Part shown: positions 1-64,000 of the stretch, piece after piece
Layout of the letters: each line of letters starts with the position of its first letter
Position numbering within the stretch: position 1 is the first letter of the stretch
Sequence record: NC_054920.1
From: Escherichia phage vB_EcoM_G9062
Length of the DNA stretch: 64,000 nucleotides
Direction: 5' to 3' (one strand)
Notes under the pieces: generated by a model
What the model was told of the DNA's origin: nothing
What the model saw: only the letters and a program-made list of their open reading frames with translations
The model's database searches: none
Position numbers and translations under genes: made by a program

Positions 1-1178
<1,178 letters not shown>

Positions 1179-1206
1179 TATTAAAGCATATTAAAGAGGA
1201 TTAAAA

Positions 1207-3186
1207 ATGACTTTATTATCTCCGGGCATTGAGCTCAAAGAAACTACGGTTCAAAGCACCGTGGTTAATAACTCTACTGGTACAGCAGCTTTGGCCGGTA
1301 AATTCCAGTGGGGTCCTGCTTTTCAGATTAAACAGGTTACAAACGAAGTAGATTTAGTTAATACTTTTGGTCAACCTACAGCTGAAACTGCTGACTATTT
1401 TATGTCTGCAATGAATTTCTTACAATATGGAAATGATTTGCGAGTTGTGCGCGCTGTCGATAGAGATACCGCTAAAAACTCATCTCCGATTGCTGGTAAT
1501 ATTGAATACACAATTTCTACCCCAGGTAGTAACTACGCGGTTGGAGATAAAATCACGGTCAAATATGTTTCAGAAGATGTTGAAACAGAAGGTAAAATTA
1601 CCGAAGTAGATGCTGATGGAAAAATTAAGAAAATTAATATTCCTACTGCAAAAATTATTGCTAAAGCTAAAGAAGTTGGCGAATACCCAACATTAGGTTC
1701 TAACTGGACTGCAGAAATTTCTTCATCTTCTTCCGGTTTAGCTGCAGTAATAACTCTTGGAAAAATTATTACTGATTCCGGTATTTTATTAGCTGAAATC
1801 GAGAGCGCTGAAACTGCTATGACAGCAGTTGATTTTCAGGCAAATCTTGAAAAATATGGAATTCCAGGAGTAGTAGCTCTCTATCCAGGCGAATTAGGCG
1901 ATAAAATTGAAATTGAAATCGTATCTAAAGCTGACTATGCGAAAGGCGCTTCTGCATTACTGCCAATTTATCCAGGTGGTGGTACTCGTGCATCTACTGC
2001 CAAGGCAGTATTTGGATATGGGCCGCAGACTGACTCACAGTACGCTATTATAGTTCGTCGAAATGATGCTATTGTTCAAAGCGTTGTTCTTTCAACTAAG
2101 CGTGGTGAAAAAGATATTTACGATAGTAACATCTATATTGATGACTTTTTCGCAAAAGGTGGTTCAGAATATATTTTCGCAACTGCGCAAAACTGGCCAG
2201 AAGGCTTCTCTGGAATTTTAACTCTGTCTGGTGGATTATCATCAAATGCTGAAGTAACAGCAGGAGATTTGATGGAAGCTTGGGACTTCTTTGCTGACCG
2301 CGAATCTGTTGACGTTCAGTTGTTTATTGCGGGTTCTTGTGCCGGTGAATCTCTTGAAACAGCATCTACTGTCCAAAAACATGTTGTTTCAATTGGTGAT
2401 GCTCGTCAAGATTGCTTAGTATTGTGCTCACCTCCGCGTGAAACTGTAGTTGGAATTCCTGTAACTCGTGCAGTAGATAATTTAGTTAACTGGAGAACTG
2501 CAGCAGGTTCATACACTGATAATAACTTTAATATCAGTTCAACCTACGCAGCAATTGATGGTAACTACAAATATCAGTATGACAAATATAATGATGTGAA
2601 TCGTTGGGTTCCATTAGCAGCTGATATTGCTGGTTTATGCGCAAGAACTGATAACGTATCTCAGACTTGGATGTCTCCAGCTGGTTATAATCGTGGCCAG
2701 ATTCTTAACGTTATTAAACTTGCTATTGAAACTCGCCAAGCTCAGCGCGACCGTTTATACCAAGAAGCTATTAATCCAGTAACTGGTACAGGTGGCGATG
2801 GTTACGTATTGTATGGTGATAAAACAGCTACTTCTGTTCCTTCTCCATTTGATCGTATTAACGTTCGTCGTCTGTTTAATATGTTGAAAACGAATATCGG
2901 ACGTAGTTCAAAATATCGTTTGTTCGAATTAAACAACGCGTTTACTCGTTCATCATTCCGCACAGAAACTGCCCAATACTTACAGGGAATTAAAGCTCTC
3001 GGTGGAATTTATGAATATCGTGTAGTTTGCGATACAACAAATAACACTCCGTCAGTAATTGATAGAAATGAGTTTGTTGCAACATTCTACATTCAACCGG
3101 CTAGAAGCATTAACTACATTACCTTGAACTTCGTAGCAACTGCTACTGGTGCAGATTTCGATGAGTTAACTGGTCTTGCTGGTTAA
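1207..3186 (+). CDS. 18: tail sheath protein gp18
   Basis: 659 aa, same length and recognisable sequence as T4 gp18; position between 17 and 19. Confidence 0.95.
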   Translation: MTLLSPGIELKETTVQSTVVNNSTGTAALAGKFQWGPAFQIKQVTNEVDLVNTFGQPTAETADYFMSAMNFLQYGNDLRVVRAVDRDTAKNSSPIAGNIEYTISTPGSNYAVGDKITVKYVSEDVETEGKITEVDADGKIKKINIPTAKIIAKAKEVGEYPTLGSNWTAEISSSSSGLAAVITLGKIITDSGILLAEIESAETAMTAVDFQANLEKYGIPGVVALYPGELGDKIEIEIVSKADYAKGASALLPIYPGGGTRASTAKAVFGYGPQTDSQYAIIVRRNDAIVQSVVLSTKRGEKDIYDSNIYIDDFFAKGGSEYIFATAQNWPEGFSGILTLSGGLSSNAEVTAGDLMEAWDFFADRESVDVQLFIAGSCAGESLETASTVQKHVVSIGDARQDCLVLCSPPRETVVGIPVTRAVDNLVNWRTAAGSYTDNNFNISSTYAAIDGNYKYQYDKYNDVNRWVPLAADIAGLCARTDNVSQTWMSPAGYNRGQILNVIKLAIETRQAQRDRLYQEAINPVTGTGGDGYVLYGDKTATSVPSPFDRINVRRLFNMLKTNIGRSSKYRLFELNNAFTRSSFRTETAQYLQGIKALGGIYEYRVVCDTTNNTPSVIDRNEFVATFYIQPARSINYITLNFVATATGADFDELTGLAG

Positions 3187-3202
3187 TACGGTGCATTCTA
3201 AA

Positions 3203-3220
3203 GGCCTGTTTCGGCAGGCC
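3203..3220 (+). terminator. GC hairpin downstream of gene 18
   Basis: Inverted repeat GGCCTG-tttcgg-CAGGCC directly after the gene 18 stop. Confidence 0.5.
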
Positions 3221-3221
3221 A

Positions 3222-3229
3222 TATAAATA
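3222..3229 (+). promoter_or_regulatory. late promoter TATAAATA (distal, gene 19)
   Basis: Exact TATAAATA. Confidence 0.55.
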
Positions 3230-3280
3230 CACTATATCCTTAATTCTTTAATTCTATATGCCCTAGGTTAAACATAGGGA

Positions 3281-3288
3281 TATAAATA
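3281..3288 (+). promoter_or_regulatory. late promoter TATAAATA (proximal, gene 19)
   Basis: Exact TATAAATA 15 nt upstream of the gene 19 ATG region. Confidence 0.7.
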
Positions 3289-3302
3289 CTACAGAGGCTA
3301 AT

Positions 3303-3794
3303 ATGTTTGTAGATGATGTAACACGAGCGTTTGAATCTGGTGATTTTGCTCGACCTAACTTATTCCAAGTAGAAATTTCTTATCTTGGACAAAATTTTAC
3401 ATTCCAATGTAAAGCCACTGCTTTACCAGCTGGTATTGTAGAAAAAATTCCAGTCGGATTTATGAACCGTAAAATTAACGTAGCAGGCGATCGTACATTC
3501 GATGACTGGACTGTTACAGTAATGAACGATGAAGCTCATGATGCTCGCCAGAAGTTTGTTGATTGGCAAAGCATTGCTGCTGGTCAAGGAAACGAAATTA
3601 CTGGTGGAAAACCTGCAGAGTATAAAAAGAGCGCTATTGTTCGTCAATATGCTCGTGATGCTAAAACAGTAACAAAAGAAATTGAAATTAAAGGTCTGTG
3701 GCCTACTAACGTGGGTGAACTTCAATTAGATTGGGATTCAAACAATGAAATCCAAACCTTTGAAGTAACTCTTGCTCTCGATTATTGGGAATAA
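3303..3794 (+). CDS. 19: tail tube protein gp19
   Basis: 163 aa, matches T4 gp19 in length and sequence; follows gene 18. Confidence 0.95.
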   Translation: MFVDDVTRAFESGDFARPNLFQVEISYLGQNFTFQCKATALPAGIVEKIPVGFMNRKINVAGDRTFDDWTVTVMNDEAHDARQKFVDWQSIAAGQGNEITGGKPAEYKKSAIVRQYARDAKTVTKEIEIKGLWPTNVGELQLDWDSNNEIQTFEVTLALDYWE

Positions 3795-3801
3795 AATGAA
3801 T

Positions 3802-3815
3802 GGGGAGAAATCCCC
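3802..3815 (+). terminator. hairpin GGGGA-gaaa-TCCCC after gene 19
   Basis: Perfect 5-bp GC stem with GAAA tetraloop immediately after the stop. Confidence 0.5.
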
Positions 3816-3826
3816 ATCCTGCTTAA

Positions 3827-5451
<1,625 letters not shown>

Positions 5452-5452
<1 letters not shown>

Positions 5453-5706
5453 TGGAAGGTTTAATTGAAGCTATTAAATCAAACGACCTCGTAGCCGCTC
5501 GTAAATTATTTGCTGAAGCCATGGCTGCAAGAACGACTGATTTAATTAAAGAAGAAAAAATCGCTATCGCTCGTAATTTCTTAATCGAAGGTGAAGAACC
5601 TGATGACGAGGATGATGACGAAGACGAAGATAGTGATGATAAAGACGACAAAAAGACAAAGACTCTGACGAAGACGAGGATGATGAATAATGCTTCTGAT
5701 CCCTGA
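5452..5706 (+). CDS. 67: prohead core protein gp67 (3' end frame-shifted relative to the expected acidic C-terminus)
   Basis: Start overlaps the gene 20 stop (TAATG). Acidic Asp/Glu-rich body. After the A5 run at 5649-5653 the other frame encodes [11 protein letters not shown] and ends in TAATG with gene 68. Confidence 0.8.
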
Positions 5707-6115
5707 AACTCATGAATTAGTTCTCGAGAATGTCGAAGCACTTATTCCTGAAGCACAGGGTCGCTTTGACGAATTGTCTTCTGCTTTAAATAAAGACGAT
5801 ATAAATACAATTGTCGAGAATATGCTTGATGATGAAACTGATTTAGCGGTTGCATTAGCTTCTATTAATGAAAATATGCCGTTAAATGAATTTATCGTTA
5901 AACATGTTTCTGCCCGTGGTGAAATTACTCGCACTAAAGATCGCAAAACCCGCGAACGTAATGCATTTCAAACTACCGGGTTGTCTAAAGCAAAACGTAG
6001 ACAAATTGCTCGTAAAGCTACCAAAACGAAGATTGCCAATCCAGCAGGTCAATCTCGTGCTCAGCGTAAGCGTAAAAAAGCTCTTAAACGCCGTAAAGCA
6101 TTAGGATTAAGCTAA
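5690..6115 (+). CDS. 68: prohead core protein gp68
   Basis: 141 aa, basic C-terminus, position between 67 and 21 as in T4. Confidence 0.88.
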
Positions 6116-6753
6116 TGAATGAACCCCAATTACTAATTGAAACTTGGGGTCAACCTGGCGAAATTATTGATGGCGTACCAATGCTTGAATCTCATGATGG
6201 AAAAGACTTAGGTTTAAAACCGGGTTTATACATCGAAGGAATATTCATGCAAGCGGAAGTCGTCAATAGAAATAAACGTCTTTATCCAAAACGTATATTA
6301 GAAAAAGCGGTAAAAGACTATATTAATGAGCAAGTTTTAACTAAACAAGCTCTCGGAGAATTAAATCATCCTCCACGCGCTAATGTTGACCCGATGCAAG
6401 CCGCTATCATTATAGAAGATATGTGGTGGAAAGGAAATGACGTATACGGACGAGCTCGTGTTATTGAAGGTGACCACGGTCCTGGAGATAAATTAGCAGC
6501 TAATATTCGTGCCGGATGGATTCCAGGAGTTTCTTCTCGTGGATTAGGTTCATTGACTGACACAAATAAAGGTTATCGTATCGTAAACGAAGGATTCAAA
6601 TTAACTGTAGGTGTTGATGCAGTATGGGGTCCAAGTGCTCCAGATGCATGGGTAACTCCTAAGGAAATTACCGAATCACAGACGGCGGAAGCCGATACAA
6701 GTGCCGATGACGCCTATATGGCTCTCGCAGAGGCCATGAAAAAAGCGTTATAA
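6115..6753 (+). CDS. 21: prohead core protein and maturation protease gp21
   Basis: 212 aa, recognisable T4 gp21 sequence; ATG overlaps the gene 68 stop. Confidence 0.95.
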   Translation: MNEPQLLIETWGQPGEIIDGVPMLESHDGKDLGLKPGLYIEGIFMQAEVVNRNKRLYPKRILEKAVKDYINEQVLTKQALGELNHPPRANVDPMQAAIIIEDMWWKGNDVYGRARVIEGDHGPGDKLAANIRAGWIPGVSSRGLGSLTDTNKGYRIVNEGFKLTVGVDAVWGPSAPDAWVTPKEITESQTAEADTSADDAYMALAEAMKKAL

Positions 6754-6756
6754 ATA
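6749..6756 (+). promoter_or_regulatory. late promoter TATAAATA upstream of gene 22
   Basis: Exact TATAAATA overlapping the gene 21 stop, 28 nt before the gene 22 ATG. Confidence 0.7.
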
Positions 6757-6783
6757 TTATTATCTAAACAACAGGACTACAAA

Positions 6784-7593
6784 ATGCTTAAAGAACAACT
6801 GATTGCCGAAGCGCAGAAAATTGATGCTTCCGTTGCTCTTGATAGTATTTTCGAATCAGTTAATATTTCTCCGGAAGCAAAAGAAACTTTCGGCACTGTA
6901 TTCGAAGCTACCGTCAAGCAGCACGCCGTTAAATTAGCTGAATCTCATATCGCTAAAATTGCTGAAAAAGCAGAAGAAGAAGTAGAAAAAAATAAAGAAG
7001 AAGCAGAAGAAAAAGCTGAGAAGAAAATCGCTGAGCAAGCTTCTAAATTCCTTGACCATCTTGCAAAAGAATGGCTCACTGAAAATAAATTAGCAGTAGA
7101 TAAAGGTATCAAAGCCGAACTGTTTGAATCCATGCTTGGTGGATTGAAAGAGCTCTTCGTTGAACACAACGTTGTTGTTCCAGAAGAATCAGTTGATGTT
7201 GTAGCTGAAATGGAAGAAGAACTGCAAGAACATAAAGAAGAATCAGCTCGTCTGTTCGAAGAACTCAATAAGCGTGACGCATATATCAATTATGTGCAGC
7301 GTGAAGTGGCATTGAGCGAAAGTACTAAAGATCTGACTGAGTCTCAAAAAGAAAAAGTCTCTGCTCTGGTCGAAGGTATGGATTATTCAGATGCATTCTC
7401 AAGTAAATTGAGTGCAATCGTAGAAATGGTGAAGAAATCTAATAAAGATGAAAGCACTATTACTGAGAGTATAAATACTCCTGATACTGAAGCAGCCGGA
7501 CTGAATTTCGTCACTGAAGCTGTAGAAGATAAATCTGCACAAGGTGCAGAAGATATTGTAAGTGTATATGCGAAAGTCGCATCTCGTTTCTAA
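6784..7593 (+). CDS. 22: prohead scaffold protein gp22
   Basis: 269 aa, highly charged Glu/Lys-rich coiled-coil sequence as T4 gp22. Confidence 0.95.
   Translation: MLKEQLIAEAQKIDASVALDSIFESVNISPEAKETFGTVFEATVKQHAVKLAESHIAKIAEKAEEEVEKNKEEAEEKAEKKIAEQASKFLDHLAKEWLTENKLAVDKGIKAELFESMLGGLKELFVEHNVVVPEESVDVVAEMEEELQEHKEESARLFEELNKRDAYINYVQREVALSESTKDLTESQKEKVSALVEGMDYSDAFSSKLSAIVEMVKKSNKDESTITESINTPDTEAAGLNFVTEAVEDKSAQGAEDIVSVYAKVASRF
7470..7477 (+). promoter_or_regulatory. candidate late promoter TATAAATA inside 3' end of gene 22 (possible P23)
   Basis: Exact TATAAATA 135 nt upstream of the gene 23 ATG; no other TATAAATA lies closer to gene 23. Confidence 0.4.
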
Positions 7594-7611
7594 TTTTAAA
7601 GGTTAACACAA

Positions 7612-9177
7612 ATGACTATCAAAACTAAAGCTGAACTTTTGAACAAATGGAAGCCATTACTGGAAGGTGAAGGTTTACCGGAAATTGCTAATAGCAAACA
7701 AGCGATTATCGCTAAAATCTTTGAAAACCAGGAAAAAGATTTCCAGACAGCTCCGGAATATAAAGACGAAAAAATTGCTCAGGCATTCGGTTCTTTCTTA
7801 ACAGAAGCTGAAATCGGTGGTGACCACGGTTACAATGCTACCAACATCGCCGCAGGTCAGACTTCTGGCGCAGTAACTCAGATTGGCCCAGCTGTTATGG
7901 GTATGGTACGTCGTGCTATTCCTAACCTGATTGCTTTCGATATTTGTGGTGTTCAGCCAATGAACAGCCCGACTGGCCAGGTATTCGCGCTGCGCGCAGT
8001 ATATGGTAAAGATCCAATCGCTTCCGGCGCTAAAGAAGCATTCCACCCAATGTATGGTCCAGATGCAATGTTCTCTGGTCAGGGTGCTGCTAAGAAATTC
8101 GCTGCTTTGAAAGCAAGTGATACTCTTGAAGTCGGAACTATTTACACTCACTTCTTCCAGGAAACTGGTACAGTATATCTGCAAGCTACAGCAGCTAAAC
8201 AAATTGATTCAGGCGCATCTGACGCAGACAAATTAGATGCTGAAATTAAGAAACAAATGGAAGCTGGTGTACTGGTAGAAATCGCTGAAGGTATGGCTAC
8301 TTCTATCGCTGAACTTCAGGAAGGTTTCAACGGTTCTACCGATAACCCATGGAATGAAATGGGCTTCCGTATCGATAAACAAGTTATCGAAGCTAAATCT
8401 CGTCAGCTGAAAGCTGCTTACTCTATTGAATTAGCACAAGACCTTCGCGCTGTTCACGGTATGGATGCTGATGCTGAACTGTCTGGTATTCTGGCTACCG
8501 AAATTATGCTGGAAATCAACCGCGAAGTTGTTGATTGGATTAACTACTCCGCTCAGGTTGGTAAATCTGGTATGACCCTGACTCCGGGTTCTAAAGCTGG
8601 TGTATTTGACTTCCAGGACCCAATCGATATTCGTGGTGCTCGCTGGGCAGGTGAATCCTTTAAAGCTCTGTTGTTCCAGATTGACAAAGAAGCAGTTGAA
8701 ATTGCTCGTCAGACTGGTCGCGGCGAAGGTAACTTCATTATCGCTTCCCGTAACGTAGTTAACGTTCTGGCTTCAGTTGATACCGGCATTTCTTATGCTG
8801 CACAAGGTCTGGCTACTGGCTTTAACACTGATACTACCAAGTCAGTATTTGCTGGTGTTCTGGGTGGTAAATACCGTGTATATATCGACCAGTATGCTAA
8901 ACAGGATTATTTCACCGTAGGTTATAAAGGTCCGAACGAAATGGATGCTGGTATTTACTATGCTCCATATGTAGCTCTGACTCCGCTGCGTGGTTCTGAT
9001 CCGAAGAACTTCCAACCGGTAATGGGATTCAAAACTCGTTACGGTATCGGTATCAACCCATTTGCAGAATCCGCTGCTCAGGCTCCGGCTTCTCGCATCC
9101 AGAGCGGTATGCCTTCTATTCTGAATAGCCTTGGTAAAAACGCTTACTTCCGCCGTGTATATGTTAAAGGTATCTAA
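7612..9177 (+). CDS. 23: major capsid protein gp23
   Basis: 521 aa, near-identical to T4 gp23 as recalled (MTIKTKAELLNKWKPLLEGEG...). Confidence 0.97.
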   Translation: MTIKTKAELLNKWKPLLEGEGLPEIANSKQAIIAKIFENQEKDFQTAPEYKDEKIAQAFGSFLTEAEIGGDHGYNATNIAAGQTSGAVTQIGPAVMGMVRRAIPNLIAFDICGVQPMNSPTGQVFALRAVYGKDPIASGAKEAFHPMYGPDAMFSGQGAAKKFAALKASDTLEVGTIYTHFFQETGTVYLQATAAKQIDSGASDADKLDAEIKKQMEAGVLVEIAEGMATSIAELQEGFNGSTDNPWNEMGFRIDKQVIEAKSRQLKAAYSIELAQDLRAVHGMDADAELSGILATEIMLEINREVVDWINYSAQVGKSGMTLTPGSKAGVFDFQDPIDIRGARWAGESFKALLFQIDKEAVEIARQTGRGEGNFIIASRNVVNVLASVDTGISYAAQGLATGFNTDTTKSVFAGVLGGKYRVYIDQYAKQDYFTVGYKGPNEMDAGIYYAPYVALTPLRGSDPKNFQPVMGFKTRYGIGINPFAESAAQAPASRIQSGMPSILNSLGKNAYFRRVYVKGI

Positions 9178-9192
9178 TCTTTGACGATTTAA

Positions 9193-9208
9193 GGGACCTT
9201 CGGGTCCC
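9193..9208 (+). terminator. intrinsic terminator after gene 23
   Basis: GGGACC-ttcg-GGTCCC hairpin followed by a T-rich tract. Confidence 0.7.
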
Positions 9209-9235
9209 TTTAGTTGTTTTTATGGTATAAATAAA

Positions 9236-9243
9236 TCATATAA
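9236..9243 (+). promoter_or_regulatory. late promoter TATAAATA upstream of gene 24
   Basis: Exact TATAAATA 18 nt upstream of the ATG. Confidence 0.7.
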
Positions 9244-9260
9244 ACTGAAAGGAAAGCGCA

Positions 9261-10544
9261 ATGGCTAAAATCAACGAACTTCTGCGCGAATCAACCACAA
9301 CGAATAGCAACTCAATCGGTCGCCCAAATCTCGTTGCTTTGACTCGCGCTACCACTAAATTAATATATTCTGACATTGTAGCAACGCAAAGAACTAATCA
9401 ACCTGTTGCTGCTTTTTATGGTATCAAATACCTTAACCCGGATAACGAATTTACATTTAAAACTGGTGCTACTTACGCCGGAGAAGCTGGATATGTAGAC
9501 CGAGAACAAATCACAGAATTAACAGAAGAGTCTAAATTAACTCTCAATAAGGGCGATTTATTCAAATATAATAATATCGTTTATAAAGTATTAGAAGATA
9601 CACCATTTGCTGATATTGAAGAAAGCGATTTAGAATTAGCTCTTCAGATTGCAATTGTTCTTTTAAAGGTTCGTCTATTTTCTGACGCAGCGTCAACAAG
9701 CAAATTTGAAAGCTCTGATAGTGAAATTGCGGATGCTAGATTCCAGATTAATAAATGGCAAACCGCAGTTAAATCTCGTAAACTTAAAACTGGTATCACA
9801 GTTGAATTAGCACAAGATTTAGAAGCAAATGGATTCGATGCTCCTAATTTCTTGGAAGATTTGCTTGCAACTGAAATGGCAGATGAAATCAATAAAGATA
9901 TTCTGCAGTCTTTGATTACAGTGTCAAAACGCTATAAAGTTACAGGAATTACTGATACTGGATTCATCGATTTGAGTTATGCATCTGCACCTGAAGCTGG
10001 TCGTTCATTATACCGAATGGTATGTGAAATGGTTTCGCATATCCAAAAAGAATCAACTTATACAGCAACGTTCTGTGTTGCTTCAGCTCGTGCTGCTGCG
10101 ATTCTTGCTGCATCAGGTTGGTTAAAACATAAACCAGAAGATGATAAATATCTTTCACAAAATGCCTATGGGTTCTTAGCTAATGGTTTACCGCTTTATT
10201 GCGATACTAACAGCCCATTAGATTATGTAATCGTTGGTGTAGTAGAAAATATCGGTGAAAAAGAAATTGTTGGATCAATTTTCTATGCTCCGTATACAGA
10301 AGGTCTTGACTTAGATGACCCTGAACATGTAGGTGCATTTAAAGTTGTAGTTGACCCAGAAAGTTTGCAGCCATCTATCGGTTTATTAGTTAGATATGCT
10401 TTATCAGCAAATCCTTACACTGTAGCAAAAGATGAAAAAGAAGCAAGAATAATTGATGGTGGAGACATGGATAAAATGGCGGGTCGTTCAGATTTGTCTG
10501 TTTTATTAGGTGTTAAGCTACCAAAAATTATCGTTGATGAATAA
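9261..10544 (+). CDS. 24: capsid vertex protein gp24
   Basis: 427 aa, gp23 paralog, matches T4 gp24. It follows gene 23 directly with no segD-like ORF between. Confidence 0.95.
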   Translation: MAKINELLRESTTTNSNSIGRPNLVALTRATTKLIYSDIVATQRTNQPVAAFYGIKYLNPDNEFTFKTGATYAGEAGYVDREQITELTEESKLTLNKGDLFKYNNIVYKVLEDTPFADIEESDLELALQIAIVLLKVRLFSDAASTSKFESSDSEIADARFQINKWQTAVKSRKLKTGITVELAQDLEANGFDAPNFLEDLLATEMADEINKDILQSLITVSKRYKVTGITDTGFIDLSYASAPEAGRSLYRMVCEMVSHIQKESTYTATFCVASARAAAILAASGWLKHKPEDDKYLSQNAYGFLANGLPLYCDTNSPLDYVIVGVVENIGEKEIVGSIFYAPYTEGLDLDDPEHVGAFKVVVDPESLQPSIGLLVRYALSANPYTVAKDEKEARIIDGGDMDKMAGRSDLSVLLGVKLPKIIVDE

Positions 10545-10550
10545 AACAAA

Positions 10551-10566
10551 GGGACCTTTCGGTCCC
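10551..10566. terminator. bidirectional terminator between convergent genes 24 and rnlB
   Basis: GGGACC-tttc-GGTCCC hairpin flanked by A/T runs on both sides. Confidence 0.7.
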
Positions 10567-10573
10567 TTTTTAT

Positions 10574-11578
10574 TTAACTTACCAATTCAATCCAAGTCGG
10601 ACGAAGTACATCTTGTACCATTTTAACTAATTCCTTTTTAACCAAAGAAGGATTATCTGCTTGAGTTAGAGTAATACCTTCACGAGAAGTTTCTTCCAAA
10701 ATATCTTGAACAGTTAGTCCCATCACCTTTCCAAAATCCTTCGGACCAATTTCACCAATTTTAGAAATAACGTTATTTACTCGGTTCAGTGTAACGTAGC
10801 AAGCTAAAATTCCCACCAATTTGTTATCAGCTTCTGATAGTTCAACTTTAGCTTTAATAGGCTTATCAGACTTTTTCTTTTCACTAAATTTGGAATTCTT
10901 GCATTTGATGGCTACACGATTTCCATTATGAAGCCAAGAAGGATAACAAGGTTTCAATACATATCCTTCAGCGGTAAATACTTCGCCTTTGGCTTCAGCT
11001 TTCCAAACACATTTGTTAGCGTCAACTAATCCAGCATGGTCTACTGTAAAATTATAATCTTGGACGACAGAATCTAAATCATTTGGCAATTTAATAAGTT
11101 CTTCAAATTTACCACGACCTAAAAGTGGAGCCATTTTAAATTTAAATGTATTACAAAATGATTCCATCATATAATCATCGACATAAGTCACATCACCACT
11201 TTCTGTAGTGACAATAATGTCAAATACATAAAAATCTTTATCGCCATAATCGACATTCTTCTGAATGCCAGGTCCAGCGAATTCGCCAAAGACTTGATAA
11301 GATACAACCGCTGAGGTTTCCATAATATCTTGTACTGCTTTAATAGAATCTTCGTAATTCTTTAGAATAATTTCATACCCAAAGAAATCTTCAGCAGGAA
11401 GAATCGGTCCAGTACGTTTAGCGCAAGTTACTTTATCACGCTCAATAATCAATGAGAAATTTGTGCCGTGAATCTTTTCACGAGCTACCCACTCCCCACC
11501 AGTCAATCCCAAGCTATAAAGTTTTTCAATAAATTTAGAGTTGTAATGATTTTCAAGACTGCTATACTTTTTAAACAT
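10574..11578 (-). CDS. rnlB: RNA ligase 2 (RnlB)
   Basis: 334 aa, matches T4 Rnl2; nucleotidyltransferase motif I KIHGTN near the N-terminus. Confidence 0.93.
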
Positions 11579-11587
11579 AATTAATCC

Positions 11588-11866
11588 TCAAAATGTAATT
11601 TCTAACCAATCACCATCACGCTGATCACTATTGACTTTAAAGCTGAATCCTTCTTTTCTCAGCCAATCACCAATTTCTTCAGTAATCAATTTATCACGAG
11701 CAATACAATAATAACTAAAATGTGTTTTACCTTGTTCAGCTGCTTTATTAGCAAGTTCCGAAAAATCTTTAATAAAACACTCTAGCTTAAACTGTTTACT
11801 TTTAAGTGCTTTTTCGCGCAATTGATTAGCAAAAGATTCATTTTCATAAAGATCATACTGTTCCAT
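11588..11866 (-). CDS. hypothetical protein (T4 24.2-like position)
   Basis: 92-aa ORF, ATG start, same orientation as rnlB. Confidence 0.6.
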   Translation of the reverse strand: MEQYDLYENESFANQLREKALKSKQFKLECFIKDFSELANKAAEQGKTHFSYYCIARDKLITEEIGDWLRKEGFSFKVNSDQRDGDWLEITF

Positions 11867-12068
11867 TTTTCACCTTTTTATTGATATGTCTTTTTCTATA
11901 GACGACTTTTTCTCGAGTTTCAAATTTATTTTTAGCAGTCATAGCTCGAGCCCATAATACAGCCACTTCTTTTGCCTGTAAGTTTAATTCACGAGCAATT
12001 TCAATGAATGACTTTCCAGACTCATGAAGAGTAAACACCACAACCTCAGTTCTCATAATCAATCTCAT
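11853..12068 (-). CDS. hypothetical protein (T4 24.3-like position)
   Basis: 71-aa ORF, ATG start, overlaps the downstream ORF by 14 nt. Confidence 0.55.
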   Translation of the reverse strand: MRLIMRTEVVVFTLHESGKSFIEIARELNLQAKEVAVLWARAMTAKNKFETREKVVYRKRHINKKVKNGTV

Positions 12069-12137
12069 GTTATCGAGTTGGTGCCATTATATACATCATT
12101 TTCTGATTGTGTTTTGTGTGCTTTCAAAATGAAGAAA

Positions 12138-12151
12138 GGGGCCGAAGCCCC
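12138..12151 (-). terminator. hairpin GGGGCC-ga-AGCCCC downstream of hoc
   Basis: GC stem followed by a T-run on the minus strand. Confidence 0.6.
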
Positions 12152-12157
12152 TTATGA

Positions 12158-13576
12158 TTATGGATAGGTATAGATGATACCAGTTTCTAAAGCAGTTTTA
12201 TGAATGATGTATCCATTACGCGATTCTTGAACATCAACTTCTGGATAGTCTTTCATCATCTTCTGAAGAGTGTAACGATGTAGGTAATATTTACTATCTG
12301 GGTCGTCAGTTTTCCAATCTTTACCTTCTTCGGTCATTTTTTGGATTTCATCCATAACCCACCAACCGCACCAGATATAAGCTGAAGTACGATGTGGAAG
12401 AGGATGAACATAAGGTAGTTCACCTTCTGGTTCTGGAGCAACTTTATCAGTTACCTGAACTTGACCTTCTGCTGTAATAGTTTTGCTATCGTAATCAGTT
12501 GCAGTAACGACAGCAGTAACTTCAATAGTTTGACTTCCAACAGATGAGGTATCGACAGTATATACGTTAGTTGACCCTTCTACAGGAGAAGAATCTTTCT
12601 TCCATGAGTAAGTAATTTGTGCTTCTTCTGGAGCACCCGTAACATTAGCCGTAAATGTAGCCGAAGCATCTTGCTGAACATTAATAGAAGGAGGAGTCAA
12701 TGTAACCTGTGGATTCATTGTCTTCTTATTAACTGTCAATGATACTTCATTAGAAGTAACTTCCTTTTCATTGTAATTTTCAGCAGTTACTTGGGCTACG
12801 CATTTAATTCTTTTTACTCCACTTGTAGTTGGAGTATAGCTAAATGTAGAGTTAGTTTCTCCACCAACTTGTGAATCATCTACATACCACTGATACGTAG
12901 CAGACGCTCCATCAGGTTGAGAAGCTAAGGCAGCAGTAAATTGAACTGGGGTTCCGATTACTCCCGCTGGAGGACTATCAGGAGTTACTGCCAAAGTAGT
13001 TGTCTGCGTCTTTTTATTAACAGTTAGTGACACTTCATTGGAAGTAACTTCCTTTGTATCATAATCTGTCGCGGTTACTTGAGCTACGCACTTAATTGTT
13101 TTAACTCCGCTTGCGTCAGGAGTGTAATTGAATGTAGTGCTAGTTGCTTCGCCCACAGGAGAACCGTCAACGTACCATTGATACGTAGCGTTTGCACCTG
13201 ATGGCTGTGAAGCTAAGGCAGCGGTAAATTCAATTGGAGTTCCAATCACTCCAGCATCAGGGCTACCAGGAGTTACTGCCAAAGTAGTTGTTTGTGTCTT
13301 ATTTTGAACTGTGATAGTTGTACTAATTTCAGCTGTTTCAGGTTCAGATTCTGCAACTTGATTGGTTGCAACTACTTTAATAGTCTTTTGACCGGCAGGT
13401 CCTTTTAGTACATAACTAAAAGTTGCTGACGTTTCTTCCTGTGGAGCGTCGTCTACAGTCCAAGCATATGTAATAGTTCCGCCTCCAGTTTCACCACTGG
13501 GTGTAGCAGTAAACTGCTTAGTTTCATCAATAACCCCTGTCGGTGTTTTAGGAGTTATATCAACTGTAAAAGTCAT
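12158..13576 (-). CDS. hoc: highly immunogenic outer capsid protein Hoc, with four Ig-like domains
   Basis: 472 aa; N-terminal Ig-like domains and C-terminal capsid-binding region as in T4 Hoc (376 aa as recalled); two adjacent ~96-aa domains are ~80% identical. Confidence 0.85.
   Translation of the reverse strand: MTFTVDITPKTPTGVIDETKQFTATPSGETGGGTITYAWTVDDAPQEETSATFSYVLKGPAGQKTIKVVATNQVAESEPETAEISTTITVQNKTQTTTLAVTPGSPDAGVIGTPIEFTAALASQPSGANATYQWYVDGSPVGEATSTTFNYTPDASGVKTIKCVAQVTATDYDTKEVTSNEVSLTVNKKTQTTTLAVTPDSPPAGVIGTPVQFTAALASQPDGASATYQWYVDDSQVGGETNSTFSYTPTTSGVKRIKCVAQVTAENYNEKEVTSNEVSLTVNKKTMNPQVTLTPPSINVQQDASATFTANVTGAPEEAQITYSWKKDSSPVEGSTNVYTVDTSSVGSQTIEVTAVVTATDYDSKTITAEGQVQVTDKVAPEPEGELPYVHPLPHRTSAYIWCGWWVMDEIQKMTEEGKDWKTDDPDSKYYLHRYTLQKMMKDYPEVDVQESRNGYIIHKTALETGIIYTYP
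12722..13009 (-). repeat. Hoc Ig-domain tandem repeat, copy B (residues ~190-285)
   Basis: TQTTTLAVTPDSPPAGVIGTP...EVSLTVNKK, about 80% aa identity to copy A. Confidence 0.8.
13010..13300 (-). repeat. Hoc Ig-domain tandem repeat, copy A (residues ~93-189)
   Basis: KTQTTTLAVTPGSPDAGVIGTP...EVSLTVNKK, repeated directly downstream. Confidence 0.8.
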
Positions 13577-13585
13577 AAGTTATCC

Positions 13586-14266
13586 TTATTTTAATGTTAC
13601 GAAAGAAGAGTTGCGTGTTTCACGAATTAGAACTGATCCGTCACGGTTAATGTAATAAATTAAGCTAAATAAAGTTTGGTGTGCTGACGCATGTTCAAAA
13701 CTAGTTGGGTGAGATTTCCAATCAGGAGTTTCAGCAATCCATTGATAAATCCACCAAGGAACAGTACAGAATCCTGGATTTTTTCCAATCAACTGAAGAT
13801 TCGGGCTAAAGTTTTCCGGAAGAGTAAATACAGACGGCTTTTCAGATTCAATAATCTCAGCTACAGCCTGTTCAAATTTTTCTTCAACAAATGGAGTATC
13901 TTCAATCAAAACATCGGTATTTTCAGGAATTTTATCTGTTTCTACTACTTCAATTTTAATGTCAGATTTAACCGGAGAATCAATCAAAAGTGCTGCTTCT
14001 GGATTGACTTCTTCATCGTCATATTTTAACCCCTCTGCAGCATCAGCAGCATCAATTAAGTCTTTAATAGATAACCCATCAGTCTCCGGCATAGGTTCAC
14101 TAGCGAGCTTCTGGAGAGCTTCTTCAATATCATTAACGATATTATCAAAAGATTTATTCTTTTTGACCTTTATACCAAACTGTTCAGCATATTCAGCTAA
14201 TTTAGCTTTAGCTTCTTTATTATCATCAAGAGCCTTCAGCTCTGCAATATAATCTTTATCTATCAT
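13586..14266 (-). CDS. inh: inhibitor of prohead protease gp21 (Inh)
   Basis: 226 aa, same length and position (next to hoc) as T4 Inh. Confidence 0.85.
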   Translation of the reverse strand: MIDKDYIAELKALDDNKEAKAKLAEYAEQFGIKVKKNKSFDNIVNDIEEALQKLASEPMPETDGLSIKDLIDAADAAEGLKYDDEEVNPEAALLIDSPVKSDIKIEVVETDKIPENTDVLIEDTPFVEEKFEQAVAEIIESEKPSVFTLPENFSPNLQLIGKNPGFCTVPWWIYQWIAETPDWKSHPTSFEHASAHQTLFSLIYYINRDGSVLIRETRNSSFVTLK

Positions 14267-14279
14267 AATATTTCCTCAG

Positions 14280-14287
14280 TATAAATA
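14280..14287 (+). promoter_or_regulatory. late promoter TATAAATA upstream of uvsW
   Basis: Exact TATAAATA 30 nt upstream of the ATG. Confidence 0.65.
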
Positions 14288-14316
14288 TAGATATATTTAT
14301 TACATGGTATTTAGAC

Positions 14317-15828
14317 ATGACTGACATTAAAGTACATTTTTATGATTTTAGTCACGTGAGAATTGATTGCGAAGAAAGTACATTTCATGAACTCCGTGAT
14401 TTCTTTAGCTTTGAAGCTGATGGGTATCGTTTTAATCCGAAGTACAAATATGGCCACTGGGATGGACGAATTCGTCTTTTAGATTATAATCGCCTTCTTC
14501 CATTCGGTTTAGTCGGGCAAATTAAAAAGTTCTGCGATAACTTTGGCTATAAAGCCTGGATTGACCCACAGATTAACGAAAAAGAAGAATTATCAAGAAA
14601 AGATTTTGATGAATGGCTTTCTAAATTAGAAATCTATTCAGGAAATAAAAGAATTGAACCGCATTGGTATCAAAAAGATGCAGTGTTCGAAGGATTAGTT
14701 AATCGTCGTAGAATTCTTAATCTTCCAACATCCGCTGGTAAATCGTTAATTCAAGCTTTGCTTGCGCGATATTATTTGGAAAATTATGAAGGTAAAATTC
14801 TTATCATTGTTCCAACAACTGCTCTAACAACTCAGATGGCTGATGACTTCGTTGACTATCGTTTATTCAGTCATGCAATGATAAAGAAAATTGGTGGCGG
14901 AGCATCAAAAGATGATAAATATAAAAATGATGCACCAGTCGTTGTTGGTACATGGCAAACTGTAGTAAAACAACCGAAAGAATGGTTCTCACAGTTTGGA
15001 ATGATGATGAATGATGAATGCCATCTTGCTACAGGAAAAAGTATTTCATCTATCATATCAGGTTTAAATAACTGCATGTTCAAATTTGGTCTATCTGGTT
15101 CATTACGTGATGGCAAAGCCAATATCATGCAGTATGTTGGAATGTTTGGTGAAATATTTAAGCCAGTAACGACTTCTAAGTTAATGGAAGATGGACAAGT
15201 AACTGAGCTAAAAATTAATAGTATTTTTCTTCGCTATCCCGATGAGTTCACTACTAAATTAAAGGGAAAAACTTATCAAGAAGAAATAAAAATTATTACG
15301 GGGCTTAGTAAAAGAAATAAATGGATCGCTAAATTGGCTATTAAGCTTGCACAAAAAGATGAAAACGCTTTTGTCATGTTTAAACATGTATCACATGGTA
15401 AAGCTATTTTCGATTTAATTAAAAATGAATACGATAAAGTTTATTACGTATCAGGGGAAGTTGATACCGAAACCCGCAATATAATGAAAACCTTAGCTGA
15501 AAATGGTAAAGGAATAATTATAGTAGCTAGTTATGGTGTATTTTCTACTGGTATTTCAGTTAAAAATCTGCATCACGTTGTTTTAGCGCACGGTGTTAAA
15601 TCAAAAATCATTGTATTACAAACAATCGGTCGTGTATTACGTAAGCATGGTTCTAAAACAATCGCAACAGTCTGGGACCTCATAGATGACTGTGGTGTCA
15701 AGCCAAAATCTGCTAATACTAAAAAGAAATATGTTCACTTGAACTATCTTTTAAAACACGGCATTGATCGTATTCAGCGCTACGCAGATGAAAAATTTAA
15801 TTACGTAATGAAAACAGTTAATTTATAA
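14317..15828 (+). CDS. uvsW: UvsW RNA-DNA and DNA helicase
   Basis: 503 aa, SF2 helicase motifs (PTSAGKS Walker A, DECH box), matches T4 UvsW. It follows inh directly with no segE-like ORF between. Confidence 0.93.
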   Translation: MTDIKVHFYDFSHVRIDCEESTFHELRDFFSFEADGYRFNPKYKYGHWDGRIRLLDYNRLLPFGLVGQIKKFCDNFGYKAWIDPQINEKEELSRKDFDEWLSKLEIYSGNKRIEPHWYQKDAVFEGLVNRRRILNLPTSAGKSLIQALLARYYLENYEGKILIIVPTTALTTQMADDFVDYRLFSHAMIKKIGGGASKDDKYKNDAPVVVGTWQTVVKQPKEWFSQFGMMMNDECHLATGKSISSIISGLNNCMFKFGLSGSLRDGKANIMQYVGMFGEIFKPVTTSKLMEDGQVTELKINSIFLRYPDEFTTKLKGKTYQEEIKIITGLSKRNKWIAKLAIKLAQKDENAFVMFKHVSHGKAIFDLIKNEYDKVYYVSGEVDTETRNIMKTLAENGKGIIIVASYGVFSTGISVKNLHHVVLAHGVKSKIIVLQTIGRVLRKHGSKTIATVWDLIDDCGVKPKSANTKKKYVHLNYLLKHGIDRIQRYADEKFNYVMKTVNL

Positions 15829-15840
15829 GGGCTTCGGCCC
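15829..15840 (+). terminator. hairpin GGGC-ttcg-GCCC between uvsW and uvsW.1
   Basis: Short GC stem with UUCG loop followed by TTT; may be an attenuator or RNA structure rather than a full terminator. Confidence 0.4.
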
Positions 15841-15853
15841 TTTGGAGAAAAAG

Positions 15854-16084
15854 ATGTTACTAGAATTTAAACAATTTCTTTATGAAGCTTCTATTGATGA
15901 ATTTATGGGTAAAATTGCCTCTTGTCAAACATTAGAAGGTTTAGAAGAACTTGAAGCTTATTATAAGAAAAGAGTTAAAGAAACTGAATTAAAAGATACT
16001 GATGACATCTCAGTCAGAGATGCTTTGGCAGGAAAAAGAGCTGAATTAGAAGATTCAGACGATGAAGTAGAAGAAAGCTTTTAA
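15854..16084 (+). CDS. uvsW.1: UvsW.1 small helicase-associated protein
   Basis: 76 aa from the ATG at 15854 (track starts at an upstream TTG); RBS GGAG; acidic C-terminus as T4 UvsW.1. Confidence 0.8.
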   Translation: MLLEFKQFLYEASIDEFMGKIASCQTLEGLEELEAYYKKRVKETELKDTDDISVRDALAGKRAELEDSDDEVEESF

Positions 16085-16139
16085 ATTAAAAAAGGCCCAA
16101 CCAAAAAGGAAGGGCCAAAACTATAGACTAAAGGTCACA

Positions 16140-16307
16140 CTATAGCAAAAGTTGCGTTTCATTTAATTGTTCTTCCGAACTTTCTGAAACTGGTAGTTCT
16201 TTAATGTAATTATAGCAAGGCCCAGGATGTACAGGACCTTTGTCTGTTTCAACAACCAATGCAGAATCGATTGGAGTTTTACAGACAACACAAATCTTAT
16301 CTGACAT
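16140..16307 (-). CDS. small Cys-containing protein (55 aa), not in the ORF track
   Basis: ATG preceded by strong RBS GAGGAG; translation MSDKICVVCKTPIDSALVVETDKGPVHPGPCYNYIKELPVSESSEEQLNETQLLL; CxxC...C pattern. Confidence 0.6.
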   Translation of the reverse strand: MSDKICVVCKTPIDSALVVETDKGPVHPGPCYNYIKELPVSESSEEQLNETQLLL

Positions 16308-16335
16308 GATTGTCTCCTCTGAATTATATATCTAT

Positions 16336-16560
16336 TTATACAACTCTCATATGCATATCAATGCCCATATCTTTAGAATAAAAATATTCATCAAGATATC
16401 CGGCAAATTTTCCTTTAATATAAAGAACATCTTCACCGCACGGGTGGTCGGCCAGGATACGAATATCCTGACGCTTAAGATTATGCTTTTTCATTAAGAA
16501 TTGAATTTCCGTTTCAAATTCTTCTTCATAATTAAAAGCATCATCAATGTTATATCTCAT
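16336..16560 (-). CDS. hypothetical protein downstream of uvsY
   Basis: 74-aa ORF whose ATG overlaps the uvsY stop. Confidence 0.6.
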   Translation of the reverse strand: MRYNIDDAFNYEEEFETEIQFLMKKHNLKRQDIRILADHPCGEDVLYIKGKFAGYLDEYFYSKDMGIDMHMRVV

Positions 16561-16973
16561 TATTTTCCAGCCTCAAATGCTCGCATGTCTTGAATATGCT
16601 TAATAGCAAATCCACGTGATTTAATAGCATCAAGAGCTCCGCTACAGAAATCTAATAAAATCCCCCAATACTGTAACGAGGTATCAACCTTTAAAACATC
16701 CTTATCAGCTGATAGAACTGTCTTCATTTCTGATTTCTCGTAACGATCCATACTAAATTCATCACCATCTCCTCGTCCCGAGTAGTAGTCTAATTTAGCT
16801 TTAAGAGCAACTTTTTTCTGTGCTTCAATTCTAAGCATTTCCTTTTTAATACTTGAATGCTTATTAAGCCATTTACTATATAACATCACATTATTAGCTG
16901 CTTCATACTGTAATTTAGTCGAATCTATAAACACATCTTTCTTCAATTCTTCTTGAAGATCTTCTAATCTCAT
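16560..16973 (-). CDS. uvsY: UvsY recombination mediator protein
   Basis: 137 aa, matches T4 UvsY. Confidence 0.93.
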   Translation of the reverse strand: MRLEDLQEELKKDVFIDSTKLQYEAANNVMLYSKWLNKHSSIKKEMLRIEAQKKVALKAKLDYYSGRGDGDEFSMDRYEKSEMKTVLSADKDVLKVDTSLQYWGILLDFCSGALDAIKSRGFAIKHIQDMRAFEAGK

Positions 16974-17013
16974 ATTGTTCTCTATTCAATTGTTATTGGA
17001 TGGACTTAGATTC

Positions 17014-17040
17014 ATTATACCACGTTTATACGTGAAGCAT
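17014..17040 (-). promoter_or_regulatory. candidate MotA-dependent middle promoter for uvsY
   Basis: Minus strand reads aTGCTTCA-N13-TATAAT (MotA box plus -10) upstream of uvsY. Confidence 0.5.
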
Positions 17041-17438
17041 TATACTCTATTACTGGAAGCCAGTTGTAGTTTTATCTGCTCAATATCATCAGGGTTATCG
17101 ATGACTGAAAAGCGTATTTCTACTATCAAAGTATAATCATCATAAACCGGTATTACATTAACTGCTAATTTATCAATACGTGGCTCATAGTTTCTTACTG
17201 CGCTTTCGATATTGCGCTCAACTGTGTCAGCAGTAAGAGGAGTCATATTTTCAAAAAGCTGGTCTGATAAATCACATCCAAATTCAGGGTCAAACGGTCT
17301 TGAACCTTTTCTTGTTGTAATAATTCCTAAAAGACTGTTTTTAATTGACCTTAATCCAAGCGATCTGGAAACATCTTTGTTCCAATCCATTTTCATTTCT
17401 GGGTCAATGTCAGAATAAAGCTTATTAATATTTGCCAT
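17040..17438 (-). CDS. 25: baseplate wedge protein gp25
   Basis: 132 aa, matches T4 gp25. Confidence 0.93.
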   Translation of the reverse strand: MANINKLYSDIDPEMKMDWNKDVSRSLGLRSIKNSLLGIITTRKGSRPFDPEFGCDLSDQLFENMTPLTADTVERNIESAVRNYEPRIDKLAVNVIPVYDDYTLIVEIRFSVIDNPDDIEQIKLQLASSNRV

Positions 17439-18064
17439 TATAGTAACTCAAAGAACTCTTTGAGGCCTCTTATTACATGAGCATGGGTTTTTCCACACTC
17501 TGGACACTTAATTGGAACAGCCAAATAAACGGTAGGTTTTAAAAGCATATCTTTTATAGCTACAATATCTGACTCTGTGATGATAGAATATAAATCTTCT
17601 AGTTCCTTTTCATTTAAGTCTTCAACTGGAATGCTTTCCCCGTTAGCATGAATCGTTTCTATGCATGATACTATCATGTGGGCTATATTTTTATCATCAA
17701 AAATTTTAGGGTATCGGAATTTAATTTTAATGTCACCCAGTGTATACCAGAGGTCTTCTGGTGCATCTATTTGTGTATGTAATAGATTTATATGGGTTGG
17801 TATTTCAGTTCCACAGGTGCACTTCCAAGAGTTTTCGTGATTAACTTCACCAAGAGAATGCGCCCATAAATGAATCAGTAATAGTTCTGATTCTTGGCGG
17901 TTTAAATCTTTTGCATTTGTACAGTCTTTGATTAGCTTTTTAACAATCTCTTCTACTGAACCATTCTTTTTAGCAGTAATAAGTTCTAGATATTCTTTAA
18001 GCGTGAATGCGCGACAATTGATTATTTTAGAACCAACTCTCACATCAAATTTGTATTCATACAT
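17438..18064 (-). CDS. 26: baseplate hub protein gp26
   Basis: 208 aa, matches T4 gp26; stop overlaps the gene 25 start (TAATG). Confidence 0.9.
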
Positions 18065-18086
18065 ATTTTAGCTCCTTTATTTATCA

Positions 18087-18098
18087 TATTTATAAATA
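18087..18098. promoter_or_regulatory. bidirectional late promoter TATTTATAAATA between divergent genes 26 and 51
   Basis: 12-nt sequence contains TATAAATA on both strands (plus 18091-18098, minus 18087-18094). Confidence 0.6.
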
Positions 18099-18115
18099 GA
18101 ATAAAAGGAGCATCT

Positions 18116-18868
18116 ATGGCAAACATTATTCGTTGTAAATTACCAGATGGTGTTCATCGTTTTAAACCATTTACGGTAGAAGATTATCGAGATTTTTTGT
18201 TAGTTCGAAACGATATAGAGCATCGGTCACCACAAGAACAAAAAGAAATAATTACTGATTTAATTGATGATTATTTTGGAGACTATCCGAAGACTTGGCA
18301 ACCATTTATATTTTTGCAGGTATTTGTAGGGTCAATAGGTAAAACTAAAGTACCAGTCACATTTGTATGTCCAAAATGTAAAAAAGAAAAGACAGTTCCA
18401 TTTGAAATATATCAAAAAGAATTAAAGGAACCTATTTTTGATGTAGCTAATGTTAAAATTAAATTAAATTTTCCTTCTGAGTTTTATGAAAATAAAGCAA
18501 AGATGATTACTGAAAATATTCATTCTGTTCAAGTAGATGAAATGTGGTATGATTGGAAGGAAATTAGTGAATCGAGTCAAATAGAACTTGTTGACGCCAT
18601 CGAGATAGAAACATTAGAAAAAATTCTCGATGCAATGAATCCTATTAATTTAACATTGCACATGTCGTGTTGTGATAAGTACATTAAAAAATACACTGAT
18701 ATAGTAGATGTGTTTAAGCTATTAGTTAATCCAGATGAGATATTTACTTTTTATCAAATTAATCACACGCTTGTAAAAAGTAATTATAGCTTAAATTCAA
18801 TAATGAAAATGATTCCTGCCGAGCGCGGATTCGTATTAAAACTGATTGAGAAGGATAAACATCAATGA
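18116..18868 (+). CDS. 51: baseplate hub assembly protein gp51
   Basis: 250 aa, position and sequence as T4 gp51. Confidence 0.9.
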
Positions 18869-20037
18869 GTATGTTACAACGTCCTGGATATCCAAATCTC
18901 AGCGTTAAATTATTTGAGAGTTATGACGCTTGGAGTAATAATAGATTTGTTGAATTAGCTGCTACTATTACCACATTAACTATGCGTGACTCTCTTTATG
19001 GTCGAAATGAAGGAATGCTGCAGTTTTATGATTCTAAAAATATCCACACAAAAATGGATGGAAATGAAATAATTCAAATTTCTGTAGCTAATGCAAACGA
19101 TATTAATAATGTTAAAACACGAATTTATGGATGCAAGCATTTTTCCGTGTCAGTAGATTCAAAAGGCGATAACATCATTGCTATTGAATTGGGAACTATT
19201 CATTCTATAGAAAATCTTAAATTTGGTAGACCATTTTTCCCTGATGCAGGTGAATCTATAAAAGAAATGCTTGGTGTCATTTATCAAGACCGCACATTAT
19301 TAACTCCAGCAATAAATGCTATAAATGCTTATGTTCCTGATATTCCATGGACTAGCACATTTGAAAACTATTTGTCATATGTAAGAGAAGTTGCTCTAGC
19401 GGTAGGAAGCGATAAGTTCGTATTTGTATGGCAAGACATCATGGGAGTTAACATGATGGACTATGATATGATGATAAATCAAGAACCATATCCAATGATT
19501 GTAGGTGAGCCAACTTTAATAGGTCAATTCGTCCAAGAATTGAAATATCCATTAGCATATGATTTTGTTTGGTTGACTAAATCAAACCCGCATAAACGTG
19601 ATCCAATGAAAAATGCTACTATCTATGCTCATTCATTTTTAGATTCTTCATTACCAATGATTACTACAGGAAAGGGTGAAAACTCTATTGTAGTGTCAAG
19701 GTCAGGTGCTTATTCTGAAATGACTTATAGAAATGGATATGAAGAAGCTATTCGTCTTCAGACTATGGCGCAATATGACGGCTATGCTAAATGTTCTACT
19801 GTCGGTAATTTTAACTTGACTCCTGGCGTTAAAATTATTTTTAATGATAGTAAAAACCAATTTAAAACAGAATTTTACGTTGATGAAGTTATTCACGAAT
19901 TATCAAATAATAATTCCGTAACTCATCTATATATGTTCACTAATGCAACGAAACTGGAAACAATCGACCCAGTTAAGGTTAAAAATGAATTTAAAACTGA
20001 TACTACCACTGAAGAAAGTAGTTCTTCCGATAAGTAA
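18865..20037 (+). CDS. 27: baseplate hub protein gp27
   Basis: 390 aa, matches T4 gp27. Confidence 0.93.
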
Positions 20038-20518
20038 TAAAGAAGTTTCTATTCCTAAGATGGGTCTTAAACATTATAACATTTTAAAAGATGTTAAAGG
20101 TCCTGATGAAAATTTAAAGCTTCTTATTGATTCTATTTGTCCAAATTTATCACCGGCAGAAGTTGATTTCGTTTCCATTCATTTATTGGAATTTAATGGA
20201 AAGATTAAATCTCGTAAAGAAATAGATGGTTATACTTATGACATTAATGATGTTTATGTGTGCCAAAGATTAGAATTTCAATACCAAGGAAATACATTTT
20301 ATTTTAGACCTCCTGGAAAATTTGAACAATTTTTAACGGTGAGCGATATGTTATCCAAATGCTTGCTTAAGGTCAATGATGAAGTTAAAGAAATTAATTT
20401 TCTTGAGATGCCAGCATTCGTTTTAAAATGGGCAAATGATATTTTTACAACTTTAGCAATTCCTGGCCCTAATGGTCCAATAACCGGAATTGGCAATATT
20501 ATTGGATTATTTGAATGA
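19985..20518 (+). CDS. 28: baseplate hub distal subunit gp28
   Basis: In-frame ATG at 19985 gives 177 aa (T4 gp28 length as recalled); overlaps the gene 27 3' end. A start at 20060 is an alternative. Confidence 0.75.
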
Positions 20519-22287
20519 AAAAGCCACAAGAAATGCAAACGATGCGTAGAAAAGTTATTTCAGATAATAAACCAACACAGGAAGCGGCTAAATCCGCTTC
20601 TAACACTTTATCTGGACTTAACGATATATCTACGAAATTGGATGATGCTCAAGCTGCTTCTGAATTAATTGCTCAAACTGTTGAAGAAAAATCGAATGAA
20701 ATAATTGGAGCAATTGACAATGTAGAAAGCGCAGTGAGTGATACTACTGCTGGTTCTGAGTTAATTGCTGAAACTGTCGAAATTGGCAATAATATTAATA
20801 AAGAAATCGGTGAATCGCTCGGAAGTAAATTAGATAAATTAACGAGTTTACTCGAGCAAAAAATCCAGACAGCCGGAATTCAACAAACAGGAACTAGTTT
20901 AGCTACGGTTGAAAGCGCTATTCCTGTTAAAGTTGTTGAGGACGATACAGCTGAATCCGTGGGTCCTTTATTACCAGCTCCTGAAGCAGTTAATAATGAT
21001 CCTGATGCTGATTTTTTCCCTACCCCTCAGCCAGTTGAACCTAAACAAGAATCGCCAGAAGAAAAACAGAAAAAAGAAGCATTTAACTTAAAATTATCTC
21101 AAGCTTTAGATAAATTAACAAAGACTGTTGATTTTGGATTTAAGAAATCTATTTCAATTAGTGATAAAATATCAAGCATGTTATTTAAGTATACCGTTAG
21201 TGCTGCTATTGAAGCTGCTAAAATGACTGCAATGATATTGGCTGTTGTTGTTGGAATAGATCTGTTGATGGTTCACTTCAAATATTGGTCAGATAAATTT
21301 TCGCAGGCATGGGATTTGTTTAGTACAAACTTTACCAAATTCTCTAGCGAAACCGGAACGTGGGGTCCTTTATTACAGAGCATCTTTGATTCTATTGATA
21401 AAATTAAACAACTTTGGGAAGCGGGAGATTGGGGTGGATTGACAGCAGCTATTGTTGAAGGACTCGGAAGTGTTCTTTTTAATTTAGGTGAACTTATTCA
21501 ATTAGGTATGGCTAAATTATCTGCTGCAATTCTTCGAGTCATTCCTGGTATGAAGGATACTGCTGATGAAGTAGAAGGAAGAGCATTAGAAAATTTCCAA
21601 AATTCTACTGGAGCATCTCTCAATAAAGAAGACCAGGAAAAAGTTGCAAATTATCAAGATAAACGAATGAATGGAGACCTTGGTCCGATAGCAAAAGGAT
21701 TAGATAAAATTGCTAATTGGAAAACTCGTGCATCTAATTGGATTCGTGGAGTTGATAATAAAGAAGCACTAACTACTGACGAAGAGCGTGCGGCAGAAGA
21801 AGAAAAATTAAAGCAACTTTCACCTGAAGAAAGAAAAAATGCTTTAATGAAGGCTAATGAAGCCCGTGCCGCAATGATTCGCTTTGAAAAATATGCTGAT
21901 TCAGCTGATATGAGTAAAGACTCAACGGTTAAATCAGTTGAAGCTGCCTATGAAGACCTTAAAAAACGGATGGATGACCCGGATTTAAATAATTCACCGG
22001 CAGTTAAAAAAGAACTTGCTGCTAGATTTTCTAAAATTGATGCTACTTATCAAGAGCTCAAGAAAAATCAGCCTAATGCCAAACCTGAAACTTCTGCTAA
22101 ATCACCAGAAGCGAAACAAGTCCAGGTGATTGAAAAGAACAAAGCACAGCAAGCTCCTGTTCAACAAGCATCTCCTTCAATCAATAATACTAATAATGTT
22201 ATTAAGAAAAATACTGTCGTTCATAATATGACACCCGTAACGAGCACGACTGCTCCTGGTGTATTTGATGCGACTGGAGTTAATTAA
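20515..22287 (+). CDS. 29: baseplate hub and tail-length determining protein gp29
   Basis: 590 aa, matches T4 gp29. Confidence 0.93.
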   Translation: MKKPQEMQTMRRKVISDNKPTQEAAKSASNTLSGLNDISTKLDDAQAASELIAQTVEEKSNEIIGAIDNVESAVSDTTAGSELIAETVEIGNNINKEIGESLGSKLDKLTSLLEQKIQTAGIQQTGTSLATVESAIPVKVVEDDTAESVGPLLPAPEAVNNDPDADFFPTPQPVEPKQESPEEKQKKEAFNLKLSQALDKLTKTVDFGFKKSISISDKISSMLFKYTVSAAIEAAKMTAMILAVVVGIDLLMVHFKYWSDKFSQAWDLFSTNFTKFSSETGTWGPLLQSIFDSIDKIKQLWEAGDWGGLTAAIVEGLGSVLFNLGELIQLGMAKLSAAILRVIPGMKDTADEVEGRALENFQNSTGASLNKEDQEKVANYQDKRMNGDLGPIAKGLDKIANWKTRASNWIRGVDNKEALTTDEERAAEEEKLKQLSPEERKNALMKANEARAAMIRFEKYADSADMSKDSTVKSVEAAYEDLKKRMDDPDLNNSPAVKKELAARFSKIDATYQELKKNQPNAKPETSAKSPEAKQVQVIEKNKAQQAPVQQASPSINNTNNVIKKNTVVHNMTPVTSTTAPGVFDATGVN

Positions 22288-22295
22288 GGAATAAT

Positions 22296-23390
22296 ATGGC
22301 AATTGTTAAAGAAATAACTGCTGATTTAATTAAAAAGTCTGGTGAGAAAATTTCAGCCGGACAGAGTACTAAATCAGAAGTAGGAACTAAAACATACACT
22401 GCCCAGTTTCCAACTGGGCGTGCTAGTGGTAATGACACTACAGGGGACTTCCAGGTAACAGATCTATATAAGAATGGATTATTATTTACTGCATACAATA
22501 TGTCATCTAGGGATTCTGGAAGTCTTAGATCGATGAGATCTAACTACTCTTCTTCATCTTCGAGTATTTTACGTACAGCTAGAAACACTATTAGTAGTAC
22601 AGTATCAAAACTATCAAATGGATTAATATCAAACAATAATTCAGGAACAATAAGTAAAGCTCCTGTCGCAAACATTCTTTTACCGAGATCTAAATCTGAC
22701 GTTGATACATCATCACATAGATTTAATGATGTTCAAGAAAGTCTTATCAGCAGAGGCGGAGGTACTGCTACTGGTGTGTTAAGTAATATTGCTTCAACTG
22801 CAGTATTTGGGGCACTGGAAAGTATAACACAAGGTATAATGGCTGATAATAATGAACAGATTTATACGACAGCCAGAAGTATGTATGGTGGTGCTGAGAA
22901 TAGAACTAAAGTGTTTACATGGGATTTGACTCCACGTTCAACAGAAGATTTGATGGCTATTATCAATATCTATCAATATTTTAACTATTTTTCTTATGGT
23001 GAAACAGGCAAATCTCAATATGCTGCTGAAATAAAGGGGTATTTGGATGATTGGTATCGTTCTACGTTAATTGAACCTTTATCTCCGGAAGACGCAGCTA
23101 AAAATAAAACACTATTTGAGAAAATGACATCGAGCTTAACTAACGTTCTAGTAGTTTCAAACCCGACAATTTGGATGGTGAAAAACTTTGGTGCAACATC
23201 TAAGTTTGATGGAAAAACGGAAATATTTGGTCCATGCCAAATACAGAGCATCAGATTTGATAAAACACCTAATGGTAACTTTAACGGATTAGCTATTGCT
23301 CCAAACCTCCCTAGTACATTTACTCTTGAGATTACTATGAGAGAAATTATCACGTTAAACCGTGCTTCTTTATATGCGGGGACTTTTTAA
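22296..23390 (+). CDS. 48: baseplate tail-tube junction protein gp48
   Basis: 364 aa, matches T4 gp48. Confidence 0.93.
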   Translation: MAIVKEITADLIKKSGEKISAGQSTKSEVGTKTYTAQFPTGRASGNDTTGDFQVTDLYKNGLLFTAYNMSSRDSGSLRSMRSNYSSSSSSILRTARNTISSTVSKLSNGLISNNNSGTISKAPVANILLPRSKSDVDTSSHRFNDVQESLISRGGGTATGVLSNIASTAVFGALESITQGIMADNNEQIYTTARSMYGGAENRTKVFTWDLTPRSTEDLMAIINIYQYFNYFSYGETGKSQYAAEIKGYLDDWYRSTLIEPLSPEDAAKNKTLFEKMTSSLTNVLVVSNPTIWMVKNFGATSKFDGKTEIFGPCQIQSIRFDKTPNGNFNGLAIAPNLPSTFTLEITMREIITLNRASLYAGTF

Positions 23391-24355
23391 TGTATTCTTT
23401 AGAGGAATTTAATAATCAAGCAATAAACGCAGATTTCCAACGTAATAATATGTTTAGCTGCGTTTTTGCGACAACTCCATCAACTAAAAGCTCTTCGTTG
23501 ATAAGTTCAATTAGCAACTTTTCTTATAATAACTTGGGTCTAAATTCAGACTGGTTAGGATTATCTCAAGGCGATATTAATCAGGGAATTACCACGCTAA
23601 TTACTGCTGGCACACAAAAACTGATAAGAAAATCAGGGGTTAGTAAATATCTTATTGGTGCCATGAGTCAACGTACAGTTCAAAGTTTATTGGGCTCATT
23701 TACAGTTGGTACATATTTAATTGACTTCTTTAATATGGCATATAATTCATCTGGATTGATGATATACTCTGTAAAAATGCCAGAGAATAGATTATCCTAT
23801 GAAACTGACTGGAATTATAACTCTCCTAATATTCGTATAACTGGGAGAGAATTGGACCCTTTGGTTATTTCATTTAGAATGGATTCAGAAGCTTGTAACT
23901 ATCGTGCGATGCAAGACTGGGTTAACGCTGTTCAAGACCCAGTAACTGGACTGCGTGCTTTGCCACAGGATGTCGAGGCAGATATTCAGGTTAATCTTCA
24001 TGCTCGTAATGGATTACCTCATACTGCGGTGATGTTCACCGGATGCATTCCAGTGTCAGTGAGCGCTCCTGAGTTATCATATGATGGAGATAACCAAATA
24101 ACTACATTTGATGTTACTTTTGCGTATAGAGTCATGCAGGCTGGGTCGGTTGATAGACAAGCTGCGCTTGAGTGGCTTGAATCTGCTGCTATAAATGGCA
24201 TTCAAAGTGTTCTCGGAAATAGTGGAGGTGTTACTGGATTATCTAATTCGCTTTCACGACTTAGTAGATTAGGGGGAACTGCAGGAAGCATTTCAAATAT
24301 TAATACTATGACAGGAATTGTCAATTCGCAAAGTAAAATATTAGGAGCAATATAA
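23390..24355 (+). CDS. 54: baseplate tail-tube initiator gp54
   Basis: 321 aa, matches T4 gp54. Confidence 0.93.
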   Translation: MYSLEEFNNQAINADFQRNNMFSCVFATTPSTKSSSLISSISNFSYNNLGLNSDWLGLSQGDINQGITTLITAGTQKLIRKSGVSKYLIGAMSQRTVQSLLGSFTVGTYLIDFFNMAYNSSGLMIYSVKMPENRLSYETDWNYNSPNIRITGRELDPLVISFRMDSEACNYRAMQDWVNAVQDPVTGLRALPQDVEADIQVNLHARNGLPHTAVMFTGCIPVSVSAPELSYDGDNQITTFDVTFAYRVMQAGSVDRQAALEWLESAAINGIQSVLGNSGGVTGLSNSLSRLSRLGGTAGSISNINTMTGIVNSQSKILGAI

Positions 24356-24359
24356 CAAT

Positions 24360-24377
24360 GGGGACCGAAAGGTCCCC
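24360..24377. terminator. bidirectional terminator GGGGACC-gaaa-GGTCCCC
   Basis: Perfect 7-bp GC stem with GAAA loop between convergent gene 54 and the minus-strand ORF 24383..24673. Confidence 0.7.
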
Positions 24378-24382
24378 ATATT

Positions 24383-24673
24383 TTATTTACGGAATGAAAT
24401 AAAAGCAGCAACTGAAGCAACAGAGGTTTCTTCAATATAAACCTCAATTTTTACCGGAGCTTCTGACTCAAATTTACCTGTTACTACACCTTGGAAAATA
24501 CTTTCAGTCTGTTCTGGCTTTGAAAAATTTTCAGAAGGAAAAATTCCGAACTTTTTATCTGTTCCAAAAATTTTGATAAATTCATCATAAACTGCTTCAT
24601 TAAAAGCGTTATTCCTGCTGATAACGCCTTCAACTACAAGTTCTTGACCTAAAAAGCGTAAAGAAGATTTCAT
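24383..24673 (-). CDS. hypothetical protein
   Basis: 96-aa ORF with ATG and RBS GAGGA; driven by the duplicated early promoter. Confidence 0.65.
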   Translation of the reverse strand: MKSSLRFLGQELVVEGVISRNNAFNEAVYDEFIKIFGTDKKFGIFPSENFSKPEQTESIFQGVVTGKFESEAPVKIEVYIEETSVASVAAFISFRK

Positions 24674-24680
24674 TTTGTGT

Positions 24681-24734
24681 TCCTCATGTTATGTCAGTAA
24701 GACTACTATAACACAACACGAGGGACTTGTAAAC
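24681..24734 (-). repeat. 54-bp perfect direct repeat, copy A (early promoter plus leader)
   Basis: Identical to 40544..40597 over 54/54 nt. Confidence 0.95.
24705..24734 (-). promoter_or_regulatory. T4-type early promoter (GTTTAC-N18-TGnTATAGT), copy A of a 54-bp repeat
   Basis: Minus strand GTTTACaagtccctcgtgttgtgtTATAGT followed by a leader with GAGGA RBS. Confidence 0.6.
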
Positions 24735-26791
24735 TACATTTTGAACTTTTTAGACATTCCGTTGATGTTAACCAAAGAAGCTAAGATTTGAGAAACTTCG
24801 CTTTCCTCTTCTTTTGATTCTTCTACAAGGAATTGATTAAATCCAGCCATTGGACGAACTTCACCAGTTTCCATTAGATGGTCGCCATCATATACTGATT
24901 CTTCTAATTGTTCAGAAGGAGGAACGATTGTACCTTCGATTAGATACTTGTTATAAGCAGTTTCTTTCATAAAGTAAGTACTTACTTTATTAATCTTCAG
25001 TAAAATTCCACGTGGTAGAATAACTTCAGCTTCTGACGGAAATCCTGATAAATGACCCGGAACGATAACTTTGATTCGCTCAGCTCCTTTAATTACCATA
25101 CCCACGCTAGTTTCAGCATCTTCATTAGCATATGTAGAATGACTACCCATATGCATCAAATCTTCTGCATCAACGGAACCTTCTCCTTCACCAGAAAATA
25201 CTGCGCCGGAATCATCTAGAGCCATATAGTTTTTACCATGCTCACCGAAGATATTTGGTTTAAGCGATGTGGATACGAAGTTCTTGAAATAGAACATTTT
25301 ATTTTCAATGTTATGACGCAAAGTTTTAAAGGTAACTTCTTGTCCACGGTAAAGTGTAGTTCCTGGAGGAAGAACTGAACCTTTAGCGAATGCAGAATCA
25401 AGCGTCTCAATATGTTTAATAGCTCGTTCCATATATTCTTCACGGGTAGAATCTGGTTTACCCAAAAGGAACGAGTTCATTTCAACATATGAATCTGCAC
25501 AATAATCTTCAATTACATCAGATTCAGCTTGAGTTAATCCTTTTGGAGTTACTTCAGTGCTTGCGTATTCATATGCCTGAGCAGCAGATTCATTAATCAA
25601 TTTATAAATGCCATTCATGACAAATTGAATAATAGCTGTCTTTTCATCTGGCGTAGCTTTAGAACCTTTAACCAAATCATTGATAATTTTCTTAATAACA
25701 TCAAAGCTATTAGAAATATTAATATCAGCAAGATCGCTTAAAATTTTATCAGTCTTATAATCAAAGAATTCTTTATTCTTTAAATATTCTTGAGAACCTT
25801 GATATGTTATATCGCTCTGTAACTTGATAGATGGATCACGTAAACGTGCATGGGCTAATGCAATATGATTTCGGAAGCTTTCGAGTTCATAATCACTAGA
25901 TTTAAAACGAGAAGCGCTTCTCATACCGCCTATAGCTCCTTTGCTGAAGTTTGAACCAATTTGAATAACGCCAGAGTTCATTGGTCCTTCTGCTTTATAC
26001 ACCGGAACTTTAGATTCAAACTCTTGATATTTCTTAGCAGCGAAGCTATCACCCTGAAGTGAAGCATCAACAGTAGAATATTGAGCTTGTGCTGCTAATC
26101 GACGACTAATTTTAGTTTTTTGAATAACAGCTTGATCCGTGCGCTTATCATTTTCTAAAGCAATAGAAGCAGCAACAGCGACAGCTTTAGGAACAGCATT
26201 ACCTGTTTTAACATCTACATAAACATCACCGACCTTCGATTCAACTTTTGTGAATAACTCAGTTGAAATAGGAGGTACACCTGGAATGTCTTCTAAATTG
26301 GCATTTTTACGGTAAACCATAATATATGCATACTTTTTATCATAGTCCCAGATTTCCTTTAAAAGAACATATCGACCTGCTCCTTTAGTACGTACTAAAC
26401 GGTCAGCAATAACTTGCATTTGACGAGCAGCGCCATTTGTTTTACTCTTTAGTACGCGGAATAAGCATGCATCAATTTTATACTGTTTCATTGTTTGAAG
26501 AGCAGTATCAAAAACAGCGTTAATGACGCCAATTGGATTTCCACCCAAGTTTCTAAGTTTAACCAGTGATAATTTCTCGTTGACACCTATCATTACGATA
26601 TGCATCATTTTATCGCCCGGCTTAACGTTTTTATTTGTATCACCTCCAGAGGTGTATGTACAAAATCTAAATCCAGGAAGCACGCTTTCTTCGCCGGCTT
26701 GAATAGCAAAAATTTGAGGTATTTTATGCTTAGGATTTAAGTTAACAACCGGCGCCGAAGCGCCGTCAAATAATTCTGTAATAAGTTCCAT
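24734..26791 (-). CDS. Alt-like ADP-ribosyltransferase paralog (second copy)
   Basis: 685 aa; N-terminal ~230 aa closely similar to the adjacent Alt; catalytic R-S-E motifs present (LYRGQ, FVSTSL, EAEVILPRG); central region divergent. Confidence 0.85.
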   Translation of the reverse strand: MELITELFDGASAPVVNLNPKHKIPQIFAIQAGEESVLPGFRFCTYTSGGDTNKNVKPGDKMMHIVMIGVNEKLSLVKLRNLGGNPIGVINAVFDTALQTMKQYKIDACLFRVLKSKTNGAARQMQVIADRLVRTKGAGRYVLLKEIWDYDKKYAYIMVYRKNANLEDIPGVPPISTELFTKVESKVGDVYVDVKTGNAVPKAVAVAASIALENDKRTDQAVIQKTKISRRLAAQAQYSTVDASLQGDSFAAKKYQEFESKVPVYKAEGPMNSGVIQIGSNFSKGAIGGMRSASRFKSSDYELESFRNHIALAHARLRDPSIKLQSDITYQGSQEYLKNKEFFDYKTDKILSDLADINISNSFDVIKKIINDLVKGSKATPDEKTAIIQFVMNGIYKLINESAAQAYEYASTEVTPKGLTQAESDVIEDYCADSYVEMNSFLLGKPDSTREEYMERAIKHIETLDSAFAKGSVLPPGTTLYRGQEVTFKTLRHNIENKMFYFKNFVSTSLKPNIFGEHGKNYMALDDSGAVFSGEGEGSVDAEDLMHMGSHSTYANEDAETSVGMVIKGAERIKVIVPGHLSGFPSEAEVILPRGILLKINKVSTYFMKETAYNKYLIEGTIVPPSEQLEESVYDGDHLMETGEVRPMAGFNQFLVEESKEEESEVSQILASLVNINGMSKKFKM

Positions 26792-26794
26792 GAT

Positions 26795-28846
26795 TTATCC
26801 TTGAACGAACTTGTAAGGCATGTTTGCAATATCTATGCAAGACGCAATAATTCCAAGAGATGATTCTACTTTCTGTTTAACATTTGATGAAACAAATGAT
26901 GCAAAGTCAACTCTATCTTCTATATCACCTGTCATTGTAACCAATTCACCAGTTTCCATTAAATGGTCTCCGTCATAGATTACCGATTCGGTGAGTTCTT
27001 CTGTGGTCATAACTTCAGCTTGAATAAGCTTGTTGTTAGTTTTAACTGTTCCATCATTGTAAGATGCATCGGTTATTTTATTAACTTTGACCATTAATCC
27101 ACGTGGCAAAATGACTTCCATTTCATTTGAAGGTGCTAAACTTCCACCGGGTAAAACAACATTGACCTTATCAGCCCCAGTAATAACCCATCCAATTCCA
27201 ACTAAATTATCGCTAGAATTTACTAGTCCTTCATCAGTTTTATCAATAGAAACACTTAGACGCTTTTCGTCTGGTAAAACACCTACAGATGAATCAGTCA
27301 TCCAAGTACCAAAAATATTTGGATATAATGATGTTGACACAAAGTTTCTAAAATAAAAAACTCGATTTTTTACCATTGCTTCATATATTGAAGGTAACAT
27401 TCGTTGTGAACGATACAAAGTAATACCTTTTGGTAATCGTTCACCATTTTTAAAGGCTGAATCTAAATTATCAATAGCTTTTTCTATGTCAGATGCTGTC
27501 AAAATACTTGTACGCTCATCTGGATTATATAATCCCAAAAGAGCATTATTTATATCTACATATCCTGAACCTACGTATTCACGAATTCCGCGTTTTTGCG
27601 CCGGTGTGTATTTAGATGAATCTTTATTTTCGACTATAGGATGTAATGACCATCCAGCTGTAAGAGCATATCCACGTAATTCTCTTCGAATAATCTTTGT
27701 TTTTATTGCATTCCAAGAATTTTGTACTAACTCATTTGCAGCATCTTGGTTTAAATGCGAATGTTTGTTAATATTTCTTTCAAACCAAGCACCTTTATAT
27801 TTTTCTAAAGTATCATCGACGATAGAAGCAATAGTTTCTAAAGTTTTTATTGAAGTAATAGATTCTTTTCGTAATCTTTCTAAAGCTTTATTTTTTATTT
27901 CTGTATTAACATCAGATTCTTTATCTTCAGGAATTATAGAAGCTTCTCTGAATGCCATTCCAGCTGTAACACTATTAAGAGCATTCTCTAATGCAAATCC
28001 TGAAGTAGAAATAACAGTTAATTCGTTAGCATCGGAAATTAAAGGCGCATCAGCGGGTTTATTTAATTCTGCTGCTGAAGCCTCAAATTTTTGAAACATC
28101 GGTGTTTCAAATCTAGAAGATTCCAATGATTGACTTTGCGCAATTGCTCTACGGGAAATTTTAACTTTAACGATTACAGCTTGGTCAGAACGTTTATCAT
28201 TTTCTTGTGCAATAGATGCTGCAATTGCCTCATTTTTAGTTACTTGAGCTCCAGTATCTTTATTGATATAAACATCACCGACCTTCGATTCAACTTTAGT
28301 AAAGAGCTCGGTACTAATTTCTGGAACTCCTGGAATGTCTTCTAGTGATACATTTTTGCGATGTATAAGAATATATGCATACTTTTTATCATAATCCCAG
28401 AGTTCCTTAAGAAGGACGTATCTGCCGCCTGAACGACTACGGATAAGTCTATCAGCAATAACTTGAATTTGTCGAGCTTGACCAGCGGTTTTAGACTTAA
28501 GAATACGGAGCATACAAGCATCAATTTTATATTGACGCATTGTTTGCATTGCAACAGTAAAAACTGAATTGATATAATTAATTGGGCTTGGCCCAAGACC
28601 TTTCAATTTAGCAATTGAACCTTTAGCGGTTAATGTAAAAGGAACAATATGCATCATTTTATCGCCCATTTTTAAATCGCGATTAGTATCACCTCCAGAT
28701 GTATAGGTACATAAACGAAAGCCTGGCTGTTCAATTGCATCATCAACGTGAACTGAAAAAATTTGCGGTATTTTCTTCTTTGGATTTAAGTTTGTAATCG
28801 GAAGAGTAGTATCTTCGTCAAATAATTCTGTAATGAGTTCCATCAT
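26795..28846 (-). CDS. alt: Alt ADP-ribosyltransferase (capsid-packaged, injected)
   Basis: 683 aa, matches T4 Alt as recalled; R-S-E motifs (LYRSQ, FVSTSL, EMEVILPRG). Confidence 0.92.
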   Translation of the reverse strand: MMELITELFDEDTTLPITNLNPKKKIPQIFSVHVDDAIEQPGFRLCTYTSGGDTNRDLKMGDKMMHIVPFTLTAKGSIAKLKGLGPSPINYINSVFTVAMQTMRQYKIDACMLRILKSKTAGQARQIQVIADRLIRSRSGGRYVLLKELWDYDKKYAYILIHRKNVSLEDIPGVPEISTELFTKVESKVGDVYINKDTGAQVTKNEAIAASIAQENDKRSDQAVIVKVKISRRAIAQSQSLESSRFETPMFQKFEASAAELNKPADAPLISDANELTVISTSGFALENALNSVTAGMAFREASIIPEDKESDVNTEIKNKALERLRKESITSIKTLETIASIVDDTLEKYKGAWFERNINKHSHLNQDAANELVQNSWNAIKTKIIRRELRGYALTAGWSLHPIVENKDSSKYTPAQKRGIREYVGSGYVDINNALLGLYNPDERTSILTASDIEKAIDNLDSAFKNGERLPKGITLYRSQRMLPSIYEAMVKNRVFYFRNFVSTSLYPNIFGTWMTDSSVGVLPDEKRLSVSIDKTDEGLVNSSDNLVGIGWVITGADKVNVVLPGGSLAPSNEMEVILPRGLMVKVNKITDASYNDGTVKTNNKLIQAEVMTTEELTESVIYDGDHLMETGELVTMTGDIEDRVDFASFVSSNVKQKVESSLGIIASCIDIANMPYKFVQG

Positions 28847-28866
28847 ATCCTCTCTAGTGTTTATTC

Positions 28867-28874
28867 TATTTATA
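28867..28874 (-). promoter_or_regulatory. late promoter TATAAATA upstream of alt
   Basis: Minus strand TATAAATA about 20 nt upstream of the alt ATG; consistent with Alt being a head-packaged late product. Confidence 0.6.
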
Positions 28875-28879
28875 AAATT

Positions 28880-28897
28880 AAAGGCCCGAAGGCCTTT
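28880..28897 (-). terminator. hairpin AAAGGCC-cgaa-GGCCTTT upstream of the alt promoter
   Basis: Perfect inverted repeat. Confidence 0.55.
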
Positions 28898-29084
28898 AAT
28901 AATCTATTGGTAAGAGAGTACGGTATATTTCAAACTTTGGACCTTTTTCATAGGCATCAAATGTTTCTGTGAATTTATTATAAGCATATGCATCTACAAA
29001 TTCGAGAATGACTTGTGATACAGAAGTAGAAACATCTCCACCTTCTTTTTGAGCAATGACAATTGTTTCTAAGTAAGCTTTCAT
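28896..29084 (-). CDS. hypothetical protein
   Basis: 62-aa ORF; ATG overlaps the DNA ligase stop. Confidence 0.55.
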   Translation of the reverse strand: MKAYLETIVIAQKEGGDVSTSVSQVILEFVDAYAYNKFTETFDAYEKGPKFEIYRTLLPIDY

Positions 29085-30544
29085 AGACCAGTTACCTCAT
29101 GAAAATCACCAAATACATCCTCGAATGTATTAGCTTTAGTTTTATCTTCACGTAAACGAATCGCAATCGGAAGAAATAATTTAACGTAATCAGTGCGGCC
29201 ATCAGATTTTAACCAACCGTTGCATTCGCACTCTAGAATTTTTCCAATATAATAATTTTGGTTTTCCATAATGCGAGTACGGTCAAGTTCATGCGATTTT
29301 ACACCGGCTTTATCTTTTAAGCCTGAACCAGCATTTACTTTAATTTTTCCACACTCTGACTCAAGAATAAATCCACCTGCTTTAGTAGGGTCTTTACGGT
29401 GAGGATAAATTCCTACAATTTTTAAATCAACATCAATTACTTCTTTAAATTTATAGAGATTTTTTGAACGAGCATTTTCCCATAATCCATCGATATTTTT
29501 GAGAATAATACCTTCAAGACCTTGGTCAATATACTTTTTATAAATTACCTTAGCTTCATCTAGGTTATTTACTACCTGGTTTTCAATTAAAATTACTTTA
29601 TCATATCCCGATGTCATTTGTTCTAGTTTAGAAAAACGTACATCATATTTTAAACGAAACGCTGGAAGACCGTATATTTCTACCAACGGGACATAATCCC
29701 AGACCTGAAACTTCATACATTGAGCTTCTTTTTCAGAAATGGTTCCTTTTAAGGATTTATTGGCGATTCCATTAGAAGTAGTACGAGATTCCGCTACTTC
29801 GGCGAATTCTTTGGCTTTACTAATTTCAGGATAAGCATCAAAAAGAAAATCTAGGCCTTCTGGTTCCTTTTTAACTTGCTCATGGTATACCAATTCGCCA
29901 TCAATTAACACACCTTCTGGATGAATCTGGCGGGCTTCAGCAGTCATTTTGATTAACTCTTCCTTAAGAAGATCTAATCCTAGATATTCATTACCAGCTC
30001 GTGATAAAAGACGAACATCATCTAATTCATCGCCTCGGACTTCAGCAAAACACCGAGCTCCATCTGCTTTTAACTGCGCAAAGGCTGGAAACTTGATATT
30101 CTTATTAATGCCTTTTTCATCATAAGAACTTGCAAGCATTTGAGGTTGTTCAGGAATTAAACCTGGCCAAACTTTATTTGCAATAGATACTGAAGCACCG
30201 CATTCAAGGTCTCGCATCATAACTCGACGCAAAACTTCAACATCATCCTTTTTACCATCAGTGATATATCCAGTTAATTCCTCAATTGCAGCATTTCCAG
30301 TCAATTTCCGAGTAGCTAACGTGAATTCAATGAAGTCAAGCATATCGGTAATAGTCAGCATTCCAAAACTCTGGGTAGCAATACCCGGTTTAGGCCATTT
30401 CTTGATATAATACTGTAACCCACGAGAATAAGTCAGACGATATACTCGTTTAAGCAATTCATTATCTTTATTCTTTTCAAGAATTGCTTGCTTCTGCTTA
30501 GTTGAACCAATAGATGCTATTTCGTTCAGAATTTTAAGAATCAT
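29081..30544 (-). CDS. 30: ATP-dependent DNA ligase gp30
   Basis: 487 aa, matches T4 DNA ligase; adenylation motif KADGAR present. Confidence 0.95.
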   Translation of the reverse strand: MILKILNEIASIGSTKQKQAILEKNKDNELLKRVYRLTYSRGLQYYIKKWPKPGIATQSFGMLTITDMLDFIEFTLATRKLTGNAAIEELTGYITDGKKDDVEVLRRVMMRDLECGASVSIANKVWPGLIPEQPQMLASSYDEKGINKNIKFPAFAQLKADGARCFAEVRGDELDDVRLLSRAGNEYLGLDLLKEELIKMTAEARQIHPEGVLIDGELVYHEQVKKEPEGLDFLFDAYPEISKAKEFAEVAESRTTSNGIANKSLKGTISEKEAQCMKFQVWDYVPLVEIYGLPAFRLKYDVRFSKLEQMTSGYDKVILIENQVVNNLDEAKVIYKKYIDQGLEGIILKNIDGLWENARSKNLYKFKEVIDVDLKIVGIYPHRKDPTKAGGFILESECGKIKVNAGSGLKDKAGVKSHELDRTRIMENQNYYIGKILECECNGWLKSDGRTDYVKLFLPIAIRLREDKTKANTFEDVFGDFHEVTGL

Positions 30545-30810
30545 TGTTCATCCTTTAGAGTTTGGTTTACAGCTCTATTATAAATCAATTCATCATTAAG
30601 CTCAGTCAAAGACCTGTGGTACGTGGTTCTAACTTTATTTCCTTGCATCCAGTGCTTGACGTAAATGAAACCTTGCTCTACACATTTTTTAAAAATTCGT
30701 TCGTCTTTTTGAGCTCGGAATTCTGGATTGCATCTAAAAAATTGATTTACGTGACCGTAATCACGTGTAGTATTACCTTCATTTTCATAAATAGTGTGAA
30801 CAACAAACAT
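30541..30810 (-). CDS. hypothetical protein (30.1-like)
   Basis: 89-aa ORF, ATG overlaps the upstream stop. Confidence 0.6.
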   Translation of the reverse strand: MFVVHTIYENEGNTTRDYGHVNQFFRCNPEFRAQKDERIFKKCVEQGFIYVKHWMQGNKVRTTYHRSLTELNDELIYNRAVNQTLKDEQ

Positions 30811-31673
30811 TAGAATGCTCCTTGGAAAATATTATCACCACTAGTAAATCTATTAAAATATCCTGCATCACCAGGCTTAGTATAACTCCACGTATGGAAT
30901 GGATTCATATGATACGGGTGTGTATAATATGGATTATATGGATGTGTATAATATGGATTATACGGATTAAATTCAGGAGTTCTCCAGGTAGTGTTCCAAC
31001 GAAAAGAATCGTTTTTAACCATCTTCTCAATTACATCTTTTATAGCTTTTTCACTATCAAAACTTTCTTTATTTTCCTTCGGTGAAAAAAGCTTATTTTC
31101 TACATCATTCCATGTATAAACTCGCTGCGCAGTTTTTGGAATATTGTCACGCTCTCCTCGAGCCATCCAATAAACAGGAACATTTAATATTTCACTCGCA
31201 TGATCGCAGTGGTGGGCGAGATCGTCAATATAACAAATTACATTATATTTCTCTTTTGCCTTTTTGAATAACTCTTCTTTTGAAGAATCATGACCACACA
31301 TCATTACTTCTGAGAAGGCACCAGGAAAAAGAGCATTCAAATTAAATTGACGATTCAGCAGAGCGTCAATAGAATCACCCAATGCTGTAACAGCTACAAA
31401 ATTATAATCTTCTTTTAATTTGTTAATTACACACAGGGCATCTTTATATGGAGACAAGTAACGAATAAAATCTGAACGATTGTATTTTTCAATTAACTTG
31501 ACGCCAAGTTCTTCATCACAATTAAAGAGTTTACCAGGAGAAATAAATTTCTCATCTTGGATCATTTTTAAAATATGTTCTAACGGAAGATTATATTTCT
31601 GAGCAAAATAAGGAAGGCCTGATTGCCAGCTTAAACATACTCCATCAATATCAGTTAAAATAGTAGGCTTCAT
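30810..31673 (-). CDS. HAD-superfamily phosphatase-like protein (30.2-like) with C-terminal PYNPYYTHPY repeats
   Basis: 287 aa; N-terminal ILTDIDGV matches HAD motif I (DxDG); C-terminus has tandem repeats encoded by a 24-bp DNA repeat. Confidence 0.7.
   Translation of the reverse strand: MKPTILTDIDGVCLSWQSGLPYFAQKYNLPLEHILKMIQDEKFISPGKLFNCDEELGVKLIEKYNRSDFIRYLSPYKDALCVINKLKEDYNFVAVTALGDSIDALLNRQFNLNALFPGAFSEVMMCGHDSSKEELFKKAKEKYNVICYIDDLAHHCDHASEILNVPVYWMARGERDNIPKTAQRVYTWNDVENKLFSPKENKESFDSEKAIKDVIEKMVKNDSFRWNTTWRTPEFNPYNPYYTHPYNPYYTHPYHMNPFHTWSYTKPGDAGYFNRFTSGDNIFQGAF
30919..30966. repeat. 24-bp tandem repeat x2 (tgtgtataatatggattata[t/c]gga)
   Basis: Two adjacent units differing at one position, inside the 3' end of the HAD-like gene. 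Confidence 0.85.
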
Positions 31674-32128
31674 AGAGAGTCTCTTAATAGGTTTAACACA
31701 TCAATAAATTCAGCTTCAGTTAGTATTGTATCATCTTTTGTTAGACCACTAGCCATGCTGTGCTTCAAAACTTTTCCTTTCGAGGCTTGTAATGCATCAC
31801 GAAAGCCCTTGTTTTGGATCGCTGCTTCAAAATATGCATTTGTATACAGCTCTTTCCACGCCGGGGAGTATCTTGAAAACGGAACTCCCAGCCAGAAGAG
31901 GGTCCCACGGTCCTGAGCTCTTGCATAAGACCTTCCAGCTTGTTGGGCGGCAAGCCCGGATAACCCAAATATACGACGTTGTTGTTCAGCATTTTTCACC
32001 TTGCATCCTTGGAGGAATCCTTCAAGACCTCCGAATTGAATACCATCCATGACGAAAGGCCATTGGGCGAAATTACTTAATGCACACGATGGCCATCTAA
32101 AATTGCTTCTAATCTCTAACTCAGACAT
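31670..32128 (-). CDS. NADAR/YbiA-like (DUF1768-like) protein (30.3-like)
   Basis: 152 aa from the ATG at 32128 (track starts at a TTG); motif LSNFAQWPFVMDGIQF...LEGFLQGCKV resembles the SNFxxWP...DG...E.xxQxxK pattern of the YbiA/NADAR family as recalled. Confidence 0.55.
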   Translation of the reverse strand: MSELEIRSNFRWPSCALSNFAQWPFVMDGIQFGGLEGFLQGCKVKNAEQQRRIFGLSGLAAQQAGRSYARAQDRGTLFWLGVPFSRYSPAWKELYTNAYFEAAIQNKGFRDALQASKGKVLKHSMASGLTKDDTILTEAEFIDVLNLLRDSL

Positions 32129-32327
32129 TTTCAATACTTATAATTTCAACATCAGCCCAATGACCATAGCAAGGAAGACGAAATTCAACTGGCCAGTTAG
32201 GGTCCTTTTCTAATATAATAGACTTAACTTGTGGTTCTTCATGTTCATCAGTATATGGATTTTTATCTGTTACTTTATATGTGACCTTAATGTACTGAAT
32301 TCCAAAAATCTTATTAATTATATTCAT
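32121..32327 (-). CDS. hypothetical protein
   Basis: 68-aa ORF, ATG start. Confidence 0.55.
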   Translation of the reverse strand: MNIINKIFGIQYIKVTYKVTDKNPYTDEHEEPQVKSIILEKDPNWPVEFRLPCYGHWADVEIISIENV

Positions 32328-32521
32328 ACTAATTCCTTTAATCCGTAAATAGGAGATAATTCATCACCCATACGAAGGTCTTCATTTCCATCTACCCAGG
32401 AAACAATATAAGCCTCTTTTATTTGAATACCACTCCATTTAAATGGAGGTAGAACCTTAGAAATTAATCCAGGTATACCAACTCCCTTTAATTCAACAGT
32501 TTGACCTAAAAAGAATTTCAT
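32324..32521 (-). CDS. hypothetical protein
   Basis: 65-aa ORF, ATG start, overlaps neighbours by 1-4 nt. Confidence 0.55.
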   Translation of the reverse strand: MKFFLGQTVELKGVGIPGLISKVLPPFKWSGIQIKEAYIVSWVDGNEDLRMGDELSPIYGLKELV

Positions 32522-32808
32522 TAGAACCTCATCTGAAAACCGTGCGATTTAACATTACTACCGCCAATATCAGAAATGTTAATTTCACTCGCAATTGAAG
32601 GGTCAATGTCAATTTCGCGATTGAGTTTAGTGATAGCTAAAGTATCACGCCCATTTACAGTACGAAACTCTAAAGGACAAACCACATCAACGTAGTTTTT
32701 AATCGATTCGCTAGTAGGTTGCAAATGTGCAGGAAGGTCTTTAGGCGACTTTGAGAAAACAACTTCACAGAAATTTTTGCGGGTGTCAAAATAAGTAGTC
32801 ATAAACAT
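32521..32808 (-). CDS. hypothetical protein
   Basis: 95-aa ORF, ATG start. Confidence 0.6.
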   Translation of the reverse strand: MFMTTYFDTRKNFCEVVFSKSPKDLPAHLQPTSESIKNYVDVVCPLEFRTVNGRDTLAITKLNREIDIDPSIASEINISDIGGSNVKSHGFQMRF

Positions 32809-32825
32809 AGTATTTTCCTCAGTAA

Positions 32826-32839
32826 GGGGCCGAAGCCCC
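32826..32839 (-). terminator. hairpin GGGGCC-ga-AGCCCC
   Basis: GC-rich stem between ORFs 32850..33215 and 32521..32808. Confidence 0.55.
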
Positions 32840-32849
32840 TCATTTTATT

Positions 32850-33215
32850 TTAAATATCAAATTCGTTAAGAACTACATCAAAGATTGCTTCAAGATGCTC
32901 AGGTTTAGCTCTGTTACTCAGAATATGACGAATCCAAGTTTTAACCAGAAGCTTGCGATTAACGCCATTCCAGCAAGGATGAGTCCCTAAATCGCGTTGA
33001 CGAAAATCATCATCCAAAGCGATTTTAAAAGAAGAACCTTCCATTGTGATTGAAACCGTGATGCCATTTTCAAATCGCATATAAACGTAGTTAGGAGTCA
33101 TATATTGTTCAATTTCGCATACTGATCCATTTTGATGTTTCCAAAGGCAAATAGTATCAATAGAACATGCAATACCATTAGAAAAATATTTACGTTCAAA
33201 GTTGATGTAGTTCAT
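32850..33215 (-). CDS. hypothetical protein
   Basis: 121-aa ORF, ATG start. Confidence 0.6.
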   Translation of the reverse strand: MNYINFERKYFSNGIACSIDTICLWKHQNGSVCEIEQYMTPNYVYMRFENGITVSITMEGSSFKIALDDDFRQRDLGTHPCWNGVNRKLLVKTWIRHILSNRAKPEHLEAIFDVVLNEFDI

Positions 33216-33285
33216 TTTTATTCTCCGAGATGTTTAATTGCGGTACAGGTATATAATATCATATCCTGTACCAAAGTAAACTATT

Positions 33286-33654
33286 TTATGCAACTTTAAT
33301 CCAATTATCTAAATTTAATTCACCTTTGGCTTTCATTTTTTCAATCAAGAGGTCAGCGGTAATACGACCATTTTGATACCACGTAACATCTTCAGAGTAA
33401 CCAGTTTCTTTATCTTCATAAGTCTCACAGCGAATTTTACCAAGAATCAAAGTTTTTAATTCGTATGTATCTCCAGTAAAAAAGTTAGTTAACATTATTT
33501 TCCAAGAGAAATCATCAGAAGGACCTTCAGGAGTCATACAATCTACAAATTCAAATTGTTCTTTATATAAATGCCACTGAAGTTCTTTAGTTTCGATAGC
33601 TTTATAGCCGTCGTGATCTTTACCTTTGATGTATGAGTTAAGATTGATTTTCAT
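33286..33654 (-). CDS. hypothetical protein
   Basis: 122-aa ORF, ATG start. Confidence 0.6.
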   Translation of the reverse strand: MKINLNSYIKGKDHDGYKAIETKELQWHLYKEQFEFVDCMTPEGPSDDFSWKIMLTNFFTGDTYELKTLILGKIRCETYEDKETGYSEDVTWYQNGRITADLLIEKMKAKGELNLDNWIKVA

Positions 33655-33740
33655 TTTATTCTCCTTTGTTTGTGTAAAATAATACTATCACAAAGGAACC
33701 ATACTGTAAACAACTTTGTGCAATCTTTGGAAAATAAAAA

Positions 33741-33760
33741 AGGACTCCCGAAGGAGTCCT
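33741..33760 (-). terminator. intrinsic terminator AGGACTCC-cgaa-GGAGTCCT
   Basis: Perfect 8-bp stem followed by a T-run on the minus strand, just after the small basic protein gene. Confidence 0.7.
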
Positions 33761-33764
33761 CAAC

Positions 33765-33941
33765 TTATGCTTTCTGCTTACCAAAACGAGAAGCATCATC
33801 TCGAAGAACCGCACGTGCTCGGCGCATGATCTTCTCAACAGTTTGATTGATACGAGAGTTCGACCCACGCTTGTAACCAGCGCGTTTAGAATCACCAACT
33901 TTCTTTTCAACTGCTTTCTTTGCTTTAACTTGTTTTGCCAT
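33765..33941 (-). CDS. small highly basic protein (58 aa)
   Basis: ATG at 33941 (MAKQVKAKKAVEKKVGDSKRAGYKRGSNSRINQTVEKIMRRARAVLRDDASRFGKQKA); track ORF extends further upstream; strong terminator follows. Confidence 0.6.
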   Translation of the reverse strand: MAKQVKAKKAVEKKVGDSKRAGYKRGSNSRINQTVEKIMRRARAVLRDDASRFGKQKA

Positions 33942-34230
33942 TATAAATTCTCTTTTAAATGAAAATGCAGGACTTATTGGCATTGCCTGCGCAAGCCCTC
34001 AAAGGGGTACTTAGGTTTTGAATATTTACCGACAGGATAACCATAAACCTCGTCATCATACCACCAAGACTTACACAGATAACACTTTTCTGACGCATGA
34101 TAGTAACATTCAAGAGGTACACTGTAAAACTGCCGGGGTCTTAAAACTATAATGATTCGCAAATCATTAATCAGACAGTTCGACGGCTCCTCGTTTTAAC
34201 TTCACACTAAGGCAGTGACTCTCCAATAAA

Positions 34231-34479
34231 TTACTTCAGTGTTACCACAAAGTGACGAACTGCTTTTCGTGCAGCAGAAGCCAAAGGCTTAGCATATTTA
34301 AGTTCATCTTTTTCCTGAAGCTCAGCAGCTAGTGCAGTTTGAGCAGGATTCAGATGTTTGAAATAACGCAGGATTTCAAGAGCTTCGGCTTCAACATCAA
34401 TAGATGCGCCATAGTTTTCGTGACCATTATTCCATGCGTTTCGTTGCAGTTCAAGAGCGTGTTGTAATTGTTTAATCAT
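34231..34479 (-). CDS. rIII: rIII lysis-inhibition accessory protein
   Basis: 82 aa, matches T4 rIII in length and sequence; located next to gene 31. Confidence 0.9.
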   Translation of the reverse strand: MIKQLQHALELQRNAWNNGHENYGASIDVEAEALEILRYFKHLNPAQTALAAELQEKDELKYAKPLASAARKAVRHFVVTLK

Positions 34480-34626
34480 TTAAAAATTCTCGTTAGAGAT
34501 TAAAACTCGGTAGTCACGTTCTTCTGAATTTCATCTTCTTTCGACAGATCTCTCAGTTGTAGACTACCACATAGAATTGTTCGGTTAACTTATTATTCCG
34601 ACACCCAATTCATATTATTATTTATA

Positions 34627-34962
34627 TCACTTATAAAGACACGGAATAGCTTTATAATGACAGGTAACGAATTTTTGTTTAATTTCTTTTGGCTGCTTAA
34701 GACCCAGAGCTACAAAAGGATGCGGAACGTTTCGAATTTGACCAACTGGAAGAGAAGTCAAATCACCAACTTCACAAAAACCTTCAGGAACATCAGGACC
34801 GACAGAGTGAATTACACACAGTTCAGGAACTTCACCTTGGACACGTTTACCGATAATAAGTCCTGATTCTGTAACTTCTTCATCACCGGCTTGTGCAGGT
34901 TCAGAAACTAAAATAACATATTCACCGACAGCACGAATTGGTAGCTGTTGTACTTCAGACAT
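34627..34962 (-). CDS. 31: co-chaperonin gp31 (GroES-like)
   Basis: 111 aa, matches T4 gp31. Confidence 0.93.
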
Positions 34963-35018
34963 CGTTTTTCCTTTTTGTTAACAGATGAATTAATAATAAC
35001 AAATAATTCTTAAAGCAT

Positions 35019-35327
35019 TTATTTACCAATAAATTGGAGTAAATGCTCAACTTTCATACCATTAACGGAAATCAATTTGTCAATAGAAAAACCTCGCCAT
35101 GCGCCAAGTTCAACATCAAATACTGGAATCATGTCAGTAGATTCTTTCCGAGTAGATTCAGTCAATTTACCAGTTTGCATGGTTGGCATAAAGTCTGCAT
35201 CACGAGTACCTTTCATAGTACGAATAGTACCATCAGACTTTTCAAAAACTACGTTTGAAACACCCATGGACAATTTAGTTTTCAAAATTTCGCGAATTGC
35301 TACTTTCTGCTCAGTTGTCAGTTTCAT
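35019..35327 (-). CDS. hypothetical protein (31.1-like)
   Basis: 102-aa ORF, ATG start. Confidence 0.6.
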   Translation of the reverse strand: MKLTTEQKVAIREILKTKLSMGVSNVVFEKSDGTIRTMKGTRDADFMPTMQTGKLTESTRKESTDMIPVFDVELGAWRGFSIDKLISVNGMKVEHLLQFIGK

Positions 35328-35564
35328 TTATTTACCTATCACAGTTTTAATATGAGTTGTTCCACGTTCTTTAAGGGTGGAAAGTAATTTTTGGCATTTT
35401 TCTAAATCAGATTTCCAACTATATGGTCTATCAATACTAGTCCAATCAGTTTTATAATACTGTTTCCATTTAGAGAAAAAATATTTCTTATACTCTACAG
35501 CAAATGAGATGTTCTCGTTAGAATAAGAACTAATTGCTGTGAGCTTTACCAAACGAAATTTCAT
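35328..35564 (-). CDS. hypothetical protein (31.2-like)
   Basis: 78-aa ORF, ATG start. Confidence 0.6.
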   Translation of the reverse strand: MKFRLVKLTAISSYSNENISFAVEYKKYFFSKWKQYYKTDWTSIDRPYSWKSDLEKCQKLLSTLKERGTTHIKTVIGK

Positions 35565-36145
35565 TATTCACCACAGAATTCGTTGATATTTTCCCAGTTT
35601 AACTTATTCAAGTTTTTCTTAGGAACATTAAACACTTCAATACCTGCATTTCGCAGAATATCATCCCAGCCAGGTTTATTTTTATCGTATGTTTCGCAAT
35701 AAACCAGCTTTTTAATACCAGATTGAGCTATCGCTTTTGCACAATCTGGACAAGGAGAAAGTGTTACATACATAGTAGCACCTTCAATAGAAGAACCATT
35801 TCGTGCAGCAAACAAAATTGCATTTAGTTCAGCATGAATTTCATTTTTAGACGACCATTCAGAGTGAGCGCTACGGTGTTCTTTCGCCAATACAAAACGA
35901 TCAGTTGAACCAAACGATACACATTCAGGCTTATGACCTTGAATGATAGTATGTTTAGGCTTATTCAGCAACCAACCTTGCTCAGCAGCATAATCACAGC
36001 AGTTCACACCACCTGCAGGTGAACCATTATATCCAGTAGAAATAATACGTCCATTCTTTTCAATTACTGCTCCTACTTTCCAGGAGCAACATTTTGATTC
36101 TTGTGATACTAAATATGCAATTTGAAGTACTGTACTCGCTTTCAT
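35564..36145 (-). CDS. cd: dCMP deaminase
   Basis: 193 aa, matches T4 Cd; zinc-binding deaminase motifs (HAE...PCxxC). Confidence 0.93.
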   Translation of the reverse strand: MKASTVLQIAYLVSQESKCCSWKVGAVIEKNGRIISTGYNGSPAGGVNCCDYAAEQGWLLNKPKHTIIQGHKPECVSFGSTDRFVLAKEHRSAHSEWSSKNEIHAELNAILFAARNGSSIEGATMYVTLSPCPDCAKAIAQSGIKKLVYCETYDKNKPGWDDILRNAGIEVFNVPKKNLNKLNWENINEFCGE

Positions 36146-36480
36146 TTCATAATCACCAGATAAGCAGATTTAGCAGTTTCAACACGATAAATTTCGTGAC
36201 GAAGTTTAGTTATACTTTTAATAACAGAACTAATTATATTCTGCCCATCTTTAAAGCGGTTTTTCTTATCAATAAAAATTGCACCAGCCATCTTTTTGTG
36301 AAGCTCAACTGGATACTTCGTCACAATAATAGCATCATACACAGAAGGATGAATACTATTCACTAGAGTATCGTTCATTAAAGTTATTCTAATGAACTGT
36401 GCTGTTTCAGAGTCAAGCGCTCTATGATCGCCAGTATCATTTTCAAGACAATTATCAATTATATCAGTTAAATTCATCAT
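36142..36480 (-). CDS. hypothetical protein (cd.1-like)
   Basis: 112-aa ORF. Confidence 0.6.
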   Translation of the reverse strand: MMNLTDIIDNCLENDTGDHRALDSETAQFIRITLMNDTLVNSIHPSVYDAIIVTKYPVELHKKMAGAIFIDKKNRFKDGQNIISSVIKSITKLRHEIYRVETAKSAYLVIMK

Positions 36481-36713
36481 AGTACGCCATACACCCTTTG
36501 TGCTTCAACTAATCCATCAAAATCCAATTTGAGATGTGTTATTTGGTCACCATCACCTGGATTCACAATTACTAATACCGAACGAGGAGTTTCGGTAATA
36601 ACACGAACCGACGTTTCAGGAAATCGTTCAGAAACCTTATTTACCAATTCTTGAGCAAATAGTTTAACTTTTTCTTGGAATTCTTTAACAGTAATTGGTT
36701 TTTCGCTTAGCAT
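36477..36713 (-). CDS. hypothetical protein (cd.2-like)
   Basis: 78-aa ORF. Confidence 0.6.
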   Translation of the reverse strand: MLSEKPITVKEFQEKVKLFAQELVNKVSERFPETSVRVITETPRSVLVIVNPGDGDQITHLKLDFDGLVEAQRVYGVL

Positions 36714-37234
36714 GTTGATCCTAGCTCCTTACTTTCAACATTTTTAACTAATTTGACAGAAACTAATTCAGCATCTTGGGTAATCATTACCGGACCTTCT
36801 TCATGCTCTTCAAGATATTCTAGAGCTTTCTTTTTAGCTTCTTCCTTCGTATCAGTTTGAGCATAGATATAGAACATACAACCAGTAATACCTACTACTT
36901 TCCACTTAATTTCTTTATCAGTTTTAATTTCAAATTTACTTACAGAATCATCTTTTTGAACTTCTTCGAAAAAAGAATATTCTAACATATAAGCAATTGA
37001 AAATAACGGGCTAACTTTATAGGATTCACCCATTACATCAACAGCTTTATACCAACAATCATCAATTTCACGTTTAATGCTAATAACATTTTTCGCAGGA
37101 TCTATTTTTACTTTAAATGAATTTTCCCCAATAAACTGGGCAATTCGTTTATTGGCCCCGCAAGTTTCATTAAAAATATCTTTATATCCAGCTTTAAAGC
37201 GATAAACCTTATCTTCTTCAAACCATTCGCTCAT
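36707..37234 (-). CDS. hypothetical protein (cd.3-like)
   Basis: 175-aa ORF. Confidence 0.6.
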   Translation of the reverse strand: MSEWFEEDKVYRFKAGYKDIFNETCGANKRIAQFIGENSFKVKIDPAKNVISIKREIDDCWYKAVDVMGESYKVSPLFSIAYMLEYSFFEEVQKDDSVSKFEIKTDKEIKWKVVGITGCMFYIYAQTDTKEEAKKKALEYLEEHEEGPVMITQDAELVSVKLVKNVESKELGSTC

Positions 37235-37296
37235 TTCAATTTCCTCATTTGTTTTGGTAGAGCTATAATATCACAACTCTACCGTAAAGTAAACCA

Positions 37297-37602
37297 TTAA
37301 ATCGCTTTGAATTCCGCAGTTTGAGATTCAAAGCGAATGTCGCCTTTGATAACTAGCTCAGCATCAAGACCGAATACGACAATGATATGCGCGGAACCTG
37401 GATACAGCGTAATGGCAACAGAATCCACCTGGTCTGGAAGCAAAGTGTTCAATACACGAGTCACTTGAGCATGAATTCGAAGCTCAGCTGCGTTATCAAG
37501 TTTTTCAAACATATTATTAGCGATAATTTGGCTAAACACTACTTCTACGATTTTAGAGTAAGTCGGAAACATATTTACCTCACATAATTTTCTTCGAGCC
37601 AA
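37297..37602 (-). CDS. hypothetical protein (cd.4-like)
   Basis: 101-aa ORF; true start may be an internal Met. Confidence 0.55.
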   Translation of the reverse strand: MARRKLCEVNMFPTYSKIVEVVFSQIIANNMFEKLDNAAELRIHAQVTRVLNTLLPDQVDSVAITLYPGSAHIIVVFGLDAELVIKGDIRFESQTAEFKAI

Positions 37603-37767
37603 TCAATAACATCCAAAGCGTTATCAAAAGTTGCGCCATCTACTTTGTCTTCTGTTTCATAATCAAGAACATCTAGGCCTACTCTTCCGTCAACAATAGG
37701 CCATAGACAAAATAGATATTTCTTTTCTTTTTCAATTTTATCACAAAGACGATAAATCTTTTCTAGG

Positions 37768-37775
<8 letters not shown>
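37575..37775 (-). CDS. hypothetical protein (cd.5-like)
   Basis: 66-aa ORF. Confidence 0.55.
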
Positions 37776-39165
<1,390 letters not shown>

Positions 39166-39169
<4 letters not shown>

Positions 39170-39396
39170 TTATTTTTCTCAACTAATGATTGAATATAAT
39201 CATGCAAGTCTTTAGATGCTTTACCCCACTTATTTTGATATTCATTTTTGAGATTAGCACGTGATTGAGCTAATAAAACATCATTAGTTGGAGGTAAAGA
39301 TTCTAATCGTTGAATCTGTCGTCCATAAATCATTGCAGCCATCTCGGATTCATAAATTAATCCTTTTAGATGTTCAAATTGATACCATGAAATCAT
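39166..39396 (-). CDS. hypothetical protein
   Basis: 76-aa ORF. Confidence 0.6.
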
Positions 39397-39692
39397 TTAC
39401 ATTTATCCTCTTTTAGCTCTTGACGATAATAACATATCATAGTTTTCTGGTCATGTACATATCGTTTTACATCATTAAGCCAAATACGAAATTCCTGAGA
39501 ATCTTCAAATGGCATACCTACCCAAGCTTTACCATCAATAACTTTAACTTGCCAAGATAGTTTAGCTTCGTCATATGACTTTATTTGCACAGGCCAATTA
39601 GGATGAACTGTTTCTTTCTTTACTTCTAGAGGCTTTGTCGAACAACCAACTAGAAGACCAATAGATAATATTACTGCTGATAGTTTAATCAT
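39393..39692 (-). CDS. o-spanin (outer-membrane lipoprotein, Rz1-like; T4 pseT.2 equivalent)
   Basis: 99 aa; signal peptide with lipobox LLVGC; immediately downstream of the i-spanin with a 4-nt overlap. Confidence 0.75.
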   Translation of the reverse strand: MIKLSAVILSIGLLVGCSTKPLEVKKETVHPNWPVQIKSYDEAKLSWQVKVIDGKAWVGMPFEDSQEFRIWLNDVKRYVHDQKTMICYYRQELKEDKCK

Positions 39693-40042
39693 TTAGAAAG
39701 GTCCTGGATGTCTTCTGCGAACTTGTTGAAGGAGTTGTTGATTTGTTTTTCAACCAATCCTGGCTTATGAGCCACCACATCCGCCTTCTTTGCGTCTTTG
39801 CGCAGTTTTTCATTTTCACGCTCAATAGCAGCAATTGCCTCACGATTTTTATTATTCATCGCATCAATATAATTATACTGAATTCGCAAATTATTTAATG
39901 CTAAGGCGTTTTCATTGGCTGTTTTTGTAATTTCAGTAACTGATGTTTCTAATCTTTCTACCTTATTTTTTAAAATAATAGATGTTCCGCCAAATGCTAT
40001 TACAAGTAATAGCAATCCAGCTGTAAAATTACTTACATGCAT
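39689..40042 (-). CDS. i-spanin (inner-membrane, Rz-like; T4 pseT.3 equivalent)
   Basis: 117 aa; N-terminal transmembrane segment (LLLLVIAFGGTSIIL) followed by predicted coiled coil. Confidence 0.75.
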   Translation of the reverse strand: MHVSNFTAGLLLLVIAFGGTSIILKNKVERLETSVTEITKTANENALALNNLRIQYNYIDAMNNKNREAIAAIERENEKLRKDAKKADVVAHKPGLVEKQINNSFNKFAEDIQDLSK

Positions 40043-40539
40043 AAAGTTTTAATAACCTCTATAATATCGTCTTGAGAAAGACCGTTAATTAAAATATGAT
40101 GTTCAGCTGGAGATTTAGAAATTTTAAAGCATGCCTCAACATCTTCTGCCATATCCGATGCACTACGATTTGGATTACTAATTCCAAGACGATGCTTTCC
40201 AGTCAAAGGATTAACGATGATATAGCATTTACAACTATTGATATGAACATTAGGTTGAGTCTGATTAATAAATACATCACAATCATATTTCGCAAGCTGA
40301 TTTTCTAAAAAGACTTTCATCTCTTCAACCGCATCAGGAAGCATATCACGGGCTTGCTCAAGACGACGATTTCGATATTCTTTAATGGTCGTTTTCCGCT
40401 TGACTTGCTTAGCTAAATCTTTCTTAAGATCGGTGATATATCCAACTCGACGGTTTCCTTTAAATACAGAAATCCCATCTGTAGTATCACCGTATGCTTC
40501 AACGACCATTTCAGTAGTAATAAGCTGCAAATCCATCAT
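40033..40539 (-). CDS. alc: Alc, inhibitor of host transcription
   Basis: 168 aa, length and position (between rnlA and pseT) as T4 Alc. Confidence 0.85.
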   Translation of the reverse strand: MMDLQLITTEMVVEAYGDTTDGISVFKGNRRVGYITDLKKDLAKQVKRKTTIKEYRNRRLEQARDMLPDAVEEMKVFLENQLAKYDCDVFINQTQPNVHINSCKCYIIVNPLTGKHRLGISNPNRSASDMAEDVEACFKISKSPAEHHILINGLSQDDIIEVIKTLCM

Positions 40540-40543
40540 AAAG

Positions 40544-40597
40544 TCCTCATGTTATGTCAGTAAGACTACTATAACACAACACGAGGGACTTGTAAAC
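40544..40597 (-). repeat. 54-bp perfect direct repeat, copy B
   Basis: Identical to 24681..24734. Confidence 0.95.
40568..40597 (-). promoter_or_regulatory. T4-type early promoter upstream of alc, copy B of the 54-bp repeat
   Basis: Same GTTTAC-N18-TGnTATAGT element and leader as at 24705..24734. Confidence 0.6.
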
Positions 40598-40600
40598 AGC

Positions 40601-42188
<1,588 letters not shown>

Positions 42189-42196
42189 AATAAAAT

Positions 42197-42210
42197 GGGC
42201 CTTGCGGCCC
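42197..42210 (-). terminator. hairpin GGGCC-ttgc-GGCCC downstream of nrdB
   Basis: GC stem followed by a T-rich run on the minus strand. Confidence 0.6.
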
Positions 42211-42215
42211 ACTCC

Positions 42216-43394
42216 TTAAAAATATTTTTTAAAACTCATCATAACTTTATCATCAACATCATTATCAATCTGTGCTACAAGATAAGATGACAGTTCTACT
42301 TCTTGTGGCGCGGATTGAACATTATCAGAATTAAGATATTCACGAATCCAAGGATACGGATGTTTAACCGGAGCATCGGTAATTGGGCATGGAAGACCGC
42401 ACTGTTTCATACGAGATACAGTTAAGTAATCAATAAAGCTCCACATGCTATTTGTATTTAATCCAGGAACATCGCCATCTTTAAATAAATGAACTGCCCA
42501 GTCTTTTTCTTGACGGTTAACTTCCATGAAAATATCAACTGCTTCTTGTTCACACTCTTTGGCAATTTTAACCCATTCATCACCATCAGTGCCAAGTTGA
42601 AGTTGACGAATAATATATTGTGTACCTTTAAGATGAAGCTGCTCATCACGTGCAATGAACTTCATAATCTTGGCATTACCTTCCATGATTTCCATGTTTT
42701 TATGGAAGTTAAAGGTACACGCAAAGGATACATAAAAACGAATAGCTTCTAATGCATTAATAACGTGCAAACAGAGGTAAAGAGATTTCATTAGCTCACG
42801 CTTCCAATATGTCTCATGCTCAATAGCATCTTCAATAACGTCTTCGTCTGCATTAATTTCTTTTTGGTATTCGATATCAGCTTTAGCGTTTTCCCAATAA
42901 CGAGTTTTAATCAGAACATCATCATAATAACGTCCAATGGATTCAGCACGTTTCATAATAGCTTCATCTAATACAATTTCATCAAATACCTTCGATGGAT
43001 CAGTATAAAGATTTCGCATGATATGAGTATATGAACGACTGTGAATAGTTTCACTAAAAGTCCATGTAGCAACCCATGTATCAAGACTTGGGTCTGAAAT
43101 TAACGACATAAGTACAGCAGATGGTGCACGACCCTGAATGCTATCCAAAAGTGATTGATACTTCAAGTTGTTAGTAAAAATATCTTGCTGATATTGAGGA
43201 AGCTTGTTAAATTGCGCAGCATCCATCATTAAGTTTACTTCTTCAGGACGCCAGAAAAATGACAACTGCTTTTCGGTTAAATCTTCAAAAACTTTATGAC
43301 GTTGAATATCATAACGCGCAATACCAAGACCTGAACCAAAAAACATAGGTTCTTTTAAAACATCAACTGGATTTGTATTAAAAACTGTGCTCAT
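42216..43394 (-). CDS. nrdB: ribonucleotide reductase small subunit NrdB (intron-less)
   Basis: Continuous ORF from the ATG at 43394 (MSTVFNTNPVDVL...); no interruption of the kind the T4 nrdB intron makes. Confidence 0.93.
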   Translation of the reverse strand: MSTVFNTNPVDVLKEPMFFGSGLGIARYDIQRHKVFEDLTEKQLSFFWRPEEVNLMMDAAQFNKLPQYQQDIFTNNLKYQSLLDSIQGRAPSAVLMSLISDPSLDTWVATWTFSETIHSRSYTHIMRNLYTDPSKVFDEIVLDEAIMKRAESIGRYYDDVLIKTRYWENAKADIEYQKEINADEDVIEDAIEHETYWKRELMKSLYLCLHVINALEAIRFYVSFACTFNFHKNMEIMEGNAKIMKFIARDEQLHLKGTQYIIRQLQLGTDGDEWVKIAKECEQEAVDIFMEVNRQEKDWAVHLFKDGDVPGLNTNSMWSFIDYLTVSRMKQCGLPCPITDAPVKHPYPWIREYLNSDNVQSAPQEVELSSYLVAQIDNDVDDKVMMSFKKYF

Positions 43395-44125
43395 AAATTT
43401 TTCCTCTTTAAAATTCTGCCGTGTTTCCAACCTGGCGGTATAATATCATCTTTACCTATAAGCGTGCATTCACTTCCATTATTAATCCATTTCTTACCGC
43501 GGATTCCTTTATAATCTCTTGGTTTTATTTTGTCAAACTTTGCATCAAGTTGATATGACCATCTAAATCCATAAGCATATTGAAATTTACCCTCGGCACA
43601 ATATTTGATATTTGACCCGTTTCCATTAACTGACCGGGACGCTGCCGCAATAGAGTGAAAGGTTTCTATGAAATCCCCATCTAATGAGAATTTATGTATT
43701 TCTACAGATGGGCACGCATATCTATTCACGTTAGATACATGCTGTTTAGTTTCGTTTTTATGATGCTTGCCTAGCATCCCTTTAGGATGAGGATTATTTT
43801 TCCAATATTTCTTAAAGAACTCAGAATTAGCTTTAGCAAATAATTTTCTGTGTAAGCTGTACAATCTGTTATTAATTCTATTGCCAGCTTTATCTGTTGC
43901 CATTAACGTTAACGCAGAGGCAAGACCAAAATGGCCTTCATTTATCTTACATAGTAATAGATGAGCTATAAAATGTTCTCTGGCTGTTAATTCAACTAAA
44001 TTTTCCTTATCATCAGAACCTCCCATACATTTAGGGATTATATGATGTGTCTCTTTATATTCTAGTAAAGATTCCCGAGCCTGAGCTCGGGAAATTAGGT
44101 CGTTATAGATTTTTTGATAATTCAT
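43391..44125 (-). CDS. mobE: HNH homing endonuclease (MobE-like) between nrdA and nrdB
   Basis: 244 aa; HNH motif HHIIPKCMGGSDDKENLVELTAREHFIAH; stop overlaps the nrdB ATG (ATGA); same position as T4 mobE. Confidence 0.85.
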   Translation of the reverse strand: MNYQKIYNDLISRAQARESLLEYKETHHIIPKCMGGSDDKENLVELTAREHFIAHLLLCKINEGHFGLASALTLMATDKAGNRINNRLYSLHRKLFAKANSEFFKKYWKNNPHPKGMLGKHHKNETKQHVSNVNRYACPSVEIHKFSLDGDFIETFHSIAAASRSVNGNGSNIKYCAEGKFQYAYGFRWSYQLDAKFDKIKPRDYKGIRGKKWINNGSECTLIGKDDIIPPGWKHGRILKRKNL

Positions 44126-46389
44126 TACAATTTACACGCTGCGCAATCATCGGCTTTTGGAGTTTCTATTTCATAATCATCAGTACCAGAACCATCGCGG
44201 GTATTATGATAATAGAAATTTTTAATGCCATAATACCATCCGTATAGCATGTCATCAATCATTATTGACATTGGAACCTTTCCTTTTGGAAAAATCTGTG
44301 GGTCATAATATGTATTCGCTGAAGCTGATTGACATACCCATTTCAGCATAATAGCTACCTGCGTAAGATAAGGTTTATTACCTTTCTTAGCTAATTTCCA
44401 TGTATAATCATAGAGGTCTATGTTATGTTCAATATTGGGCACGACTTGATTAAAGGAACCCTCTTTTGATTCTTTAACAGAGACTGGTCCACGTGGAGGC
44501 TCGATACCGTTTGTACTGTTAGAAACTTGGGAAGATGACTCACATGGCATAAGTGCTGATAATGTGCTATTACGGATGCCAAAGAGCTTAAGGTCTTCCC
44601 GCAGCGACGACCAGTCACAAACGTATTTTGGAGCTGCGATTTGGTCAATCTTTTTATTGTACCAGTCGATAGGTAATTCGCCTCGAGACCAACGAGTGTC
44701 TGAATAATATTCGCAAGGTCCTTTTTCTTTGGCGAGCTTAATGGATGCTTTAATGAGTCCATACTGTAATCTCTCAAATAGTTCATGTGTTAAATCGTTA
44801 GCATCTTCATAAGAAGCAAAGTTACTTGCCAGCCAAGCTGCATAGTTAGTAACACCTACACCAAGGTTTCGACGCTTTTTAGCTTTTTCTGCTTCAGGAA
44901 CTGGATATCCTTGGTAATCCAAAAGATTATCAAGAGCACGAACTTGAACTTCTGCTAATTCATTAATTTTATCTTGGTCTTGCCAATCGAAGTTATCCAG
45001 CACAAATGCAGATAACGTGCACAATCCAATTTCAGCATCAGGACTATTCACATCATTTGTTGGAATAGCAATTTCACAGCACAAGTTACTCTGACGAATA
45101 GGTGCCTTTTCACGAATAAACGGAGTATAGTTATTCGTATTATCAATGAACTGTACATAAATTCTTGCTGTTCCTGAACGTTCAGTCATGAGCAATTCAA
45201 ATAGTTCACGGGCTTTAATACGCTTTTTACGAATATTAGGGTCTTTTTCTGCTGCTTCGTATAATTCACGGAAACGGTCTTGGTCTTTAAAATAAGAATA
45301 ATAAAGCTCTCCACCCATTTCATGCGGACTGAACAAAGTAATGTAATCGTTCTTTCCGAATCGTTCCATCATCAAATCATTCAGTTGAACACCATAATCC
45401 ATATGACGAATGCGGTTTTCTTCTACGCCTTTGTTATTTTTCAAAACGAGAAGATTTTCAACTTCCAAATGCCAAATAGGATAATAAGCAGTAGCAGCGC
45501 CGCCACGAATTCCACCCTGTGAACATGATTTAACTGCAGTCTGAAAATGTTTCCAAAAAGGAATAACACCAGTATGGCGTACTTCACCCATGCCAATCTT
45601 AGAACCTTCGGCACGAATCATACCAACGTTAATACCAATTCCAGCGCGTTTAGAGATATATTCAACAATTGAAGCGGAAGCCTTGTTGATAGACTTTAAT
45701 GAATCACCTGCCTCAATAACAACACATGAACTAAACTGTCGAGTCGGAGTACGACAACCAGCCATAATAGGAGTTGGTAATGAAATCTGTCGAGTAGATA
45801 CTGCTTCATAAAAACGAATAACGTGTTTTAATCTATCAACAGGTTCATCTTGATGCAAGGCCATTCCAATAGTCATAAATGCAAACTGTGGAGTTTCATA
45901 AATTTGACCAGTGGTTTTATCTTTAACTAGATATTTTTCTTTTAATTGCATCGCCCCGGAATAAGTAAATTCCATATCCCGTTCGTGCTTAATTTTTGAT
46001 TCTAAAAATGTAATTTCTTCTGCTGAATATTTTGACAACAGTTCAGGGTCGTATTTACCTTCATTTACACAGTAAGAAATATGGTCAATAAATGAACGCG
46101 GTTCATACTGCCCATAAACATGCTTACGAAGAGCGAACATTAGACAACGTGCAGCTACATATTGATAATCAGGCTCTTCAACCGAAATAGAATTCGCAGC
46201 GGCCTTAATGACAATAGTCTGAATATCATCAGTTGTCATTCCATCACGGAGATAAGATTTAATATTTTCATATAATTCATAAGGATCTACTGATGTTCCC
46301 TCAGCTGCCCAAGATAAAACTTTAATAATTTTTTGTGGGTCAAAGCTCTGAGAAACACCACTACTTTTGATAACATTAATTAATTGCAT
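44125..46389 (-). CDS. nrdA: ribonucleotide reductase large subunit NrdA
   Basis: 754 aa, matches T4 NrdA. Confidence 0.95.
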   Translation of the reverse strand: MQLINVIKSSGVSQSFDPQKIIKVLSWAAEGTSVDPYELYENIKSYLRDGMTTDDIQTIVIKAAANSISVEEPDYQYVAARCLMFALRKHVYGQYEPRSFIDHISYCVNEGKYDPELLSKYSAEEITFLESKIKHERDMEFTYSGAMQLKEKYLVKDKTTGQIYETPQFAFMTIGMALHQDEPVDRLKHVIRFYEAVSTRQISLPTPIMAGCRTPTRQFSSCVVIEAGDSLKSINKASASIVEYISKRAGIGINVGMIRAEGSKIGMGEVRHTGVIPFWKHFQTAVKSCSQGGIRGGAATAYYPIWHLEVENLLVLKNNKGVEENRIRHMDYGVQLNDLMMERFGKNDYITLFSPHEMGGELYYSYFKDQDRFRELYEAAEKDPNIRKKRIKARELFELLMTERSGTARIYVQFIDNTNNYTPFIREKAPIRQSNLCCEIAIPTNDVNSPDAEIGLCTLSAFVLDNFDWQDQDKINELAEVQVRALDNLLDYQGYPVPEAEKAKKRRNLGVGVTNYAAWLASNFASYEDANDLTHELFERLQYGLIKASIKLAKEKGPCEYYSDTRWSRGELPIDWYNKKIDQIAAPKYVCDWSSLREDLKLFGIRNSTLSALMPCESSSQVSNSTNGIEPPRGPVSVKESKEGSFNQVVPNIEHNIDLYDYTWKLAKKGNKPYLTQVAIMLKWVCQSASANTYYDPQIFPKGKVPMSIMIDDMLYGWYYGIKNFYYHNTRDGSGTDDYEIETPKADDCAACKL

Positions 46390-46706
46390 AAGTCCTCAAC
46401 TTGAAAATCGTCTTTAAACAATCGGTTAACTATATGAGCTATTATATCACCATGACACGGCTTTGGTTTACATGTGCATCCTAGCCTCATTCCACGTAAA
46501 GGCTCTAAATGTGCTTTAGTTATTTCTCCGGATTTAATTCGACGTATAAAATCTTTTTTGAATAATTCAATGGCAGCCTCCCGGCTGCCAGCATCTTTAC
46601 CGACGTAATTTCCCCAAAATGTACCGCGGTGAATATTAACATCAAAGTCGGATTTATATTTATTCACTACCTGGCATAGACGGCCCGCGCGGTGATAATT
46701 CGTCAT
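46380..46706 (-). CDS. hypothetical protein (nrdA.1-like) with Cys/His motif
   Basis: 108-aa ORF containing [12 protein letters not shown]. Confidence 0.6.
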
Positions 46707-46935
46707 ATTGTTTTTCCGTTAAAACAGTAATATCATAGTAACAATCAGAAGAAGTTTTAACTGTAGAAATTTTATTATCAAAATACTCACGAGTCATTTT
46801 ATGAGTATAATATTTTTTGCCATAAATGATAATAGGCTGATTTGGTCCTGGAACTTCTAGCTCACTTGGATTAGGAAGTGTAAAAAGAACTGCACCAGAA
46901 GTATCTTTAAATCGTAAAATCATATATCCTCGCAA
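46660..46935 (-). CDS. hypothetical protein (nrdA.2-like)
   Basis: 91-aa ORF. Confidence 0.55.
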
Positions 46936-46946
46936 TTAAATTGAAA

Positions 46947-47807
46947 TTACACCGCCATCTTTCCTTTAATTGGCGGGTGAGATACATAGTTGTTAAGAAC
47001 AAAATTATGCGGCTTTGCGAATTGACTCAACCAAAATACCTGTGATTCTGTACCCCATTCATCGAATTCATCTGGAAATTTTAATTGCAATTCGCATAAA
47101 TCCATAGGTTCACGACGCAAAATTTCTTTACATTGTTCTACGTGATTCATATAGATATGAGTATTACCACCAGAAAATATCAAATCTCCCGGAATAAGAT
47201 TACACATCTTAGCTACAATATGAACTAACGCAGCGTATGATGCAATGTTGAATGGCAAGCCCAAGAACACGTCAACACTTCTTTGATACCACTGTAAATC
47301 CAAATAGCCATTACGCACATTAAACTGATAGAACATATGACAAGGAGGTAATGCCATTTGCTTAAGTTCTGCCGGATTCCATGCTGAAACAATTTGACGC
47401 CTATCATTTGGCAGTTTTTTAATACGATCAATAACTTCTATAATTTGGTCTACACCGCCAAAATCACGCCATTGTTTTCCATAAATTGGACCAAGTTCAC
47501 CGCTATGGTATCCTAAATCTTTTGCTTGATTTTCGTAATTTTCATCCCAGACTGTTTTGCCTTGAATTAATGAATTATGTTGAATTAATCGCAAATCATT
47601 TACGTTAGTACTTCCTGATAAGAACCACAATAACTCAGAAATACATGCATTCCAGGCGAGCTTCTTAGTTGTTACTGCAGGAAAACCTTTAGTTAAATCC
47701 CAGCGTAATTTAGTACCGAACAAAGCAATTGTTCCTGTGCCTGTTCGGTCATCGGTTTCATAGCCATTTTCAAAAATGTCTTTAATTAAATCTTGGTATT
47801 GTTTCAT
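46947..47807 (-). CDS. td: thymidylate synthase (intron-less)
   Basis: 286 aa continuous ORF matching T4 Td exon product; no group I intron. Confidence 0.95.
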   Translation of the reverse strand: MKQYQDLIKDIFENGYETDDRTGTGTIALFGTKLRWDLTKGFPAVTTKKLAWNACISELLWFLSGSTNVNDLRLIQHNSLIQGKTVWDENYENQAKDLGYHSGELGPIYGKQWRDFGGVDQIIEVIDRIKKLPNDRRQIVSAWNPAELKQMALPPCHMFYQFNVRNGYLDLQWYQRSVDVFLGLPFNIASYAALVHIVAKMCNLIPGDLIFSGGNTHIYMNHVEQCKEILRREPMDLCELQLKFPDEFDEWGTESQVFWLSQFAKPHNFVLNNYVSHPPIKGKMAV

Positions 47808-47852
47808 TTAGTACCTTATATAAATTATAATACATTTTATGAAGCTAAATAA

Positions 47853-48200
47853 TCAATACGGTTTAGCATCAAATTTTCTCTCAATTTCAGGCGTGAAATA
47901 TAATTCTTTACCGCGTTTGGAAAAGCGACCAATAATATGATAATTATTCTCATCAAACGTGATATTACCAATATCCATAGCTTTCAACCAAATATCGATA
48001 TTTCTATCCAGCTTTATGTCAAAATTCCAATACGGTGAACTATTACCGAAAATACTGCAAGCGGATTCAGTGAAACAACTGCTATAAATCTTGTCTTTAG
48101 GAACTACTAATTGATAGACACCTTTAATAAACTGAGGACCCTGCCACTTTGGCTGTTTCGTGTCTTTTTCTAATAGAATAGGGTAATAATTAAAATTCAT
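47853..48200 (-). CDS. hypothetical protein inserted between frd and td
   Basis: 115-aa ORF with ATG start; occupies the position where frd and td abut in T4 as recalled. Confidence 0.6.
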   Translation of the reverse strand: MNFNYYPILLEKDTKQPKWQGPQFIKGVYQLVVPKDKIYSSCFTESACSIFGNSSPYWNFDIKLDRNIDIWLKAMDIGNITFDENNYHIIGRFSKRGKELYFTPEIERKFDAKPY

Positions 48201-48219
48201 ATTTCCGCCACGCGTTATT

Positions 48220-49046
<827 letters not shown>

Positions 49047-49057
49047 ATTATCTCCTA

Positions 49058-49390
49058 TTAAAAAGGATCAGGAACATATCCGCTAGCTTTAATCATTTTA
49101 ATTAACGTTAACATTCCTTTGTTAACTGCTCGTGAGATTTCATCAAAAACTTCATCACTAAAAAGTTCTAACACGCCCTTCTGAACTTTTAATTTACAGC
49201 CAACAATTTCGTCATCTCCTATAGTAAATTCGCTTCCGCCAATTCCGCCGAAAAACTTAATTACGCCAGTTAACTGTCTTCCACGAGAATATGGGTCGTG
49301 TGATAAAGTAATATGAGTCACCCCGGGTACAGTTTTAAATTGGCAGCGAATATTTACTTGTGAAATTCCAATTACATGAATGTCAGACAT
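49058..49390 (-). CDS. hypothetical protein (frd.2-like)
   Basis: 110-aa ORF. Confidence 0.6.
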   Translation of the reverse strand: MSDIHVIGISQVNIRCQFKTVPGVTHITLSHDPYSRGRQLTGVIKFFGGIGGSEFTIGDDEIVGCKLKVQKGVLELFSDEVFDEISRAVNKGMLTLIKMIKASGYVPDPF

Positions 49391-49400
49391 AATATTTTCC

Positions 49401-49643
49401 TCAAATAGACTTTTTCACAATTTTCCAATCAGCTTTAAACTGATCGACGTCAGAGTGATAAATCCAAAATCCTGCGCTTTCACCGTCTTCATAAAGCGGA
49501 CACCCATCACATTCATCTTCCCATCCCATGCCACGTAAAAGGTGTTCAGCTTTTTCAACAAGTTCAGAATCTTTACCGATGATATTAAAATACCATTTAC
49601 CTCTAACTTCTGAATCTTTGATACTCTGACGTTGTAATCTCAT
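49401..49643 (-). CDS. hypothetical protein (frd.3-like)
   Basis: 80-aa ORF. Confidence 0.6.
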   Translation of the reverse strand: MRLQRQSIKDSEVRGKWYFNIIGKDSELVEKAEHLLRGMGWEDECDGCPLYEDGESAGFWIYHSDVDQFKADWKIVKKSI

Positions 49644-49653
49644 TTTATTCTCC

Positions 49654-49722
49654 TTAGCAAGCTTTAATCAAAAGATATAAACAGACCAACATAACTGCTG
49701 CCATAATATAAGGTGCGAACAT
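49654..49722 (-). CDS. candidate small hydrophobic peptide (22 aa), not in the ORF track
   Basis: ATG preceded by GGAG RBS at 8-nt spacing; translation MFAPYIMAAVMLVCLYLLIKAC; early-promoter-like element directly upstream. Confidence 0.35.
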   Translation of the reverse strand: MFAPYIMAAVMLVCLYLLIKAC

Positions 49723-49752
49723 TTTCTTTTCTCCATTAGTTTTGATAGGGTA

Positions 49753-49782
49753 ATAGTATCACACTACTACCCTTTTGTAAAC
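49753..49782 (-). promoter_or_regulatory. T4-type early promoter candidate (GTTTAC-N18-TACTAT)
   Basis: Minus strand GTTTACaaaagggtagtagtgtgaTACTAT upstream of the small peptide ORF and the frd.3-like gene. Confidence 0.5.
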
Positions 49783-50147
49783 TACTTTTTGAAAGTTTTT
49801 CGCAAAAGTTCAATGATTTCATCTACATTGTTTTCGTCAACAATGCAGTGAATTTTTGTTACGCCAGAAACTATGTCTTCGGCTCCATCTTCTTCAGAAG
49901 TCGGTTCTTTATACTCGCGAAAACAATGAAATTCGTCTTCACAAACGTTAAAGTAAAAATGCTTTCCATTTGCGCATTCAATGTGTTTTATTACTCTAAA
50001 TCCATCAACAAAGAAAGCTTCTTTAACTTCAAACCATCCACCATTTTCTTGAATAATTTTAACTATCGATGAATTAGAACGTGGGCGATAATTAATAAAT
50101 GTATCAATAAGTCTTGGAACAAGCTCATACTTTTTGCCAATATACAT
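49782..50147 (-). CDS. hypothetical protein
   Basis: 121-aa ORF with ATG start. Confidence 0.6.
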   Translation of the reverse strand: MYIGKKYELVPRLIDTFINYRPRSNSSIVKIIQENGGWFEVKEAFFVDGFRVIKHIECANGKHFYFNVCEDEFHCFREYKEPTSEEDGAEDIVSGVTKIHCIVDENNVDEIIELLRKTFKK

Positions 50148-50167
50148 TACGTTTTCCTCATTTTAAC

Positions 50168-50185
50168 GGGGCTTGTAATAGCCCC
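50168..50185 (-). terminator. hairpin GGGGCT-tgtaat-AGCCCC
   Basis: GC stem between ORFs. Confidence 0.5.
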
Positions 50186-50192
50186 TTGATAA

Positions 50193-50423
50193 TTATTGTT
50201 CAATCAATCCCATGTAAAATTCTGCGTCTTCAGAATCCATACCATCACAATATTCATTAGCCATAAAGCGGGTGAGGTCTTCAAGAGGACCTTCAATGAC
50301 AATAGAAAAATTGCAATAATTGGGATCATCGTGAATACTTGTGATACTAAGTTCAGGATAACGATTACGAATAATTTCTTCGATATATTCAAAATCAACG
50401 ATGTCAATATCAACTTTAGCCAT
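50193..50423 (-). CDS. hypothetical acidic protein (76 aa)
   Basis: ATG at 50423 with strong RBS AGAGGA; track ORF extends 21 codons upstream into the promoter region. Confidence 0.6.
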
Positions 50424-50466
50424 ATTATTTTCCTCTTTAATTATCAGCAGTATTGCCGATAGTTGT

Positions 50467-50496
50467 ATAGTACCATGGAAGGACAAGGATGTAAAC
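50467..50496 (-). promoter_or_regulatory. T4-type early promoter candidate (GTTTAC-N18-TACTAT)
   Basis: Minus strand GTTTACatccttgtccttccatggTACTAT. Confidence 0.5.
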
Positions 50497-50526
50497 AGTT
50501 TTGTGAAAAAATTTTTGAAATAAAAA

Positions 50527-50545
50527 AGGGGACCTCTAGGGTCCC
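50527..50545 (-). terminator. intrinsic terminator downstream of gene 32
   Basis: GGGGACC-ctcta-GGGTCCCC hairpin followed by T6 on the minus strand. Confidence 0.75.
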
Positions 50546-50568
50546 CAATTAATTAGTAATATAATCTG

Positions 50569-51477
50569 TTAAAGGTCATTCAAAAGGTCATCTAGGTCCG
50601 TGTCATCAGCACTAGATGAACTGCCAGAGCTTGAGCTCATAAAATCATCTTCAGTTTTTGTTTTGAAGTCATCAACATTGAATGCATCCAAATCATCAGC
50701 AACTTTATCAGCTTTCTTAGCGGCAGTTGCAGCGGCACCACCCATTGCAGCAGTTCCCATAACTTGACTGAACTTAGTGCTCAGTTCTTCAAATGATTTG
50801 AATTTATCTTTAGAAGTCATTTCAGAAAGGTCAACCATTTGTTCGAACAGTTCTTTCTGGAAAGATTCATCGTCAATGTTTGGAATCGCAGATTGATTCA
50901 GGAATTTAGATTCGTCGTAGTTACTAAAACCAGAAACTTGTTTAACTTTCAGTACAAAGTTAGCACCTTCCCACGGGCAAGTTACATCAACCGGAGTTTC
51001 ACCCATTTCAACATCAACTGCAATCATTGCATTGATTTTATCCCAGATTTTCTTACCGAAACGATATTTAAATACTTTACCTTCGTTTTCTGGAGCAGCT
51101 GGGTCTTTTACAACAAGAATGTTAGCCCAGTAAGAAGTTTTACGTTTAACAAGACTGTACTCTTTATTGTCAGTGTTGTACAAATCATTTTTACTGATGT
51201 ACTGACATACTGGACAAGAATCGTAATCACCGTAGGTAGATGAGCATGTTTCGATATACCATTTACCATTTTTCTTGAAACCGTGATTTACAAGAAGTGC
51301 GAATGGTGCTTGTTCATCATTTTTAGACGGAAGAAAACGAATTACTGCTTGGCCGTTACCCGCATTGTCGAGTTTCAGTTTCCACTCGCCTTTATCTTCA
51401 GAAGAAAAACCACCTTTATTTCCAGCCAGTTTAGCCATTTGCGCAGCGAGTTCAGCAGTAGATTTACGTTTAAACAT
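50569..51477 (-). CDS. 32: single-stranded DNA-binding protein gp32
   Basis: 302 aa, matches T4 gp32, including the acidic Ser/Asp-rich C-terminal tail. Confidence 0.97.
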
Positions 51478-51545
51478 TTTTATTTCCTTTTTAATTTAAT
51501 TAACAGTTGGTGCTATGACGATGTATGACCTCATAGCTGGTCAGT
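51478..51545 (-). promoter_or_regulatory. gene 32 5' leader: autoregulatory translational operator (pseudoknot plus A/U-rich tract)
   Basis: Leader reads ...cugaccagcuaugaggucauacaucgucauagc... followed by aacuguuaauuaaauuaaaaaggaaauaaaaAUG; corresponds to the known gp32 operator architecture. Confidence 0.6.
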
Positions 51546-51551
51546 GAGATA

Positions 51552-51559
51552 ATTATAAT
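51552..51559 (-). promoter_or_regulatory. late promoter TATAAATA upstream of gene 32
   Basis: Minus strand TATAAATA about 75 nt upstream of the gene 32 ATG. Confidence 0.55.
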
Positions 51560-51577
51560 CTTATTTATAATAAGCAA

Positions 51578-52231
51578 TTAATACTTGCAAGATTTCACAG
51601 TTTCAATGAAAACATTTTTAGCTTTCTGTGAATCAATATTTAAAATTTTTCTATAAGCCTTTAACTTTATAGAATAATTATTCCAGACTAAATTATCAGT
51701 CTGTTCATCATGTTTATCAATTATATTTAAAAACGAATCAAGCAAGATAAACGTCTCAAACGAAATTATGTTCGATTGCAGAAGTTTAAAAATATAACTT
51801 GACTGAACCTTTGGATTATATTCAAAGATTTCTTTAAAAGCAGAAACTTCAACTTTTTTACTAAAATAATAAATGTTGCGAATATCTTCTTCAAACTTAA
51901 ATTTAATTTGCTTTAAGCGTCCGATATATTCACGATAAAACACAAGTGCATCAGCGTCAGAGATGTCACCAATCCAAGCATCCTGGTTAGCAACCAAATT
52001 ACTTATAAAAATTAAAGCAAGTTCCTTTAATTTATATTTTTCTGATAACTTCTGGAAAAAATACTTATCCCTTCGCTTTTGATAAGCGGCATCAGACACC
52101 CGCATGCACCAATTATACTTAATTACATCATACTTTCCATTCATATGCTGTTTTATCATTAAGTATAATTTATAAACTGATTTACCATCAATGTATCTTT
52201 CACCACCAGCAGGCATGCGGAGTTTAATCAT
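51578..52231 (-). CDS. 59: helicase loader gp59
   Basis: 217 aa, matches T4 gp59. Confidence 0.93.
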   Translation of the reverse strand: MIKLRMPAGGERYIDGKSVYKLYLMIKQHMNGKYDVIKYNWCMRVSDAAYQKRRDKYFFQKLSEKYKLKELALIFISNLVANQDAWIGDISDADALVFYREYIGRLKQIKFKFEEDIRNIYYFSKKVEVSAFKEIFEYNPKVQSSYIFKLLQSNIISFETFILLDSFLNIIDKHDEQTDNLVWNNYSIKLKAYRKILNIDSQKAKNVFIETVKSCKY

Positions 52232-52566
52232 AGTAGAAAATCTAATGTATTAGTTTTTTCACAACGAACAACAGAAGGACGTAAAAGATTTTCGTCAATA
52301 GCTTCTGACTGAATTTTTTCAATTATACCCGAAGGAATAAATTTAGCAAATTGAGTTTCAGGAATAGAATTTTCTTCTAAGAATGCTGTTGTAGCTTCAA
52401 GATAACTCATTCCAAACTCTTCTACCATTTTTTCAATAATAAATCCATTTTCTTGGCGGTCAAGAAGCTTTGCAATTTCATCCTTTTCTTTCTTAATTGA
52501 AAGTTCTTTTTCTGAAAGTCCGGTCTCATCGACCGGACGAATATCATTTAGAGAAAACTGTGTCAT
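52228..52566 (-). CDS. 33: late-transcription co-activator gp33
   Basis: 112 aa from the ATG at 52566 (MTQFSLNDIRPV...), matches T4 gp33. Confidence 0.88.
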   Translation of the reverse strand: MTQFSLNDIRPVDETGLSEKELSIKKEKDEIAKLLDRQENGFIIEKMVEEFGMSYLEATTAFLEENSIPETQFAKFIPSGIIEKIQSEAIDENLLRPSVVRCEKTNTLDFLL

Positions 52567-52813
52567 AAAGTTCAACTACCTCTTCAGTTTCAGCTTCAAA
52601 CACATCACGATTATCTTTATGATACAAAGCTAACAGACGATTAAACATCTTACCATCAACGCCAAGTTCATCTTTGGCACGAATTCGAATATCTTTAATC
52701 AATTCATTATAACCAGAAATTTTCAGTTTATGATCAGATGCTTCTTTAATAAATTTAGCCAAGTCTTCGCCATGGATAGCTTCATCAAATTCAACCATTT
52801 CTTTTTTAGCCAT
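52544..52813 (-). CDS. dsbA: double-stranded DNA-binding protein DsbA
   Basis: 89 aa, matches T4 DsbA in length and position. Confidence 0.85.
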   Translation of the reverse strand: MAKKEMVEFDEAIHGEDLAKFIKEASDHKLKISGYNELIKDIRIRAKDELGVDGKMFNRLLALYHKDNRDVFEAETEEVVELYDTVFSK

Positions 52814-52821
52814 TATTCACC

Positions 52822-53739
52822 TCAAAATTCATTAATGCTATTAGTTAATTTAGAAAGACCCGCTTTTACAAAATATGAATAAATTTTGCCGCGCGGTGGT
52901 AATTTATATGAATTATAGTAATTCACAATGTTTGAAGCAATATTATCAGGAATATAATCAAAATCAATTAGAACTAAATTTTCTTTATAACGATTATATT
53001 CAGATTCTGTGAGAAGCACCTTAGCTTGCTCACGGTCATTAGCAATAGCTTCAACAATAGAGGTTTTCATTGAAGGAGTTCGTTCACCTTCAACTCTGGT
53101 AAACCAAAAGTCAGATCGTACTTTAACTGAAGCAACGTTATCCTTTTTGTCGCCTTTAAGGATTTTAGTCATACAGTCAATTTCAGCAGAACCGCTTTTA
53201 ATTTTAACCCATTTCTTGTGCATCGGTGACCATTGCTTAACATTTGGGTATTTGTGAAGTTGAGTAAAGTCACCATCCGACGAAATGATTAAAATCTTAT
53301 GTCCTTCTAAAGAGAACTTTTTAACAAGAACAGCGATATGATCATCTGCTTCATACTTATCAATATCCATAACGATGTATGGCATATAAGCTTTCAATTC
53401 ATCTATAACTTTATGACTGGATTCAAAATAACCTTCCCAGTCCCAAGTAGATTCTTCTCGTGCTTTTCCACGGTTTTTCTTATAATAATAAGCGAAATCA
53501 CGACGCCAGTATCCAGATTTCGCATTATCAATACACAATACAATTTTAGTGTATCCAAGAGTTTTTGCTTTTTTAACATTGAACTTAATTGAGTTCAATA
53601 TCAAATGACGAACCATTGATAAATTAATTTTTTCTTTATCTGGGAAGTTTACCAGAGCAGTTGAAAGCGCAATCTGACTAAAGTCAATTAAGCAAATTCC
53701 TTCTTTGTAATCTTCATCCAGCATCATTTCTAAATCCAT
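52822..53739 (-). CDS. rnh: RNase H (5'-3' exonuclease, FEN family)
   Basis: 305 aa from the ATG at 53739 (MDLEMMLDEDYKEG...), matches T4 RNase H; track start is an upstream TTG. Confidence 0.93.
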   Translation of the reverse strand: MDLEMMLDEDYKEGICLIDFSQIALSTALVNFPDKEKINLSMVRHLILNSIKFNVKKAKTLGYTKIVLCIDNAKSGYWRRDFAYYYKKNRGKAREESTWDWEGYFESSHKVIDELKAYMPYIVMDIDKYEADDHIAVLVKKFSLEGHKILIISSDGDFTQLHKYPNVKQWSPMHKKWVKIKSGSAEIDCMTKILKGDKKDNVASVKVRSDFWFTRVEGERTPSMKTSIVEAIANDREQAKVLLTESEYNRYKENLVLIDFDYIPDNIASNIVNYYNSYKLPPRGKIYSYFVKAGLSKLTNSINEF

Positions 53740-53801
53740 ATGAACCTCGTTCAATTAGTGAGATTTCTATTATATACTATCTAAATCTTAAAGTAAACAG
53801 G

Positions 53802-53809
53802 TATAAATA
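53802..53809 (+). promoter_or_regulatory. late promoter TATAAATA upstream of gene 34
   Basis: Exact TATAAATA 35 nt before the ATG. Confidence 0.7.
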
Positions 53810-53843
53810 CTTATTATTGAAAACACAATAGGAGCCCGGGAGA

Positions 53844-56800
53844 ATGGCCGAGATTAAAAGAAAGTTCAGAGCAGAAGATGGTCTGGACGCAGGTGGCGAT
53901 AAAATAATCAACGTAGCTTTAGCTGACCGTACCGTAGGAACTGACGGTGTTAACGTTGATTACTTAATTCAAGAAAACACAGTTCAGCAATATGATCCAA
54001 CTCGTGGATATTTAAAAGATTTTGTAATCATTTATAATAATCGTTTTTGGGCAGCAACGGATAATATTCCAAAACCTGCTGGAAATTTTAATAGAATTCG
54101 TTGGAAAGCATTACGTACTGATGCCGTATATACAACCGTATCATCTGGACCATATCAATTAAAATCCGGAGAAGCAATTTCAGTAGATACATCAGTTGGC
54201 AATGACATTGAGTTTACTTTACCACCTTCTCCGCTTGATGGAGAAACCGTAATAATTCAAGATATCGGTGGAAAACCTGGCATAAATCAGGTTAAAATAA
54301 ATTCTTCAAATCAGAGTATTGTCAATTTTAGAGGTGAACAGGTACGTTCAGTTTTAATGACTCATCCAAAGTCACAGATGATATTCATTTTTAATAATCG
54401 TTTGTGGCAAATGTATGTTGCTGATTATAGCAGAGAAGCTGCGATTGTTACTCCATCGACTGCGTATCAAGCACAATCTAATGATTTTATCGTACGTAGA
54501 TTTACTTCTGCTGCACCAATTAATGTTAAACTTCCGAGATTTGCTAATCATGGCGATATTATTAATTTCGTTGATTTAGATAAACTGAATCCACTTTATC
54601 ATACAATTGTTACTACATACGATGAAACGACTTCAGTACAAGAAGTTGGAACTCATTCCATTGAAGGCCGTACATCGATTGACGGTTTCTTGATGTTTGA
54701 CGATAATGAGAAATTGTGGAGATTGTTTGACGGGGATAGTAAAGCACGTTTACGCATTATAACAACTAATTCAAATATTCGTCCAAATGAAGAAGTCATG
54801 GTATTTGGCGCGAATAATGGAACAACCCAAACAATTGAACTTCAGCTTCCGACTGATATTTCTGTTGGTGATACTGTTAAAATTTCCATGAATTACATGA
54901 GAAAAGGACAAACAGTTAAAATCAAAGCTGCTGGTGAAGATAAAATTGCTTCTTCAGTTCAATTGCTGCAATTCCCAAAACGTTCAGAATATCCGCCTGA
55001 AGCTGAATGGGTAACAGTTCAAGAATTAGTTTTTAATGGTGAAACTAATTATGTACCAGTTTTGCAACTTGCTTATATAGAAGATTCTGATGGAAAATAC
55101 TGGGTTGTACAGCAAAACGTTCCAACAGTTGAAAGAGTCGATTCTTTAAATAATTCTACTAGAGCAAGATTAGGCGTAATTGCTTTAGCTACACAAGCTC
55201 AAGCAAATGCTGATTTAGAAAATTCTCCACAAAAAGAATTAGCAATTACTCCAGAAACGTTAGCTAATCGTACTGCTACTGAAACTCGCAGAGGTATTGC
55301 AAGAATAGCAACTACTGCTCAAGTAAATCAGAACACCACATTCTCTTTTGCAGATGACCTTATCATCACTCCTAAAAAGCTGAATGAAAGAACTGCTACA
55401 GAAACTCGTAGAGGTGTTGCTGAAATTGCTACGCAGCAAGAAACTAATACAGGTACTGATGATACTACAATCATCACTCCTAAAAAGCTTCAAGCTCGTC
55501 AAGGTTCTGAATCATTATCTGGTATTGTAACTTTTGTATCTACCGCAGGAGCTACTCCAGCTTCTAGTCGTGAATTAAATGGTACGAATGTTTATAATAA
55601 AAACACTAATAATTTAGTTGTTTCACCTAAAGCTTTGGATCAGTATAAAGCTACTCCAACGCAACAAGGCGCAGTAATTTTAGCAGTTGAAAGTGAAGTA
55701 ATTGCTGGACAAAGCCAAGAAGGATGGGCAAATGCGGTTGTAACGCCAGAAACGTTACATAAAAAGACATCAACTGATGGAAGAATTGGTTTAATTGAAA
55801 TTGCTACGCAAAGTGAAGTTAATACAGGAACTGACTATACTCGTGCAGTCACTCCTAAAACTTTAAATGACCGTAGAGCAACTGAAAGTTTAAGTGGTAT
55901 AGCTGAAATTGCTACGCAAGTTGAATTCGACGCAGGCGTCGACGATACTCGTATCTCTACACCATTAAAAATTAAAACCAGATTTAATAGTACTGATCGT
56001 ACTTCTGTTGTTGCTCTATCTGGATTAGTTGAATCAGGAACTCTCTGGGACCATTATACCCTTAATATTCTTGAAGCAAATGAGACACAGCGTGGTACAC
56101 TTCGTGTAGCTACACAAGTTGAAGCTGCTGCAGGAACATTAGATAATGTTTTAATAACTCCTAAAAAGCTTTTAGGTACTAAATCTACCGAATCGCAAGA
56201 AGGTGTTATTAAAGTTGCAACTCAGTCTGAAACTGTGACTGGAACGTCAGCAAATACTGCTGTATCTCCAAAAAATTTAAAATGGATTGTGCAGAGTGAA
56301 CCAACTTGGGCAGCAACTACTCTGATAAGAGGGTTTGTTAAAACTTCTTCTGGTTCATTAACGTTTGTTGGTAATGATACGGTAGGTTCAACACAGCCAT
56401 TAGAATCATATGAGAAAAATGGTTATGCAGTATCACCATATGAATTAAATCGCGTATTAGCAAATTATTTGCCGTTAAAAGCAAAAGCTGCTGACGCAAA
56501 TTTATTAGATGGTCTAGATTCATCTCAGTTCATTCGTAGGGATATTGCCCAGACAGTTAATGGTTCACTAACCTTAACCAAACAAACGAACCTGAGTGCC
56601 CCTCTTGTATCATCTAGTACTGCTACGTTTGGTGGATCAGTTTCAGCAAATAGTACACTAACTATTTCTAATACTGGAACGGCAACTCAATTAATTTTTG
56701 AGAAAGGACCTCAAACTGGAACAAACCCGACTCAAACAATGACTGTAAAAGTGTGGGGAAATCAATTTAGTGGGGAGTCAGACACAACACGTTCTACTGT

Positions 56801-57713
56801 ATTTGAAGTTAGTGATGAAACTTCTAGTCATTTTTATTCTCAGCGTAATAAAGCTGGTAATATAACATTTAATATCAACGGTACAGTAACACCGATAAAT
56901 GTGAATGCTTCAGGAACATTGAATGCGAATGGCGTTGCTACATTTGGTAATTCAGTCACTGCAACTGGTGAAATTATTTCTCGAAGCGCAAATGCTTTCC
57001 GTGCTATTAATGGAAATTATGGTTTCATTATTCGTAATGACGGGTCAGTAACGAATTTTATGCTTACTGCATCAGGCAATCAAACTGGTGGATTTAATGG
57101 ATTACGTCCATTGTCCATTAATAATCAATCTGGGCAGGTCACAATTGGTGAAAGCTTGATCATTGCTAAAGGTGCTACTATAAATTCAGGTGGTTTAACT
57201 GTTAACTCGAGAATTCGTTCTCAAGGTGTTAAAACATCTGATTTATATACCCGTGCGCCGACATCTGATACTGTAGGATTCTGGTCAATCGATATTAATG
57301 ATTCAGCCACTTATAACCAGTTCCCGGGTTATTTTAAAATGGTTGAAAAAACTAATGAAGTTACTGGACTTCCATACTTAGAACGTGGCGAAGAAGTTAA
57401 ATCTCCTGGTACATTGACTCAGTTTGGTAACACACTTGATTCACTTTACCAAGATTGGATTACTTATCCAACGACTCCAGAAGCACGTACCACTCGCTGG
57501 ACACGTACATGGCAAAAAACTAAAAACTCTTGGTCAAGTTTTGTTCAGGTATTTGATGGAGGTAACCCTCCTCAACCTTCGGATATAGGAGCAATTCCAT
57601 CTGATAATGGAATAATAGGTAATCTTACTATTCGTGATTTCTTACGAATTGGTAATGTTCGCATTATTCCTGACCCAGTGAATAAAACTGTTAAATTTGA
57701 ATGGGTTGAATAA
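53844..57713 (+). CDS. 34: long tail fibre proximal subunit gp34
   Basis: 1289 aa, same length as T4 gp34; repetitive beta-rich sequence. Confidence 0.95.
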   Translation: MAEIKRKFRAEDGLDAGGDKIINVALADRTVGTDGVNVDYLIQENTVQQYDPTRGYLKDFVIIYNNRFWAATDNIPKPAGNFNRIRWKALRTDAVYTTVSSGPYQLKSGEAISVDTSVGNDIEFTLPPSPLDGETVIIQDIGGKPGINQVKINSSNQSIVNFRGEQVRSVLMTHPKSQMIFIFNNRLWQMYVADYSREAAIVTPSTAYQAQSNDFIVRRFTSAAPINVKLPRFANHGDIINFVDLDKLNPLYHTIVTTYDETTSVQEVGTHSIEGRTSIDGFLMFDDNEKLWRLFDGDSKARLRIITTNSNIRPNEEVMVFGANNGTTQTIELQLPTDISVGDTVKISMNYMRKGQTVKIKAAGEDKIASSVQLLQFPKRSEYPPEAEWVTVQELVFNGETNYVPVLQLAYIEDSDGKYWVVQQNVPTVERVDSLNNSTRARLGVIALATQAQANADLENSPQKELAITPETLANRTATETRRGIARIATTAQVNQNTTFSFADDLIITPKKLNERTATETRRGVAEIATQQETNTGTDDTTIITPKKLQARQGSESLSGIVTFVSTAGATPASSRELNGTNVYNKNTNNLVVSPKALDQYKATPTQQGAVILAVESEVIAGQSQEGWANAVVTPETLHKKTSTDGRIGLIEIATQSEVNTGTDYTRAVTPKTLNDRRATESLSGIAEIATQVEFDAGVDDTRISTPLKIKTRFNSTDRTSVVALSGLVESGTLWDHYTLNILEANETQRGTLRVATQVEAAAGTLDNVLITPKKLLGTKSTESQEGVIKVATQSETVTGTSANTAVSPKNLKWIVQSEPTWAATTLIRGFVKTSSGSLTFVGNDTVGSTQPLESYEKNGYAVSPYELNRVLANYLPLKAKAADANLLDGLDSSQFIRRDIAQTVNGSLTLTKQTNLSAPLVSSSTATFGGSVSANSTLTISNTGTATQLIFEKGPQTGTNPTQTMTVKVWGNQFSGESDTTRSTVFEVSDETSSHFYSQRNKAGNITFNINGTVTPINVNASGTLNANGVATFGNSVTATGEIISRSANAFRAINGNYGFIIRNDGSVTNFMLTASGNQTGGFNGLRPLSINNQSGQVTIGESLIIAKGATINSGGLTVNSRIRSQGVKTSDLYTRAPTSDTVGFWSIDINDSATYNQFPGYFKMVEKTNEVTGLPYLERGEEVKSPGTLTQFGNTLDSLYQDWITYPTTPEARTTRWTRTWQKTKNSWSSFVQVFDGGNPPQPSDIGAIPSDNGIIGNLTIRDFLRIGNVRIIPDPVNKTVKFEWVE

Positions 57714-57721
57714 GAGGTATT

Positions 57722-58837
57722 ATGGAAAAATTTATGGCAGAGTTTGGACAAGGATATGTCCAAACGCCATTTTTATCGGAAAGCAATTCAGTAAGATATA
57801 AAATAAGCATAGCGGGCTCTTGCCCGCTTTCTACTGCAGGGCCATATGTTAAATTTCAGGATAATCCCGTTGGAAATCAAACATTTAGTGCAGGTCTTCA
57901 TTTAAGAGTTTTTGACCCTTCTACGGGAGCATTAGTTGATAGTAAGTCATATGCTTTTTCTGCTTCAAACAATACAACATCTGCCGCTTTTGTCAGTTTC
58001 ATGAATTCTTTGTCAAACAATAGACTTGTTGCTATATTAACTAGCGGAAAGGTTAATTTTCCTCCTGAAGTGGTATCTTGGTTAAGGGGAGCAGGAACTT
58101 CAGTTTTTCCATCAGATTCAGTATTGTCAAGATTTGACGTATCATATGCTGCTTTTTATACTTCTTCTAAAAGAGCTATTGCATTAGAGCATGTTAAACT
58201 AAGTAATAGAAAAAGCACAGATGATTATCAAACTATTTTAGATGTTGTATTTGATAGTTTAGAAGACGTCGGAGCGACAGGATTTCCAAAAAGAACTTAT
58301 GAAAGTGTCGAGCAATTCATGTCAGCAGTTGGTGGAACTAATAACGAAATTGCGCGATTGCCAACTTCAGCTGCTATAAGTAAACTTTCTGACTATAATT
58401 TAATTCCTGGTGATGTTCTTTATCTTAAAGCACAGTTATATGCTGATGCTGATTTACTTGATCTTGGAACTACAAACATATCCATTCGTTTTTATGATGC
58501 ATCAAATGGATATATTTCCTCTACCCAAGCTGAGTTTACTGGGCAAGCTGGGTCATGGGAATTAAAGGAAGATTATGTAGTTGTTCCTGAAAATGCAGTC
58601 GGATTTACTATATATGCGCAGAGAACTGCTCAAGCTGGTCAAGGCGGAATGAGGAATTTAAGCTTTTCTGAAGTATCAAGAAATGGCGGCATTTCAAAAC
58701 CTGCCGAATTTGGCGTCAACGGTATTCGCGTTAATTATGTCTGTGAATCGGCTTCACCTCCAGATATAATGGTACTTCCTACACAAGCCTCTTCTAAAAC
58801 TGGCAAAGTGTTTGGACAGGAATTTAGAGAAGTTTAA
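57722..58837 (+). CDS. 35: long tail fibre hinge protein gp35
   Basis: 371 aa, position between 34 and 36. Confidence 0.9.
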   Translation: MEKFMAEFGQGYVQTPFLSESNSVRYKISIAGSCPLSTAGPYVKFQDNPVGNQTFSAGLHLRVFDPSTGALVDSKSYAFSASNNTTSAAFVSFMNSLSNNRLVAILTSGKVNFPPEVVSWLRGAGTSVFPSDSVLSRFDVSYAAFYTSSKRAIALEHVKLSNRKSTDDYQTILDVVFDSLEDVGATGFPKRTYESVEQFMSAVGGTNNEIARLPTSAAISKLSDYNLIPGDVLYLKAQLYADADLLDLGTTNISIRFYDASNGYISSTQAEFTGQAGSWELKEDYVVVPENAVGFTIYAQRTAQAGQGGMRNLSFSEVSRNGGISKPAEFGVNGIRVNYVCESASPPDIMVLPTQASSKTGKVFGQEFREV

Positions 58838-58842
58838 ACTGA

Positions 58843-58860
58843 GGGAGCCTTCGGGTTCCC
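58843..58860 (+). terminator. hairpin GGGAGCC-ttcg-GGTTCCC after gene 35
   Basis: Stem with one G-U wobble, UUCG loop, followed by T-run. Confidence 0.6.
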
Positions 58861-58868
58861 TTTTTCTT

Positions 58869-58876
58869 TATAAATA
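58869..58876 (+). promoter_or_regulatory. late promoter TATAAATA upstream of gene 36
   Basis: Exact TATAAATA 24 nt before the ATG. Confidence 0.7.
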
Positions 58877-58899
58877 ATATTAAAATAAAGGGGCATATA

Positions 58900-59550
58900 A
58901 TGGCTGATTTAAAAGTAGGTTCAACTGTAGGTGGATCTGTCATTTGGCATCAAGGAAATTTTCCATTGAATTCAGCCGGTGACGATGTACTCTACAAATC
59001 ATTTAAAATATATTCAGAATATAATAAACCACAGGCAGCTGATAACGATTTCGTTTCTAAAGCTAATGGTGGTACTTACACCGGTCCAATTACTATTAAT
59101 TACGGGGTAAATAGTTATCTTCAATTAAGTAATAATGAAACCCCCATTCGAATTCGTTCTGGTGGCGGTACCGGTAATACTCTTGTAGTTGGCGGCTCTT
59201 CCGGCGGTATTAGTTTTAGACCTGCAGGTAGTGAAATCACTACTGGACAAATTACTATTACACCAGAAGGTTTGACAACATTTACCAGGGCTGTAACGGC
59301 TCCATCGGTAACTGTTACATCTACTCCTTCCGCAGCATCTGATGTTACTCGCAAAGATTATGTTGATGGAGCAATAAATACTGTTACAGCAAATGCAAAC
59401 TCTAGGGTATTACGCTCTGGAGACACTATGACAGGAAATTTAACTGCGCCAAACCTTTTTTCACAGAATCCTGCATCTCAACCTTCACACGTTCCACGAT
59501 TTGACCAAATCGTAATTAAGGATTCTGTTCAAGATTTCGGCTATTATTAA
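58900..59550 (+). CDS. 36: long tail fibre distal connector gp36
   Basis: 216 aa, position between 35 and 37. Confidence 0.9.
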
Positions 59551-59558
59551 GAGGACTT

Positions 59559-62525
59559 ATGGCTACTTTAAAACAAATACAATTTAAAAGAAGCAAAACT
59601 GCAGGTCAACGTCCTGCAGCTTCAGTATTAGCCGAAGGTGAATTGGCTATAAACTTAAAAGATAAAACAATTTTCACAAAAGATGACTCAGGTAGTGTTA
59701 TAGAATTAGGTTTAAAATATGGAGGAACTATAAATGGATCTTTAGAGGTTACAGAAAATATAACTGGAACTTTAATTGGAAATTCTAGTACAGCTACTAA
59801 ATTGCAAACACCTAGGAAAATTAATGGTATATCTTTTGATGGATCAAAGGACATTACACTAACTCCATCTGATATAAATGTAAATAGTACAACGTTTATA
59901 AAAAATAACGGCGAATTACCTGTTGATGCTAATTTAGATGAGTATGGGCCTGTTGAAGAATATCTTGGAGTTTGGTCGAAAGCAACTTCAACCAACGCTC
60001 AACCAGCAAATAAATTTCCAGAAGAAAATGCTGTAGGTGTTCTAGAAGTATTTGTGGCCGGTCAATTTGCTGGTACTCAGAGATATACAACTAGATACGG
60101 AAATGTTTATATTCGTTCCTTGACTGCTACATGGAACGGAGTAAACGGTCCGTGGAGTGCGTGGCGAAATATTCAATCTGGTACTCGTCCACTGTCAACA
60201 ACGATTGATCTTAATGATCTAGGAGGCGCTGAACACCTTGGTTTGTGGCGAAATAGTTCAAATTCCATTGCTACCTTTGACAGAAATTTCCCAGAAGAAG
60301 GATCGTCCGCTCAAGGACTTTTAGAAGTATATGAAGGTGGAAACTATTCTCGCACACAGAGATATACGACCAGATTTGGTGTTGTTTATACTCGTTGTCT
60401 TGCTGCTGCGTGGGATGCTTCTGCGCCTAAATGGGGACCTTGGCAACAAGTCGGTAATGTCACACCGGCGACTTTCTATGACGGAGATCTGAATGATTTT
60501 AAAACTCCTGGGTTATATAATATTTTAGGCACTGATGCCGTTATTAACTGTCCTACCGGTGAAGGTTTGCCGACTGTTATTGTTGGTTTGCTGGAAGTTA
60601 AACAGCGTGCTTCTGGCGGTGCTATTTTCCAAAAATTTACTACTGCCGGAACGGGTGCAACTACTCGCGATCGTATTTTTGAGCGTGCATATACTGGTGG
60701 TGTGTGGGGTGCATGGAACGAAGTATATACATCTTATTCTCTGCCAATTACTTTGGGTATGGGTGGTATTAAAACTCAATTAGCGGAGCTAGACTGGCAA
60801 ACCTTTGATTTTGTTCCTGGTAGTATGTTTAGTGTTCCTTTGAACAAAATAAAGAACATGCCAGCAAATATGGATTGGGGTGCGATTGACGGAAACTTGG
60901 TTATGTTTTCTGTCGGTCCTAGCGAACACACTAGCACAGGGCGTACTGTTCAGGTTTGGCGTGGTACTGTATCCCAGACAAACTACCGTTATTTTGTCGT
61001 TCGTGTGTTCGGTAATTCTGGAAATAGAACTTGCACAGTTCGCCGTGTTGTTCTTGAAGACGGATCACATACTTGGACTGCTAAACAAGATTTTAATGGC
61101 GCAGTTAATTTTAACTCTACTGTTAACCTTAATAACACTACCACATTTAAAACAGAAGTTAAATTTCGCGCATTGAATGCGTTCCGCCTGTATGGCGGAA
61201 AATTTGGTACATTTTTCCGTAATGATGGAGAGAGTCTTTATATTCTTTCCACCGACGAAGATGATCAAGATGGAAACTTTAACACAAATAGACCTTTCCG
61301 TTATGAATTAAGAACTGGTGATGTTACTTTGGGTGGTACTAGTGGTGCTAACGTTTTAAAATTAAAACGTGATTCTCTCACCGCATTTTTTGGTGGTGAT
61401 ATTAACATGAAAGGCTTGATGACTTTTGACGCCGGACGTTTAGGATCACGAGATTATTTTAAATTTAACCATTGGGGTGATAGCAATAACGCTCGTGATA
61501 ACATTATTCAGTTAGAAGATAGCAAAGGCGTTCATTTTTCCACTGAACGTACTTTAGCGACTGGTGCAATTAAGACTAAATTTTTTGGTGAAGTTGAATC
61601 CGAAGGTAGATTGATTATTAAACGTCCGGGTGATTCTATTGTATTATCAACAACTGCTAGTAATTCTTTGCATATTCGCGGTGATATAGACGGGACTGGT
61701 AACTGGTATATTGGTAAAGGTGGTGCTGATAATGGATTAGCGTTCTATAGTTATGCTACTAATGCTGGTGTATACATTACAAACGCAGGAGATATCTCGC
61801 TAAGTCCAAAGGGTGCCGAAATGGCTCAGGTCAATAACGTTCGATTATATGTTCATGGTGAACGTTGGACTGCTAGTCAACCAGGTGATTGGGGTAGTCA
61901 GTGGCAAGTGGAAGCGCCAATATTCGTCGATCATGGTTATGTTGGACCAGATAGCTATTATCCAATTATTAAAGGAAGAAGTGTAATCACCAATCAAGGG
62001 TTTGTAACTGCCGTCGATCTTGGTATTCGTCGTGTCAATAACAATTGGGGACAAGCAATTATTCGTGTTGGATCTGCGGAGGCATCGCCAGCGGCTGGAC
62101 ACCCTAACGCGATATTTGAATTTCATTACGACGGTACTTTCTATTCTCCTGGTAATGGTAACTTTAACGATGTGTATATTCGTTCCGATGGTCGACTTAA
62201 GATCAATAAAGAAGAGTTAGAAAACGGAGCACTTGAAAAAGTATGCCGACTGAAAGTTTATACATACGATAAGGTTAAGTCTATTAAAGATCGTAGTGTT
62301 ATTAAACGTGAAGTTGGTATTATTGCTCAGGATCTTGAAAAAGAATTATCAGAAGCTGTATCTAAAGTTGAAGTTGATGGATCTGATGTTCTGACAATTT
62401 CTAACTCCGCTGTAAATGCTCTTTTAATTAAGGCTATCCAAGAAATGAGCGAAGAAATTAAAGAATTAAAAACGCCTTTCTTCACTAAAATTGCTCGCAA
62501 AATTAGTAATTATTTTAAATTCTAA
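59559..62525 (+). CDS. 37: long tail fibre distal subunit gp37 (T2-type, with C-terminal intramolecular chaperone)
   Basis: 988 aa; conserved N-terminus; C-terminal ~112 aa after the motif [13 protein letters not shown] resembles self-cleaving intramolecular chaperone domains. Confidence 0.9.
62187..62522 (+). other. predicted C-terminal intramolecular chaperone domain of gp37, removed by autocleavage
   Basis: S-D-x-R-L-K type cleavage motif at codons 62184-62201 (S|DGRLK). Confidence 0.5.
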
Positions 62526-62531
62526 CAACAA

Positions 62532-62544
62532 GGGGCTTTGCCCC
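62532..62544 (+). terminator. hairpin GGGGC-ttt-GCCCC between 37 and 38
   Basis: Short GC hairpin followed by TTT. Confidence 0.45.
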
Positions 62545-62557
62545 TTTGGAGAAAATT

Positions 62558-63358
62558 ATGGCAGTAGTTGGTGTTCCCGGTTGGATTGGAAGTTCATCCG
62601 TAAATGAAACAGGACAACGATGGATGAGTCAAGCAGCTGGTCAATTAAGATTGGGTGTTCCTTGCTGGATGAGCCAATTCGCCGGACGCTCAAGAGAGAT
62701 TATTCATACTGTAAGTGCTAATCATAATTTTAATGGTCAGTGGTTCCGTGATAGATGCTTTGAAGCTGGCGGTGCACCCATTGTATTCAATATTGTTGGT
62801 GATATCGTTTCTTATTCTAAAGATGTGCCACTTTTCTTTATGTATGGGGATACGCCTAATGAATATGTTGTTCTTAATATTCATGGTGGTGTTCATATGT
62901 GGGGTCGTGGTGGTAATGGTGGATACACTCACTCAGGAGGCGACGGTAACGGTACACAAGGCGGTCATGTTATTCAAAATGATATCGGTGGACGGCTTCG
63001 TATTTGGAACTACGGTGTTATAGCTGCTGGTGGTGGCGGTGGTGGTGGTATTGCATATCGTCCACACTCAGGGGCAAACTGGCAAGATATCGGTGGCGGT
63101 GGTGGTCGACCTTTCGGTGGCGCTGGCGGCGGCGGTTATTCCGGTGGTGCTGCTTCGTATGAAGGTCCGGGTGGTGGTTATGACTATGGTAACGCACACT
63201 CCGGCGCTGGTGGTAATGCTGGTGCTTCTGGTCAGAATGCATGGTCTGACGGCGGTAAAGTTCTTAAAGTTGGTGTTGGTGGTGCGTCTGGTCATGCAGT
63301 GTTTGGATCTTCTCCAACTTGGGGTGCTGTTGGAACAATTTACGGACCAAGAGTATAA
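62558..63358 (+). CDS. 38: receptor-recognising adhesin gp38 (T2-type, glycine-rich motifs)
   Basis: 266 aa from the ATG at 62558 (track starts at a TTG); conserved N-terminus [13 protein letters not shown]; C-terminal half has poly-Gly stretches (GGGGGGG, GGGGG) separated by short variable segments. Confidence 0.88.
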
Positions 63359-63388
63359 TTTGAATAAATATCCTTAAAAGGAGGGTCT

Positions 63389-64000
63389 ATGGCAGCACCT
63401 AGAATATCATTTTCGCCCTCTGATATTCTGTTGGGTGTTCTAGATCGCTTGTTCAAAGATAATGCTACCGGGAAAGTTCTTGCTTCCCGGGTAGCTGTCG
63501 TAATTCTTTTGTTTATAATGGCGATTGTTTGGTATAGGGGAGATAGTTTCTTTGAGTACTATAAGCAATCAAAGTATGAAACATATAGTGAAATTATTGA
63601 AAAGGAAAGAAATGCACGCTTTGAATCTGTCGCCCTGGAACAACTCCAGATAGTTCACATATCATCTGAGGCAGACTTTAGTGCGGTGTATTCTTTCCGC
63701 CCTAAAAACTTAAACTATTTTGTTGATATTATAGCATATGAAGGAAAATTACCTTCAACAATAAGTGAAAAATCACTTGGAGGATATCCTGTTGATAAAA
63801 CTATGGATGAATATACAGTTCATTTAAATGGACGTCATTATTATTCCAACTCAAAATTTGCTTTTTTACCAACTAAAAAGCCTACTCCCGAAATAAACTA
63901 CATGTACAGTTGTCCATATTTTAATTTGGATAATATCTATGCTGGAACAATAACTATGTACTGGTATAGAAATGATCATATAAGTAATGACCGCCTTGAA
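63389..64000 (+). CDS. t: holin (gene t), 5' portion; 3' end beyond window
   Basis: ATG at 63389 with RBS AGGAGGG; translation MAAPRISFSPSDILLGVLDRLFKDNATGKVLASRVAVVILLFIMAIVWY... matches T4 holin T; ORF runs to the window end. Confidence 0.88.
   Translation, partial: MAAPRISFSPSDILLGVLDRLFKDNATGKVLASRVAVVILLFIMAIVWYRGDSFFEYYKQSKYETYSEIIEKERNARFESVALEQLQIVHISSEADFSAVYSFRPKNLNYFVDIIAYEGKLPSTISEKSLGGYPVDKTMDEYTVHLNGRHYYSNSKFAFLPTKKPTPEINYMYSCPYFNLDNIYAGTITMYWYRNDHISNDRLE

Follow-up and report, generated by a model that had tools for sequence, protein, structure and literature searches.

The Hoc protein of T4-type phages is a monomer located on the gp23* hexamers and is dispensable for growth; it has been used for antigen and enzyme display on T4, and is implicated in phage adherence to mucus. 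In T4 the C-terminal domain binds the centre of the gp23* hexamers at 155 copies per capsid, and the protein extends outwards as a four-domain fibre 18 nm in length (PMC10385173). Hoc homologues are acidic (pI about 4–5) and combine a conserved C-terminal domain with 1–10 Ig-like domains, with the homologue of Serratia phage Muldoon carrying 10 Ig domains on the conserved capsid-binding domain (PMC10385173). An additional Ig-like domain compared to T4 has been noted in Klebsiella phage PMBT63 (PMC13435897), and the Hoc of PNJ-9 was reported to have a missing domain (PMC11853027). Our literature search found no paper on Hoc domain 2 of Tequatrovirus being tandemly duplicated or varying in copy number, only general remarks that the number of domains varies.

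The hoc gene described here is located at 12158..13576 on the minus strand of the window, which is the complete stretch of 64,000 nucleotides of Escherichia phage vB_EcoM_G9062 (NC_054920.1) that was analysed. Its open reading frame of 1419 nt encodes a highly immunogenic outer capsid (head decoration) protein of 472 aa, followed by a stop codon. The surrounding 25 kb, which are the first 25 kb of the window, are 98.0–98.9% identical to phages UAB_60, G4498, JK23 and PYps5T, reaching 98.7–98.9% for Salmonella phage UAB_60 and Escherichia phage G4498 (Tequatrovirus), while Ptacy1496 was not among the matches listed. Comparison of the window ORFs with the annotated loci of T4, G4498 and D5505 gave the gene order inh-hoc-24.3-24.2-rnlB, as in T4, and hoc thus occupies its conserved position between inh (13586..14266) and 24.3/rnlB, near uvsW (14317..15828). 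The same gene in T4 (PDB 5vf3, 8t1x and others) also has inh upstream, and 24.3 and rnlB downstream. A phmmer search of PDB sequences matched the window protein to the 376-aa T4 Hoc (5vf3_Z) with an E-value of 1.7e-222, and the capsid-binding domain at the C-terminus (aa 382–472, 12161..12433, minus strand) aligns to the corresponding domain of T4 Hoc in cryo-EM entries of the capsid, being homologous to T4 Hoc residues about 281–376. The N-terminal part is a string of Ig-like domains of the PKD/I-set type: in Pfam the PKD family scored 44.8 bits against a cut-off of 23.5, with residues 195–267 as the best stretch, Ig_2, PKD_3 and BiPBP_C also exceeded their cut-offs, and Ig_3 and I-set matched residues 289–373. 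Like its homologues, the window Hoc is acidic, with a pI of 4.48 compared to 4.74 for T4 Hoc in the same calculation. The assignment of the window protein as a Hoc with one more Ig-like domain than T4 Hoc is supported.

Directly after the hoc stop codon there is a terminator-like GC-rich hairpin with a T-run (12136..12153, minus strand), and at the equivalent position the records of G4498 and D5505 annotate a terminator. The late-promoter motif TATAAATA was not found on the minus strand directly upstream of inh-hoc; in the window as a whole this T4 late-promoter core occurs 19 times versus 8.1 ± 2.7 expected, and such an excess is normal in the late-gene region of T4-like phages. The inh and uvsW genes are separated by only about 50 nt (14267..14316) in the window, as they are in G4498, D5505 and APTC-EC-2A, and in T4 and one E. 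coli-derived contig a GIY-YIG homing-endonuclease gene of the segE type lies between these two genes (L025 1144..1761 and L029 1144..1761). A homing endonuclease so near to hoc could drive co-conversion of hoc in mixed infections, adding to the mosaicism described below. Annotation of the locus is variable, as the records of the G4498 group label hoc only as 'PKD domain protein', 'Hoc-like head decoration' or 'capsid and scaffold protein', and related records often mislabel Hoc and its neighbours: one related protein (P0014) is called 'endonuclease [Shigella sonnei]', and in the APTC-EC-2A record the label uvsW helicase is given to inh, and 'highly immunogenic outer capsid protein' to the 24.3 homologue.

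Tandem Repeats Finder detected a repeat at 12720..13300 with a period of 288, 2.0 copies, 78% matches and a score of 701. The copies correspond to two domain-2 (D2) units on the minus strand, unit 1 or 'type A' (aa 93–188, 13013..13300), which T4 Hoc is without, and unit 2 or 'type B' (aa 189–284, 12725..13012), which is the counterpart of T4 domain 2; they are preceded by Ig-like domain 1 (D1, aa 1–92, 13301..13576) and followed by Ig-like domain 3 (D3, aa 285–381, 12434..12724), both on the same strand. The two D2 units begin with KTQTTTLAVTP and end with EVTSNEVSLTVNK, and their gap-free alignment gives 76/96 identical amino acids (79.2%) and 220/288 identical nucleotides (76%), versus 26–42% identity for all other pairs of Ig domains within the window Hoc (40–42% between D1 and the D2 units). 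When unit 1 was compared with all other 288-nt frames on both strands of the 64-kb window, the mean was 74.5 matches (sd 8.6) and the next-best frame had 118 matches, versus 220 for unit 2. The units are adjacent, in frame, of equal length and each form one predicted beta-sandwich, which is the pattern of a tandem domain duplication, and in the phmmer alignment T4 Hoc residues 93–376 correspond to residues 189–472 of the window Hoc, with unit 1 skipped. An earlier sequence-only reading had described a 472-aa Hoc with two tandem copies about 80% identical, an extra stretch of about 96 aa equal to the difference from T4 Hoc, and an extra Ig-like domain created by tandem duplication; all of this was borne out by the values given here, with T4 Hoc being 376 aa and the repeat units matching whole domains, and the copies are more alike than the other Ig domains of the protein, contrary to the outcome that it had named as refuting. 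The results support the extra domain as a tandem paralogue of domain 2.

An AlphaFold2 model of the window Hoc, built on an alignment of 53 sequences, contains four consecutive beta-sandwich domains over residues 1–378, including D1 and D3, with a pLDDT of about 90. The C-terminal domain is poorly resolved (pLDDT 30–60), and the model was therefore used for the Ig string alone. The best Foldseek matches in the PDB were strings of four Ig domains (Dscam/Dscam1, Sidekick and ICAM-5 D1–D4), and the N-terminal fragment of RB49 Hoc (3shs) was also matched with an E-value of 8.6e-10; it is a linear Ig-like string as in the window, but distant, with 15% identity in the structural alignment, and both RB49 and Muldoon Hoc differ from the window Hoc in domain number. 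A parallel is found in the Hoc proteins of Klebsiella phages Marfa and PMBT63, which, like that of the window, have four Ig-like domains by tandem domain duplication where close relatives have three (the Marfa relatives HMGUkp2 and F48 have a 375-aa Hoc), although overall identity to the window Hoc is only about 48–50%. In the Marfa Hoc (469 aa; L006 2501..3907) it is D3 rather than D2 which is present in two tandem copies, 80% identical to each other, and this event is therefore independent of that in the window, indicating that tandem gain and loss of Ig modules recurs in Hoc evolution. A D3 duplication was also observed in a 470-aa Hoc (L005 2501..3910), with 59% identity between the copies.

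We then looked at the distribution of the two-unit form. The hoc genes of G4498, PYps5T, UAB_60, Ptacy1496 and JK23 are 99.7–99.9% identical to the window hoc over their whole length (99.9% for G4498, UAB_60 and PYps5T, with G4498 differing at 1 nt), and encode essentially the same 472-aa allele. The best 120 protein clusters fall into three length classes, with 82 clusters near 376 aa, 30 near 472 aa and 8 near 568 aa, which are one, two and three 96-aa units, respectively; a four-unit allele (about 664 aa) was not found among these clusters. When 60 of the 677 phage records that matched were sampled at regular intervals, 52 spanned the domain-2 region and two units were present in 22 of these (about 40%), including ime09, phiD1, HP3.2 and the Mosigvirus moskry, for which the GenBank record annotates a repeat_region over the repeat. 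Three-unit Hoc alleles (568 aa; L027, L028 and L029, 2501..4207) were found in UGKSEcP1, UGKSEcP2 and several metagenomic contigs; the architecture is that of the window Hoc, with a type-A first unit but one unit more, in A-C-D or A-B-C arrays. Thus, the comparison of Hoc length with that of relatives, as proposed from the sequence, holds in that the window Hoc is longer than T4 Hoc, but the extra length is not peculiar to the window phage: two-unit alleles are common, alleles with one and with three units occur as well, and the feature is a common allele already present in public records, of a protein known to vary in domain number.

The hoc of moskry (L024 501..1919) has two units and is 90% identical to the window hoc, whereas that of RB69, another Mosigvirus, matches the window hoc over the last 273 nt only (96%); it appears that the genera exchange the part of hoc which encodes the Ig domains, with the capsid-binding domain nearly invariant. 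Among 22 alleles compared, the C-terminal domain hardly varies, with a dN of about 0.005 compared to T4. A seemingly longer hoc in Shigella phage KNP5 (NC_055713.1, L039), spanning 2072 nt, was rejected as it contains an assembly gap of 990 Ns, and the annotated 'Hoc-like head decoration' CDS of this phage is a 3' fragment. In several deposited genomes hoc is split by frameshifts or small indels, such as FriedrichMiescher (1420 nt, 'Hoc part 1/part 2'), UFV05 (1418 nt), G29 (1474 nt, two CDS) and T2 (PV648363, three CDS), which fits with hoc being dispensable when phages are propagated in the laboratory, or with sequencing errors.

Clustering at the DNA level of 36 units from 22 alleles separated four types, A to D. 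Type A, represented by window unit 1, stands first in all of the multi-unit arrays examined, type B is represented by window unit 2, and types C and D also occur. The A-B arrangement is present in the window, G4498, CHD16UKE1, moskry, sb2 and an IMG/VR contig, A-C in phiD1, A-D in ime09, A-B-C in two contigs and A-C-D in UGKSEcP1, and the order of units is collinear in all arrays seen. Single-unit alleles have either an A core (D5505, with 98% nucleotide identity to type A) or a B core (APTC-EC-2A, ESCO58 and RB51), or are mosaics (T4, RB32, PhAPEC2 and HX01). Unit 2 of the window has 99% nucleotide identity to the D2 units of APTC-EC-2A and ESCO58, and 90% to the single D2 unit of T4. As this single mosaic unit of T4 has a B-like core, it is window unit 1 which is absent from T4, in agreement with the phmmer alignment, and the window Hoc differs from T4 Hoc by an added type-A unit upstream.

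The reading we prefer, with a probability of roughly 0.85, is that the window hoc, from a Tequatrovirus close to G4498 and UAB_60, contains old D2-A/D2-B tandem paralogues in an array of variable copy number, which is changed by unequal homologous recombination. The window Hoc would be a fibre on the capsid surface with D1, D2-A, D2-B and D3 in series, followed by the conserved C-terminal domain, and D2-A and D2-B would be old tandem paralogues of a single 96-aa Ig module. In T4-like coliphages this module would form an array of one, two or three units with the types A–D in constant order, and the number of copies would shift when unequal homologous recombination takes place between short stretches that are identical in the units. 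The arrangement of the window would then be the common one, A-B, and the 376-aa T4 Hoc would carry a single mosaic unit with a B-like core.

It is possible, although we consider it the less probable outcome, that the copy-number variation is real but without functional consequence, as neutral turnover in a decoration protein which the phage can do without. In the laboratory Hoc is not essential (PMC10385173, PMC10580926), alleles with one and two units are found within one species, and several records have a frameshifted or split hoc; with a non-essential protein and forms with one, two or three units in near-identical genomes, copy number could be nearly neutral. The pattern of substitutions argues against this, as dN/dS between unit types is 0.13–0.17 with substitutions concentrated in loops, which indicates that each unit is kept functional. 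For units 1 and 2 of the window the Nei-Gojobori method gave dS = 1.09, dN = 0.137 and dN/dS = 0.126, so both units are under purifying selection, and 14/20 amino acid differences between them are outside the beta-strands, which make up 54% of the domain, fitting with a conserved fold with variable loops. Also difficult to reconcile with neutrality are the persistence in other phages of arrays of up to 10 Ig domains (PMC10385173), and the altered mucus persistence caused by single Hoc substitutions (PMC9271167, as cited in PMC11853027).

The longest stretch over which the two units are identical is a run of 25 nt (ACAACTACTTTGGCAGTAACTCCTG), located at 13267..13291 in unit 1 and at 12979..13003 in unit 2, both on the minus strand. 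A single crossover within this run of the window allele is predicted to delete 288 nt, and the hoc gene of ESCO58 (1131 nt, 376 aa) has 0 mismatches to the predicted product, its unit being A-type at positions 5 and 8 and B-type thereafter. The APTC-EC-2A hoc has 2 mismatches to the same product, with the breakpoint inside the 25-nt run, and its unit is likewise A-type at positions 5 and 8, and B-type at each of the 66 informative sites further on; this phage is classified with G4498 in one species, and the 2.5 kb flanking its hoc on each side are 99.8–99.96% identical to those in the window. As ESCO58 is an exact crossover product, copy number changes by homologous recombination, and the alleles differ by whole units with the breakpoint in shared identity, as expected for an array of variable copy number. 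D5505, with an A core and a 3' end that is largely B-type, looks like the complementary loss, albeit with a less clean fit, as 3 mismatches to a single-crossover product remain in its unit. The 25-nt run was also considered as a specially conserved recombination site, but this found no support, as other alleles vary at its synonymous positions and a run of such length is not improbable by a rough estimate. The reverse one-step change cannot yield units which differ by 24%, and the T4-length alleles of ESCO58 and APTC-EC-2A are therefore most simply seen as secondary deletions; judged from the sequences, at least some T4-length alleles would thus most simply be secondary losses from an A-B array, with reintroduction of the array possible by exchange with a relative carrying A-B. 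When clean 'inner' versus 'outer' junction signatures were sought across the 36 units, the states were mixed, and the direction of gain or loss is therefore resolved in the case of ESCO58 and APTC-EC-2A only; together with the mosaicism of many units, the junction states blur a simple history.

The same alleles bear on another explanation, in which the two-unit allele was made from an A-type and a B-type single-unit allele, joined by unequal or illegitimate recombination during co-infection, so that the A/B divergence predates the array. Single units with an A core (D5505) and with a B core (ESCO58, APTC-EC-2A, RB51 and T4) do exist, heavy recombination is found in T4-like phages, the units are mosaic, and there is a short microhomology (AAGACA) at the boundaries of D1 with the unit and of the unit with D3. 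However, ESCO58 with its A-type bases at only positions 5 and 8 is exactly what is expected from a single-crossover deletion of A-B, and the 3' end of window unit 1 and the 5' end of window unit 2 differ from the corresponding ends in D5505 and ESCO58, which makes these single-unit alleles products of the array rather than its parents, and renders such a joining improbable. For the A/B split itself, both duplication in place and joining of diverged alleles could have been the origin, also where the array of old paralogues is accepted.

A recent duplication specific to the lineage, with copies that have barely begun to diverge, is very unlikely, even though the units are adjacent, in frame, of equal length and about 79% identical. 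Among the 22 alleles the median pairwise dS is 0.24 for D1, 0.28 for D3 and 0.20 for the C-terminal part, with maximum values of 0.78, 0.52 and 0.42, respectively. Between units 1 and 2, dS has reached saturation and is about four times the median allelic value for the flanking domains. The units therefore separated much earlier than the sampled hoc alleles typically diverged. Furthermore, the A-B array is shared by numerous independent phages, among them a Mosigvirus, types A and B are each closely matched within other arrays and by single-unit alleles, an identical allele is found elsewhere, and about 40% of the sampled relatives have two units, all of which argues against a recent origin in the window genome. 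The sequence-only reading described the copies as diverging, but the recent origin that it implied is contradicted by the dS of 1.09; with a dN/dS of 0.13, the split is old and both units are maintained. Finally, wrong expansion of the repeat during assembly can practically be dismissed: tandem repeats often cause assembly errors, and the related KNP5 has its 990 Ns across hoc, but here the ORF is intact, the same structure with 0–1 nt differences is present in independently sequenced genomes and in metagenomes, and the units differ at 68/288 positions, so that reads are placed unambiguously.

With regard to function, scaling from the 18-nm four-domain T4 fibre suggests that the extra Ig domain would lengthen the fibre by roughly 4–5 nm. 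The pI values of the two D2 units are 4.4 and 4.6, and the extra unit would add further acidic Ig surface and a second putative glycan- or mucin-binding surface, thereby changing reach, valency and antigenic surface. The putative MUC2-binding motif NEVSLT is present in the last strand of unit 1 (aa 180–185, 13022..13039, minus strand), with a second copy in unit 2 (aa 276–281, 12734..12751, minus strand). In the PNJ-9 Hoc, S183, L184 and T185 were reported to be required for binding to MUC2 (PMC11853027), but as these residues are on the last strand of the fold, the published effect of the mutants could be structural. Effects of the extra domain on adherence or antigenicity, as suggested in the initial description, are plausible.

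What is modestly new here is that the 472-aa and 376-aa alleles are exactly linked by recombination, and that the unit types A–D are ordered; in the light of this, the T4 Hoc of the textbooks may be a shortened form. Taken further, and only tentatively, the domain-2 array might be an adhesin cassette with recombination-driven variation in copy number and sequence, tuning fibre length, valency and surface chemistry in a similar way to the repeats of bacterial adhesins, with the 376-aa T4 Hoc derived, as a shortened mosaic, from an ancestral array of greater length rather than representing the ancestral state. Many natural T4-like phages would have a Hoc fibre which is one or two Ig domains longer than that of T4, with a copy number that can flip by a single crossover between near-identical genomes, and the number of Hoc domains therefore bears on comparisons of therapeutic phages, on serology and on the choice of display scaffolds.

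Follow-up and report, generated by a model that had tools for sequence, protein, structure and literature searches.

Alt, a textbook phage enzyme, is injected together with the DNA and reprograms the host from the very start of infection; what is known of it stems almost entirely from T4. In the genome of Escherichia phage vB_EcoM_G9062 (NC_054920.1), of which a stretch of 64,000 nucleotides (the window) was analyzed here, two genes of this type are adjacent to each other. The question raised by this locus is whether the phage injects two ADP-ribosyltransferases with different targets, as the original prediction had suggested. According to the interpretation that we regard as fairly probable, two paralogous genes for arginine-type (R-S-ExE) Alt mono-ADP-ribosyltransferases form this locus of a Tequatrovirus genome, with copy A being the ortholog of T4 Alt and copy B an intact alt.-2, and both enzymes would be packaged, injected, and directed against partly different substrates.

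The tandem genes and their expression

Both ORFs lie head to tail on the minus strand at the positions originally given, A upstream (26795-28846, 683 aa from the first ATG) and B downstream (24734-26791, 685 aa). Between the stop codon of A (TAA, 26797-26795) and the ATG of B at 26791 stands only ATC, a spacer of 3 nt (26792-26794). The predicted length of A is correct when counted from the first ATG, but the second, adjacent ATG (28843) is favored on the basis of T4's annotated start and the spacing from a GAGGA Shine-Dalgarno sequence, giving 682 aa (Table 1).

In BLASTP, A and B share 41% identity with an E value of 5e-160, so their similarity did not arise by chance, and both match phrog_802 end to end (7e-264 for A, 4e-256 for B). 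Each resembles T4 Alt over the full length including the N-terminal Tevenvirinae_ADPRT domain, and the pair occupies the genomic position of the Alt family, with gene 30/alt.1 on one side and alt.-3/gene 54 on the other. The domains PF26846 and PF03496 are precomputed for homologs of both the B and the A type, and A itself matches PF03496 at 1e-35. With 99% identity, A is the ortholog of T4 Alt (gpAlt, NP_049811). B has the same length, domain order, R/STS/ExE residues, gp21 motifs at both ends, and genomic position as T4 Alt, but differs from it by an overall identity of 41%, which falls to 14-22% in the helical region, and by F584 at a position where T4 Alt has proline.

A box of the T4 late-promoter type, TATAAATA, upstream of A is the sole such box in an intergenic position ahead of the pair; the motif as such is enriched within the window (19 found versus 8.1 expected), and a further one inside A may or may not contribute to the expression of B. 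A and B would be transcribed late as one unit from the upstream box, and translation of B would rely on a separate Shine-Dalgarno sequence that lies within the last codons of A. Since the 3-nt spacer provides no room for a separate B promoter, the expression level of B would depend on read-through. The hairpin that separates alt.1 from the late promoter resembles a terminator and would end transcripts arriving from upstream.

Table 1. Features of the alt locus, with positions in the window.
Feature	Position	Strand	Remark
G+C-rich hairpin AAGGCC-TTCG-GGCCTT, then T-rich tail	28881..28896	-	read from sequence; putative terminator
T4 late-promoter-type box TATAAATA	28867..28874	-	~20 nt upstream of A
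Copy A, T4 alt ortholog, 682 aa from second ATG	26795..28843	-	675/682 identical to T4 Alt
A N-domain, aa 1-240	28124-28843	-	
A helical variable region, aa ~241-470			
Internal TATAAATA	27547-27554		inside A
A ART core, aa ~471-619			
A catalytic E-x-E motif, E574-M-E576	27116..27124	-	invariant alignment columns
A E619, C-terminal gp21 cleavage site LTE/S	26987..26989	-	column invariant in 40 sequences
A C-terminal propeptide, aa 620-682			
B Shine-Dalgarno sequence AAGGA	26798..26802	-	within A's last codons, 6 nt ahead of B ATG
Copy B, 685 aa	24734..26791	-	intact gene called 'alt.-2' in RB51, T6, ime09
B N-terminal domain, aa 1-240	26072..26791	-	alpha/beta, basic (pI 9.6), 67% identical to A's
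B E6 of ITE-6 gp21 site	26774-26776	-	inside N-terminal domain
B all-helical variable region, aa ~246-474	25370..26056	-	14-22% identical to A in aligned bins
B ART catalytic core, aa 475-631	24899..25369	-	
B R482	25346-25348	-	core residue
B S507	25271-25273	-	core residue
B ARTT-loop aromatic residue F584			within ART core
B E587/E589	25025-25033	-	core residues
B predicted gp21 site LEE/S, last residue E631	24899-24901	-	
B predicted C-terminal propeptide, 54 aa	24737..24898	-	acidic, pI 4.6
B segment absent from T4 and 90 other deposited genomes	24754..26443	-	~1.69 kb
alt.-3 promoter, sigma-70-like, TTTACA-17-TATAGT	24705-24733		alt.-3's own
alt.-3, 96 aa, DUF5498	24383..24673	-	downstream neighbor of B
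Bidirectional hairpin terminator	24358-24379		after alt.-3

Prohead protease sites and proposed packaging

T4 Alt loses just a 6-residue propeptide at the N-terminus and a 63-residue propeptide at the C-terminus, the latter by cleavage at LTE-619 (PMC5694885), and the mass computed for A residues 7-619 (68.2 kDa) agrees with that report. Processing motifs of the N-terminal (ITE-6) and the C-terminal (LTE-619) type are present in both copies; E6 and the glutamate of the C-terminal L-x-E are invariant family-wide (40 sequences) and correspond to the positions where cleavage of T4 Alt by gp21 was determined by experiment (PMC5694885). B has L-I-T-E/L-F-D, L-x-E/S, and the propeptide motif YDGDxLxETGE, all of them invariant or nearly so in the family, and its C-terminal propeptide is modeled with low pLDDT, as is the corresponding part of A. 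As far as motif presence alone can indicate, their retention in B fits packaging.

The conserved N-terminus had been expected to carry the capsid-targeting signal, a view that proved too simple: since the N-terminal propeptide comprises only 6 residues, the conserved block of ~240 residues (pI ~9.5) is a whole basic domain and not simply a targeting signal. Both proteins would enter the prohead core via this common domain and the terminal propeptides, and the prohead protease gp21 would trim them after E6 and after E619 (A) or E631 (B). They would then be ejected with the DNA into the next host, where each enzyme would use NAD+ to ADP-ribosylate arginines of host proteins.

Alternatively, B might be active but not packaged and function late in infection in the producing cell, comparable to ModA and ModB of T4, which are non-packaged and act earlier in infection. 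This would be in line with the downstream position of B in the operon, where expression could differ from that of A, and in the literature we found no virion proteomics for B, nor other proteomic or biochemical data on its expression, packaging, cleavage, injection, or activity. However, B has kept the gp21 sites at both ends and YDGDxLxETGE, and it has the basic N-domain in common with the packaged Alt, whereas ModA and ModB are proteins of ~200 residues that lack Alt's N-domain and processing modules. Hence, we deem a non-packaged B improbable.

Catalytic core and divergence of the effector parts

The R-S-E signature claimed for both copies could be located in each of them, with LYR at 476-478 (R478), STS at 503-505, and E574-M-E576 in A, and LYR at 480-482 (R482), STS at 507-509, and E587-A-E589 in B. 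In the 40-sequence family alignment, the R, the S, and the two E show no variation, and by these motifs A and B belong to the R-S-E clade (PF03496, C3/VIP2-like). Structure models of moderate confidence (pLDDT 75-78; for A, AF2 m6423b451a751 with pLDDT 74.8) predict the ART fold of this clade, which in B is a C3/Vis-like ADP-ribosyltransferase fold, and the downstream copy thus combines the catalytic residues with a matching predicted fold. Taken together, the sequence data support two intact Alt-family ADP-ribosyltransferase genes with the catalytic residues in place. The E-x-E signature of the Alt copies is the one linked to arginine-specific R-S-E members, and NAD+-dependent ADP-ribosyl transfer to arginine is known from the literature for T4 Alt. 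An 'Alt E577A' mutant of T4 was reported to be catalytically dead (PMC11404850); the numbering in that study appears to be shifted by one position, as Val occupies position 577 and E576 is the closest glutamate.

The catalytic fold and motifs are common to Alt and the C3-like, VIP2, iota, CDTa, and Vis toxins (PF03496). In contrast to these R-S-E toxins, Alt possesses a phage-specific N-domain of ~240 residues (PF26846, Tevenvirinae_ADPRT) as well as a long insert of helical structure, its propeptides are removed by the prohead protease, and it is delivered by the virion instead of a secretion system or a binary-toxin pore.

As predicted, the N-terminal parts of A and B are similar and their middle parts strongly diverged. 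Identity is 67% across residues 1-235 and 34-37% for the remainder, and in bins of 50 alignment columns it ranges from 54 to 78% in columns 1-250 and from 14 to 22% in columns 251-450, so that the two middle regions differ widely. Synonymous sites have reached saturation along the whole A/B comparison (pS 0.52-0.72). In the effector part, B falls together with the final gene of the Dhakavirus WG01 array and A with the middle gene; the A/B split of this part is ancient and was maintained across genera. A further difference concerns the ARTT loop, whose aromatic position is occupied by F584 in B versus Pro in A. Near the catalytic Arg and in this loop B is closer than A to the family consensus; B keeps the family-consensus substrate-recognition loop, with canonical T4 Alt being the outlier, a point that is new here. 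The differing ARTT loops suggest, without proving them, different targets for A and B, and as both the helical region and this loop differ, the two enzymes would be expected to modify partly different substrates.

If B were active and packaged but redundant, it would modify the same targets as A (e.g., the RNA polymerase alpha subunit) and provide an extra dose or a reserve in case one enzyme is blocked by the host. The likeness of A and B in architecture, catalytic motifs, and processing sites is compatible with this, and so is the fact that T4 and 90 other genomes have lost B with no apparent cost. It nevertheless seems unlikely to us, as divergence is strongest on the substrate side, the split of the effector part is old and kept across genera, and strong purifying selection on both copies is unexpected for simply redundant genes. 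Two injected enzymes with different targets fit these sequence features, and the literature yielded no experimental test of this arrangement.

Alleles of A are 100% identical at aa 1-240 versus 28-67% at aa 241-600, and trees calculated from the N-domain and the effector part are discordant. Alt proteins are modular, with an N-terminal domain of ~240 residues that is similar between the copies of a genome and an exchangeable effector part, which is also new here. Across Tequatrovirus, B is far more uniform than alt itself. A broader model, which we put forward tentatively and hold with less than even confidence, is that the injection of two or more ADP-ribosyltransferases, built from a delivery module and effector cassettes, is the norm among T-even phages. 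The basic N-terminal head-packaging domain would be similar per genome or genus, and the ART effector (aa ~240-620) would come in several old cassettes that can be exchanged for one another, namely T4-type A, T2/T6-type A, B, and another, third type in Dhakavirus. B would then be a conserved 'core' injected enzyme with host targets of its own, possibly defence or translation factors, and T4 Alt would be derived and variable. Polymorphic toxins and MuF-fused phage effectors likewise combine a conserved delivery module with a swapped effector, but this is an analogy only, since Alt has neither a MuF domain nor an immunity gene and all its cassettes are ARTs.

Loss of B in T4 and its distribution among relatives

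The original prediction took T4 to have only one intact alt, and the T4 record indeed contains one intact alt plus the fragments alt.-1 (186 nt; NP_049810) and alt.-2 (204 nt; NP_049809), which it explains by a duplication limited to the beginning of alt. These fragments (phrog_23015 and phrog_15247) match B residues 1-~55 and 62-~117, respectively. Given the intact B in the phage studied here, they derive from a full-length paralog, which in T4 was destroyed by a deletion of ~1.69 kb plus a stop/frameshift. The deletion junction lies within an imperfect 9-nt microhomology, CTAAAnAGT, and the flanking DNA of T4 and the window is ~94-95% identical.

The pair is not special to this phage, but the majority state in Tequatrovirus. 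The second 'Alt-like RNA polymerase ADP-ribosyltransferase' or 'alt.-2' of T2, T6, RB51, SHFML-11, 6phi13, and ~400 Tequatrovirus records is the same gene as B, with 685 aa, the same 3-nt spacer, 98-99% amino-acid identity, and no material difference. Among the deposited T4-like genomes, ~400 carry B with the B-specific DNA intact, T2, T6, and RB51 being examples, and about four fifths of the deposited T4 relatives have the gene. The deletion is common to 91 records, T4 included, and rare contigs contain a single A::B hybrid; B is dispensable in these lineages. The window has the T4-type allele of A beside B; in T2, T6, and RB51, B stands beside an A allele of 697 aa.

Its loss from T4-type genomes could also mean that B is a duplicate in decay or without catalytic activity. 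It would then be about to disappear or be a pseudo-enzyme whose role in the head core is structural; for T4 Alt, a function as core protein besides the enzymatic one has been described (PMC11404850). Such decay is very hard to reconcile with a B that has every catalytic residue intact, fits the family consensus at the catalytic Arg and the ARTT loop better than A does, and counts 400 intact copies on record. Moreover, dN/dS among B orthologs is 0.027-0.046 over the whole gene (0.03-0.05 when rounded), indicating strong purifying selection.

The two-copy arrangement is already known as the usual one, with a pair of Alt-like genes annotated in numerous records, so that as the result of a genome scan the gene pair is ordinary. 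The A/B paralogy was mentioned in papers of 2006 and 2026; PMC13600099 describes the paralogous pair with 43.29% identity and already voices the same speculation. For the biology of the group, T4 is atypical in that most of its relatives, T2 and T6 included, encode a second, strongly conserved Alt paralog. If B is indeed a conserved core injected enzyme, work on T4 only would have missed it. If it is injected and has substrates of its own, early host takeover by T-even phages, and possibly counter-defence, would be incompletely described, which would extend to many phages in therapy collections.

Layout of the alt locus

The window is part of a T4-like (Tequatrovirus) genome in which, according to the ORF listing, gp29, gp48 and gp54 are encoded on the plus strand and gene 30 (DNA ligase), alt.1, two long ORFs and alt.-3 on the minus strand. 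The two long ORFs, designated A (upstream) and B (downstream), lie exactly where the original prediction had placed two tandem Alt-type ADP-ribosyltransferase genes. The proposed 3-nt spacer is likewise present: the TAA stop codon of A is followed by ATC and then by the ATG of B, which leaves too little space for a promoter, and the AAGGA Shine-Dalgarno sequence of B is located within the last codons of A. The predicted length of 685 aa holds for B. The 683 aa given for A count from the first of two adjacent ATGs, of which the second (28843; 682 aa) is preferred, as it agrees with the T4 annotation and is better spaced from GAGGA.

A T4 late-promoter box, TATAAATA, is situated ~20 nt upstream of A. 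A second such box within A, ~750 nt upstream of B, arises from conserved D-I-N-N codons. The alleles of T2, T6 and RB51, all accompanied by an intact B, have it at the corresponding site; alt of T4, which has B deleted, does not. This inner box may be fortuitous or may serve B as an internal late promoter. The downstream neighbor of B, alt.-3 (DUF5498), has its own promoter, which is sigma-70-like (TTTACA-17-TATAGT). Downstream of alt.-3 lies a bidirectional terminator hairpin with a 9-bp stem that it shares with gene 54. T4 mutants with a C-terminal extension of alt.-3 escape defence by CmdTAC (PMC11618068). The homolog of gene 30.2 is an ORF of 287 aa, compared with 278 aa implied by T4 gene 30.2 (837 nt), and the C-terminal part of its predicted product includes a short repeat in tandem, NPYNPYYTHPYNPYYTHPY.

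Coordinates of features at the alt locus of vB_EcoM_G9062 (NC_054920.1)
Feature	Position	Strand	Remark
A	26795..28846	minus	ORF from first ATG
Stop codon of A (TAA)	26797-26795	minus	then ATC, then ATG of B
B	24734..26791	minus	ORF
Late-promoter box TATAAATA	28867-28874		upstream of A
Inner TATAAATA box	27547-27554	minus	within A
ARTT-loop region of A	26987-27430	minus	
ARTT-loop region of B	24899-25369	minus	
Segment lacking in T4	~24754-26443		~1.69 kb
alt.-3	24383-24673	minus	DUF5498
Promoter of alt.-3	24705-24733		sigma-70-like
Terminator hairpin	24358-24379		bidirectional
Gene 30.2 homolog	30810-31673	minus	

Catalytic core and target specificity

Both proteins match Pfam PF03496 (ADP-ribosyltransferase exoenzyme; 1e-35 for A and 6e-20 for B) and, end to end, the PHROG family of Alt-like ADP-ribosyltransferases (7e-264 and 4e-256). 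A, which is identical to T4 Alt in 675 of 682 residues, is its ortholog. In an alignment of 40 members of the Alt family encoded by Tevenvirinae and Twarogvirinae phages, the catalytic Arg (A R478, B R482), the first Ser of the S-T-S motif (A S503, B S507) and both glutamates of E-x-E (A E574/E576, B E587/E589) are invariant, and the R-S-E signature noticed in the two ORFs is thus complete also in the downstream copy. A T4 mutant named Alt E577A was reported to be catalytically dead (PMC11404850); the glutamate nearest to this position in the 682-residue numbering is E576. The AlphaFold2 model of B (pLDDT 77.9) resembles solved ADP-ribosyltransferases (Foldseek probability 1.00, TM-score on target ~0.65), and at the sequence level the family profile also detects C3, VIP2, iota and CDTa. 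A is modeled with the same layout: an alpha/beta N-terminal domain (residues 1 to ~195), linker helices, an all-helical region (~250–470), the beta core of the ART fold and a C-terminal tail of low confidence. Comparisons of B between the window, T2, T6 and RB51 give dN/dS of only 0.027–0.046 (at dS 0.12–0.21), and B is therefore under strong purifying selection.

A and B share 41% identity (BLASTP, E = 5e-160), which is distributed very unevenly. Identity is 67% across the first 235 residues, in agreement with the similar N-terminus of ~230 residues described initially, and 34–37% across the rest. The middle regions, predicted to have diverged strongly, are far from near-identical in the pairwise alignment (14–22% in columns 251–450), and the helical region is, together with the catalytic-core loops, where divergence is highest. 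Substrate recognition by C3-like enzymes depends in part on the ARTT loop directly before E-x-E. Of the 40 family members, 32, including B (F584), have an aromatic residue (F, Y or W) at the aromatic position of this loop and three have His; the remaining five, all Tequatrovirus A-type proteins, carry Pro if T4-type and Gln if T2/T6-type. The sequence around the catalytic Arg is the consensus-like LYRGQ in B vs. LYRSQ in A. By these two features B is the more consensus-like enzyme and the textbook T4 Alt an atypical member of its own family, and a difference in substrate preference between A and B is plausible.

Processing of T4 Alt by the prohead protease gp21 was reported to occur after ITE-6 and LTE-619, removing an N-terminal propeptide of six residues and a second, C-terminal propeptide and yielding a mature protein of 68.2 kDa (PMC5694885). 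The mass computed for residues 7–619 is also 68.2 kDa, and the mapping of the cleavage sites is therefore right. B contains ITE at residues 4–6 and LEE|S at 629–631, with a predicted mature form of 69.1 kDa (residues 7–631). Neither of the two cleavage-site glutamates varies among the 40 family members, and much of the YDGDxLxETGE motif after the C-terminal site is invariant as well. A and B alike have a strongly basic N-terminal domain (pI 9.5–9.6) and an acidic C-terminal propeptide (pI 4.2–4.6). The original prediction assigned a capsid-targeting signal to the conserved N-terminus; the conserved block is real, but it comprises a whole domain and not just a signal. These features fit a scenario in which A and B would be co-expressed late in infection from the TATAAATA box upstream of A and both taken into the prohead core. 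No virion proteomics or biochemistry on B was found in the literature. We consider it reasonably probable that the phage injects two ADP-ribosyltransferases with different specificities, our preferred explanation, which agrees with all the sequence evidence.

Modular evolution and loss of B in T4

Comparison of A with B shows saturation at synonymous sites in all 60-codon bins, including those of the N-domain (pS 0.52–0.72). Therefore, the duplication is old, and the N-terminal similarity in the window genome reflects constraint on the protein and not a recent conversion event. Among Tequatroviruses, canonical alt is itself mosaic: the T4-type A (window, 26795–28843) and the T2/T6/RB51 allele are 100% identical in residues 1–240, 28–43% in 241–420, 55–67% in 421–600 and 93% in 603–662. 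The T4-type middle of A was found in only 173 records vs. 400 with B, and B is therefore more uniformly conserved than alt.

Domain trees and pairwise identities of N-domains and effector parts are discordant. N-domains group by genome or genus (67% identity between Tequatrovirus A and B, 64–68% among the three copies of the Dhakavirus WG01, 42–46% cross-genus); effector parts group by array position (77% between T6-type A and WG01 gene 200, 52% between B and WG01 gene 199, 34–37% between A and B). This is the pattern of a delivery module whose copies stay similar within each genome and which is joined, near residue 240, to effector cassettes that can be exchanged. Some assembled contigs encode hybrids with an A-type N-terminus up to residue ~45, 105, 165 or 215 followed by the body of B (P0003–P0006), and in both contigs examined (P0003 and P0006; L007 and L008, each 5001–7061) the hybrid is the sole alt gene between alt.1 and alt.-3. 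Such genes fit the product expected from unequal recombination of tandem paralogs, which collapses the array; since these contigs are metagenomic or read-archive assemblies, the hybrids are possibly assembly artefacts.

As stated in the original prediction, T4 has one intact alt, its second gene being represented only by the fragments alt.-1 and alt.-2. These align to residues 1 to ~55 and 62 to ~117 of B, whose N-terminus matches two small PHROG families presumably built from such fragments. In the T4 record they are described as an old duplication of the initial portion of alt. Because B is intact here, alt.-1 and alt.-2 are instead the remnant of a full-length paralog. Alignment of the T4 locus to the window placed the deletion junction within an imperfect 9-nt microhomology (CTAAAnAGT). 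The same junction is common to 91 records, including the wild isolates ACG-C40, HY03, slur03 and Lutter; the deletion did not originate in the laboratory but is polymorphic in nature.

Distribution of the two-gene array

The 4.8-kb locus occurs in 285 deposited phage genomes (at least 80% coverage), and a B-specific 1.3-kb probe matched the 400 records containing B (at least 80% coverage and at least 90% identity). T2, T6 and RB51 all have a 685-aa B after a 3-nt spacer (named alt.-2 in RB51), and adjacent genes for two Alt-like ADP-ribosyltransferases are annotated in many RefSeq records. Copy number varies further afield, from one Alt-like gene in Acinetobacter phage Acj9 to three in tandem in WG01 (631, 693 and 707 aa; L006 12–6124). 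A comparison of T4-like genomes from 2006 listed alt.-1/alt.-2 of T4 as paralogs duplicated from alt, and noted a full-length alt duplicate in phage 44RR (PMC1524935). [quoted passage not shown] The two-Alt arrangement is thus real but already known, annotated in hundreds of records and remarked on in print. What it still offers is a cheap, well-defined experiment, and a reminder that two Alt genes are the normal state of T-even phages and that T4 is atypical at the alt locus.

Follow-up and report, generated by a model that had tools for sequence, protein, structure and literature searches.

A 54-nt cassette with an early promoter nested in a hairpin upstream of alt.-3 and alc in a Tequatrovirus genome, and its possible role as a gate on translation

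Why should two genes that lie far apart in a T4-type genome be preceded by one and the same stretch of 54 nucleotides, promoter and ribosome-binding site included? The question is raised by Escherichia phage vB_EcoM_G9062 (NC_054920.1), of which a stretch of 64,000 nt, here called the window, was analysed as a whole. The window is of Tequatrovirus type, with a best database match that is 98.8% identical (region of copy 1). A reading made from the sequence alone had reported a perfectly identical 54-mer at two places about 15.8 kb apart in direct orientation, in each case directly upstream of a minus-strand gene. These observations were reproduced in full: the two copies match at 54 of 54 positions, their starts are separated by 15,863 nt, and the genes that follow them are alt.-3 and alc (Table 1). 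Read in the sense of the minus strand, the 54-mer is GTTTACAAGTCCCTCGTGTTGTGTTATAGTAGTCTTACTGACATAACATGAGGA. The identity ends at both borders of the repeat and the flanks of the two copies are unrelated; at copy 1 the first nucleotide of the repeat (G) doubles as the final base of the TAG stop codon of the alt paralog that lies upstream.

Table 1. Positions in the window of the two cassette copies, their elements and neighbouring features (nt, nucleotide of the 54-mer read in minus-strand sense)
Feature	Position	Strand	Remarks
Cassette copy 1 (alt.-3 copy), nt 1-54	24681-24734	minus	nucleotide n = coordinate 24735-n
Cassette copy 2 (alc copy), nt 1-54	40544-40597	minus	nucleotide n = coordinate 40598-n
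-35 element GTTTACA	copy 1, 24728-24734; copy 2, 40591-40597	minus	consensus scan
Extended -10 element TGT-TATAGT	copy 1, 24705-24713; copy 2, 40568-40576	minus	inside 5' arm and bulge of the hairpin
Hairpin, nt 12-53	copy 1, 24682-24723; copy 2, 40545-40586	minus	predicted RNA fold
Predicted transcription start, nt 37 (A)	copy 1, 24698; copy 2, 40561	minus	inferred from promoter geometry
Shine-Dalgarno (SD) sequence GAGGA, nt 50-54	copy 1, 24681-24685 (alt.-3); copy 2, 40544-40548 (alc)	minus	
alt.-3, 96 aa, function unknown	24383-24673	minus	Pfam DUF5498, 1e-59
Full-length alt paralog, Alt-like ADP-ribosyltransferase	24734-26791	minus	directly upstream of copy 1
alt, virion-packaged ADP-ribosyltransferase	26795-28846	minus	upstream of the alt paralog; source of later-class transcripts reading towards alt.-3
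alc, inhibitor of host transcription	40033-40536	minus	Pfam ALC, 4e-92
rnlA (gene 63, RNA ligase 1 and tail-fibre attachment)	40601-41725	minus	TAA stop 3 nt upstream of copy 2
GC-rich hairpin with T-run on either strand, likely bidirectional terminator	24358-24379		between alt.-3 and gene 54
Late-promoter core TATAAATA	28867-28874	minus	some 20 nt before the start codon of alt; consensus match only

The cassette was found only at these two places in the window when up to three mismatches were allowed, against an expectation of 0 from 100 shuffles, and no third copy was detected in the window even at 20 mismatches. Other early-type promoters of the window share with it only the -35 and -10 motifs, so the earlier statement that the identity goes beyond promoter consensus holds. 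Resemblance by chance, or by the pull of a consensus on two independent early promoters, would find some footing in the extended consensus regions that T4 early promoters have in common (Hinton 2010, PMC2988021), but the shuffles, the other early-type promoters and the mismatch scan refute such a reading, whose probability we put at next to nil. The repeat covers the whole spacer and 24 nt past the -10 box, far beyond what that consensus asks for. A search of phage records with megablast returned the 54-mer in 447 records at 738 places. The sequence-only reading had looked to a spread of the 54-mer over many early genes as a result that would speak against it; what was found is two copies in the window and at most two places per record among the matches listed (60 rows). 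Both copies are present in T4, Shfl2 and phage 132. The T4 rnlA-alc intergenic sequence is identical to copy 2 of the window, and the T4 alt.-3 copy differs from copy 1 of the window at a single position, G40>A, by which a G.U pair becomes A-U. Since T4 and about 450 phage records carry the 54-mer, the cassette is old and genus-wide in Tequatrovirus, while large numbers of early genes do not have it. Nor is it a new element, because the T4 reference sequence has held the repeat for decades. By annotation the interval between the copies includes DNA ligase (gene 30), gene 31, cd and pseT. Genes 30 and 31 are essential in established T4 genetics, and a viable deletion between the copies is therefore unlikely.

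Both copies score as promoters of the sigma-70/T4-early type; they contain TTTACA-N17-TATAGT, with 10 of 12 matches, and in both a TGT (TGn) immediately precedes TATAGT, giving an extended -10 element. The proposed fit to the T4 early promoter form was thus upheld, as was the GAGGA ribosome-binding site, which closes both copies. The motif itself had been written as GTTTAC-N18-TGnTATAGT; its elements are present, and its spacing has to be corrected to GTTTAC-N15-TGT-TATAGT, the 18 nt being the distance from GTTTAC to TATAGT. From the end of copy 1 to the ATG of alt.-3 there are 7 nt, and likewise 7 nt from the end of copy 2 to the ATG of alc as annotated in T4 (40534-40536), with a second in-frame ATG 3 nt further upstream. 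In its GTTTACA -35 element, 17-nt spacer, extended -10 element and strong sigma-70 match the cassette resembles the T4 early promoters (PMC2988021), and the genes downstream of it are early in both RNA and protein. The -35 sequence GTTTACA is invariant in all related alc cassettes. From the geometry of the promoter, transcription would start at nt 37, which lies 7 nt past the -10 box, within the 3' arm of the hairpin described below; a YTAC motif recurs at the same distance from the -10 box among related cassettes. Our literature search yielded no mapped alc or alt.-3 promoter and no map of T4 transcription starts, and the T4 GenBank records NC_000866 and AF158101 have no promoter features annotated at either site. 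The AT-rich UP region of T4 early promoters (PMC2988021) is no part of the repeat. The sequence upstream of the -35 element is coding and differs between the copies: it reads CTAAAAAGTTCAAAATGTA at copy 1, and at copy 2 an A/T-rich tract further up is followed by CCCAGAAGGATACTAAGCT.

When folded as RNA, the 54-mer forms a hairpin of -22 kcal/mol (z -5.39), and none of 200 shuffled sequences was as stable. In its sequence context the hairpin retained z values of -3.0 (copy 1) and -3.9 (copy 2). Its stem has 14 bp and then 4 bp, 18 bp in all, with a 2-nt bulge between them, and is closed by a GUCU loop. The 5' arm is made of the spacer between -35 and -10 and of the -10 box, and the 3' arm terminates in the GAGG (nt 50-53) of the SD sequence, whose in silico partner at the foot of the stem is CCUC (nt 12-15). 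RNAs beginning at nt 37 gave no significant structure (z -0.15 and -0.84). Because the predicted start lies in the 3' arm, a transcript from the cassette's own promoter would lack the 5' arm and should be unable to form the hairpin; only RNA that reads through from upstream should be able to do so. The suggestion in the sequence-only reading that the leader RNA is under selection does not stand in that form, since the own leader takes up only about 17 nt of the repeat, and the constrained object is the 18-bp hairpin of the read-through RNA. In placing a stable stem-loop behind an upstream gene the cassette recalls an intrinsic terminator. However, it has no U-run, its stem is not GC-rich, and the stem is followed by ACUUUAUG at copy 2 and AACACAAA at copy 1, with no T-run in either. 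In the window scan neither cassette was terminator-like and no terminator-like site was found between the upstream gene and either copy. We did not adopt a terminator as the main reading, given that no T-run follows the stem. Rfam 15 gave 0 matches at gathering score in the whole window. The upstream stop codons are placed 10-14 nt before the first paired base. This distance is about the reach of a terminating ribosome, which might open the stem as it stops there, and such translational coupling was also considered.

What such a hairpin could do depends on the RNA that passes through it. Upstream of alt.-3 there are two tandem Alt-like ADP-ribosyltransferase genes, and the T4 counterpart of the full-length alt paralog has decayed into alt.-1 and alt.-2. 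The terminator between alt.-3 and gene 54 closes the transcription unit that runs through copy 1. Copy 2 sits between rnlA (gene 63) and alc. A late-promoter core precedes alt (Table 1), and in T4 three identified middle promoters, P30, PnrdB and PI-TevIII, are located further upstream with the same orientation. A TGCTT...TACTAT sequence just upstream of rnlA (41777) is absent from the 58 identified T4 middle promoters and was treated as a consensus match only. The time-resolved transcriptome and proteome tables for T4 list both alt.-3 and alc as early RNA and early protein. Among the genes preceding them, alt is listed as middle RNA and late protein, alt.-1 and alt.-2 as middle RNA with protein not detected, rnlA as early RNA and late protein, and denA as middle RNA and late protein. 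This switch of kinetic class at both cassettes fits an active early promoter and a protein made only early, and stops short of proving a translational block.

We favour, with moderate confidence, a reading in which the cassette is a promoter within a hairpin that gates translation, was ancestral at alc, was captured by alt.-3 and has been kept by purifying selection. The promoter, the hairpin and the history of the copies are well supported; the gate itself we infer. Transcripts from the own promoter would start near nt 37 with the ribosome-binding site open, and the gene would be translated immediately after infection. Transcripts arriving from upstream, that is from alt and its paralog at copy 1 and from nrdB-denA-rnlA at copy 2, would hold the whole cassette, fold the 18-bp hairpin and bury the ribosome-binding site. 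Since expression of the upstream genes relies on middle or late RNA and their proteins build up late, the read-through RNA of later stages would yield neither Alc nor Alt.-3, and translation of both would be tied to their own early promoter.

Loci encoding Alc were gathered by protein similarity and not by motif. GTTTACA followed by a hairpin that begins right after the -35 element and ends in the SD sequence was present at 31 of 42 such loci from IMG/VR, and phage records gave the same layout in Gelderlandvirus, Karamvirus, Bragavirus, Dhakavirus, Kanagawavirus, Winklervirus and a Klebsiella phage. Counted from the G of the -35 element, the SD sequence lies at nt 48-53 in all 15 distinct lineages. 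The stem sequences differ among lineages and the two arms change together. The duplex of each 5' arm with its own 3' arm had a mean energy of -20.5 kcal/mol, compared with -11.6 kcal/mol for arms taken from other lineages, and none of 20,000 permutations of this arm-swap test was as low as the own-arm mean. In registered arm blocks 86.6% of the cells were paired as against 64.5% after shuffling (0/500), the register for this count being taken from each sequence's own fold, a bias that favours structure. When the partner was slid by 1-3 columns pairing fell to 44-52%, and 11 of the 14 stem pairs had changed on both sides. An unguided MAFFT alignment of 25 alc cassettes gave no consensus structure with RNAalifold, because the 3' arms are out of register in that alignment; the arm-swap energies and the pair counts in registered blocks were used in its place. 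A covariance model seeded with Karamvirus, Gelderlandvirus, Kanagawavirus and Winklervirus recovered the cassettes, and its alignment was set aside for counting; it misregistered the T4-type stem, which starts at nt 12, not nt 8, and gave reverse-strand matches. Exceptions to the layout occur among the alc loci: Tegunavirus and two further lineages have a hairpin that straddles the promoter with the SD sequence free, and some lineages (NHEP10-like, L056-L058) have only a short spacer hairpin or none.

Since the fold energies of the sense and antisense strands are similar across genera, covariation alone names no strand, and the pairing of the arms would fit DNA equally well. The inverted repeat might then act as DNA, as a cruciform, as the target of a structure-specific protein or as a modulator of promoter strength, and its 5' arm does lie within the promoter itself. 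The strand becomes clear only for the T4-type stem, where the predicted fold favours the sense strand (-23.9 kcal/mol vs -14.6 for the antisense) and contains three G.U pairs, which would be A.C mismatches on the opposite strand. Nine stem substitutions were seen in Tequatrovirus copies; sense pairing was kept by seven of them and antisense pairing by four, and among the five that discriminate between the strands four preserve sense pairing only. The substitutions that keep the sense stem are of the types C>U opposite G, A>G opposite U and G.U>A-U. The only recurrent substitution that breaks sense pairing is G29>A, by which the -10 box becomes TATAAT. The constant involvement of the SD sequence in the stem, the 3' arm consistently stopping there, points to the sense RNA, which is suggestive and not conclusive. 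The variation of the arm sequences between promoters makes a sequence-specific binding protein unlikely. We consider a role in DNA rather than RNA improbable on these grounds.

How, then, did alt.-3 come to carry the same cassette? Orthologs of alt.-3 were found in Gaprivervirus, Dhakavirus, Marfavirus, Karamvirus, Kagamiyamavirus and phage NHEP10, all with the order alt / alt.-3 / gene 54 and a spacer of about 58 nt. Their promoters have GTTTACA and a different core, which is a short hairpin confined to the spacer (ACACCACAAGGATGTGGT or a similar sequence) and leaves the SD sequence free, and their leaders end in ...CATGAGGA(A/G). In all six the alt.-3 core is unlike the alc cassette of the same genome. 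The repeat of the window begins at GTTTACAA (-35) and ends at CATGAGGA (ribosome-binding site), and these two motifs are the ones common to the ortholog alt.-3 promoters and the alc cassette. Because the alt.-3 core of other genera differs while the hairpin at alc is conserved, the hairpin layout is read as ancestral at alc, and the Tequatrovirus alt.-3 promoter core is best explained as an old replacement by the alc cassette, the direction and the mechanism being deduced from sequence comparison. In an ancestor of Tequatrovirus the core would have been swapped between the -35 element and the ribosome-binding site, and the position of the junctions points to recombination at microhomologies. 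Of the recent promoter capture suggested by the sequence-only reading the capture is thus retained, in view of the differing cores in the six genera, and the recency is not, in view of T4, Shfl2, phage 132 and the roughly 450 records.

The same reading had offered gene conversion as another source of the identity. That the copies are kept identical by ongoing conversion, that is by concerted evolution and not by selection, would agree with the 54/54 match between unrelated flanks and with the action of T4 recombination on short homologies, as quoted in PMC2839356. The variation that was observed speaks against it. Both copies could be read in T4, Shfl2 and phage 132, in three genome sets from IMG/VR (two of them single contigs, the third a contig pair from one sample) and in three metagenome-derived genomes; there were about five Tequatrovirus contigs in IMG/VR, and a metagenome scan gave 11 real and 6 chance matches. 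In this small sample (16 haplotypes, from 9 genomes with both copies and with variation in the cassette) every variant was private to one copy, and no derived base was shared by the two copies of a genome. The loop change G32>A recurs at alt.-3 in six loci, and at alc G is retained in the 5 corresponding genomes where this copy was readable. The window carries the consensus state at both loci. Ongoing conversion was thus not seen, and we hold it to be an improbable cause of the identity. Slow divergence under purifying selection on the -35 element, the TGn/-10 element, both arms and the SD sequence is the simpler explanation, and would have kept the copies near-identical since the swap through the joint constraints of promoter, stem and ribosome-binding site.

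Two known kinds of element bear on the cassette. The first are the PeSLs (promoter-early stem-loops), which according to Arbiol et al. 2010 (PMC2839356) have a stem placed in the -35/-10 spacer or reaching over the -10 box and an SD sequence and start codon at the 3' end, and which Comeau et al. 2014 (PMC4122927) extended to the T4/PST pair. The order described there, namely upstream stop, sigma-70-type early promoter, stem-loop, SD sequence and start codon in an intergenic region, is also that of the cassette. Its early promoter and stable stem-loop belong to the described subclass of stem position, the upstream TAG overlaps nt 1 at copy 1 and the TAA lies 3 nt upstream at copy 2, and an SD sequence and start codon follow. 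PeSLs are repeated in the genome as well and have been implicated in the exchange of promoter-gene modules by recombination at conserved motifs; here there are two copies, and relative to six other genera the core at alt.-3 has been exchanged between GTTTACAA and CATGAGGA. The differences lie in the stem and its surroundings. According to the same sources the stems of RB49 and phi1 PeSLs are typically formed by a G-tract and a C-tract, and the PST/T4 stem-loop is just upstream of the promoter, per a figure legend (PMC4122927), whereas the stem of the cassette spans spacer, -10 box, +1 and SD sequence. PeSLs are found preferentially in hyperplastic regions beside variable ORFans. The cassette lies among alt, rnlA and alc, which are conserved with their gene order across genera; the alt region does vary, with a full paralog here and the decayed alt.-1/alt.-2 in T4.

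PeSLs have been interpreted as terminators or attenuators combined with a recombination linker, and no proposal of SD sequestration was found in the accessible text of PMC2839356 and PMC4122927; older T4 literature may describe the cassette. The stem-loop could accordingly serve only as an attenuator and linker of PeSL type that stops, pauses, processes or stabilises the 3' end of upstream transcripts, the pairing of the ribosome-binding site being incidental. One PeSL with a similarly placed stem reduced the expression of a downstream lacZ like a strong terminator, as given in PMC2839356, and PeSLs have been extended to T4/PST (PMC4122927). Both ends of the segment replaced at alt.-3 coincide exactly with the conserved -35 and SD motifs, and hairpins that straddle the promoter with a free SD sequence occur at other early-type promoters of the window and at Tegunavirus alc. 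On the other hand, the hairpin of the cassette lacks a T-run and was not scored as terminator-like, and an attenuator would have no need of a 3' arm that ends in the SD sequence at 31 of 42 alc loci, at a fixed distance from the -35 element. We regard a role restricted to attenuation and linkage as rather unlikely, yet with a clearly larger share of the probability than conversion or a DNA structure. The roles of attenuator and gate are compatible with each other.

The second kind are the RBS-sequestering hairpins with an internal promoter known from the T4 genes e, soc, 49 and I-TevI, and also from I-TevII, I-TevIII, mobE and segB (Uzan and Miller 2010, PMC3014915). The layout at gene e is conserved among related phages, and the function of the hairpin as a gate has been demonstrated for e and I-TevI (PMC3014915). 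In this class the hairpin buries the SD sequence in long transcripts, and a promoter in or just before the 5' arm gives a shorter, translated RNA without that arm. The cassette corresponds to both: in silico its SD sequence is paired in a stable helix of the long transcript, and the geometry of the promoter, with its deduced start, would give an own transcript that lacks the 5' arm. In contrast, the internal promoter of the class is late (TATAAATA) and delays translation until the late period, whereas that of the cassette is an early sigma-70 promoter, for which the opposite logic, translation in the early period only, is predicted. The cassette would thus work like the e/soc/49/I-TevI class and is not a strict member of it, because its internal promoter is early and of sigma-70 type and no TATAAATA occurs in the cassette. 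The review PMC3014915 lists no case with an early promoter and does not mention alc or alt.-3. By analogy, the cassette can be described as a PeSL in structure that resembles the e/soc/49/I-TevI hairpins with their temporal logic inverted.

If the gating is real, the same trick would be used by T4-type phages in both temporal directions, with late promoters giving late-only translation, as known, and early promoters giving early-only translation, as proposed here. It would also be a factor-independent means of restricting proteins such as Alc, which inhibits host transcription, to the opening minutes of an infection. The alt.-3 copy is moreover a clean and datable example of a promoter-hairpin-SD module that has probably moved between genes by recombination at its -35 and SD ends, in keeping with the PeSL model of modular shuffling, here among conserved genes. 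The cassettes may furthermore be useful in phage engineering as compact parts, that is as strong and self-insulated early expression units.

Hairpins around early promoters are not confined to the cassette. At the minus-strand GTTTAC-type promoters at 49782, 37294 and 33281 of the window the hairpin straddles the promoter and the SD sequence is free (z -3.9 to -4.8). It is mainly because such SD-free straddling hairpins occur in the window and at alc that our confidence in translational gating is only moderate. The hairpin may serve a general role that does not involve the ribosome-binding site, such as attenuation, processing or stabilisation of the 3' end of the upstream RNA, and masking of the SD sequence may then be an added or alternative function. 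We tentatively raise the further idea, with less assurance than the gate at alc and alt.-3, that promoters nested in hairpins are a general self-insulating design of the immediate-early genes of T4-type phages, by which translation, and possibly the fate of the RNA, would be licensed only for transcripts from the gene's own early promoter. Under such a design the shut-off of the early promoter would end the synthesis of proteins such as Alc despite middle and late read-through RNA over the gene, in a mirror image of the late-only gate of e, soc, 49 and I-TevI, and a cis-acting, factor-independent layer would be added to the process that ends early protein synthesis, which is only incompletely understood. 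At one further minus-strand promoter of the window, 33711, the straddling hairpin pairs the SD sequence as at alc (z -2.3), and at another, 50496, the SD sequence is paired weakly (z -2.05).

Pairing of the promoter spacer with the downstream Shine-Dalgarno sequence (SD), as found in the cassette (early promoter plus hairpin) preceding alc, was detected at two more early-type promoters on the minus strand of the window. At one of these promoters, the stretch 33665-33711 was also matched by a covariance model derived from the alc cassettes of related genera. Strong inverted repeats straddling the promoter were found at three further early promoters of the GTTTAC type, also on the minus strand. 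There the SD is left free; the 5' arm is in the spacer, the -10 box lies in or near the loop and the 3' arm is located around +1. As in the cassette, these three hairpins can form only in read-through RNA.

Short hairpins confined to the spacer (ACACCACAAGGATGTGGT, CACATGGATGTG or CCACATGGAATGTGG) were observed in alt.-3 promoters from six genera (loci L067-L072) and in the alc promoter of NHEP10-like phages (L013, L042). Such a hairpin is also present in a MotA-box-like site of the window, just upstream of rnlA; this site does not belong to the set of 58 middle promoters identified in T4.

No GTTTAC promoter was present upstream of alc in the Gaprivervirus loci L029, L030 and L059 or in L011. 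In these four loci rnlA and alc are separated by an additional small ORF together with a strong intrinsic terminator, in which a T-run comes after GGGGTGTACAAGCCCC. The alc SD is still covered, by a short local hairpin in which GGUUCCAUCA pairs with UGAUGAGGACC.

In Karamvirus, Gelderlandvirus and Dhakavirus cassettes (L024, L026, L046) the masked alc SD has GGAG with an A-rich tract after it, the type of target cut by the RegB endoribonuclease, whereas the SD of the T4-type cassette, GAGGA, does not contain GGAG. Structured RNA is protected from RegB, so the hairpin could also determine the transcripts that this enzyme cuts.

Features in the window (z, fold stability relative to shuffles; values for the three SD-free repeats follow the order listed)
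Feature	Position	Strand	z	Remark
Spacer/SD pairing, UUCCUUUGUG with CAAACAAAGGAG	33652-33711	minus	-2.3	
Spacer/SD pairing, CCUU with AGAGG	50421-50496	minus	-2.05	weaker
Straddling repeat, SD free	49720-49782	minus	-3.9	
Straddling repeat, SD free	37232-37294	minus	-4.2	
Straddling repeat, SD free	33213-33281	minus	-4.8	
MotA-box-like site with spacer hairpin	~41745-41777	minus		TGCTT...TACTAT
Alt-like ADP-ribosyltransferase genes	24734-26791, 26795-28846	minus		full-length, tandem
Candidate late-promoter core, TATAAATA	28867-28874	minus		~20 nt upstream of alt start codon
GC-rich hairpin, ATGGGGACC...GGTCCCCAT	24358-24379			perfect, 9 bp; T-run after it on either strand
Tandem repeat, 288-nt unit	12720-13295	plus		two copies, 76% identical
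77-nt similarity	8365-8441, 9741-9817			70% identity, 1.4 kb apart

The two tandem Alt-like genes explain three direct repeats (D2, D8 and D11) that have a spacing of about 2.05 kb. Both are full-length in the window, whereas in T4 the downstream gene has decayed to the short ORFs alt.-1 and alt.-2 and other genera have only one alt. Judged from its sequence, the candidate late-promoter core preceding alt would fit late production of Alt, a protein packaged in the virion, on the 'early' strand. The GC-rich hairpin is likely a bidirectional terminator separating the convergent genes alt.-3 and 54. Elsewhere in the window we noted a plus-strand tandem repeat and a 77-nt similarity, the latter of which may come from paralogous coding sequences.

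Follow-up and report, generated by a model that had tools for sequence, protein, structure and literature searches.

We analyzed a 64,000-nucleotide stretch of the genome of Escherichia phage vB_EcoM_G9062 (NC_054920.1), hereafter called the window, which is of the Tequatrovirus (T4/T2-like) type. Two real open reading frames of the minus strand, genes 30.3 (31670..32128) and 30.2 (30810..31673), belong to a tightly packed string of early genes on that strand that extends from gene 30.6 to alt.1. Pfam searches, identity to T4, and AF2/Foldseek comparisons identify gene 30.3 as adfN, encoding a putative DNA ADP-ribosylglycohydrolase of the gp30.3 subfamily of the NADAR superfamily. The protein is 152 residues long when read from its ATG; the mechanically defined reading frame starts at a TTG two codons upstream, at position 32134. 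The 287-residue product of gene 30.2 is composed of a predicted N-terminal HAD-superfamily phosphatase domain of about 200 residues with a four-helix C1-type cap (31074..31673, minus strand), and a C-terminal extension formed by a helix (residues 207–220) and a disordered tail (30810..31073, minus strand), which was delimited using the AF2 model, alignment A1, and comparison to T4.

In the direction of transcription, gene 30.3 is followed by genes 30.2 and 30.1, the ligase gene, alt.1, and the alt pair, all of which are encoded by the minus strand. Gene 30.1 (30541..30810) belongs to the DUF3045 family (Pfam PF11243, E = 2.9e-64), and gene 30 (29081..30544) encodes an ATP-dependent DNA ligase (PF01068 DNA_ligase_A_M, E = 1.2e-32). 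The ADP-ribosyltransferase gene alt (26795..28846, 683 residues; PF03496 ADPrib_exo_Tox, E = 1.1e-35) is accompanied by a second full-length paralogue (24734..26791, 685 residues; PF03496, E = 5.9e-20), and the two proteins are 41% identical (BLASTP). The original prediction described genes 30.3 and 30.2 as lying downstream of a ligase and two ADP-ribosyltransferases. The alt pair and the ligase gene are indeed nearby, but genes 30.3 and 30.2 are located upstream of them.

On its other side, adfN adjoins gene 30.4 (32121..32327, minus strand), which encodes a 68-residue protein without a family match and whose last 8 nt, with the stop codon, overlap the beginning of adfN. The neighbors of adfN are gene 30.4 and the HAD-encoding gene 30.2, and the cluster contains no DarT-like gene, in agreement with the literature, where AdfN is described as an orphan antitoxin. 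The stop codon of gene 30.3 and the start codon of gene 30.2 overlap as ATGA, and translational coupling is predicted; similarly, the ATG of gene 30.1 overlaps the stop codon of gene 30.2 within TAATG. Overlapping start and stop codons are common to the whole eight-gene chain from 30.6 to alt.1, and the ATGA overlap is therefore not specific to genes 30.3 and 30.2. An internal out-of-frame reading frame of 75 residues within gene 30.3 (31765..31992, minus strand; ORF list), annotated in T4 as 30.3', is probably a by-product of the raised G+C content of gene 30.3. Scans for promoters and terminators between 28.8 and 34.7 kb gave signals no better than those of shuffled controls. Elsewhere in the window, a G+C peak at 62.8–63.1 kb was considered as a site of tRNA genes; a tRNA search found none, and the peak corresponds to the gene of the glycine-rich gp38 adhesin.

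Gene 30.3 and the ADP-ribosylglycohydrolase AdfN

The gp30.3 protein is 99% identical to T4 gp30.3, named AdfN (150 of 152 residues), has the same length, and its gene occupies the same place between genes 30.4 and 30.2. The two substitutions, A47 instead of valine and M124 instead of isoleucine, are conservative, and nothing suggests that they cause a functional difference from T4 AdfN. The Pfam family Phage_30_3 (PF08010) matches residues 13–152 of the 154-residue reading frame with a score of 234 bits (E = 5.4e-70), above the cutoff of 36. The pattern SNFxxWP...DG...E.xxQxxK, from which the protein was originally assigned to the NADAR/YbiA family, is present exactly, in the segment L-S18-N19-F20-AQ-W23-P24-FVM-D28-G29-IQFGGL-E36-GFL-Q40-GC-K43. 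The protein carries E36, Q40, K43, and H123, none of which varies across the family alignment. H123 is located in a predicted β-strand (residues 120–124, AF2), in agreement with the histidine that serves as the last-strand catalytic residue of the gp30.3 subfamily (PMC11125620). The C-terminal helix is intact, since the protein is full-length and residues 138–151 are predicted to be helical (AF2). Gene 30.3 of phage RB69 is 414 nt long, compared with 459 nt in the window, and the frameshift allele of RB69 is defective and lacks the C-terminal helix (PMC11825919).

The sequence similarity of gp30.3 to YbiA and other NADAR proteins is marginal. YbiA is the top match in the PDB, with E-values of 1.3 for the single sequence and 0.054 for the profile, and the Pfam NADAR/DUF1768 family gave no match at E ≤ 1. 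Structure prediction was therefore needed. The profile search against the PDB also returned noise matches, to P450 and GH25 proteins. The AF2 model of gp30.3 (pLDDT 82.5, pTM 0.81) has the α+β fold of NADAR proteins, with core helices and flanking small β-hairpins. In a Foldseek search of the PDB, the top three matches were Escherichia coli YbiA (2b3w; E = 1e-4, probability 1.0) and NADAR proteins from Geobacter lovleyi (8bat, probability 0.96) and Phytophthora (8bau, probability 0.98). Beyond these three solved NADAR structures, no match exceeded a probability of 0.06. The NADAR assignment of the original prediction is borne out by these matches and by the near-identity to T4 AdfN.

Like YbiA, the NADAR antitoxins of the DarG1 type, which are associated with DarT1 (8bat), share with gp30.3 the fold (probability 0.96–1.0) and the active-site signature SNF…DG…ExxxQxxK. 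According to published work (PMC11825919, PMC11125620), the reaction, hydrolysis of guanine-ADPr, would likewise be common to them. The DarG1-type proteins are paired with DarT, whereas gp30.3 is an orphan; the last strand carries a histidine in gp30.3 and an aspartate or glutamate in DarG1-type NADARs and YbiA. Unlike the DarG1-type antitoxins, T4 AdfN fails to rescue uninfected cells from DarT1 (PMC11825919, PMC11125620).

The T4 protein has been characterized. AdfN shields T-even phages from DarTG1, its substitutions E36A and K43A weaken the rescue, and the purified protein, alone, strips DarT1-made ADP-ribose from guanine in DNA in vitro (Johannesman et al. 2025, PMC11825919). Hydrolysis of guanine-ADPr by T4 gp30.3 in vitro was also reported elsewhere (PMC11125620). 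The reversal of nucleic-acid ADP-ribosylation that had been suggested for this locus is thus an activity demonstrated for T4 AdfN (PMC11825919, PMC11125620), and the proposed experiment, in which a deletion mutant would be plated on hosts carrying DarT-like toxins, has effectively been carried out with T4: deletion of adfN renders the phage sensitive to DarTG1 (PMC11825919). Plasmid-borne AdfN(T4) restores the growth of RB69 on DarTG1 hosts, but AdfN(T4) works fully only in T-even infection and may require another T-even protein (PMC11825919). From the sequence identity, we infer that gp30.3 of the window is AdfN and would counter DarTG1 by removing host-added ADP-ribose from phage DNA. This role is already known, as it was published in 2024–2025 for the essentially identical T4 protein. 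The idea of a NADAR protein near Alt that reverses host ADP-ribosylation is correct but, given those publications, yields nothing new.

Predicted phosphatase domain of gp30.2

The gp30.2 protein begins with MKPTILTDIDGV, and the HAD motif I sequence ILTDIDGV recognized in the original prediction therefore occupies residues 5–12. The motif is conserved across the family. Residues D8, D10, and G11 of motif I (D8-I-D10-G-V12) do not vary in an alignment of 34 sequences, and in one of 72 homologues their conservation is at least 90%. T96 of motif II and D150-D151 of motif IV are at least 90% conserved, and K132 of motif III is invariant in both alignments. Motif I thus has the two aspartates typical of phosphotransferases, and the invariance of the second, D10, rules out a dehalogenase.

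The AF2 model of gp30.2 has a Rossmannoid HAD core predicted with pLDDT above 90. A Foldseek search gave 98 PDB matches at E < 1e-3; all among the matches listed are HAD-type, and some of the lowest rmsd values belong to the deoxyribonucleotidases cdN, mdN, and 3bwv. The cap follows motif I and is formed by predicted helices 16–26, 32–40, 46–49, and 54–65. The invariant W16 aligns with an aromatic residue in the DGVLADFESGL segment of cdN. In the structures of cdN and mdN, this aromatic residue presumably stacks on the base.

The relationship of gp30.2 to nucleotidases is transitive: the protein's own sequence lies below the thresholds, and the link rests on its relatives and on the predicted structure. 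The single sequence gave nothing usable in the PDB, the sole match being a spurious one to RanGAP (E = 1.6), and did not reach the gathering threshold of Pfam NT5C (PF06941). Among 72 relatives, however, 22 match NT5C at E < 0.01, 11 match HAD_2, and 10 match Hydrolase. At least two relatives exceed the 24.8-bit cutoff of NT5C (P0210 with 30.1 bits and L089:4950-5567 with 28.5 bits). A first family profile (A1) was too weak, matching cdN with an E-value of 0.098, and a broader profile (A3) was therefore needed. The A3 profile matches 3bwv, a putative 5'(3')-deoxyribonucleotidase, over the full length (E = 3.5e-6), and the yeast nucleotidase Sdt1/SSM1 (E = 3e-4). Profile searches, proposed earlier for both proteins, thus gave a match of gp30.3 to PF08010 and of the gp30.2 family profile to 3bwv, but gp30.2 of the window itself has no Pfam or NCBIfam match.

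Short motifs could arise by chance; those of gp30.2 and gp30.3 are meaningful because they are near-invariant across each family and are accompanied by the results of fold searches with predicted structures. The catalytic residues of both proteins, the HAD motifs of gp30.2 and E36, K43, and H123 of AdfN, are all present. The assignment of gp30.2 to the HAD superfamily is upheld by the four conserved motifs, the predicted fold, and the nucleotidase match of the family profile. We conclude that gp30.2 is a genuine, predicted HAD-superfamily phosphatase, most likely one that acts on small molecules of the nucleotide type.

The closest known counterparts of gp30.2 are the NT5C enzymes, comprising human cdN and mdN and 3bwv from Staphylococcus epidermidis, which have the HAD core, the four-helix cap, and the DxDGV sequence as in gp30.2, but lack its C-terminal extension of approximately 85 residues. 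Phage T5 encodes Dmp, annotated as a deoxynucleoside-5'-monophosphatase that degrades dNMPs. Judged from the motif DLDGT near its N-terminus, Dmp may belong to the HAD superfamily. As a homologue of gp30.2 it was rejected, since hhalign gave a probability of 1.7%, Pfam gave no match, and only the motif is common to both; Dmp is at most an analogue of gp30.2. The literature that we searched contained no published function for gp30.2. Its placement as a divergent, NT5C-like HAD phosphatase of the nucleotidase type defines a concrete panel of assays.

Genomic distribution and proposed roles of AdfN and gp30.2

The gp30.2 protein occurs in over 1400 T4-like phages with sequenced genomes, and its family comprises more than 1300 cluster representatives. 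In genome records, gene 30.2 was found in 1437 and gene 30.3 in 1509, with the same breakdown by genus. We compared the gene order at 76 IMG/VR loci and 11 GenBank loci, grouped into 33 lineage clusters. The ligase gene is located at most 600 bp downstream of gene 30.2 in 27 of the 33 clusters and is its conserved downstream neighbor across Straboviridae. In 10 clusters, among them that of the distant Acinetobacter phage ZZ1, genes 30.3 and 30.2 are at most 1.3 kb apart and keep a common strand and order; in the other 23, gene 30.3 is absent from the 5 kb around gene 30.2. In phages phiR1-RT and Cronus, gene 30.3 is located in the tRNA region, with no homologue of gene 30.2 within 6 kb. Distant homologues of gene 30.2 outside the T4 group have as neighbors genes for clamp-loader, PhoH, exonuclease, dCMP deaminase, and UvsX proteins, and the homologue in a Vibrio schizo-T4 phage adjoins nadV. 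The proposed module of HAD, NADAR, Alt, and ligase proteins does not hold up against these counts, with gene 30.3 near gene 30.2 in 10 of 33 clusters versus 27 for ligase, and an obligate ADP-ribose module of 30.3, 30.2, Alt, and ligase is not supported.

It is likely that gene 30.3 encodes AdfN, which acts in counter-defence against DarT1, and that gene 30.2 encodes a nucleotide-type HAD phosphatase tied to ligase rather than a dedicated partner of AdfN. The DarT1 toxin of the host would ADP-ribosylate guanine in phage DNA, and AdfN, as a stand-alone NADAR enzyme, would hydrolyze the N-glycosidic link and release ADP-ribose, so that replication could proceed. This role is suggested here by the identity to T4 and by the intact E36, K43, H123, and C-terminal helix. 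The gp30.2 protein would be a Mg2+-dependent phosphomonoesterase with D8 as the nucleophile, D10 as the general acid/base, T96 and K132 as phosphate ligands, and D150/D151 as metal ligands. Its four-helix cap would cover the active site in the manner of 5'(3')-deoxyribonucleotidases, and the enzyme may dephosphorylate a small nucleotide-like substrate in the DNA or nucleotide metabolism of the phage. Gene 30.2 would be an old component of T4-like genomes co-inherited with the ligase gene, and adfN a more mobile gene whose position beside gene 30.2, in Tequatrovirus and in a small number of other lineages, is a matter of chance.

The proximity of ligase could also mean that gp30.2 is a DNA 3'-phosphatase resembling the HAD domain of T4 Pnk/PNKP, which readies nicks for sealing. 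The reading frames of genes 30.2 and 30 often overlap or nearly abut one another in the 27 clusters, a weak PHROG match links residues 74–177 of gp30.2 to the polynucleotide kinase family (E = 1.2e-3), and one relative matches Pfam HAD_PNKP (E = 0.003). Nevertheless, we consider this function unlikely. A cap inserted after motif I typically marks HAD enzymes in which a small substrate is enclosed, and phosphatases of the Pnk type have none; gp30.2 has a predicted four-helix cap at this position (residues 12–75). The best sequence-profile matches are nucleotidases and not PNKP, and T4-type phages already encode PseT/Pnk. Gene order conserved among T4-like genomes may be a result of vertical inheritance, so the adjacency to ligase is weak evidence that says little about the function of gp30.2.

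Alternatively, gp30.2 and AdfN could be partners in processing ADP-ribose or substrates derived from NAD, with gp30.2 acting, for example, on ribose-5-phosphate or AMP from Nudix-cleaved ADP-ribose, on NMN, or on ADPr-phosphate, or gp30.2 could be the T-even factor that AdfN(T4) needs to be fully active. The nearly identical genome sets of the two genes, together with the ATGA overlap, make a functional link possible, and their collinearity in ten clusters and the nadV neighbor in the Vibrio phage are consistent with it. The match of the family profile to Sdt1/SSM1 points in the same direction, as the yeast nucleotidase also acts on NMN. Furthermore, gene 30.2 is intact in RB69, a phage that AdfN(T4) rescues, and the portion of the T5 genome that was searched, only the first 50 of its 122 kb, contains no match to the 30.2 family. 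Joint action is rather improbable, however, because the two genes are apart in 23 clusters and in phiR1-RT and Cronus, start/stop overlaps are generic to the 30.6–alt.1 chain, and ADP-ribose, the product of AdfN, contains no phosphomonoester that a HAD phosphatase could cleave. AdfN is active alone in vitro (PMC11825919, PMC11125620), and many other T-even-specific genes could provide the missing factor. With regard to the published puzzle of the T-even restriction of AdfN(T4) (PMC11825919), gp30.2 is a candidate that would be cheap to examine, but a long shot. It is very improbable that gp30.2 is this factor or, in a weaker version, that it removes a phosphorylated product of ADP-ribose or NAD and so forms a two-enzyme counter-defence cassette with gene 30.3. 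Most lineages show no linkage of the two genes, and the family resembles nucleotidases in replication contexts.

C-terminal tail of gp30.2

The tail of gp30.2 is rich in proline, tyrosine, asparagine, histidine, and tryptophan, is predicted to be disordered (AF2 pLDDT below 50 for residues 226–287), and ends in the semi-conserved peptide …NRFTSGDNIFQGAF. Comparison of tails in columns 230–452 of alignment A1 showed that they are lineage-specific, and many homologues end at about 200–220 residues. The presence of a semi-conserved peptide after a disordered linker, and the fast variation of the tail, would fit a HAD-fold scaffold or adaptor that has no catalytic activity and functions through its tail and C-terminal peptide, but the four catalytic motifs are near-invariant across hundreds of diverged relatives and many homologues have no tail at all, which makes such a scaffold highly implausible.

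The T4 homologue of gp30.2 (NP_049815, annotated as a hypothetical protein; PHROG 420), whose gene is similarly located upstream of gene 30.1 and ligase, is 90% identical overall and near-identical over residues 1–225. It is composed of 278 residues, compared with 287 in the window, where the tail has one extra repeat and a diverged terminal segment. A 24-nt tandem repeat within the tail-encoding region (30912..30967; 2.3 copies, 90% matches, TRF score 98) codes for the additional YNPYYTHP unit and explains why the BLASTP alignment shows 10 inserted residues relative to T4 gp30.2.

Locus of genes 30.2 and 30.3

The 24.7-36.1 kb region of the window corresponds to the alt - 30 - rIII - 31 - cd segment of Tequatrovirus, and all of its genes in the ORF list are on the minus strand. 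Positions 30500-32400 match 692 phage records in megablast, with a best identity of 98.2% and Escherichia phages ES12, ES26, and 132 as the best records. The gene order is that of the T4 reference annotation (alt, alt.1, 30, 30.1, 30.2, 30.3, 30.4 to 30.9, rIII, 31, cd), which also places 30.3' inside 30.3. Gene 30.2 (30810..31673, minus strand) encodes 287 residues and gene 30.3, or adfN (31670..32128, minus strand), 152 residues; both are real and carry the motifs described in the original prediction. They are flanked, as had been noted, by two Alt-type ADP-ribosyltransferases and an ATP-dependent ligase. However, the pair had been placed downstream of these genes, whereas by the direction of transcription the ligase and alt genes are downstream of 30.3 and 30.2. 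The start or stop codon of every gene from 30.6 to alt.1 overlaps its neighbor by 1-8 nt, and the ATGA overlap of 30.3 and 30.2 is therefore shared along the string rather than special to the pair. The two tandem alt paralogs (24734..28846, minus strand; 685 and 683 residues, 41% identical) are full-length, unlike in T4, which kept a single alt and the remnants alt.-1 and alt.-2. Both contain an ADP-ribosyltransferase domain. Acinetobacter phage ZZ1 carries three alt-like ORFs.

Gene 30.3 encodes the anti-DarT factor AdfN

The gene 30.3 product of the window is full-length and identical to T4 gp30.3 in 150 of 152 residues. The literature now calls T4 gp30.3 AdfN, short for anti-DarT factor NADAR (Johannesman et al., Nat Commun 2025, PMC11825919). 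Chimeras of T2 or T4 with RB69 traced DarTG1 resistance to its gene; AdfN is required for the resistance of T4, and plasmid-supplied AdfN alone suffices to rescue RB69. The E36A and K43A substitutions and an RB69-type C-terminal truncation weaken AdfN, and purified AdfN strips ADP-ribose from DNA that DarT1 has modified (PMC11825919). Independently, gp30.3 was shown to hydrolyze guanine-linked but not thymine-linked ADP-ribose in vitro, with a catalytic histidine in the last strand as the hallmark of its subfamily (Toxins 2024, PMC11125620). The proposed NADAR identity and reversal of nucleic-acid ADP-ribosylation are thus correct, and this main point is already established in the literature. 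The construct 'E. coli T4 phage NADAR (gp30.3)' in Methods 4.2 of PMC11125620 is listed as residues 1-208, versus 152 residues in the T4 reference genome and in the window; it may include a tag or derive from another phage.

Residues E36, Q40, K43, and H123, among them the catalytic positions sought, are present in the window protein and invariant in ten aligned family members. Gene 30.3 matches Pfam Phage_30_3 (E 5.4e-70), and the Pfam scan gave no NADAR match. The AF2 model (pLDDT 82.5) matches YbiA (E 1e-4, prob 1.0) and the NADAR crystal structures 8bat (prob 0.96) and 8bau (prob 0.98) in a Foldseek search of the PDB, with no other match above prob 0.06. Sequence comparison with YbiA is marginal (E 1.3 and E 0.054); because such links to cellular NADARs are marginal, records still label gp30.3 'hypothetical protein'.

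Gene 30.2 encodes a predicted HAD phosphatase

Pfam and NCBIfam scans of gp30.2 gave no match. In PHROGs, it belongs to phrog_420 (unknown function) and weakly matches a polynucleotide-kinase family and a family named phosphoheptose isomerase. None of the 100 homologs returned has a precomputed Pfam domain; a few are named at source as, for example, 'HAD-superfamily hydrolase' or '5'(3')-deoxyribonucleotidase', and a literature search found no paper on gp30.2. The HAD call stands. D8, D10, and G11 of motif I (DxDGV) and K132 of motif III are invariant in a 34-sequence alignment, conservation is at least 90% at T96 (motif II) and D150/D151 (motif IV), and the pattern is kept in a 72-sequence alignment down to ~20% identity. 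A dehalogenase reading was dropped, as the invariant second aspartate of motif I indicates a phosphotransferase. An exhaustive profile search gave 1372 cluster representatives at E<=1e-3, and sampled members match the Pfam families NT5C (22/72), HAD_2 (11/72), and Hydrolase (10/72). The 72-member profile matches 3bwv over the full length (E 3.5e-6) and yeast nucleotidase Sdt1/SSM1 (E 3e-4).

The AF2 model of gp30.2 has pLDDT >90 over roughly residues 1-190 and contains a four-helix insertion after motif I, a C1-type cap. Foldseek returned 98 PDB matches at E<1e-3, all HAD-type among the matches listed; those of lowest rmsd include cytosolic and mitochondrial 5'(3')-deoxyribonucleotidases and the S. 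epidermidis deoxyribonucleotidase-like 3bwv. We place gp30.2 among the HAD phosphatases, in a divergent branch that is nucleotidase-like (NT5C-related); its catalysis is predicted. The remaining interest lies in an abundant HAD family lacking a domain model, for which the assay panel is now well defined.

After the core come one more helix (207-220) and a disordered tail (30810..31073) with many Pro, Tyr, Asn, His, and Trp residues; in this tail, a 24-nt repeat (30912..30967) is expanded relative to T4. The tail ends in a peptide (…Y-L-N-K/R-x-T-A/S…) that recurs in loose form in other Tevenvirinae homologs and may be a docking motif. Phage T5 Dmp, a deoxynucleoside-5'-monophosphatase (L013 124..858, minus strand), also lacks a Pfam match; its N-terminal IWDLDGTI resembles HAD motif I, beyond which comparison with the gp30.2-family profile showed no likeness.

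Linkage of gene 30.2 to the ligase and to adfN

By tblastn, 30.2 occurs in 1437 and 30.3 in 1509 phage records with nearly alike genus breakdowns; therefore, both genes are widespread in T4-like phages. Among GenBank loci from diverse genera, 30.3, 30.2, and the ligase are contiguous in T4 and ZZ1, and 30.3 is located 0.7-1 kb upstream in Cronobacter phage leB and Proteus phage Pm5461. It was not found within 5 kb in Salmonella SEA1, Klebsiella AmPh_EK29, and Aeromonas AhFM11. In 76 IMG/VR loci forming 33 clusters at ~80% identity, the ligase is at most 600 bp downstream of 30.2 in 27 clusters. Gene 30.3 is near 30.2 in 10, immediately adjoining in five and 51-1300 bp upstream in five.

As a rival reading, gp30.2 could be a Pnk-like DNA 3'-phosphatase working for the ligase, which is favored by this conserved adjacency and by structural likeness to the Pnk phosphatase core. 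The four-helix cap and the nucleotidase-type profile matches argue against it, and little can in any case be drawn from gene order that is conserved among T4-like genomes. The functional coupling to AdfN advanced in the original prediction is unsupported, since 30.3 is missing within 5 kb of 30.2 in 23 of the 33 clusters, the free ADP-ribose released by AdfN has no phosphomonoester, and AdfN is active alone in vitro. In favor of coupling, full activity of T4 AdfN is confined to T-even infections (PMC11825919), which leaves room for a T-even partner. Gene 30.2 is also intact in RB69. An obligate ADP-ribose module is not supported on the same grounds, and the coupling as such is very unlikely.

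Four distant non-T4 relatives of 30.2 are surrounded by clamp-loader, PhoH, exonuclease, dCMP deaminase, and UvsX genes. In Vibrio phage TCU-VP03-AIR1, a Schizotequatrovirus, a gp30.2-family homolog about 36% identical (L011 5001..5573) does not adjoin a ligase gene. On one side it is divergently transcribed from a short hypothetical ORF and from nadV, for nicotinamide phosphoribosyltransferase, and on the other it is flanked by radical-SAM genes. The same record has a second 30.2-like place.

Composition and mobility of adfN

G+C content in the window peaks most strongly (up to 0.53) where a T2/T6-type gp38 adhesin gene (62546..63358, plus strand), directly after long tail fiber gene 37 (59559..62525), encodes its glycine-rich C-terminal part; a search for tRNA genes at this peak found none. 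adfN is a local outlier (GC 0.436, GC3 0.359; within the top 4% of 459-nt windows) relative to its immediate neighbors 30.1-30.5 (GC 0.30-0.36, GC3 0.16-0.28); 30.6, further upstream, has GC3 0.333. This composition fits a relatively recent acquisition, and a DarG1-like origin was suggested in the published AdfN work. The same composition is probably also why the out-of-frame ORF 30.3' (31765..31992) is open. In Tegunavirus and Roskildevirus, the adfN homolog is within a tRNA gene cluster, apart from the ligase region (Yersinia phage phiR1-RT, L002 6001..6450; Erwinia phage Cronus, L003 5998..6441), with no 30.2 homolog within 6 kb. Therefore, the gene has moved within T4-like genomes.

Follow-up and report, generated by a model that had tools for sequence, protein, structure and literature searches.

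The open reading frame of 244 amino acids located between nrdA and nrdB of Escherichia phage vB_EcoM_G9062 was identified as mobE of the RB3 type, and in all likelihood represents an intact gene for a homing endonuclease of the MobE family. The mobE gene, a selfish nuclease gene found between these two ribonucleotide reductase genes in T4-like phages, has been known at the nrdA–nrdB locus for decades, and the gene described here is a known one, its exact allele being already in GenBank; the phage is a Tequatrovirus, and mobE occupies its nrdA–nrdB junction. Within the stretch of 64,000 nucleotides analysed (sequence record NC_054920.1; hereafter the window), mobE (43391..44125, minus strand) lies between two intact genes, the upstream nrdA (44125..46389, minus strand) and the downstream nrdB (42216..43394, minus strand), the latter carrying no intron. 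At the upstream border, the nrdA stop codon TAA (44125-44127) shares bases with the mobE start codon ATG (44123-44125) within the sequence TAATG (44123..44127, minus strand), and at the downstream border the mobE stop codon TGA (43391-43393) shares bases with the nrdB start codon ATG (43392-43394) within ATGA (43391..43394, minus strand). Both the position of the reading frame and its overlap with the nrdB start were found as described in the original prediction, which had been made from the sequence alone. Since the profile search gave a match to PHROG 655 "homing endonuclease" with E = 6e-57, and since the Pfam module NUMOD1 was detected above its cut-off (see below), it is not a chance open reading frame.

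The gene of phage vB_EcoM_G2540-3 is identical in nucleotide sequence (100%) to mobE in the window, and the genes annotated as mobE in RB6 and RB3 are 95.9% identical. A total of 53 phage records contain full-length matches of the RB3 type at the same locus, with 95.9-100% nucleotide identity over 734-735 nt. MobE of RB3 (AY262130, ABI48926) is the same gene at the same locus with the same order of domains, and the gene is also found in RB5, RB6, RB7, RB9, and RB10 as "mobE / nrdB.2"; the RB3 and RB6 proteins differ from that of the window by eight amino acids. The RB3-type alleles mostly carry TAATG at the mobE/nrdB border, as does RB3, whereas the genes of the window and G2540-3 are longer by one codon than that of RB3 and overlap with nrdB through ATGA. 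The nrdB intron with I-TevIII, present in RB3 and RB6, is absent from the window.

The HNH motif noticed earlier in this reading frame was confirmed as HHIIPKCMGGSDDKENLVELTAREHFIAH at residues 27-55. It is included in a head segment (43961..44125, minus strand; nt 1-165, amino acids 1-55) that is common with T4/T6-type mobE and contains H27, H28, N42, H51, and H55; the nucleotide identity of this head is 93.6% to T4 and 100% to G2540, a T6-type phage. Upon alignment of 57 homologs, E25, H27, H28, P31, G36, N42, E50, H51, and H55 were all invariant, including the catalytic histidine position on the first strand of the motif (H27-H28 in HHIIP) and the structural asparagine and metal-binding His/Asn positions of the helix (N42, H51, and H55). 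The loss of catalytic residues, which the original prediction had named as the observation that would speak against it, was not seen in this alignment, and a free-standing HNH (His-Me finger) homing endonuclease gene with its catalytic residues kept is present at the mobE locus. The Pfam HNH profile (PF01844) scored 20.2 bits on this reading frame against a gathering cut-off of 21.4 (E = 6.6e-4). The AlphaFold model of MobE (pLDDT 90.8) includes a beta-beta-alpha core at residues 25-61, and the predicted structure shows the beta-beta-alpha-metal fold. The pN/pS ratio was 0.09-0.14 between the window allele and those of RB6, G28, ph0021, and Aplg8. No published cleavage or inheritance experiment was found for MobE of the RB3 type; the enzyme is judged to be probably active in homing at present.

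The designation MobE-like proved correct for residues 1-57, which are about 93% identical to T4 MobE, but not for the rest of the protein, which has a tail of another kind. By BLASTP, the RB3-type protein showed close similarity to T4/T6 MobE over amino acids 1-57 and weak similarity up to about amino acid 105, and gave no match with nrdB.1. Based on DNA alignment, BLASTP, and protein alignment, the tail segment (43395..43960, minus strand; amino acids 56-244, about 565 nt) has no DNA alignment to T4/T6 mobE. It contains a NUMOD1 DNA-binding module (PF07453; 43595..43687, minus strand; amino acids 147-177) with a score of 25.9 bits against a cut-off of 22.8, which is also present in homologs, and a C-terminal beta-hairpin module (KGIRGKKWINNG...IPPGWKHGR; 43412..43510, minus strand), which is conserved in the NUMOD1-type family on protein alignment, has predicted strands at residues 211-215 and 220-224, and has a putative function in DNA binding. 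In contrast, MobE of the T4/T6 type carries two NUMOD3 modules and a C-terminal CPHC...C zinc finger, and is 213 amino acids long in T6 and split in T4; full-length homology to this type is absent from the window protein. What is common between T4 MobE (NP_049844; PMC2790892) and the window is the locus, the TAATG coupling, the first 165 nt, the HNH motif, and the hairpin described below. Since only residues 1-57 resemble T4 MobE and the other three quarters form a DNA-binding tail of another kind, the protein is properly called RB3-type MobE. Two alleles, of which the RB3 type is the less studied, go by the name mobE; they have the same nuclease head, but their tails are unrelated, and for this reason the target mapping for T4 should not be assumed to hold for RB3-type phages.

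A search of PDB sequences with MobE gave only a marginal match (E = 0.092), to a group II intron maturase in its HNH domain. The best structural match to the MobE model is I-HmuI (PDB 1u3e), the intron-encoded HNH nicking homing endonuclease of Bacillus phage SPO1, at a sequence identity of 12-17%; the two have in common an HNH core without zinc-binding cysteines, after which helical and helix-turn-helix modules for DNA binding are laid out in extended form. I-HmuI has an N-terminal beta-sheet DNA-binding domain and is encoded within an intron, whereas MobE of the window has the HNH domain at its N-terminus and is free-standing. Other endonucleases are associated with the same group of genes. 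Hef of phage U5 replaces mobE at the same junction and targets nrdB (Sandegren et al. 2005, as cited in PMC2988022), but is described as a unique endonuclease outside the HNH class (PMC2988022) and is set apart from the window MobE by this description. MobE of Aeromonas phage Aeh1 and the endonuclease of Yersinia phage fPS-2 are, like the window MobE, free-standing, of the HNH type, and associated with ribonucleotide reductase; their genes, however, lie inside nrdA and split it, whereas both nrdA and nrdB are intact in the window.

MobE is the sole homing-type element within the 64-kb window, as had been proposed: no second open reading frame of the HNH or GIY-YIG homing type was found among those of the window. 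The statement that the genome is otherwise poor in mobile elements holds for this window, the only part examined. The td (46947-47807) and nrdB genes are uninterrupted, and no group I intron was detected by Rfam anywhere in the window; mobE itself is not inside such an intron, the reading frame adjoining two intact coding genes. Gene 24 directly follows gene 23 (83 nt between the reading frames) and uvsW directly follows inh (gap of 50 nt), without segD and segE, respectively, again in agreement with the earlier reading, and the gap between genes 32 and 59 is 100 nt. Alignment to T4 indicated that segD (789 nt), segE (635 nt), segG (623 nt), the nrdB intron (598 nt), and the td intron with I-TevI (1021 nt) are missing from the window, giving six homing-type elements for T4 and one for the window in the same stretch. 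A hidden second element was looked for among 10 candidate reading frames absent from T4, of which eight matched PHROG families (seven of unknown function and one DNA helicase) and two matched none; there was no nuclease among them. DenA is a GIY-YIG protein, yet it was rejected as a homing element, being 99% identical to T4 endonuclease II.

Near its 5' end, mobE contains a hairpin detected by terminator scan (44062..44093, minus strand), consisting of TTCCCGAGC-TCAG-GCTCGGGAA followed by UCUUUACUAG, with a predicted folding energy of -17.9 kcal/mol (z = -4.4). The sequence is identical to that in T4 mobE, for which, and only for which, a weak intrinsic terminator inside the gene was shown experimentally (PMC2790892); by analogy, the hairpin of the window is taken as its counterpart. 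No Shine–Dalgarno sequence was found for the mobE start, and the TAATG overlap together with this lack implies that translation of mobE is coupled to that of nrdA. [quoted passage not shown] In T4, a replacement promoter for nrdB is located within the cassette (PMC2790892), and the same is expected for the window. A pattern scan indicated a candidate MotA-type middle promoter for nrdB within the mobE tail (CGCTTAT-N12-TATTAT; 43440..43464, minus strand), which has one mismatch to TGCTT and is present in all eight RB3-type sequences (8/8). T-type phages carry the perfect sequence TGCTTAA-N12-TACAAT at 190 nt upstream of nrdB. The scan for sigma-70 promoters remained at chance level, with six sites against 5.9 expected.

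The junction was then compared between phages with and without mobE. By BLASTN against the empty-site phage G29, the inserted segment corresponds to 43402..44128 (minus strand), where 727 nt replace 48 nt of the 51-nt nrdA–nrdB spacer. In the census of this junction, about 408 phage records were empty and 53 carried the RB3-type gene; a further 59 or so records matched mobE partially, mostly over the first 165-170 nt, as do T4 and T6. Since a scan of IMG/VR with NrdB gave mostly other genera (the exact nrdB-start pattern was found at two loci only), Tequatrovirus genomes were taken singly from the phage collection. The window and the empty-site phage C2-3 agree at every position from -1400 to -185 of nrdA and over nt 1-670 of nrdB, so that across the compared flanks they differ only in the insert and in nrdA over its final 184 nt. 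G2540-3 is in turn identical to the window from -210 to -1 of nrdA, over the 730-nt insert, and over nt 1-179 of nrdB. The 3' end of nrdA with 22 substitutions relative to C2-3 (44126..44308, minus strand) has moved together with mobE, the left crossover being located between 44308 and 44335, and the G2540-3-like patch in the C2-3-like background measures 908-1119 nt. The patch is a natural homing footprint, in which flanking markers were co-converted with mobE. C2-3, the window, and G2540-3 can be regarded as a natural trio of recipient, product, and donor, by which one homing event is bounded to about 0.9-1.1 kb. A recent one-off chimera in the window phage was rejected, as three contigs from other, more distant T4-like genera (L012, L014, and L017) carry this full-length gene type at the nrdA–nrdB junction as well.

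The question is then which sequence the RB3-type enzyme recognizes. The counterpart of the nick region of T4 MobE, nrdB nt 114-131, is located at 43264..43281 (minus strand), with the nicks at nt 122-126 corresponding to 43269-43273. In the window this region is identical to that of empty-site phages, and codon 42 of nrdB reads AAG, the codon found in phages that lack mobE (PMC2790892). T-type genomes are marked by substitutions in the nrdB 5' part, both within the nick site and close to it, and for the T4/T6 type 15 differences are fixed between nt 6 and nt 141 of nrdB; these substitutions are absent from the window, and no fixed difference was found in nrdB nt 1-520 between RB3-type (n=8) and empty (n=9) genomes. 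The fixed differences between mobE-containing and empty genomes are confined to the last 28 nt of nrdA (-28, -25, -18, -15, -13, -4, and -2). In a second genus, comparison of the mobE-containing L017 with L035 gave 95-99.7% identity for nrdB and 82-90% for the 3' end of nrdA. Because T4 MobE has another tail and the window's own nrdB 5' end matches that of susceptible-looking empty-site phages, a target different from that of T4 MobE is tentatively favoured. On this view, the recognition site is most likely not nrdB nt 114-156 of T4; an overlap with the stretch of the empty allele altered by insertion, consisting of the 51-nt spacer and the final 28 nt of nrdA, is more probable. The nrdA substitutions are, however, common to RB3-type and T4/T6-type phages, and as nrdB is what the enzyme of the latter nicks, these changes may have hitchhiked instead of conferring immunity.

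The main competing explanation is that the RB3-type enzyme has the same target as T4 MobE, nicking nrdB on its non-coding strand around nt 122-126, with the different tail still reading the conserved FFWRPEE-coding block. The HNH head about 93% identical to that of T4 MobE, the same locus and cassette ends as T4 mobE, and the status of nrdB as the proven target of two endonucleases, MobE and Hef (PMC2988022), agree with this explanation. The converted tract can also take in nrdB nt 1-179, where donor and recipient agree, and so may be compatible with a break at nt 122-126. The explanation is considered unlikely, however: with nrdB nt 1-670 identical to C2-3, the enzyme would nick its own genome, the tail as the presumed DNA-binding part is unrelated to that of T4/T6, and the nrdB substitutions are carried by T-type genomes only. 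It is still less probable that mobE has lost mobility and is retained, inactive or re-used for instance as a regulator, for the sake of the nrdB promoter and the translational interlock with nrdA and nrdB. In T4, the promoter of the essential nrdB gene inside the cassette selects against deletion, and a regulatory role for MobE was left possible by Wilson and Edgell (2009; PMC2790892); the candidate promoter in the mobE tail of the window fits this explanation, but the pN/pS of about 0.1 over the whole protein and the invariant catalytic residues indicate that the enzyme is under selection, recent transfer with flanking DNA is shown by the clean donor patch within the C2-3-like background, and the presence/absence polymorphism of mobE recurs across genera. 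A decayed remnant of a homing endonuclease, for which the split T4 copy (mobE of 141 and nrdB.1 of 83 amino acids) and the 1-nt deletion at the extreme 3' end of the Aplg8 allele might be cited, is highly improbable and was ruled out by the conserved HNH residues, the low pN/pS, and the confident structure model, the reading frame of the window having its full length and aligning collinearly with homologs (241-248 amino acids) from several genera.

The likely mode of action is as follows. Transcription would start from the promoters upstream of nrdA, mobE having no promoter of its own, and, as extrapolated from T4, the hairpin terminator about 29 nt into mobE would damp the level of transcript; translation would take place by coupling to the termination of nrdA at TAATG. 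Upon mixed infection, the NUMOD1 and C-terminal modules would bind to the mobE-less allele of a related phage, the N-terminal HNH domain would nick or cut near the bound site, and repair off the mobE-containing genome would copy into the recipient a cassette consisting of the last 20-200 nt or so of nrdA, mobE, and the replacement nrdB promoter.

Published target-site logos pooled both types of mobE, and such logos would represent a mix of two specificities. It is possible, if rather doubtful, that two mobE alleles compete at the T-even junction with asymmetric replacement, the RB3 type reading the 3' end of nrdA plus the spacer and the T4/T6 type nicking nrdB. If so, RB3-type genomes with their T2-like nrdB would remain vulnerable to the T-type enzyme. 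Genomes of the T type, whose altered nrdA end is common with the RB3 type, would be immune to the RB3-type enzyme, and allele replacement would be asymmetric with crossovers within the 165-nt head that the two alleles have in common; a recombinant such as Aplg8, in which the RB3-type gene is combined with the nrdB 5' end of the T type, would be protected from either enzyme. The nrdA–nrdB locus may provide a simple setting in which to study competition of homing endonucleases for one site and the effect of a tail swap on the target of such an enzyme.

The 244-aa open reading frame with an HNH motif at 43391-44125 (minus strand), its stop overlapping the nrdB start, was confirmed on the ORF map and the sequence as originally predicted; the motif, HHIIPKCMGGSDDKENLVELTAREHFIAH, occupies residues 27-55. 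The ATG has one base in common with the TAA stop of nrdA (754-aa ORF) in TAATG (44123-44127, minus strand), and the TGA stop shares bases with the nrdB ATG in ATGA (43391-43394, minus strand). The product matched PHROG 655 "homing endonuclease" at 6e-57 in profile search and Pfam NUMOD1 above the curated cut-off, and is clearly not that of a chance ORF; the Pfam HNH score was slightly under its cut-off (20.2 versus 21.4 bits). Residues E25, H27, H28, P31, G36, N42, E50, H51 and H55 are invariant in 57 homologs, and a loss of catalytic residues is thereby ruled out. The AlphaFold model is confident (mean pLDDT 90.8) and shows a beta-beta-alpha core at residues 25-61, then a long helix. Residues 143-177 form a beta-beta-helix-helix unit, which is the NUMOD1 module, and the C-terminus folds into a small beta module. 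Comparison with the alleles of RB6, G28, ph0021 and Aplg8 gave pS of 0.14-0.18 and pN of 0.015-0.020, the pN/pS of about 0.1 indicating that MobE is under purifying selection.

The gene is already known in databases as mobE. The gene named "mobE, putative homing endonuclease" in RB3, RB5, RB6, RB7, RB9, RB10 and the older RB3 entry AY262130 is 95.9% identical in nucleotide sequence to that of the window, the copy of vB_EcoM_G2540-3 is 100% identical, and full-length genes of this type were found in 53 phage records. Protein search revealed two MobE families with a common head: the NUMOD1 type of 241-248 aa, including the window protein and its relatives in Yersinia, Citrobacter, Salmonella and Vibrio phages (50-77% identity), and the NUMOD3 type of 213 aa with a C-terminal CPHC...C zinc finger, carried by T6, slur04, G2540 and many others. 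The T4 copy belongs to the NUMOD3 type but is broken up, mobE coding for 141 aa and nrdB.1 for 83 aa; according to published genetics it is active despite the split. Between T4 and the window, nucleotide identity is about 94% over the 3' end of nrdA and the initial 165-170 nt of mobE; the following 565 nt are unalignable, and similarity restarts exactly at the nrdB ATG. Likewise, the two proteins are about 93% identical over residues 1-57 and faintly similar to about residue 105, with no similarity beyond, and T4 nrdB.1 gave no match to the window MobE at the protein level. The designation as MobE-like is thus valid for the head, while the remaining tail differs. Taken together, the window gene is a free-standing HNH homing endonuclease gene of the MobE family and belongs to the RB3 (NUMOD1) type; with the characterised T4/T6 type it is not homologous over its full length. 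In T4 (L001, 5717-6417), nrdB.1 corresponds to the C-terminal portion of the T6-type gene (213 aa), with NUMOD3 and the zinc finger, and the middle region of T4 MobE is unlike that of T6. In Aplg8 (L042, NC_054902), mobE is of the RB3 type and has lost 1 nt near the 3' end, the ORF extending 16 nt into nrdB; as this phage also carries T6-type nrdB 5' substitutions, it is a recombinant of the two allele lineages.

The nrdA-nrdB junction is uninterrupted in about 408 phage records, with a spacer of 51 nt. This spacer (e.g. 4395-4445 of the empty-site locus L004) is nearly invariant, starts with TATAAT, and contains the inverted repeat GACTC-ACGGAC-GAGTC. The site is empty in G29, the closest relative over the right-hand 25 kb, and the window carries 727 nt (43402-44128) in place of 48 nt. 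Another phage with the empty site, C2-3, shows no difference from the window over nrdA -1400 to -185 (counted back from the nrdA end) and nrdB nt 1-670; it is set apart only by the mobE insert and by 22 substitutions between nrdA -184 and -2. In G2540-3, identity to the window spans nrdA -210 to -1, all 730 nt of the insert and nrdB nt 1-179, with divergence outside. Based on the identity to C2-3 outside and to G2540-3 inside, the locus is a C2-3-like backbone into which a patch resembling G2540-3, 908-1119 nt long, has been set, the crossovers being located at 44308-44335 (left) and 43215-43401 (right). Such a patch is the trace left by homing with co-conversion. Other T4-like genera carry different nrdA-nrdB inserts, with gaps of 400-500 nt in contigs L018-L023, L030, L032 and L033 and of about 1600 nt in L028 and L037; in L018, a MobE-like HNH gene is located downstream of nrdB instead. 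In Yersinia phage fPS-2 (L054 1-1599, NC_054943), an annotated homing endonuclease gene splits nrdA, as in Aeromonas phage Aeh1, the nrdA-nrdB junction is empty, and nrdB contains an endonuclease-bearing intron.

The window derives from a Tequatrovirus, a T4-like coliphage, and runs collinear with about 97-161 kb of T4. None of the records in the phage collection matched the entire window at 99% or higher, and the window is a mosaic of known lineages. Alignment to T4 showed five elements to be missing, leaving 60 nt against 789 nt in T4 for segD, 19 against 635 for segE, 36 against 623 for segG, 0 against 598 for the nrdB intron with I-TevIII, and 4 against 1021 for the td intron with I-TevI; the intergenic distances on the ORF map are 83 nt (23/24), 50 nt (inh/uvsW) and 100 nt (32/59). 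The window contains no group I intron (Rfam) and no tRNA genes, and motif and BLASTP scans of all its ORFs detected no second HNH or seg-like gene. Ten ORFs without obvious T4 counterpart were chosen for PHROG scan; eight gave matches (seven of unknown function and one DNA helicase), two gave none, and no nuclease was found among the ten. The intronless state of td and nrdB and the lack of segD between 23 and 24 and of segE between inh and uvsW, all included in the original prediction, were borne out, and its claim of a sole homing-type element holds when limited to the window: within these 64 kb mobE is the only occupied homing-type site, against six in the same stretch of T4.

The intronless td (46929-47729) is 92-95% identical to the T4 exons and about 23% diverged from td of G29, though G29 is otherwise 98.7% identical; the I-TevI target gene thus holds an allelic block with sharp boundaries. 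Within nrdB, identity to T4 is 85.5% upstream of the T4 intron site (42719-43394) and 97.1% downstream, the step falling exactly at the intron insertion point. ORFs of unknown function absent in T4 are located between td and frd (115 aa, 47853-48200, minus strand, phrog_1928), in the cd region (175 aa, 36707-37234, minus strand, phrog_3710) and at 48801-49390 (81 and 110 aa, minus strand); none of these four is nuclease-like. Two full-length tandem alt-like (ADP-ribosyltransferase) genes at 24734-26791 and 26795-28846 (both minus strand; 685 and 683 aa; 41% mutual identity) differ from T4, in which a single alt gene is accompanied by two short remnants, alt.-1 and alt.-2. At the position of hoc, the ORF (12158-13576, minus strand) encodes 472 aa versus 376 aa in T4.

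In T4, mobE lacks its own promoter and shares a transcript with nrdA, about 30% of transcripts stop at a hairpin located 27 nt inside mobE, and nrdB has a middle promoter within the 3' portion of the mobE cassette (Wilson and Edgell, PMC2790892); the overlap of the mobE start with the nrdA stop suggests translational coupling (PMC2790892; also PMC2988022). The same TAATG overlap is present in the window, and so is a T4-identical hairpin (44072-44093, minus strand) predicted to be stable (-17.9 kcal/mol, z = -4.4). T-type phages, i.e. those with T4/T6-type mobE, carry a perfect TGCTTAA-N12-TACAAT, whereas the only MotA-type candidate in the mobE tail of the window, CGCTTAT-N12-TATTAT (43440-43464, minus strand), has one mismatch; an nrdB promoter there is therefore hypothetical. 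In empty-site phages TATAAT directly follows the nrdA stop, which fits the published position of their nrdB middle promoter, at the extreme nrdA end or in the spacer.

The nick made by T4 MobE in T2 nrdB falls on the non-coding strand at nt 122-126, and substitutions at nt 114-131 were proposed to protect mobE-containing genomes (Wilson and Edgell, PMC2790892). The target region was compared among eight RB3-type, four T4/T6-type and nine empty-site genomes. T-type and empty-site genomes show 15 fixed differences in nrdB nt 6-141; T-type genomes also carry a block of substitutions at nt 100-130, which is present in two empty-site phages as well, F1 and fPS-2. Between the eight RB3-type and nine empty-site genomes there is no fixed difference in nrdB nt 1-520, and codon 42 of RB3-type nrdB is AAG, the codon also found in phages lacking mobE. 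The sole fixed differences between RB3-type and empty-site genomes are at nrdA -28, -25, -18, -15, -13, -4 and -2, changing ...CSSCKL-TGA to ...CAACKL-TAA, and T-type genomes have them too. In another genus, nrdB of L017 (gene present) is 95-99.7% identical to that of L035 and L016 (empty sites), but identity is 82-90% over the final 600 nt of nrdA. We infer that, if the RB3-type enzyme distinguishes self from non-self by sequence, its site must overlap the part altered by the insertion, the nrdA end and the spacer. A break in nrdB at nt 122-126 is also possible, the converted tract including nrdB nt 1-179, in which donor and recipient are the same. The nrdA-end changes could also be mere hitchhikers. 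A target at the nrdA end and spacer would fit a different tail that recognises a different site.

Since the NUMOD1-type gene is located between nrdA and nrdB also in three more distant T4-like contigs (L012, L014 and L017; MobE identity 60-70%), it is an old resident of this junction and no recent accident. The first 165 nt of mobE are identical between G2540 (NUMOD3 tail) and G2540-3 (NUMOD1 tail), two phages from one study, indicating that head exchange between the two alleles is still going on. We also consider, as a reading that is less likely than not, that the two tails may confer two specificities competing for one locus.
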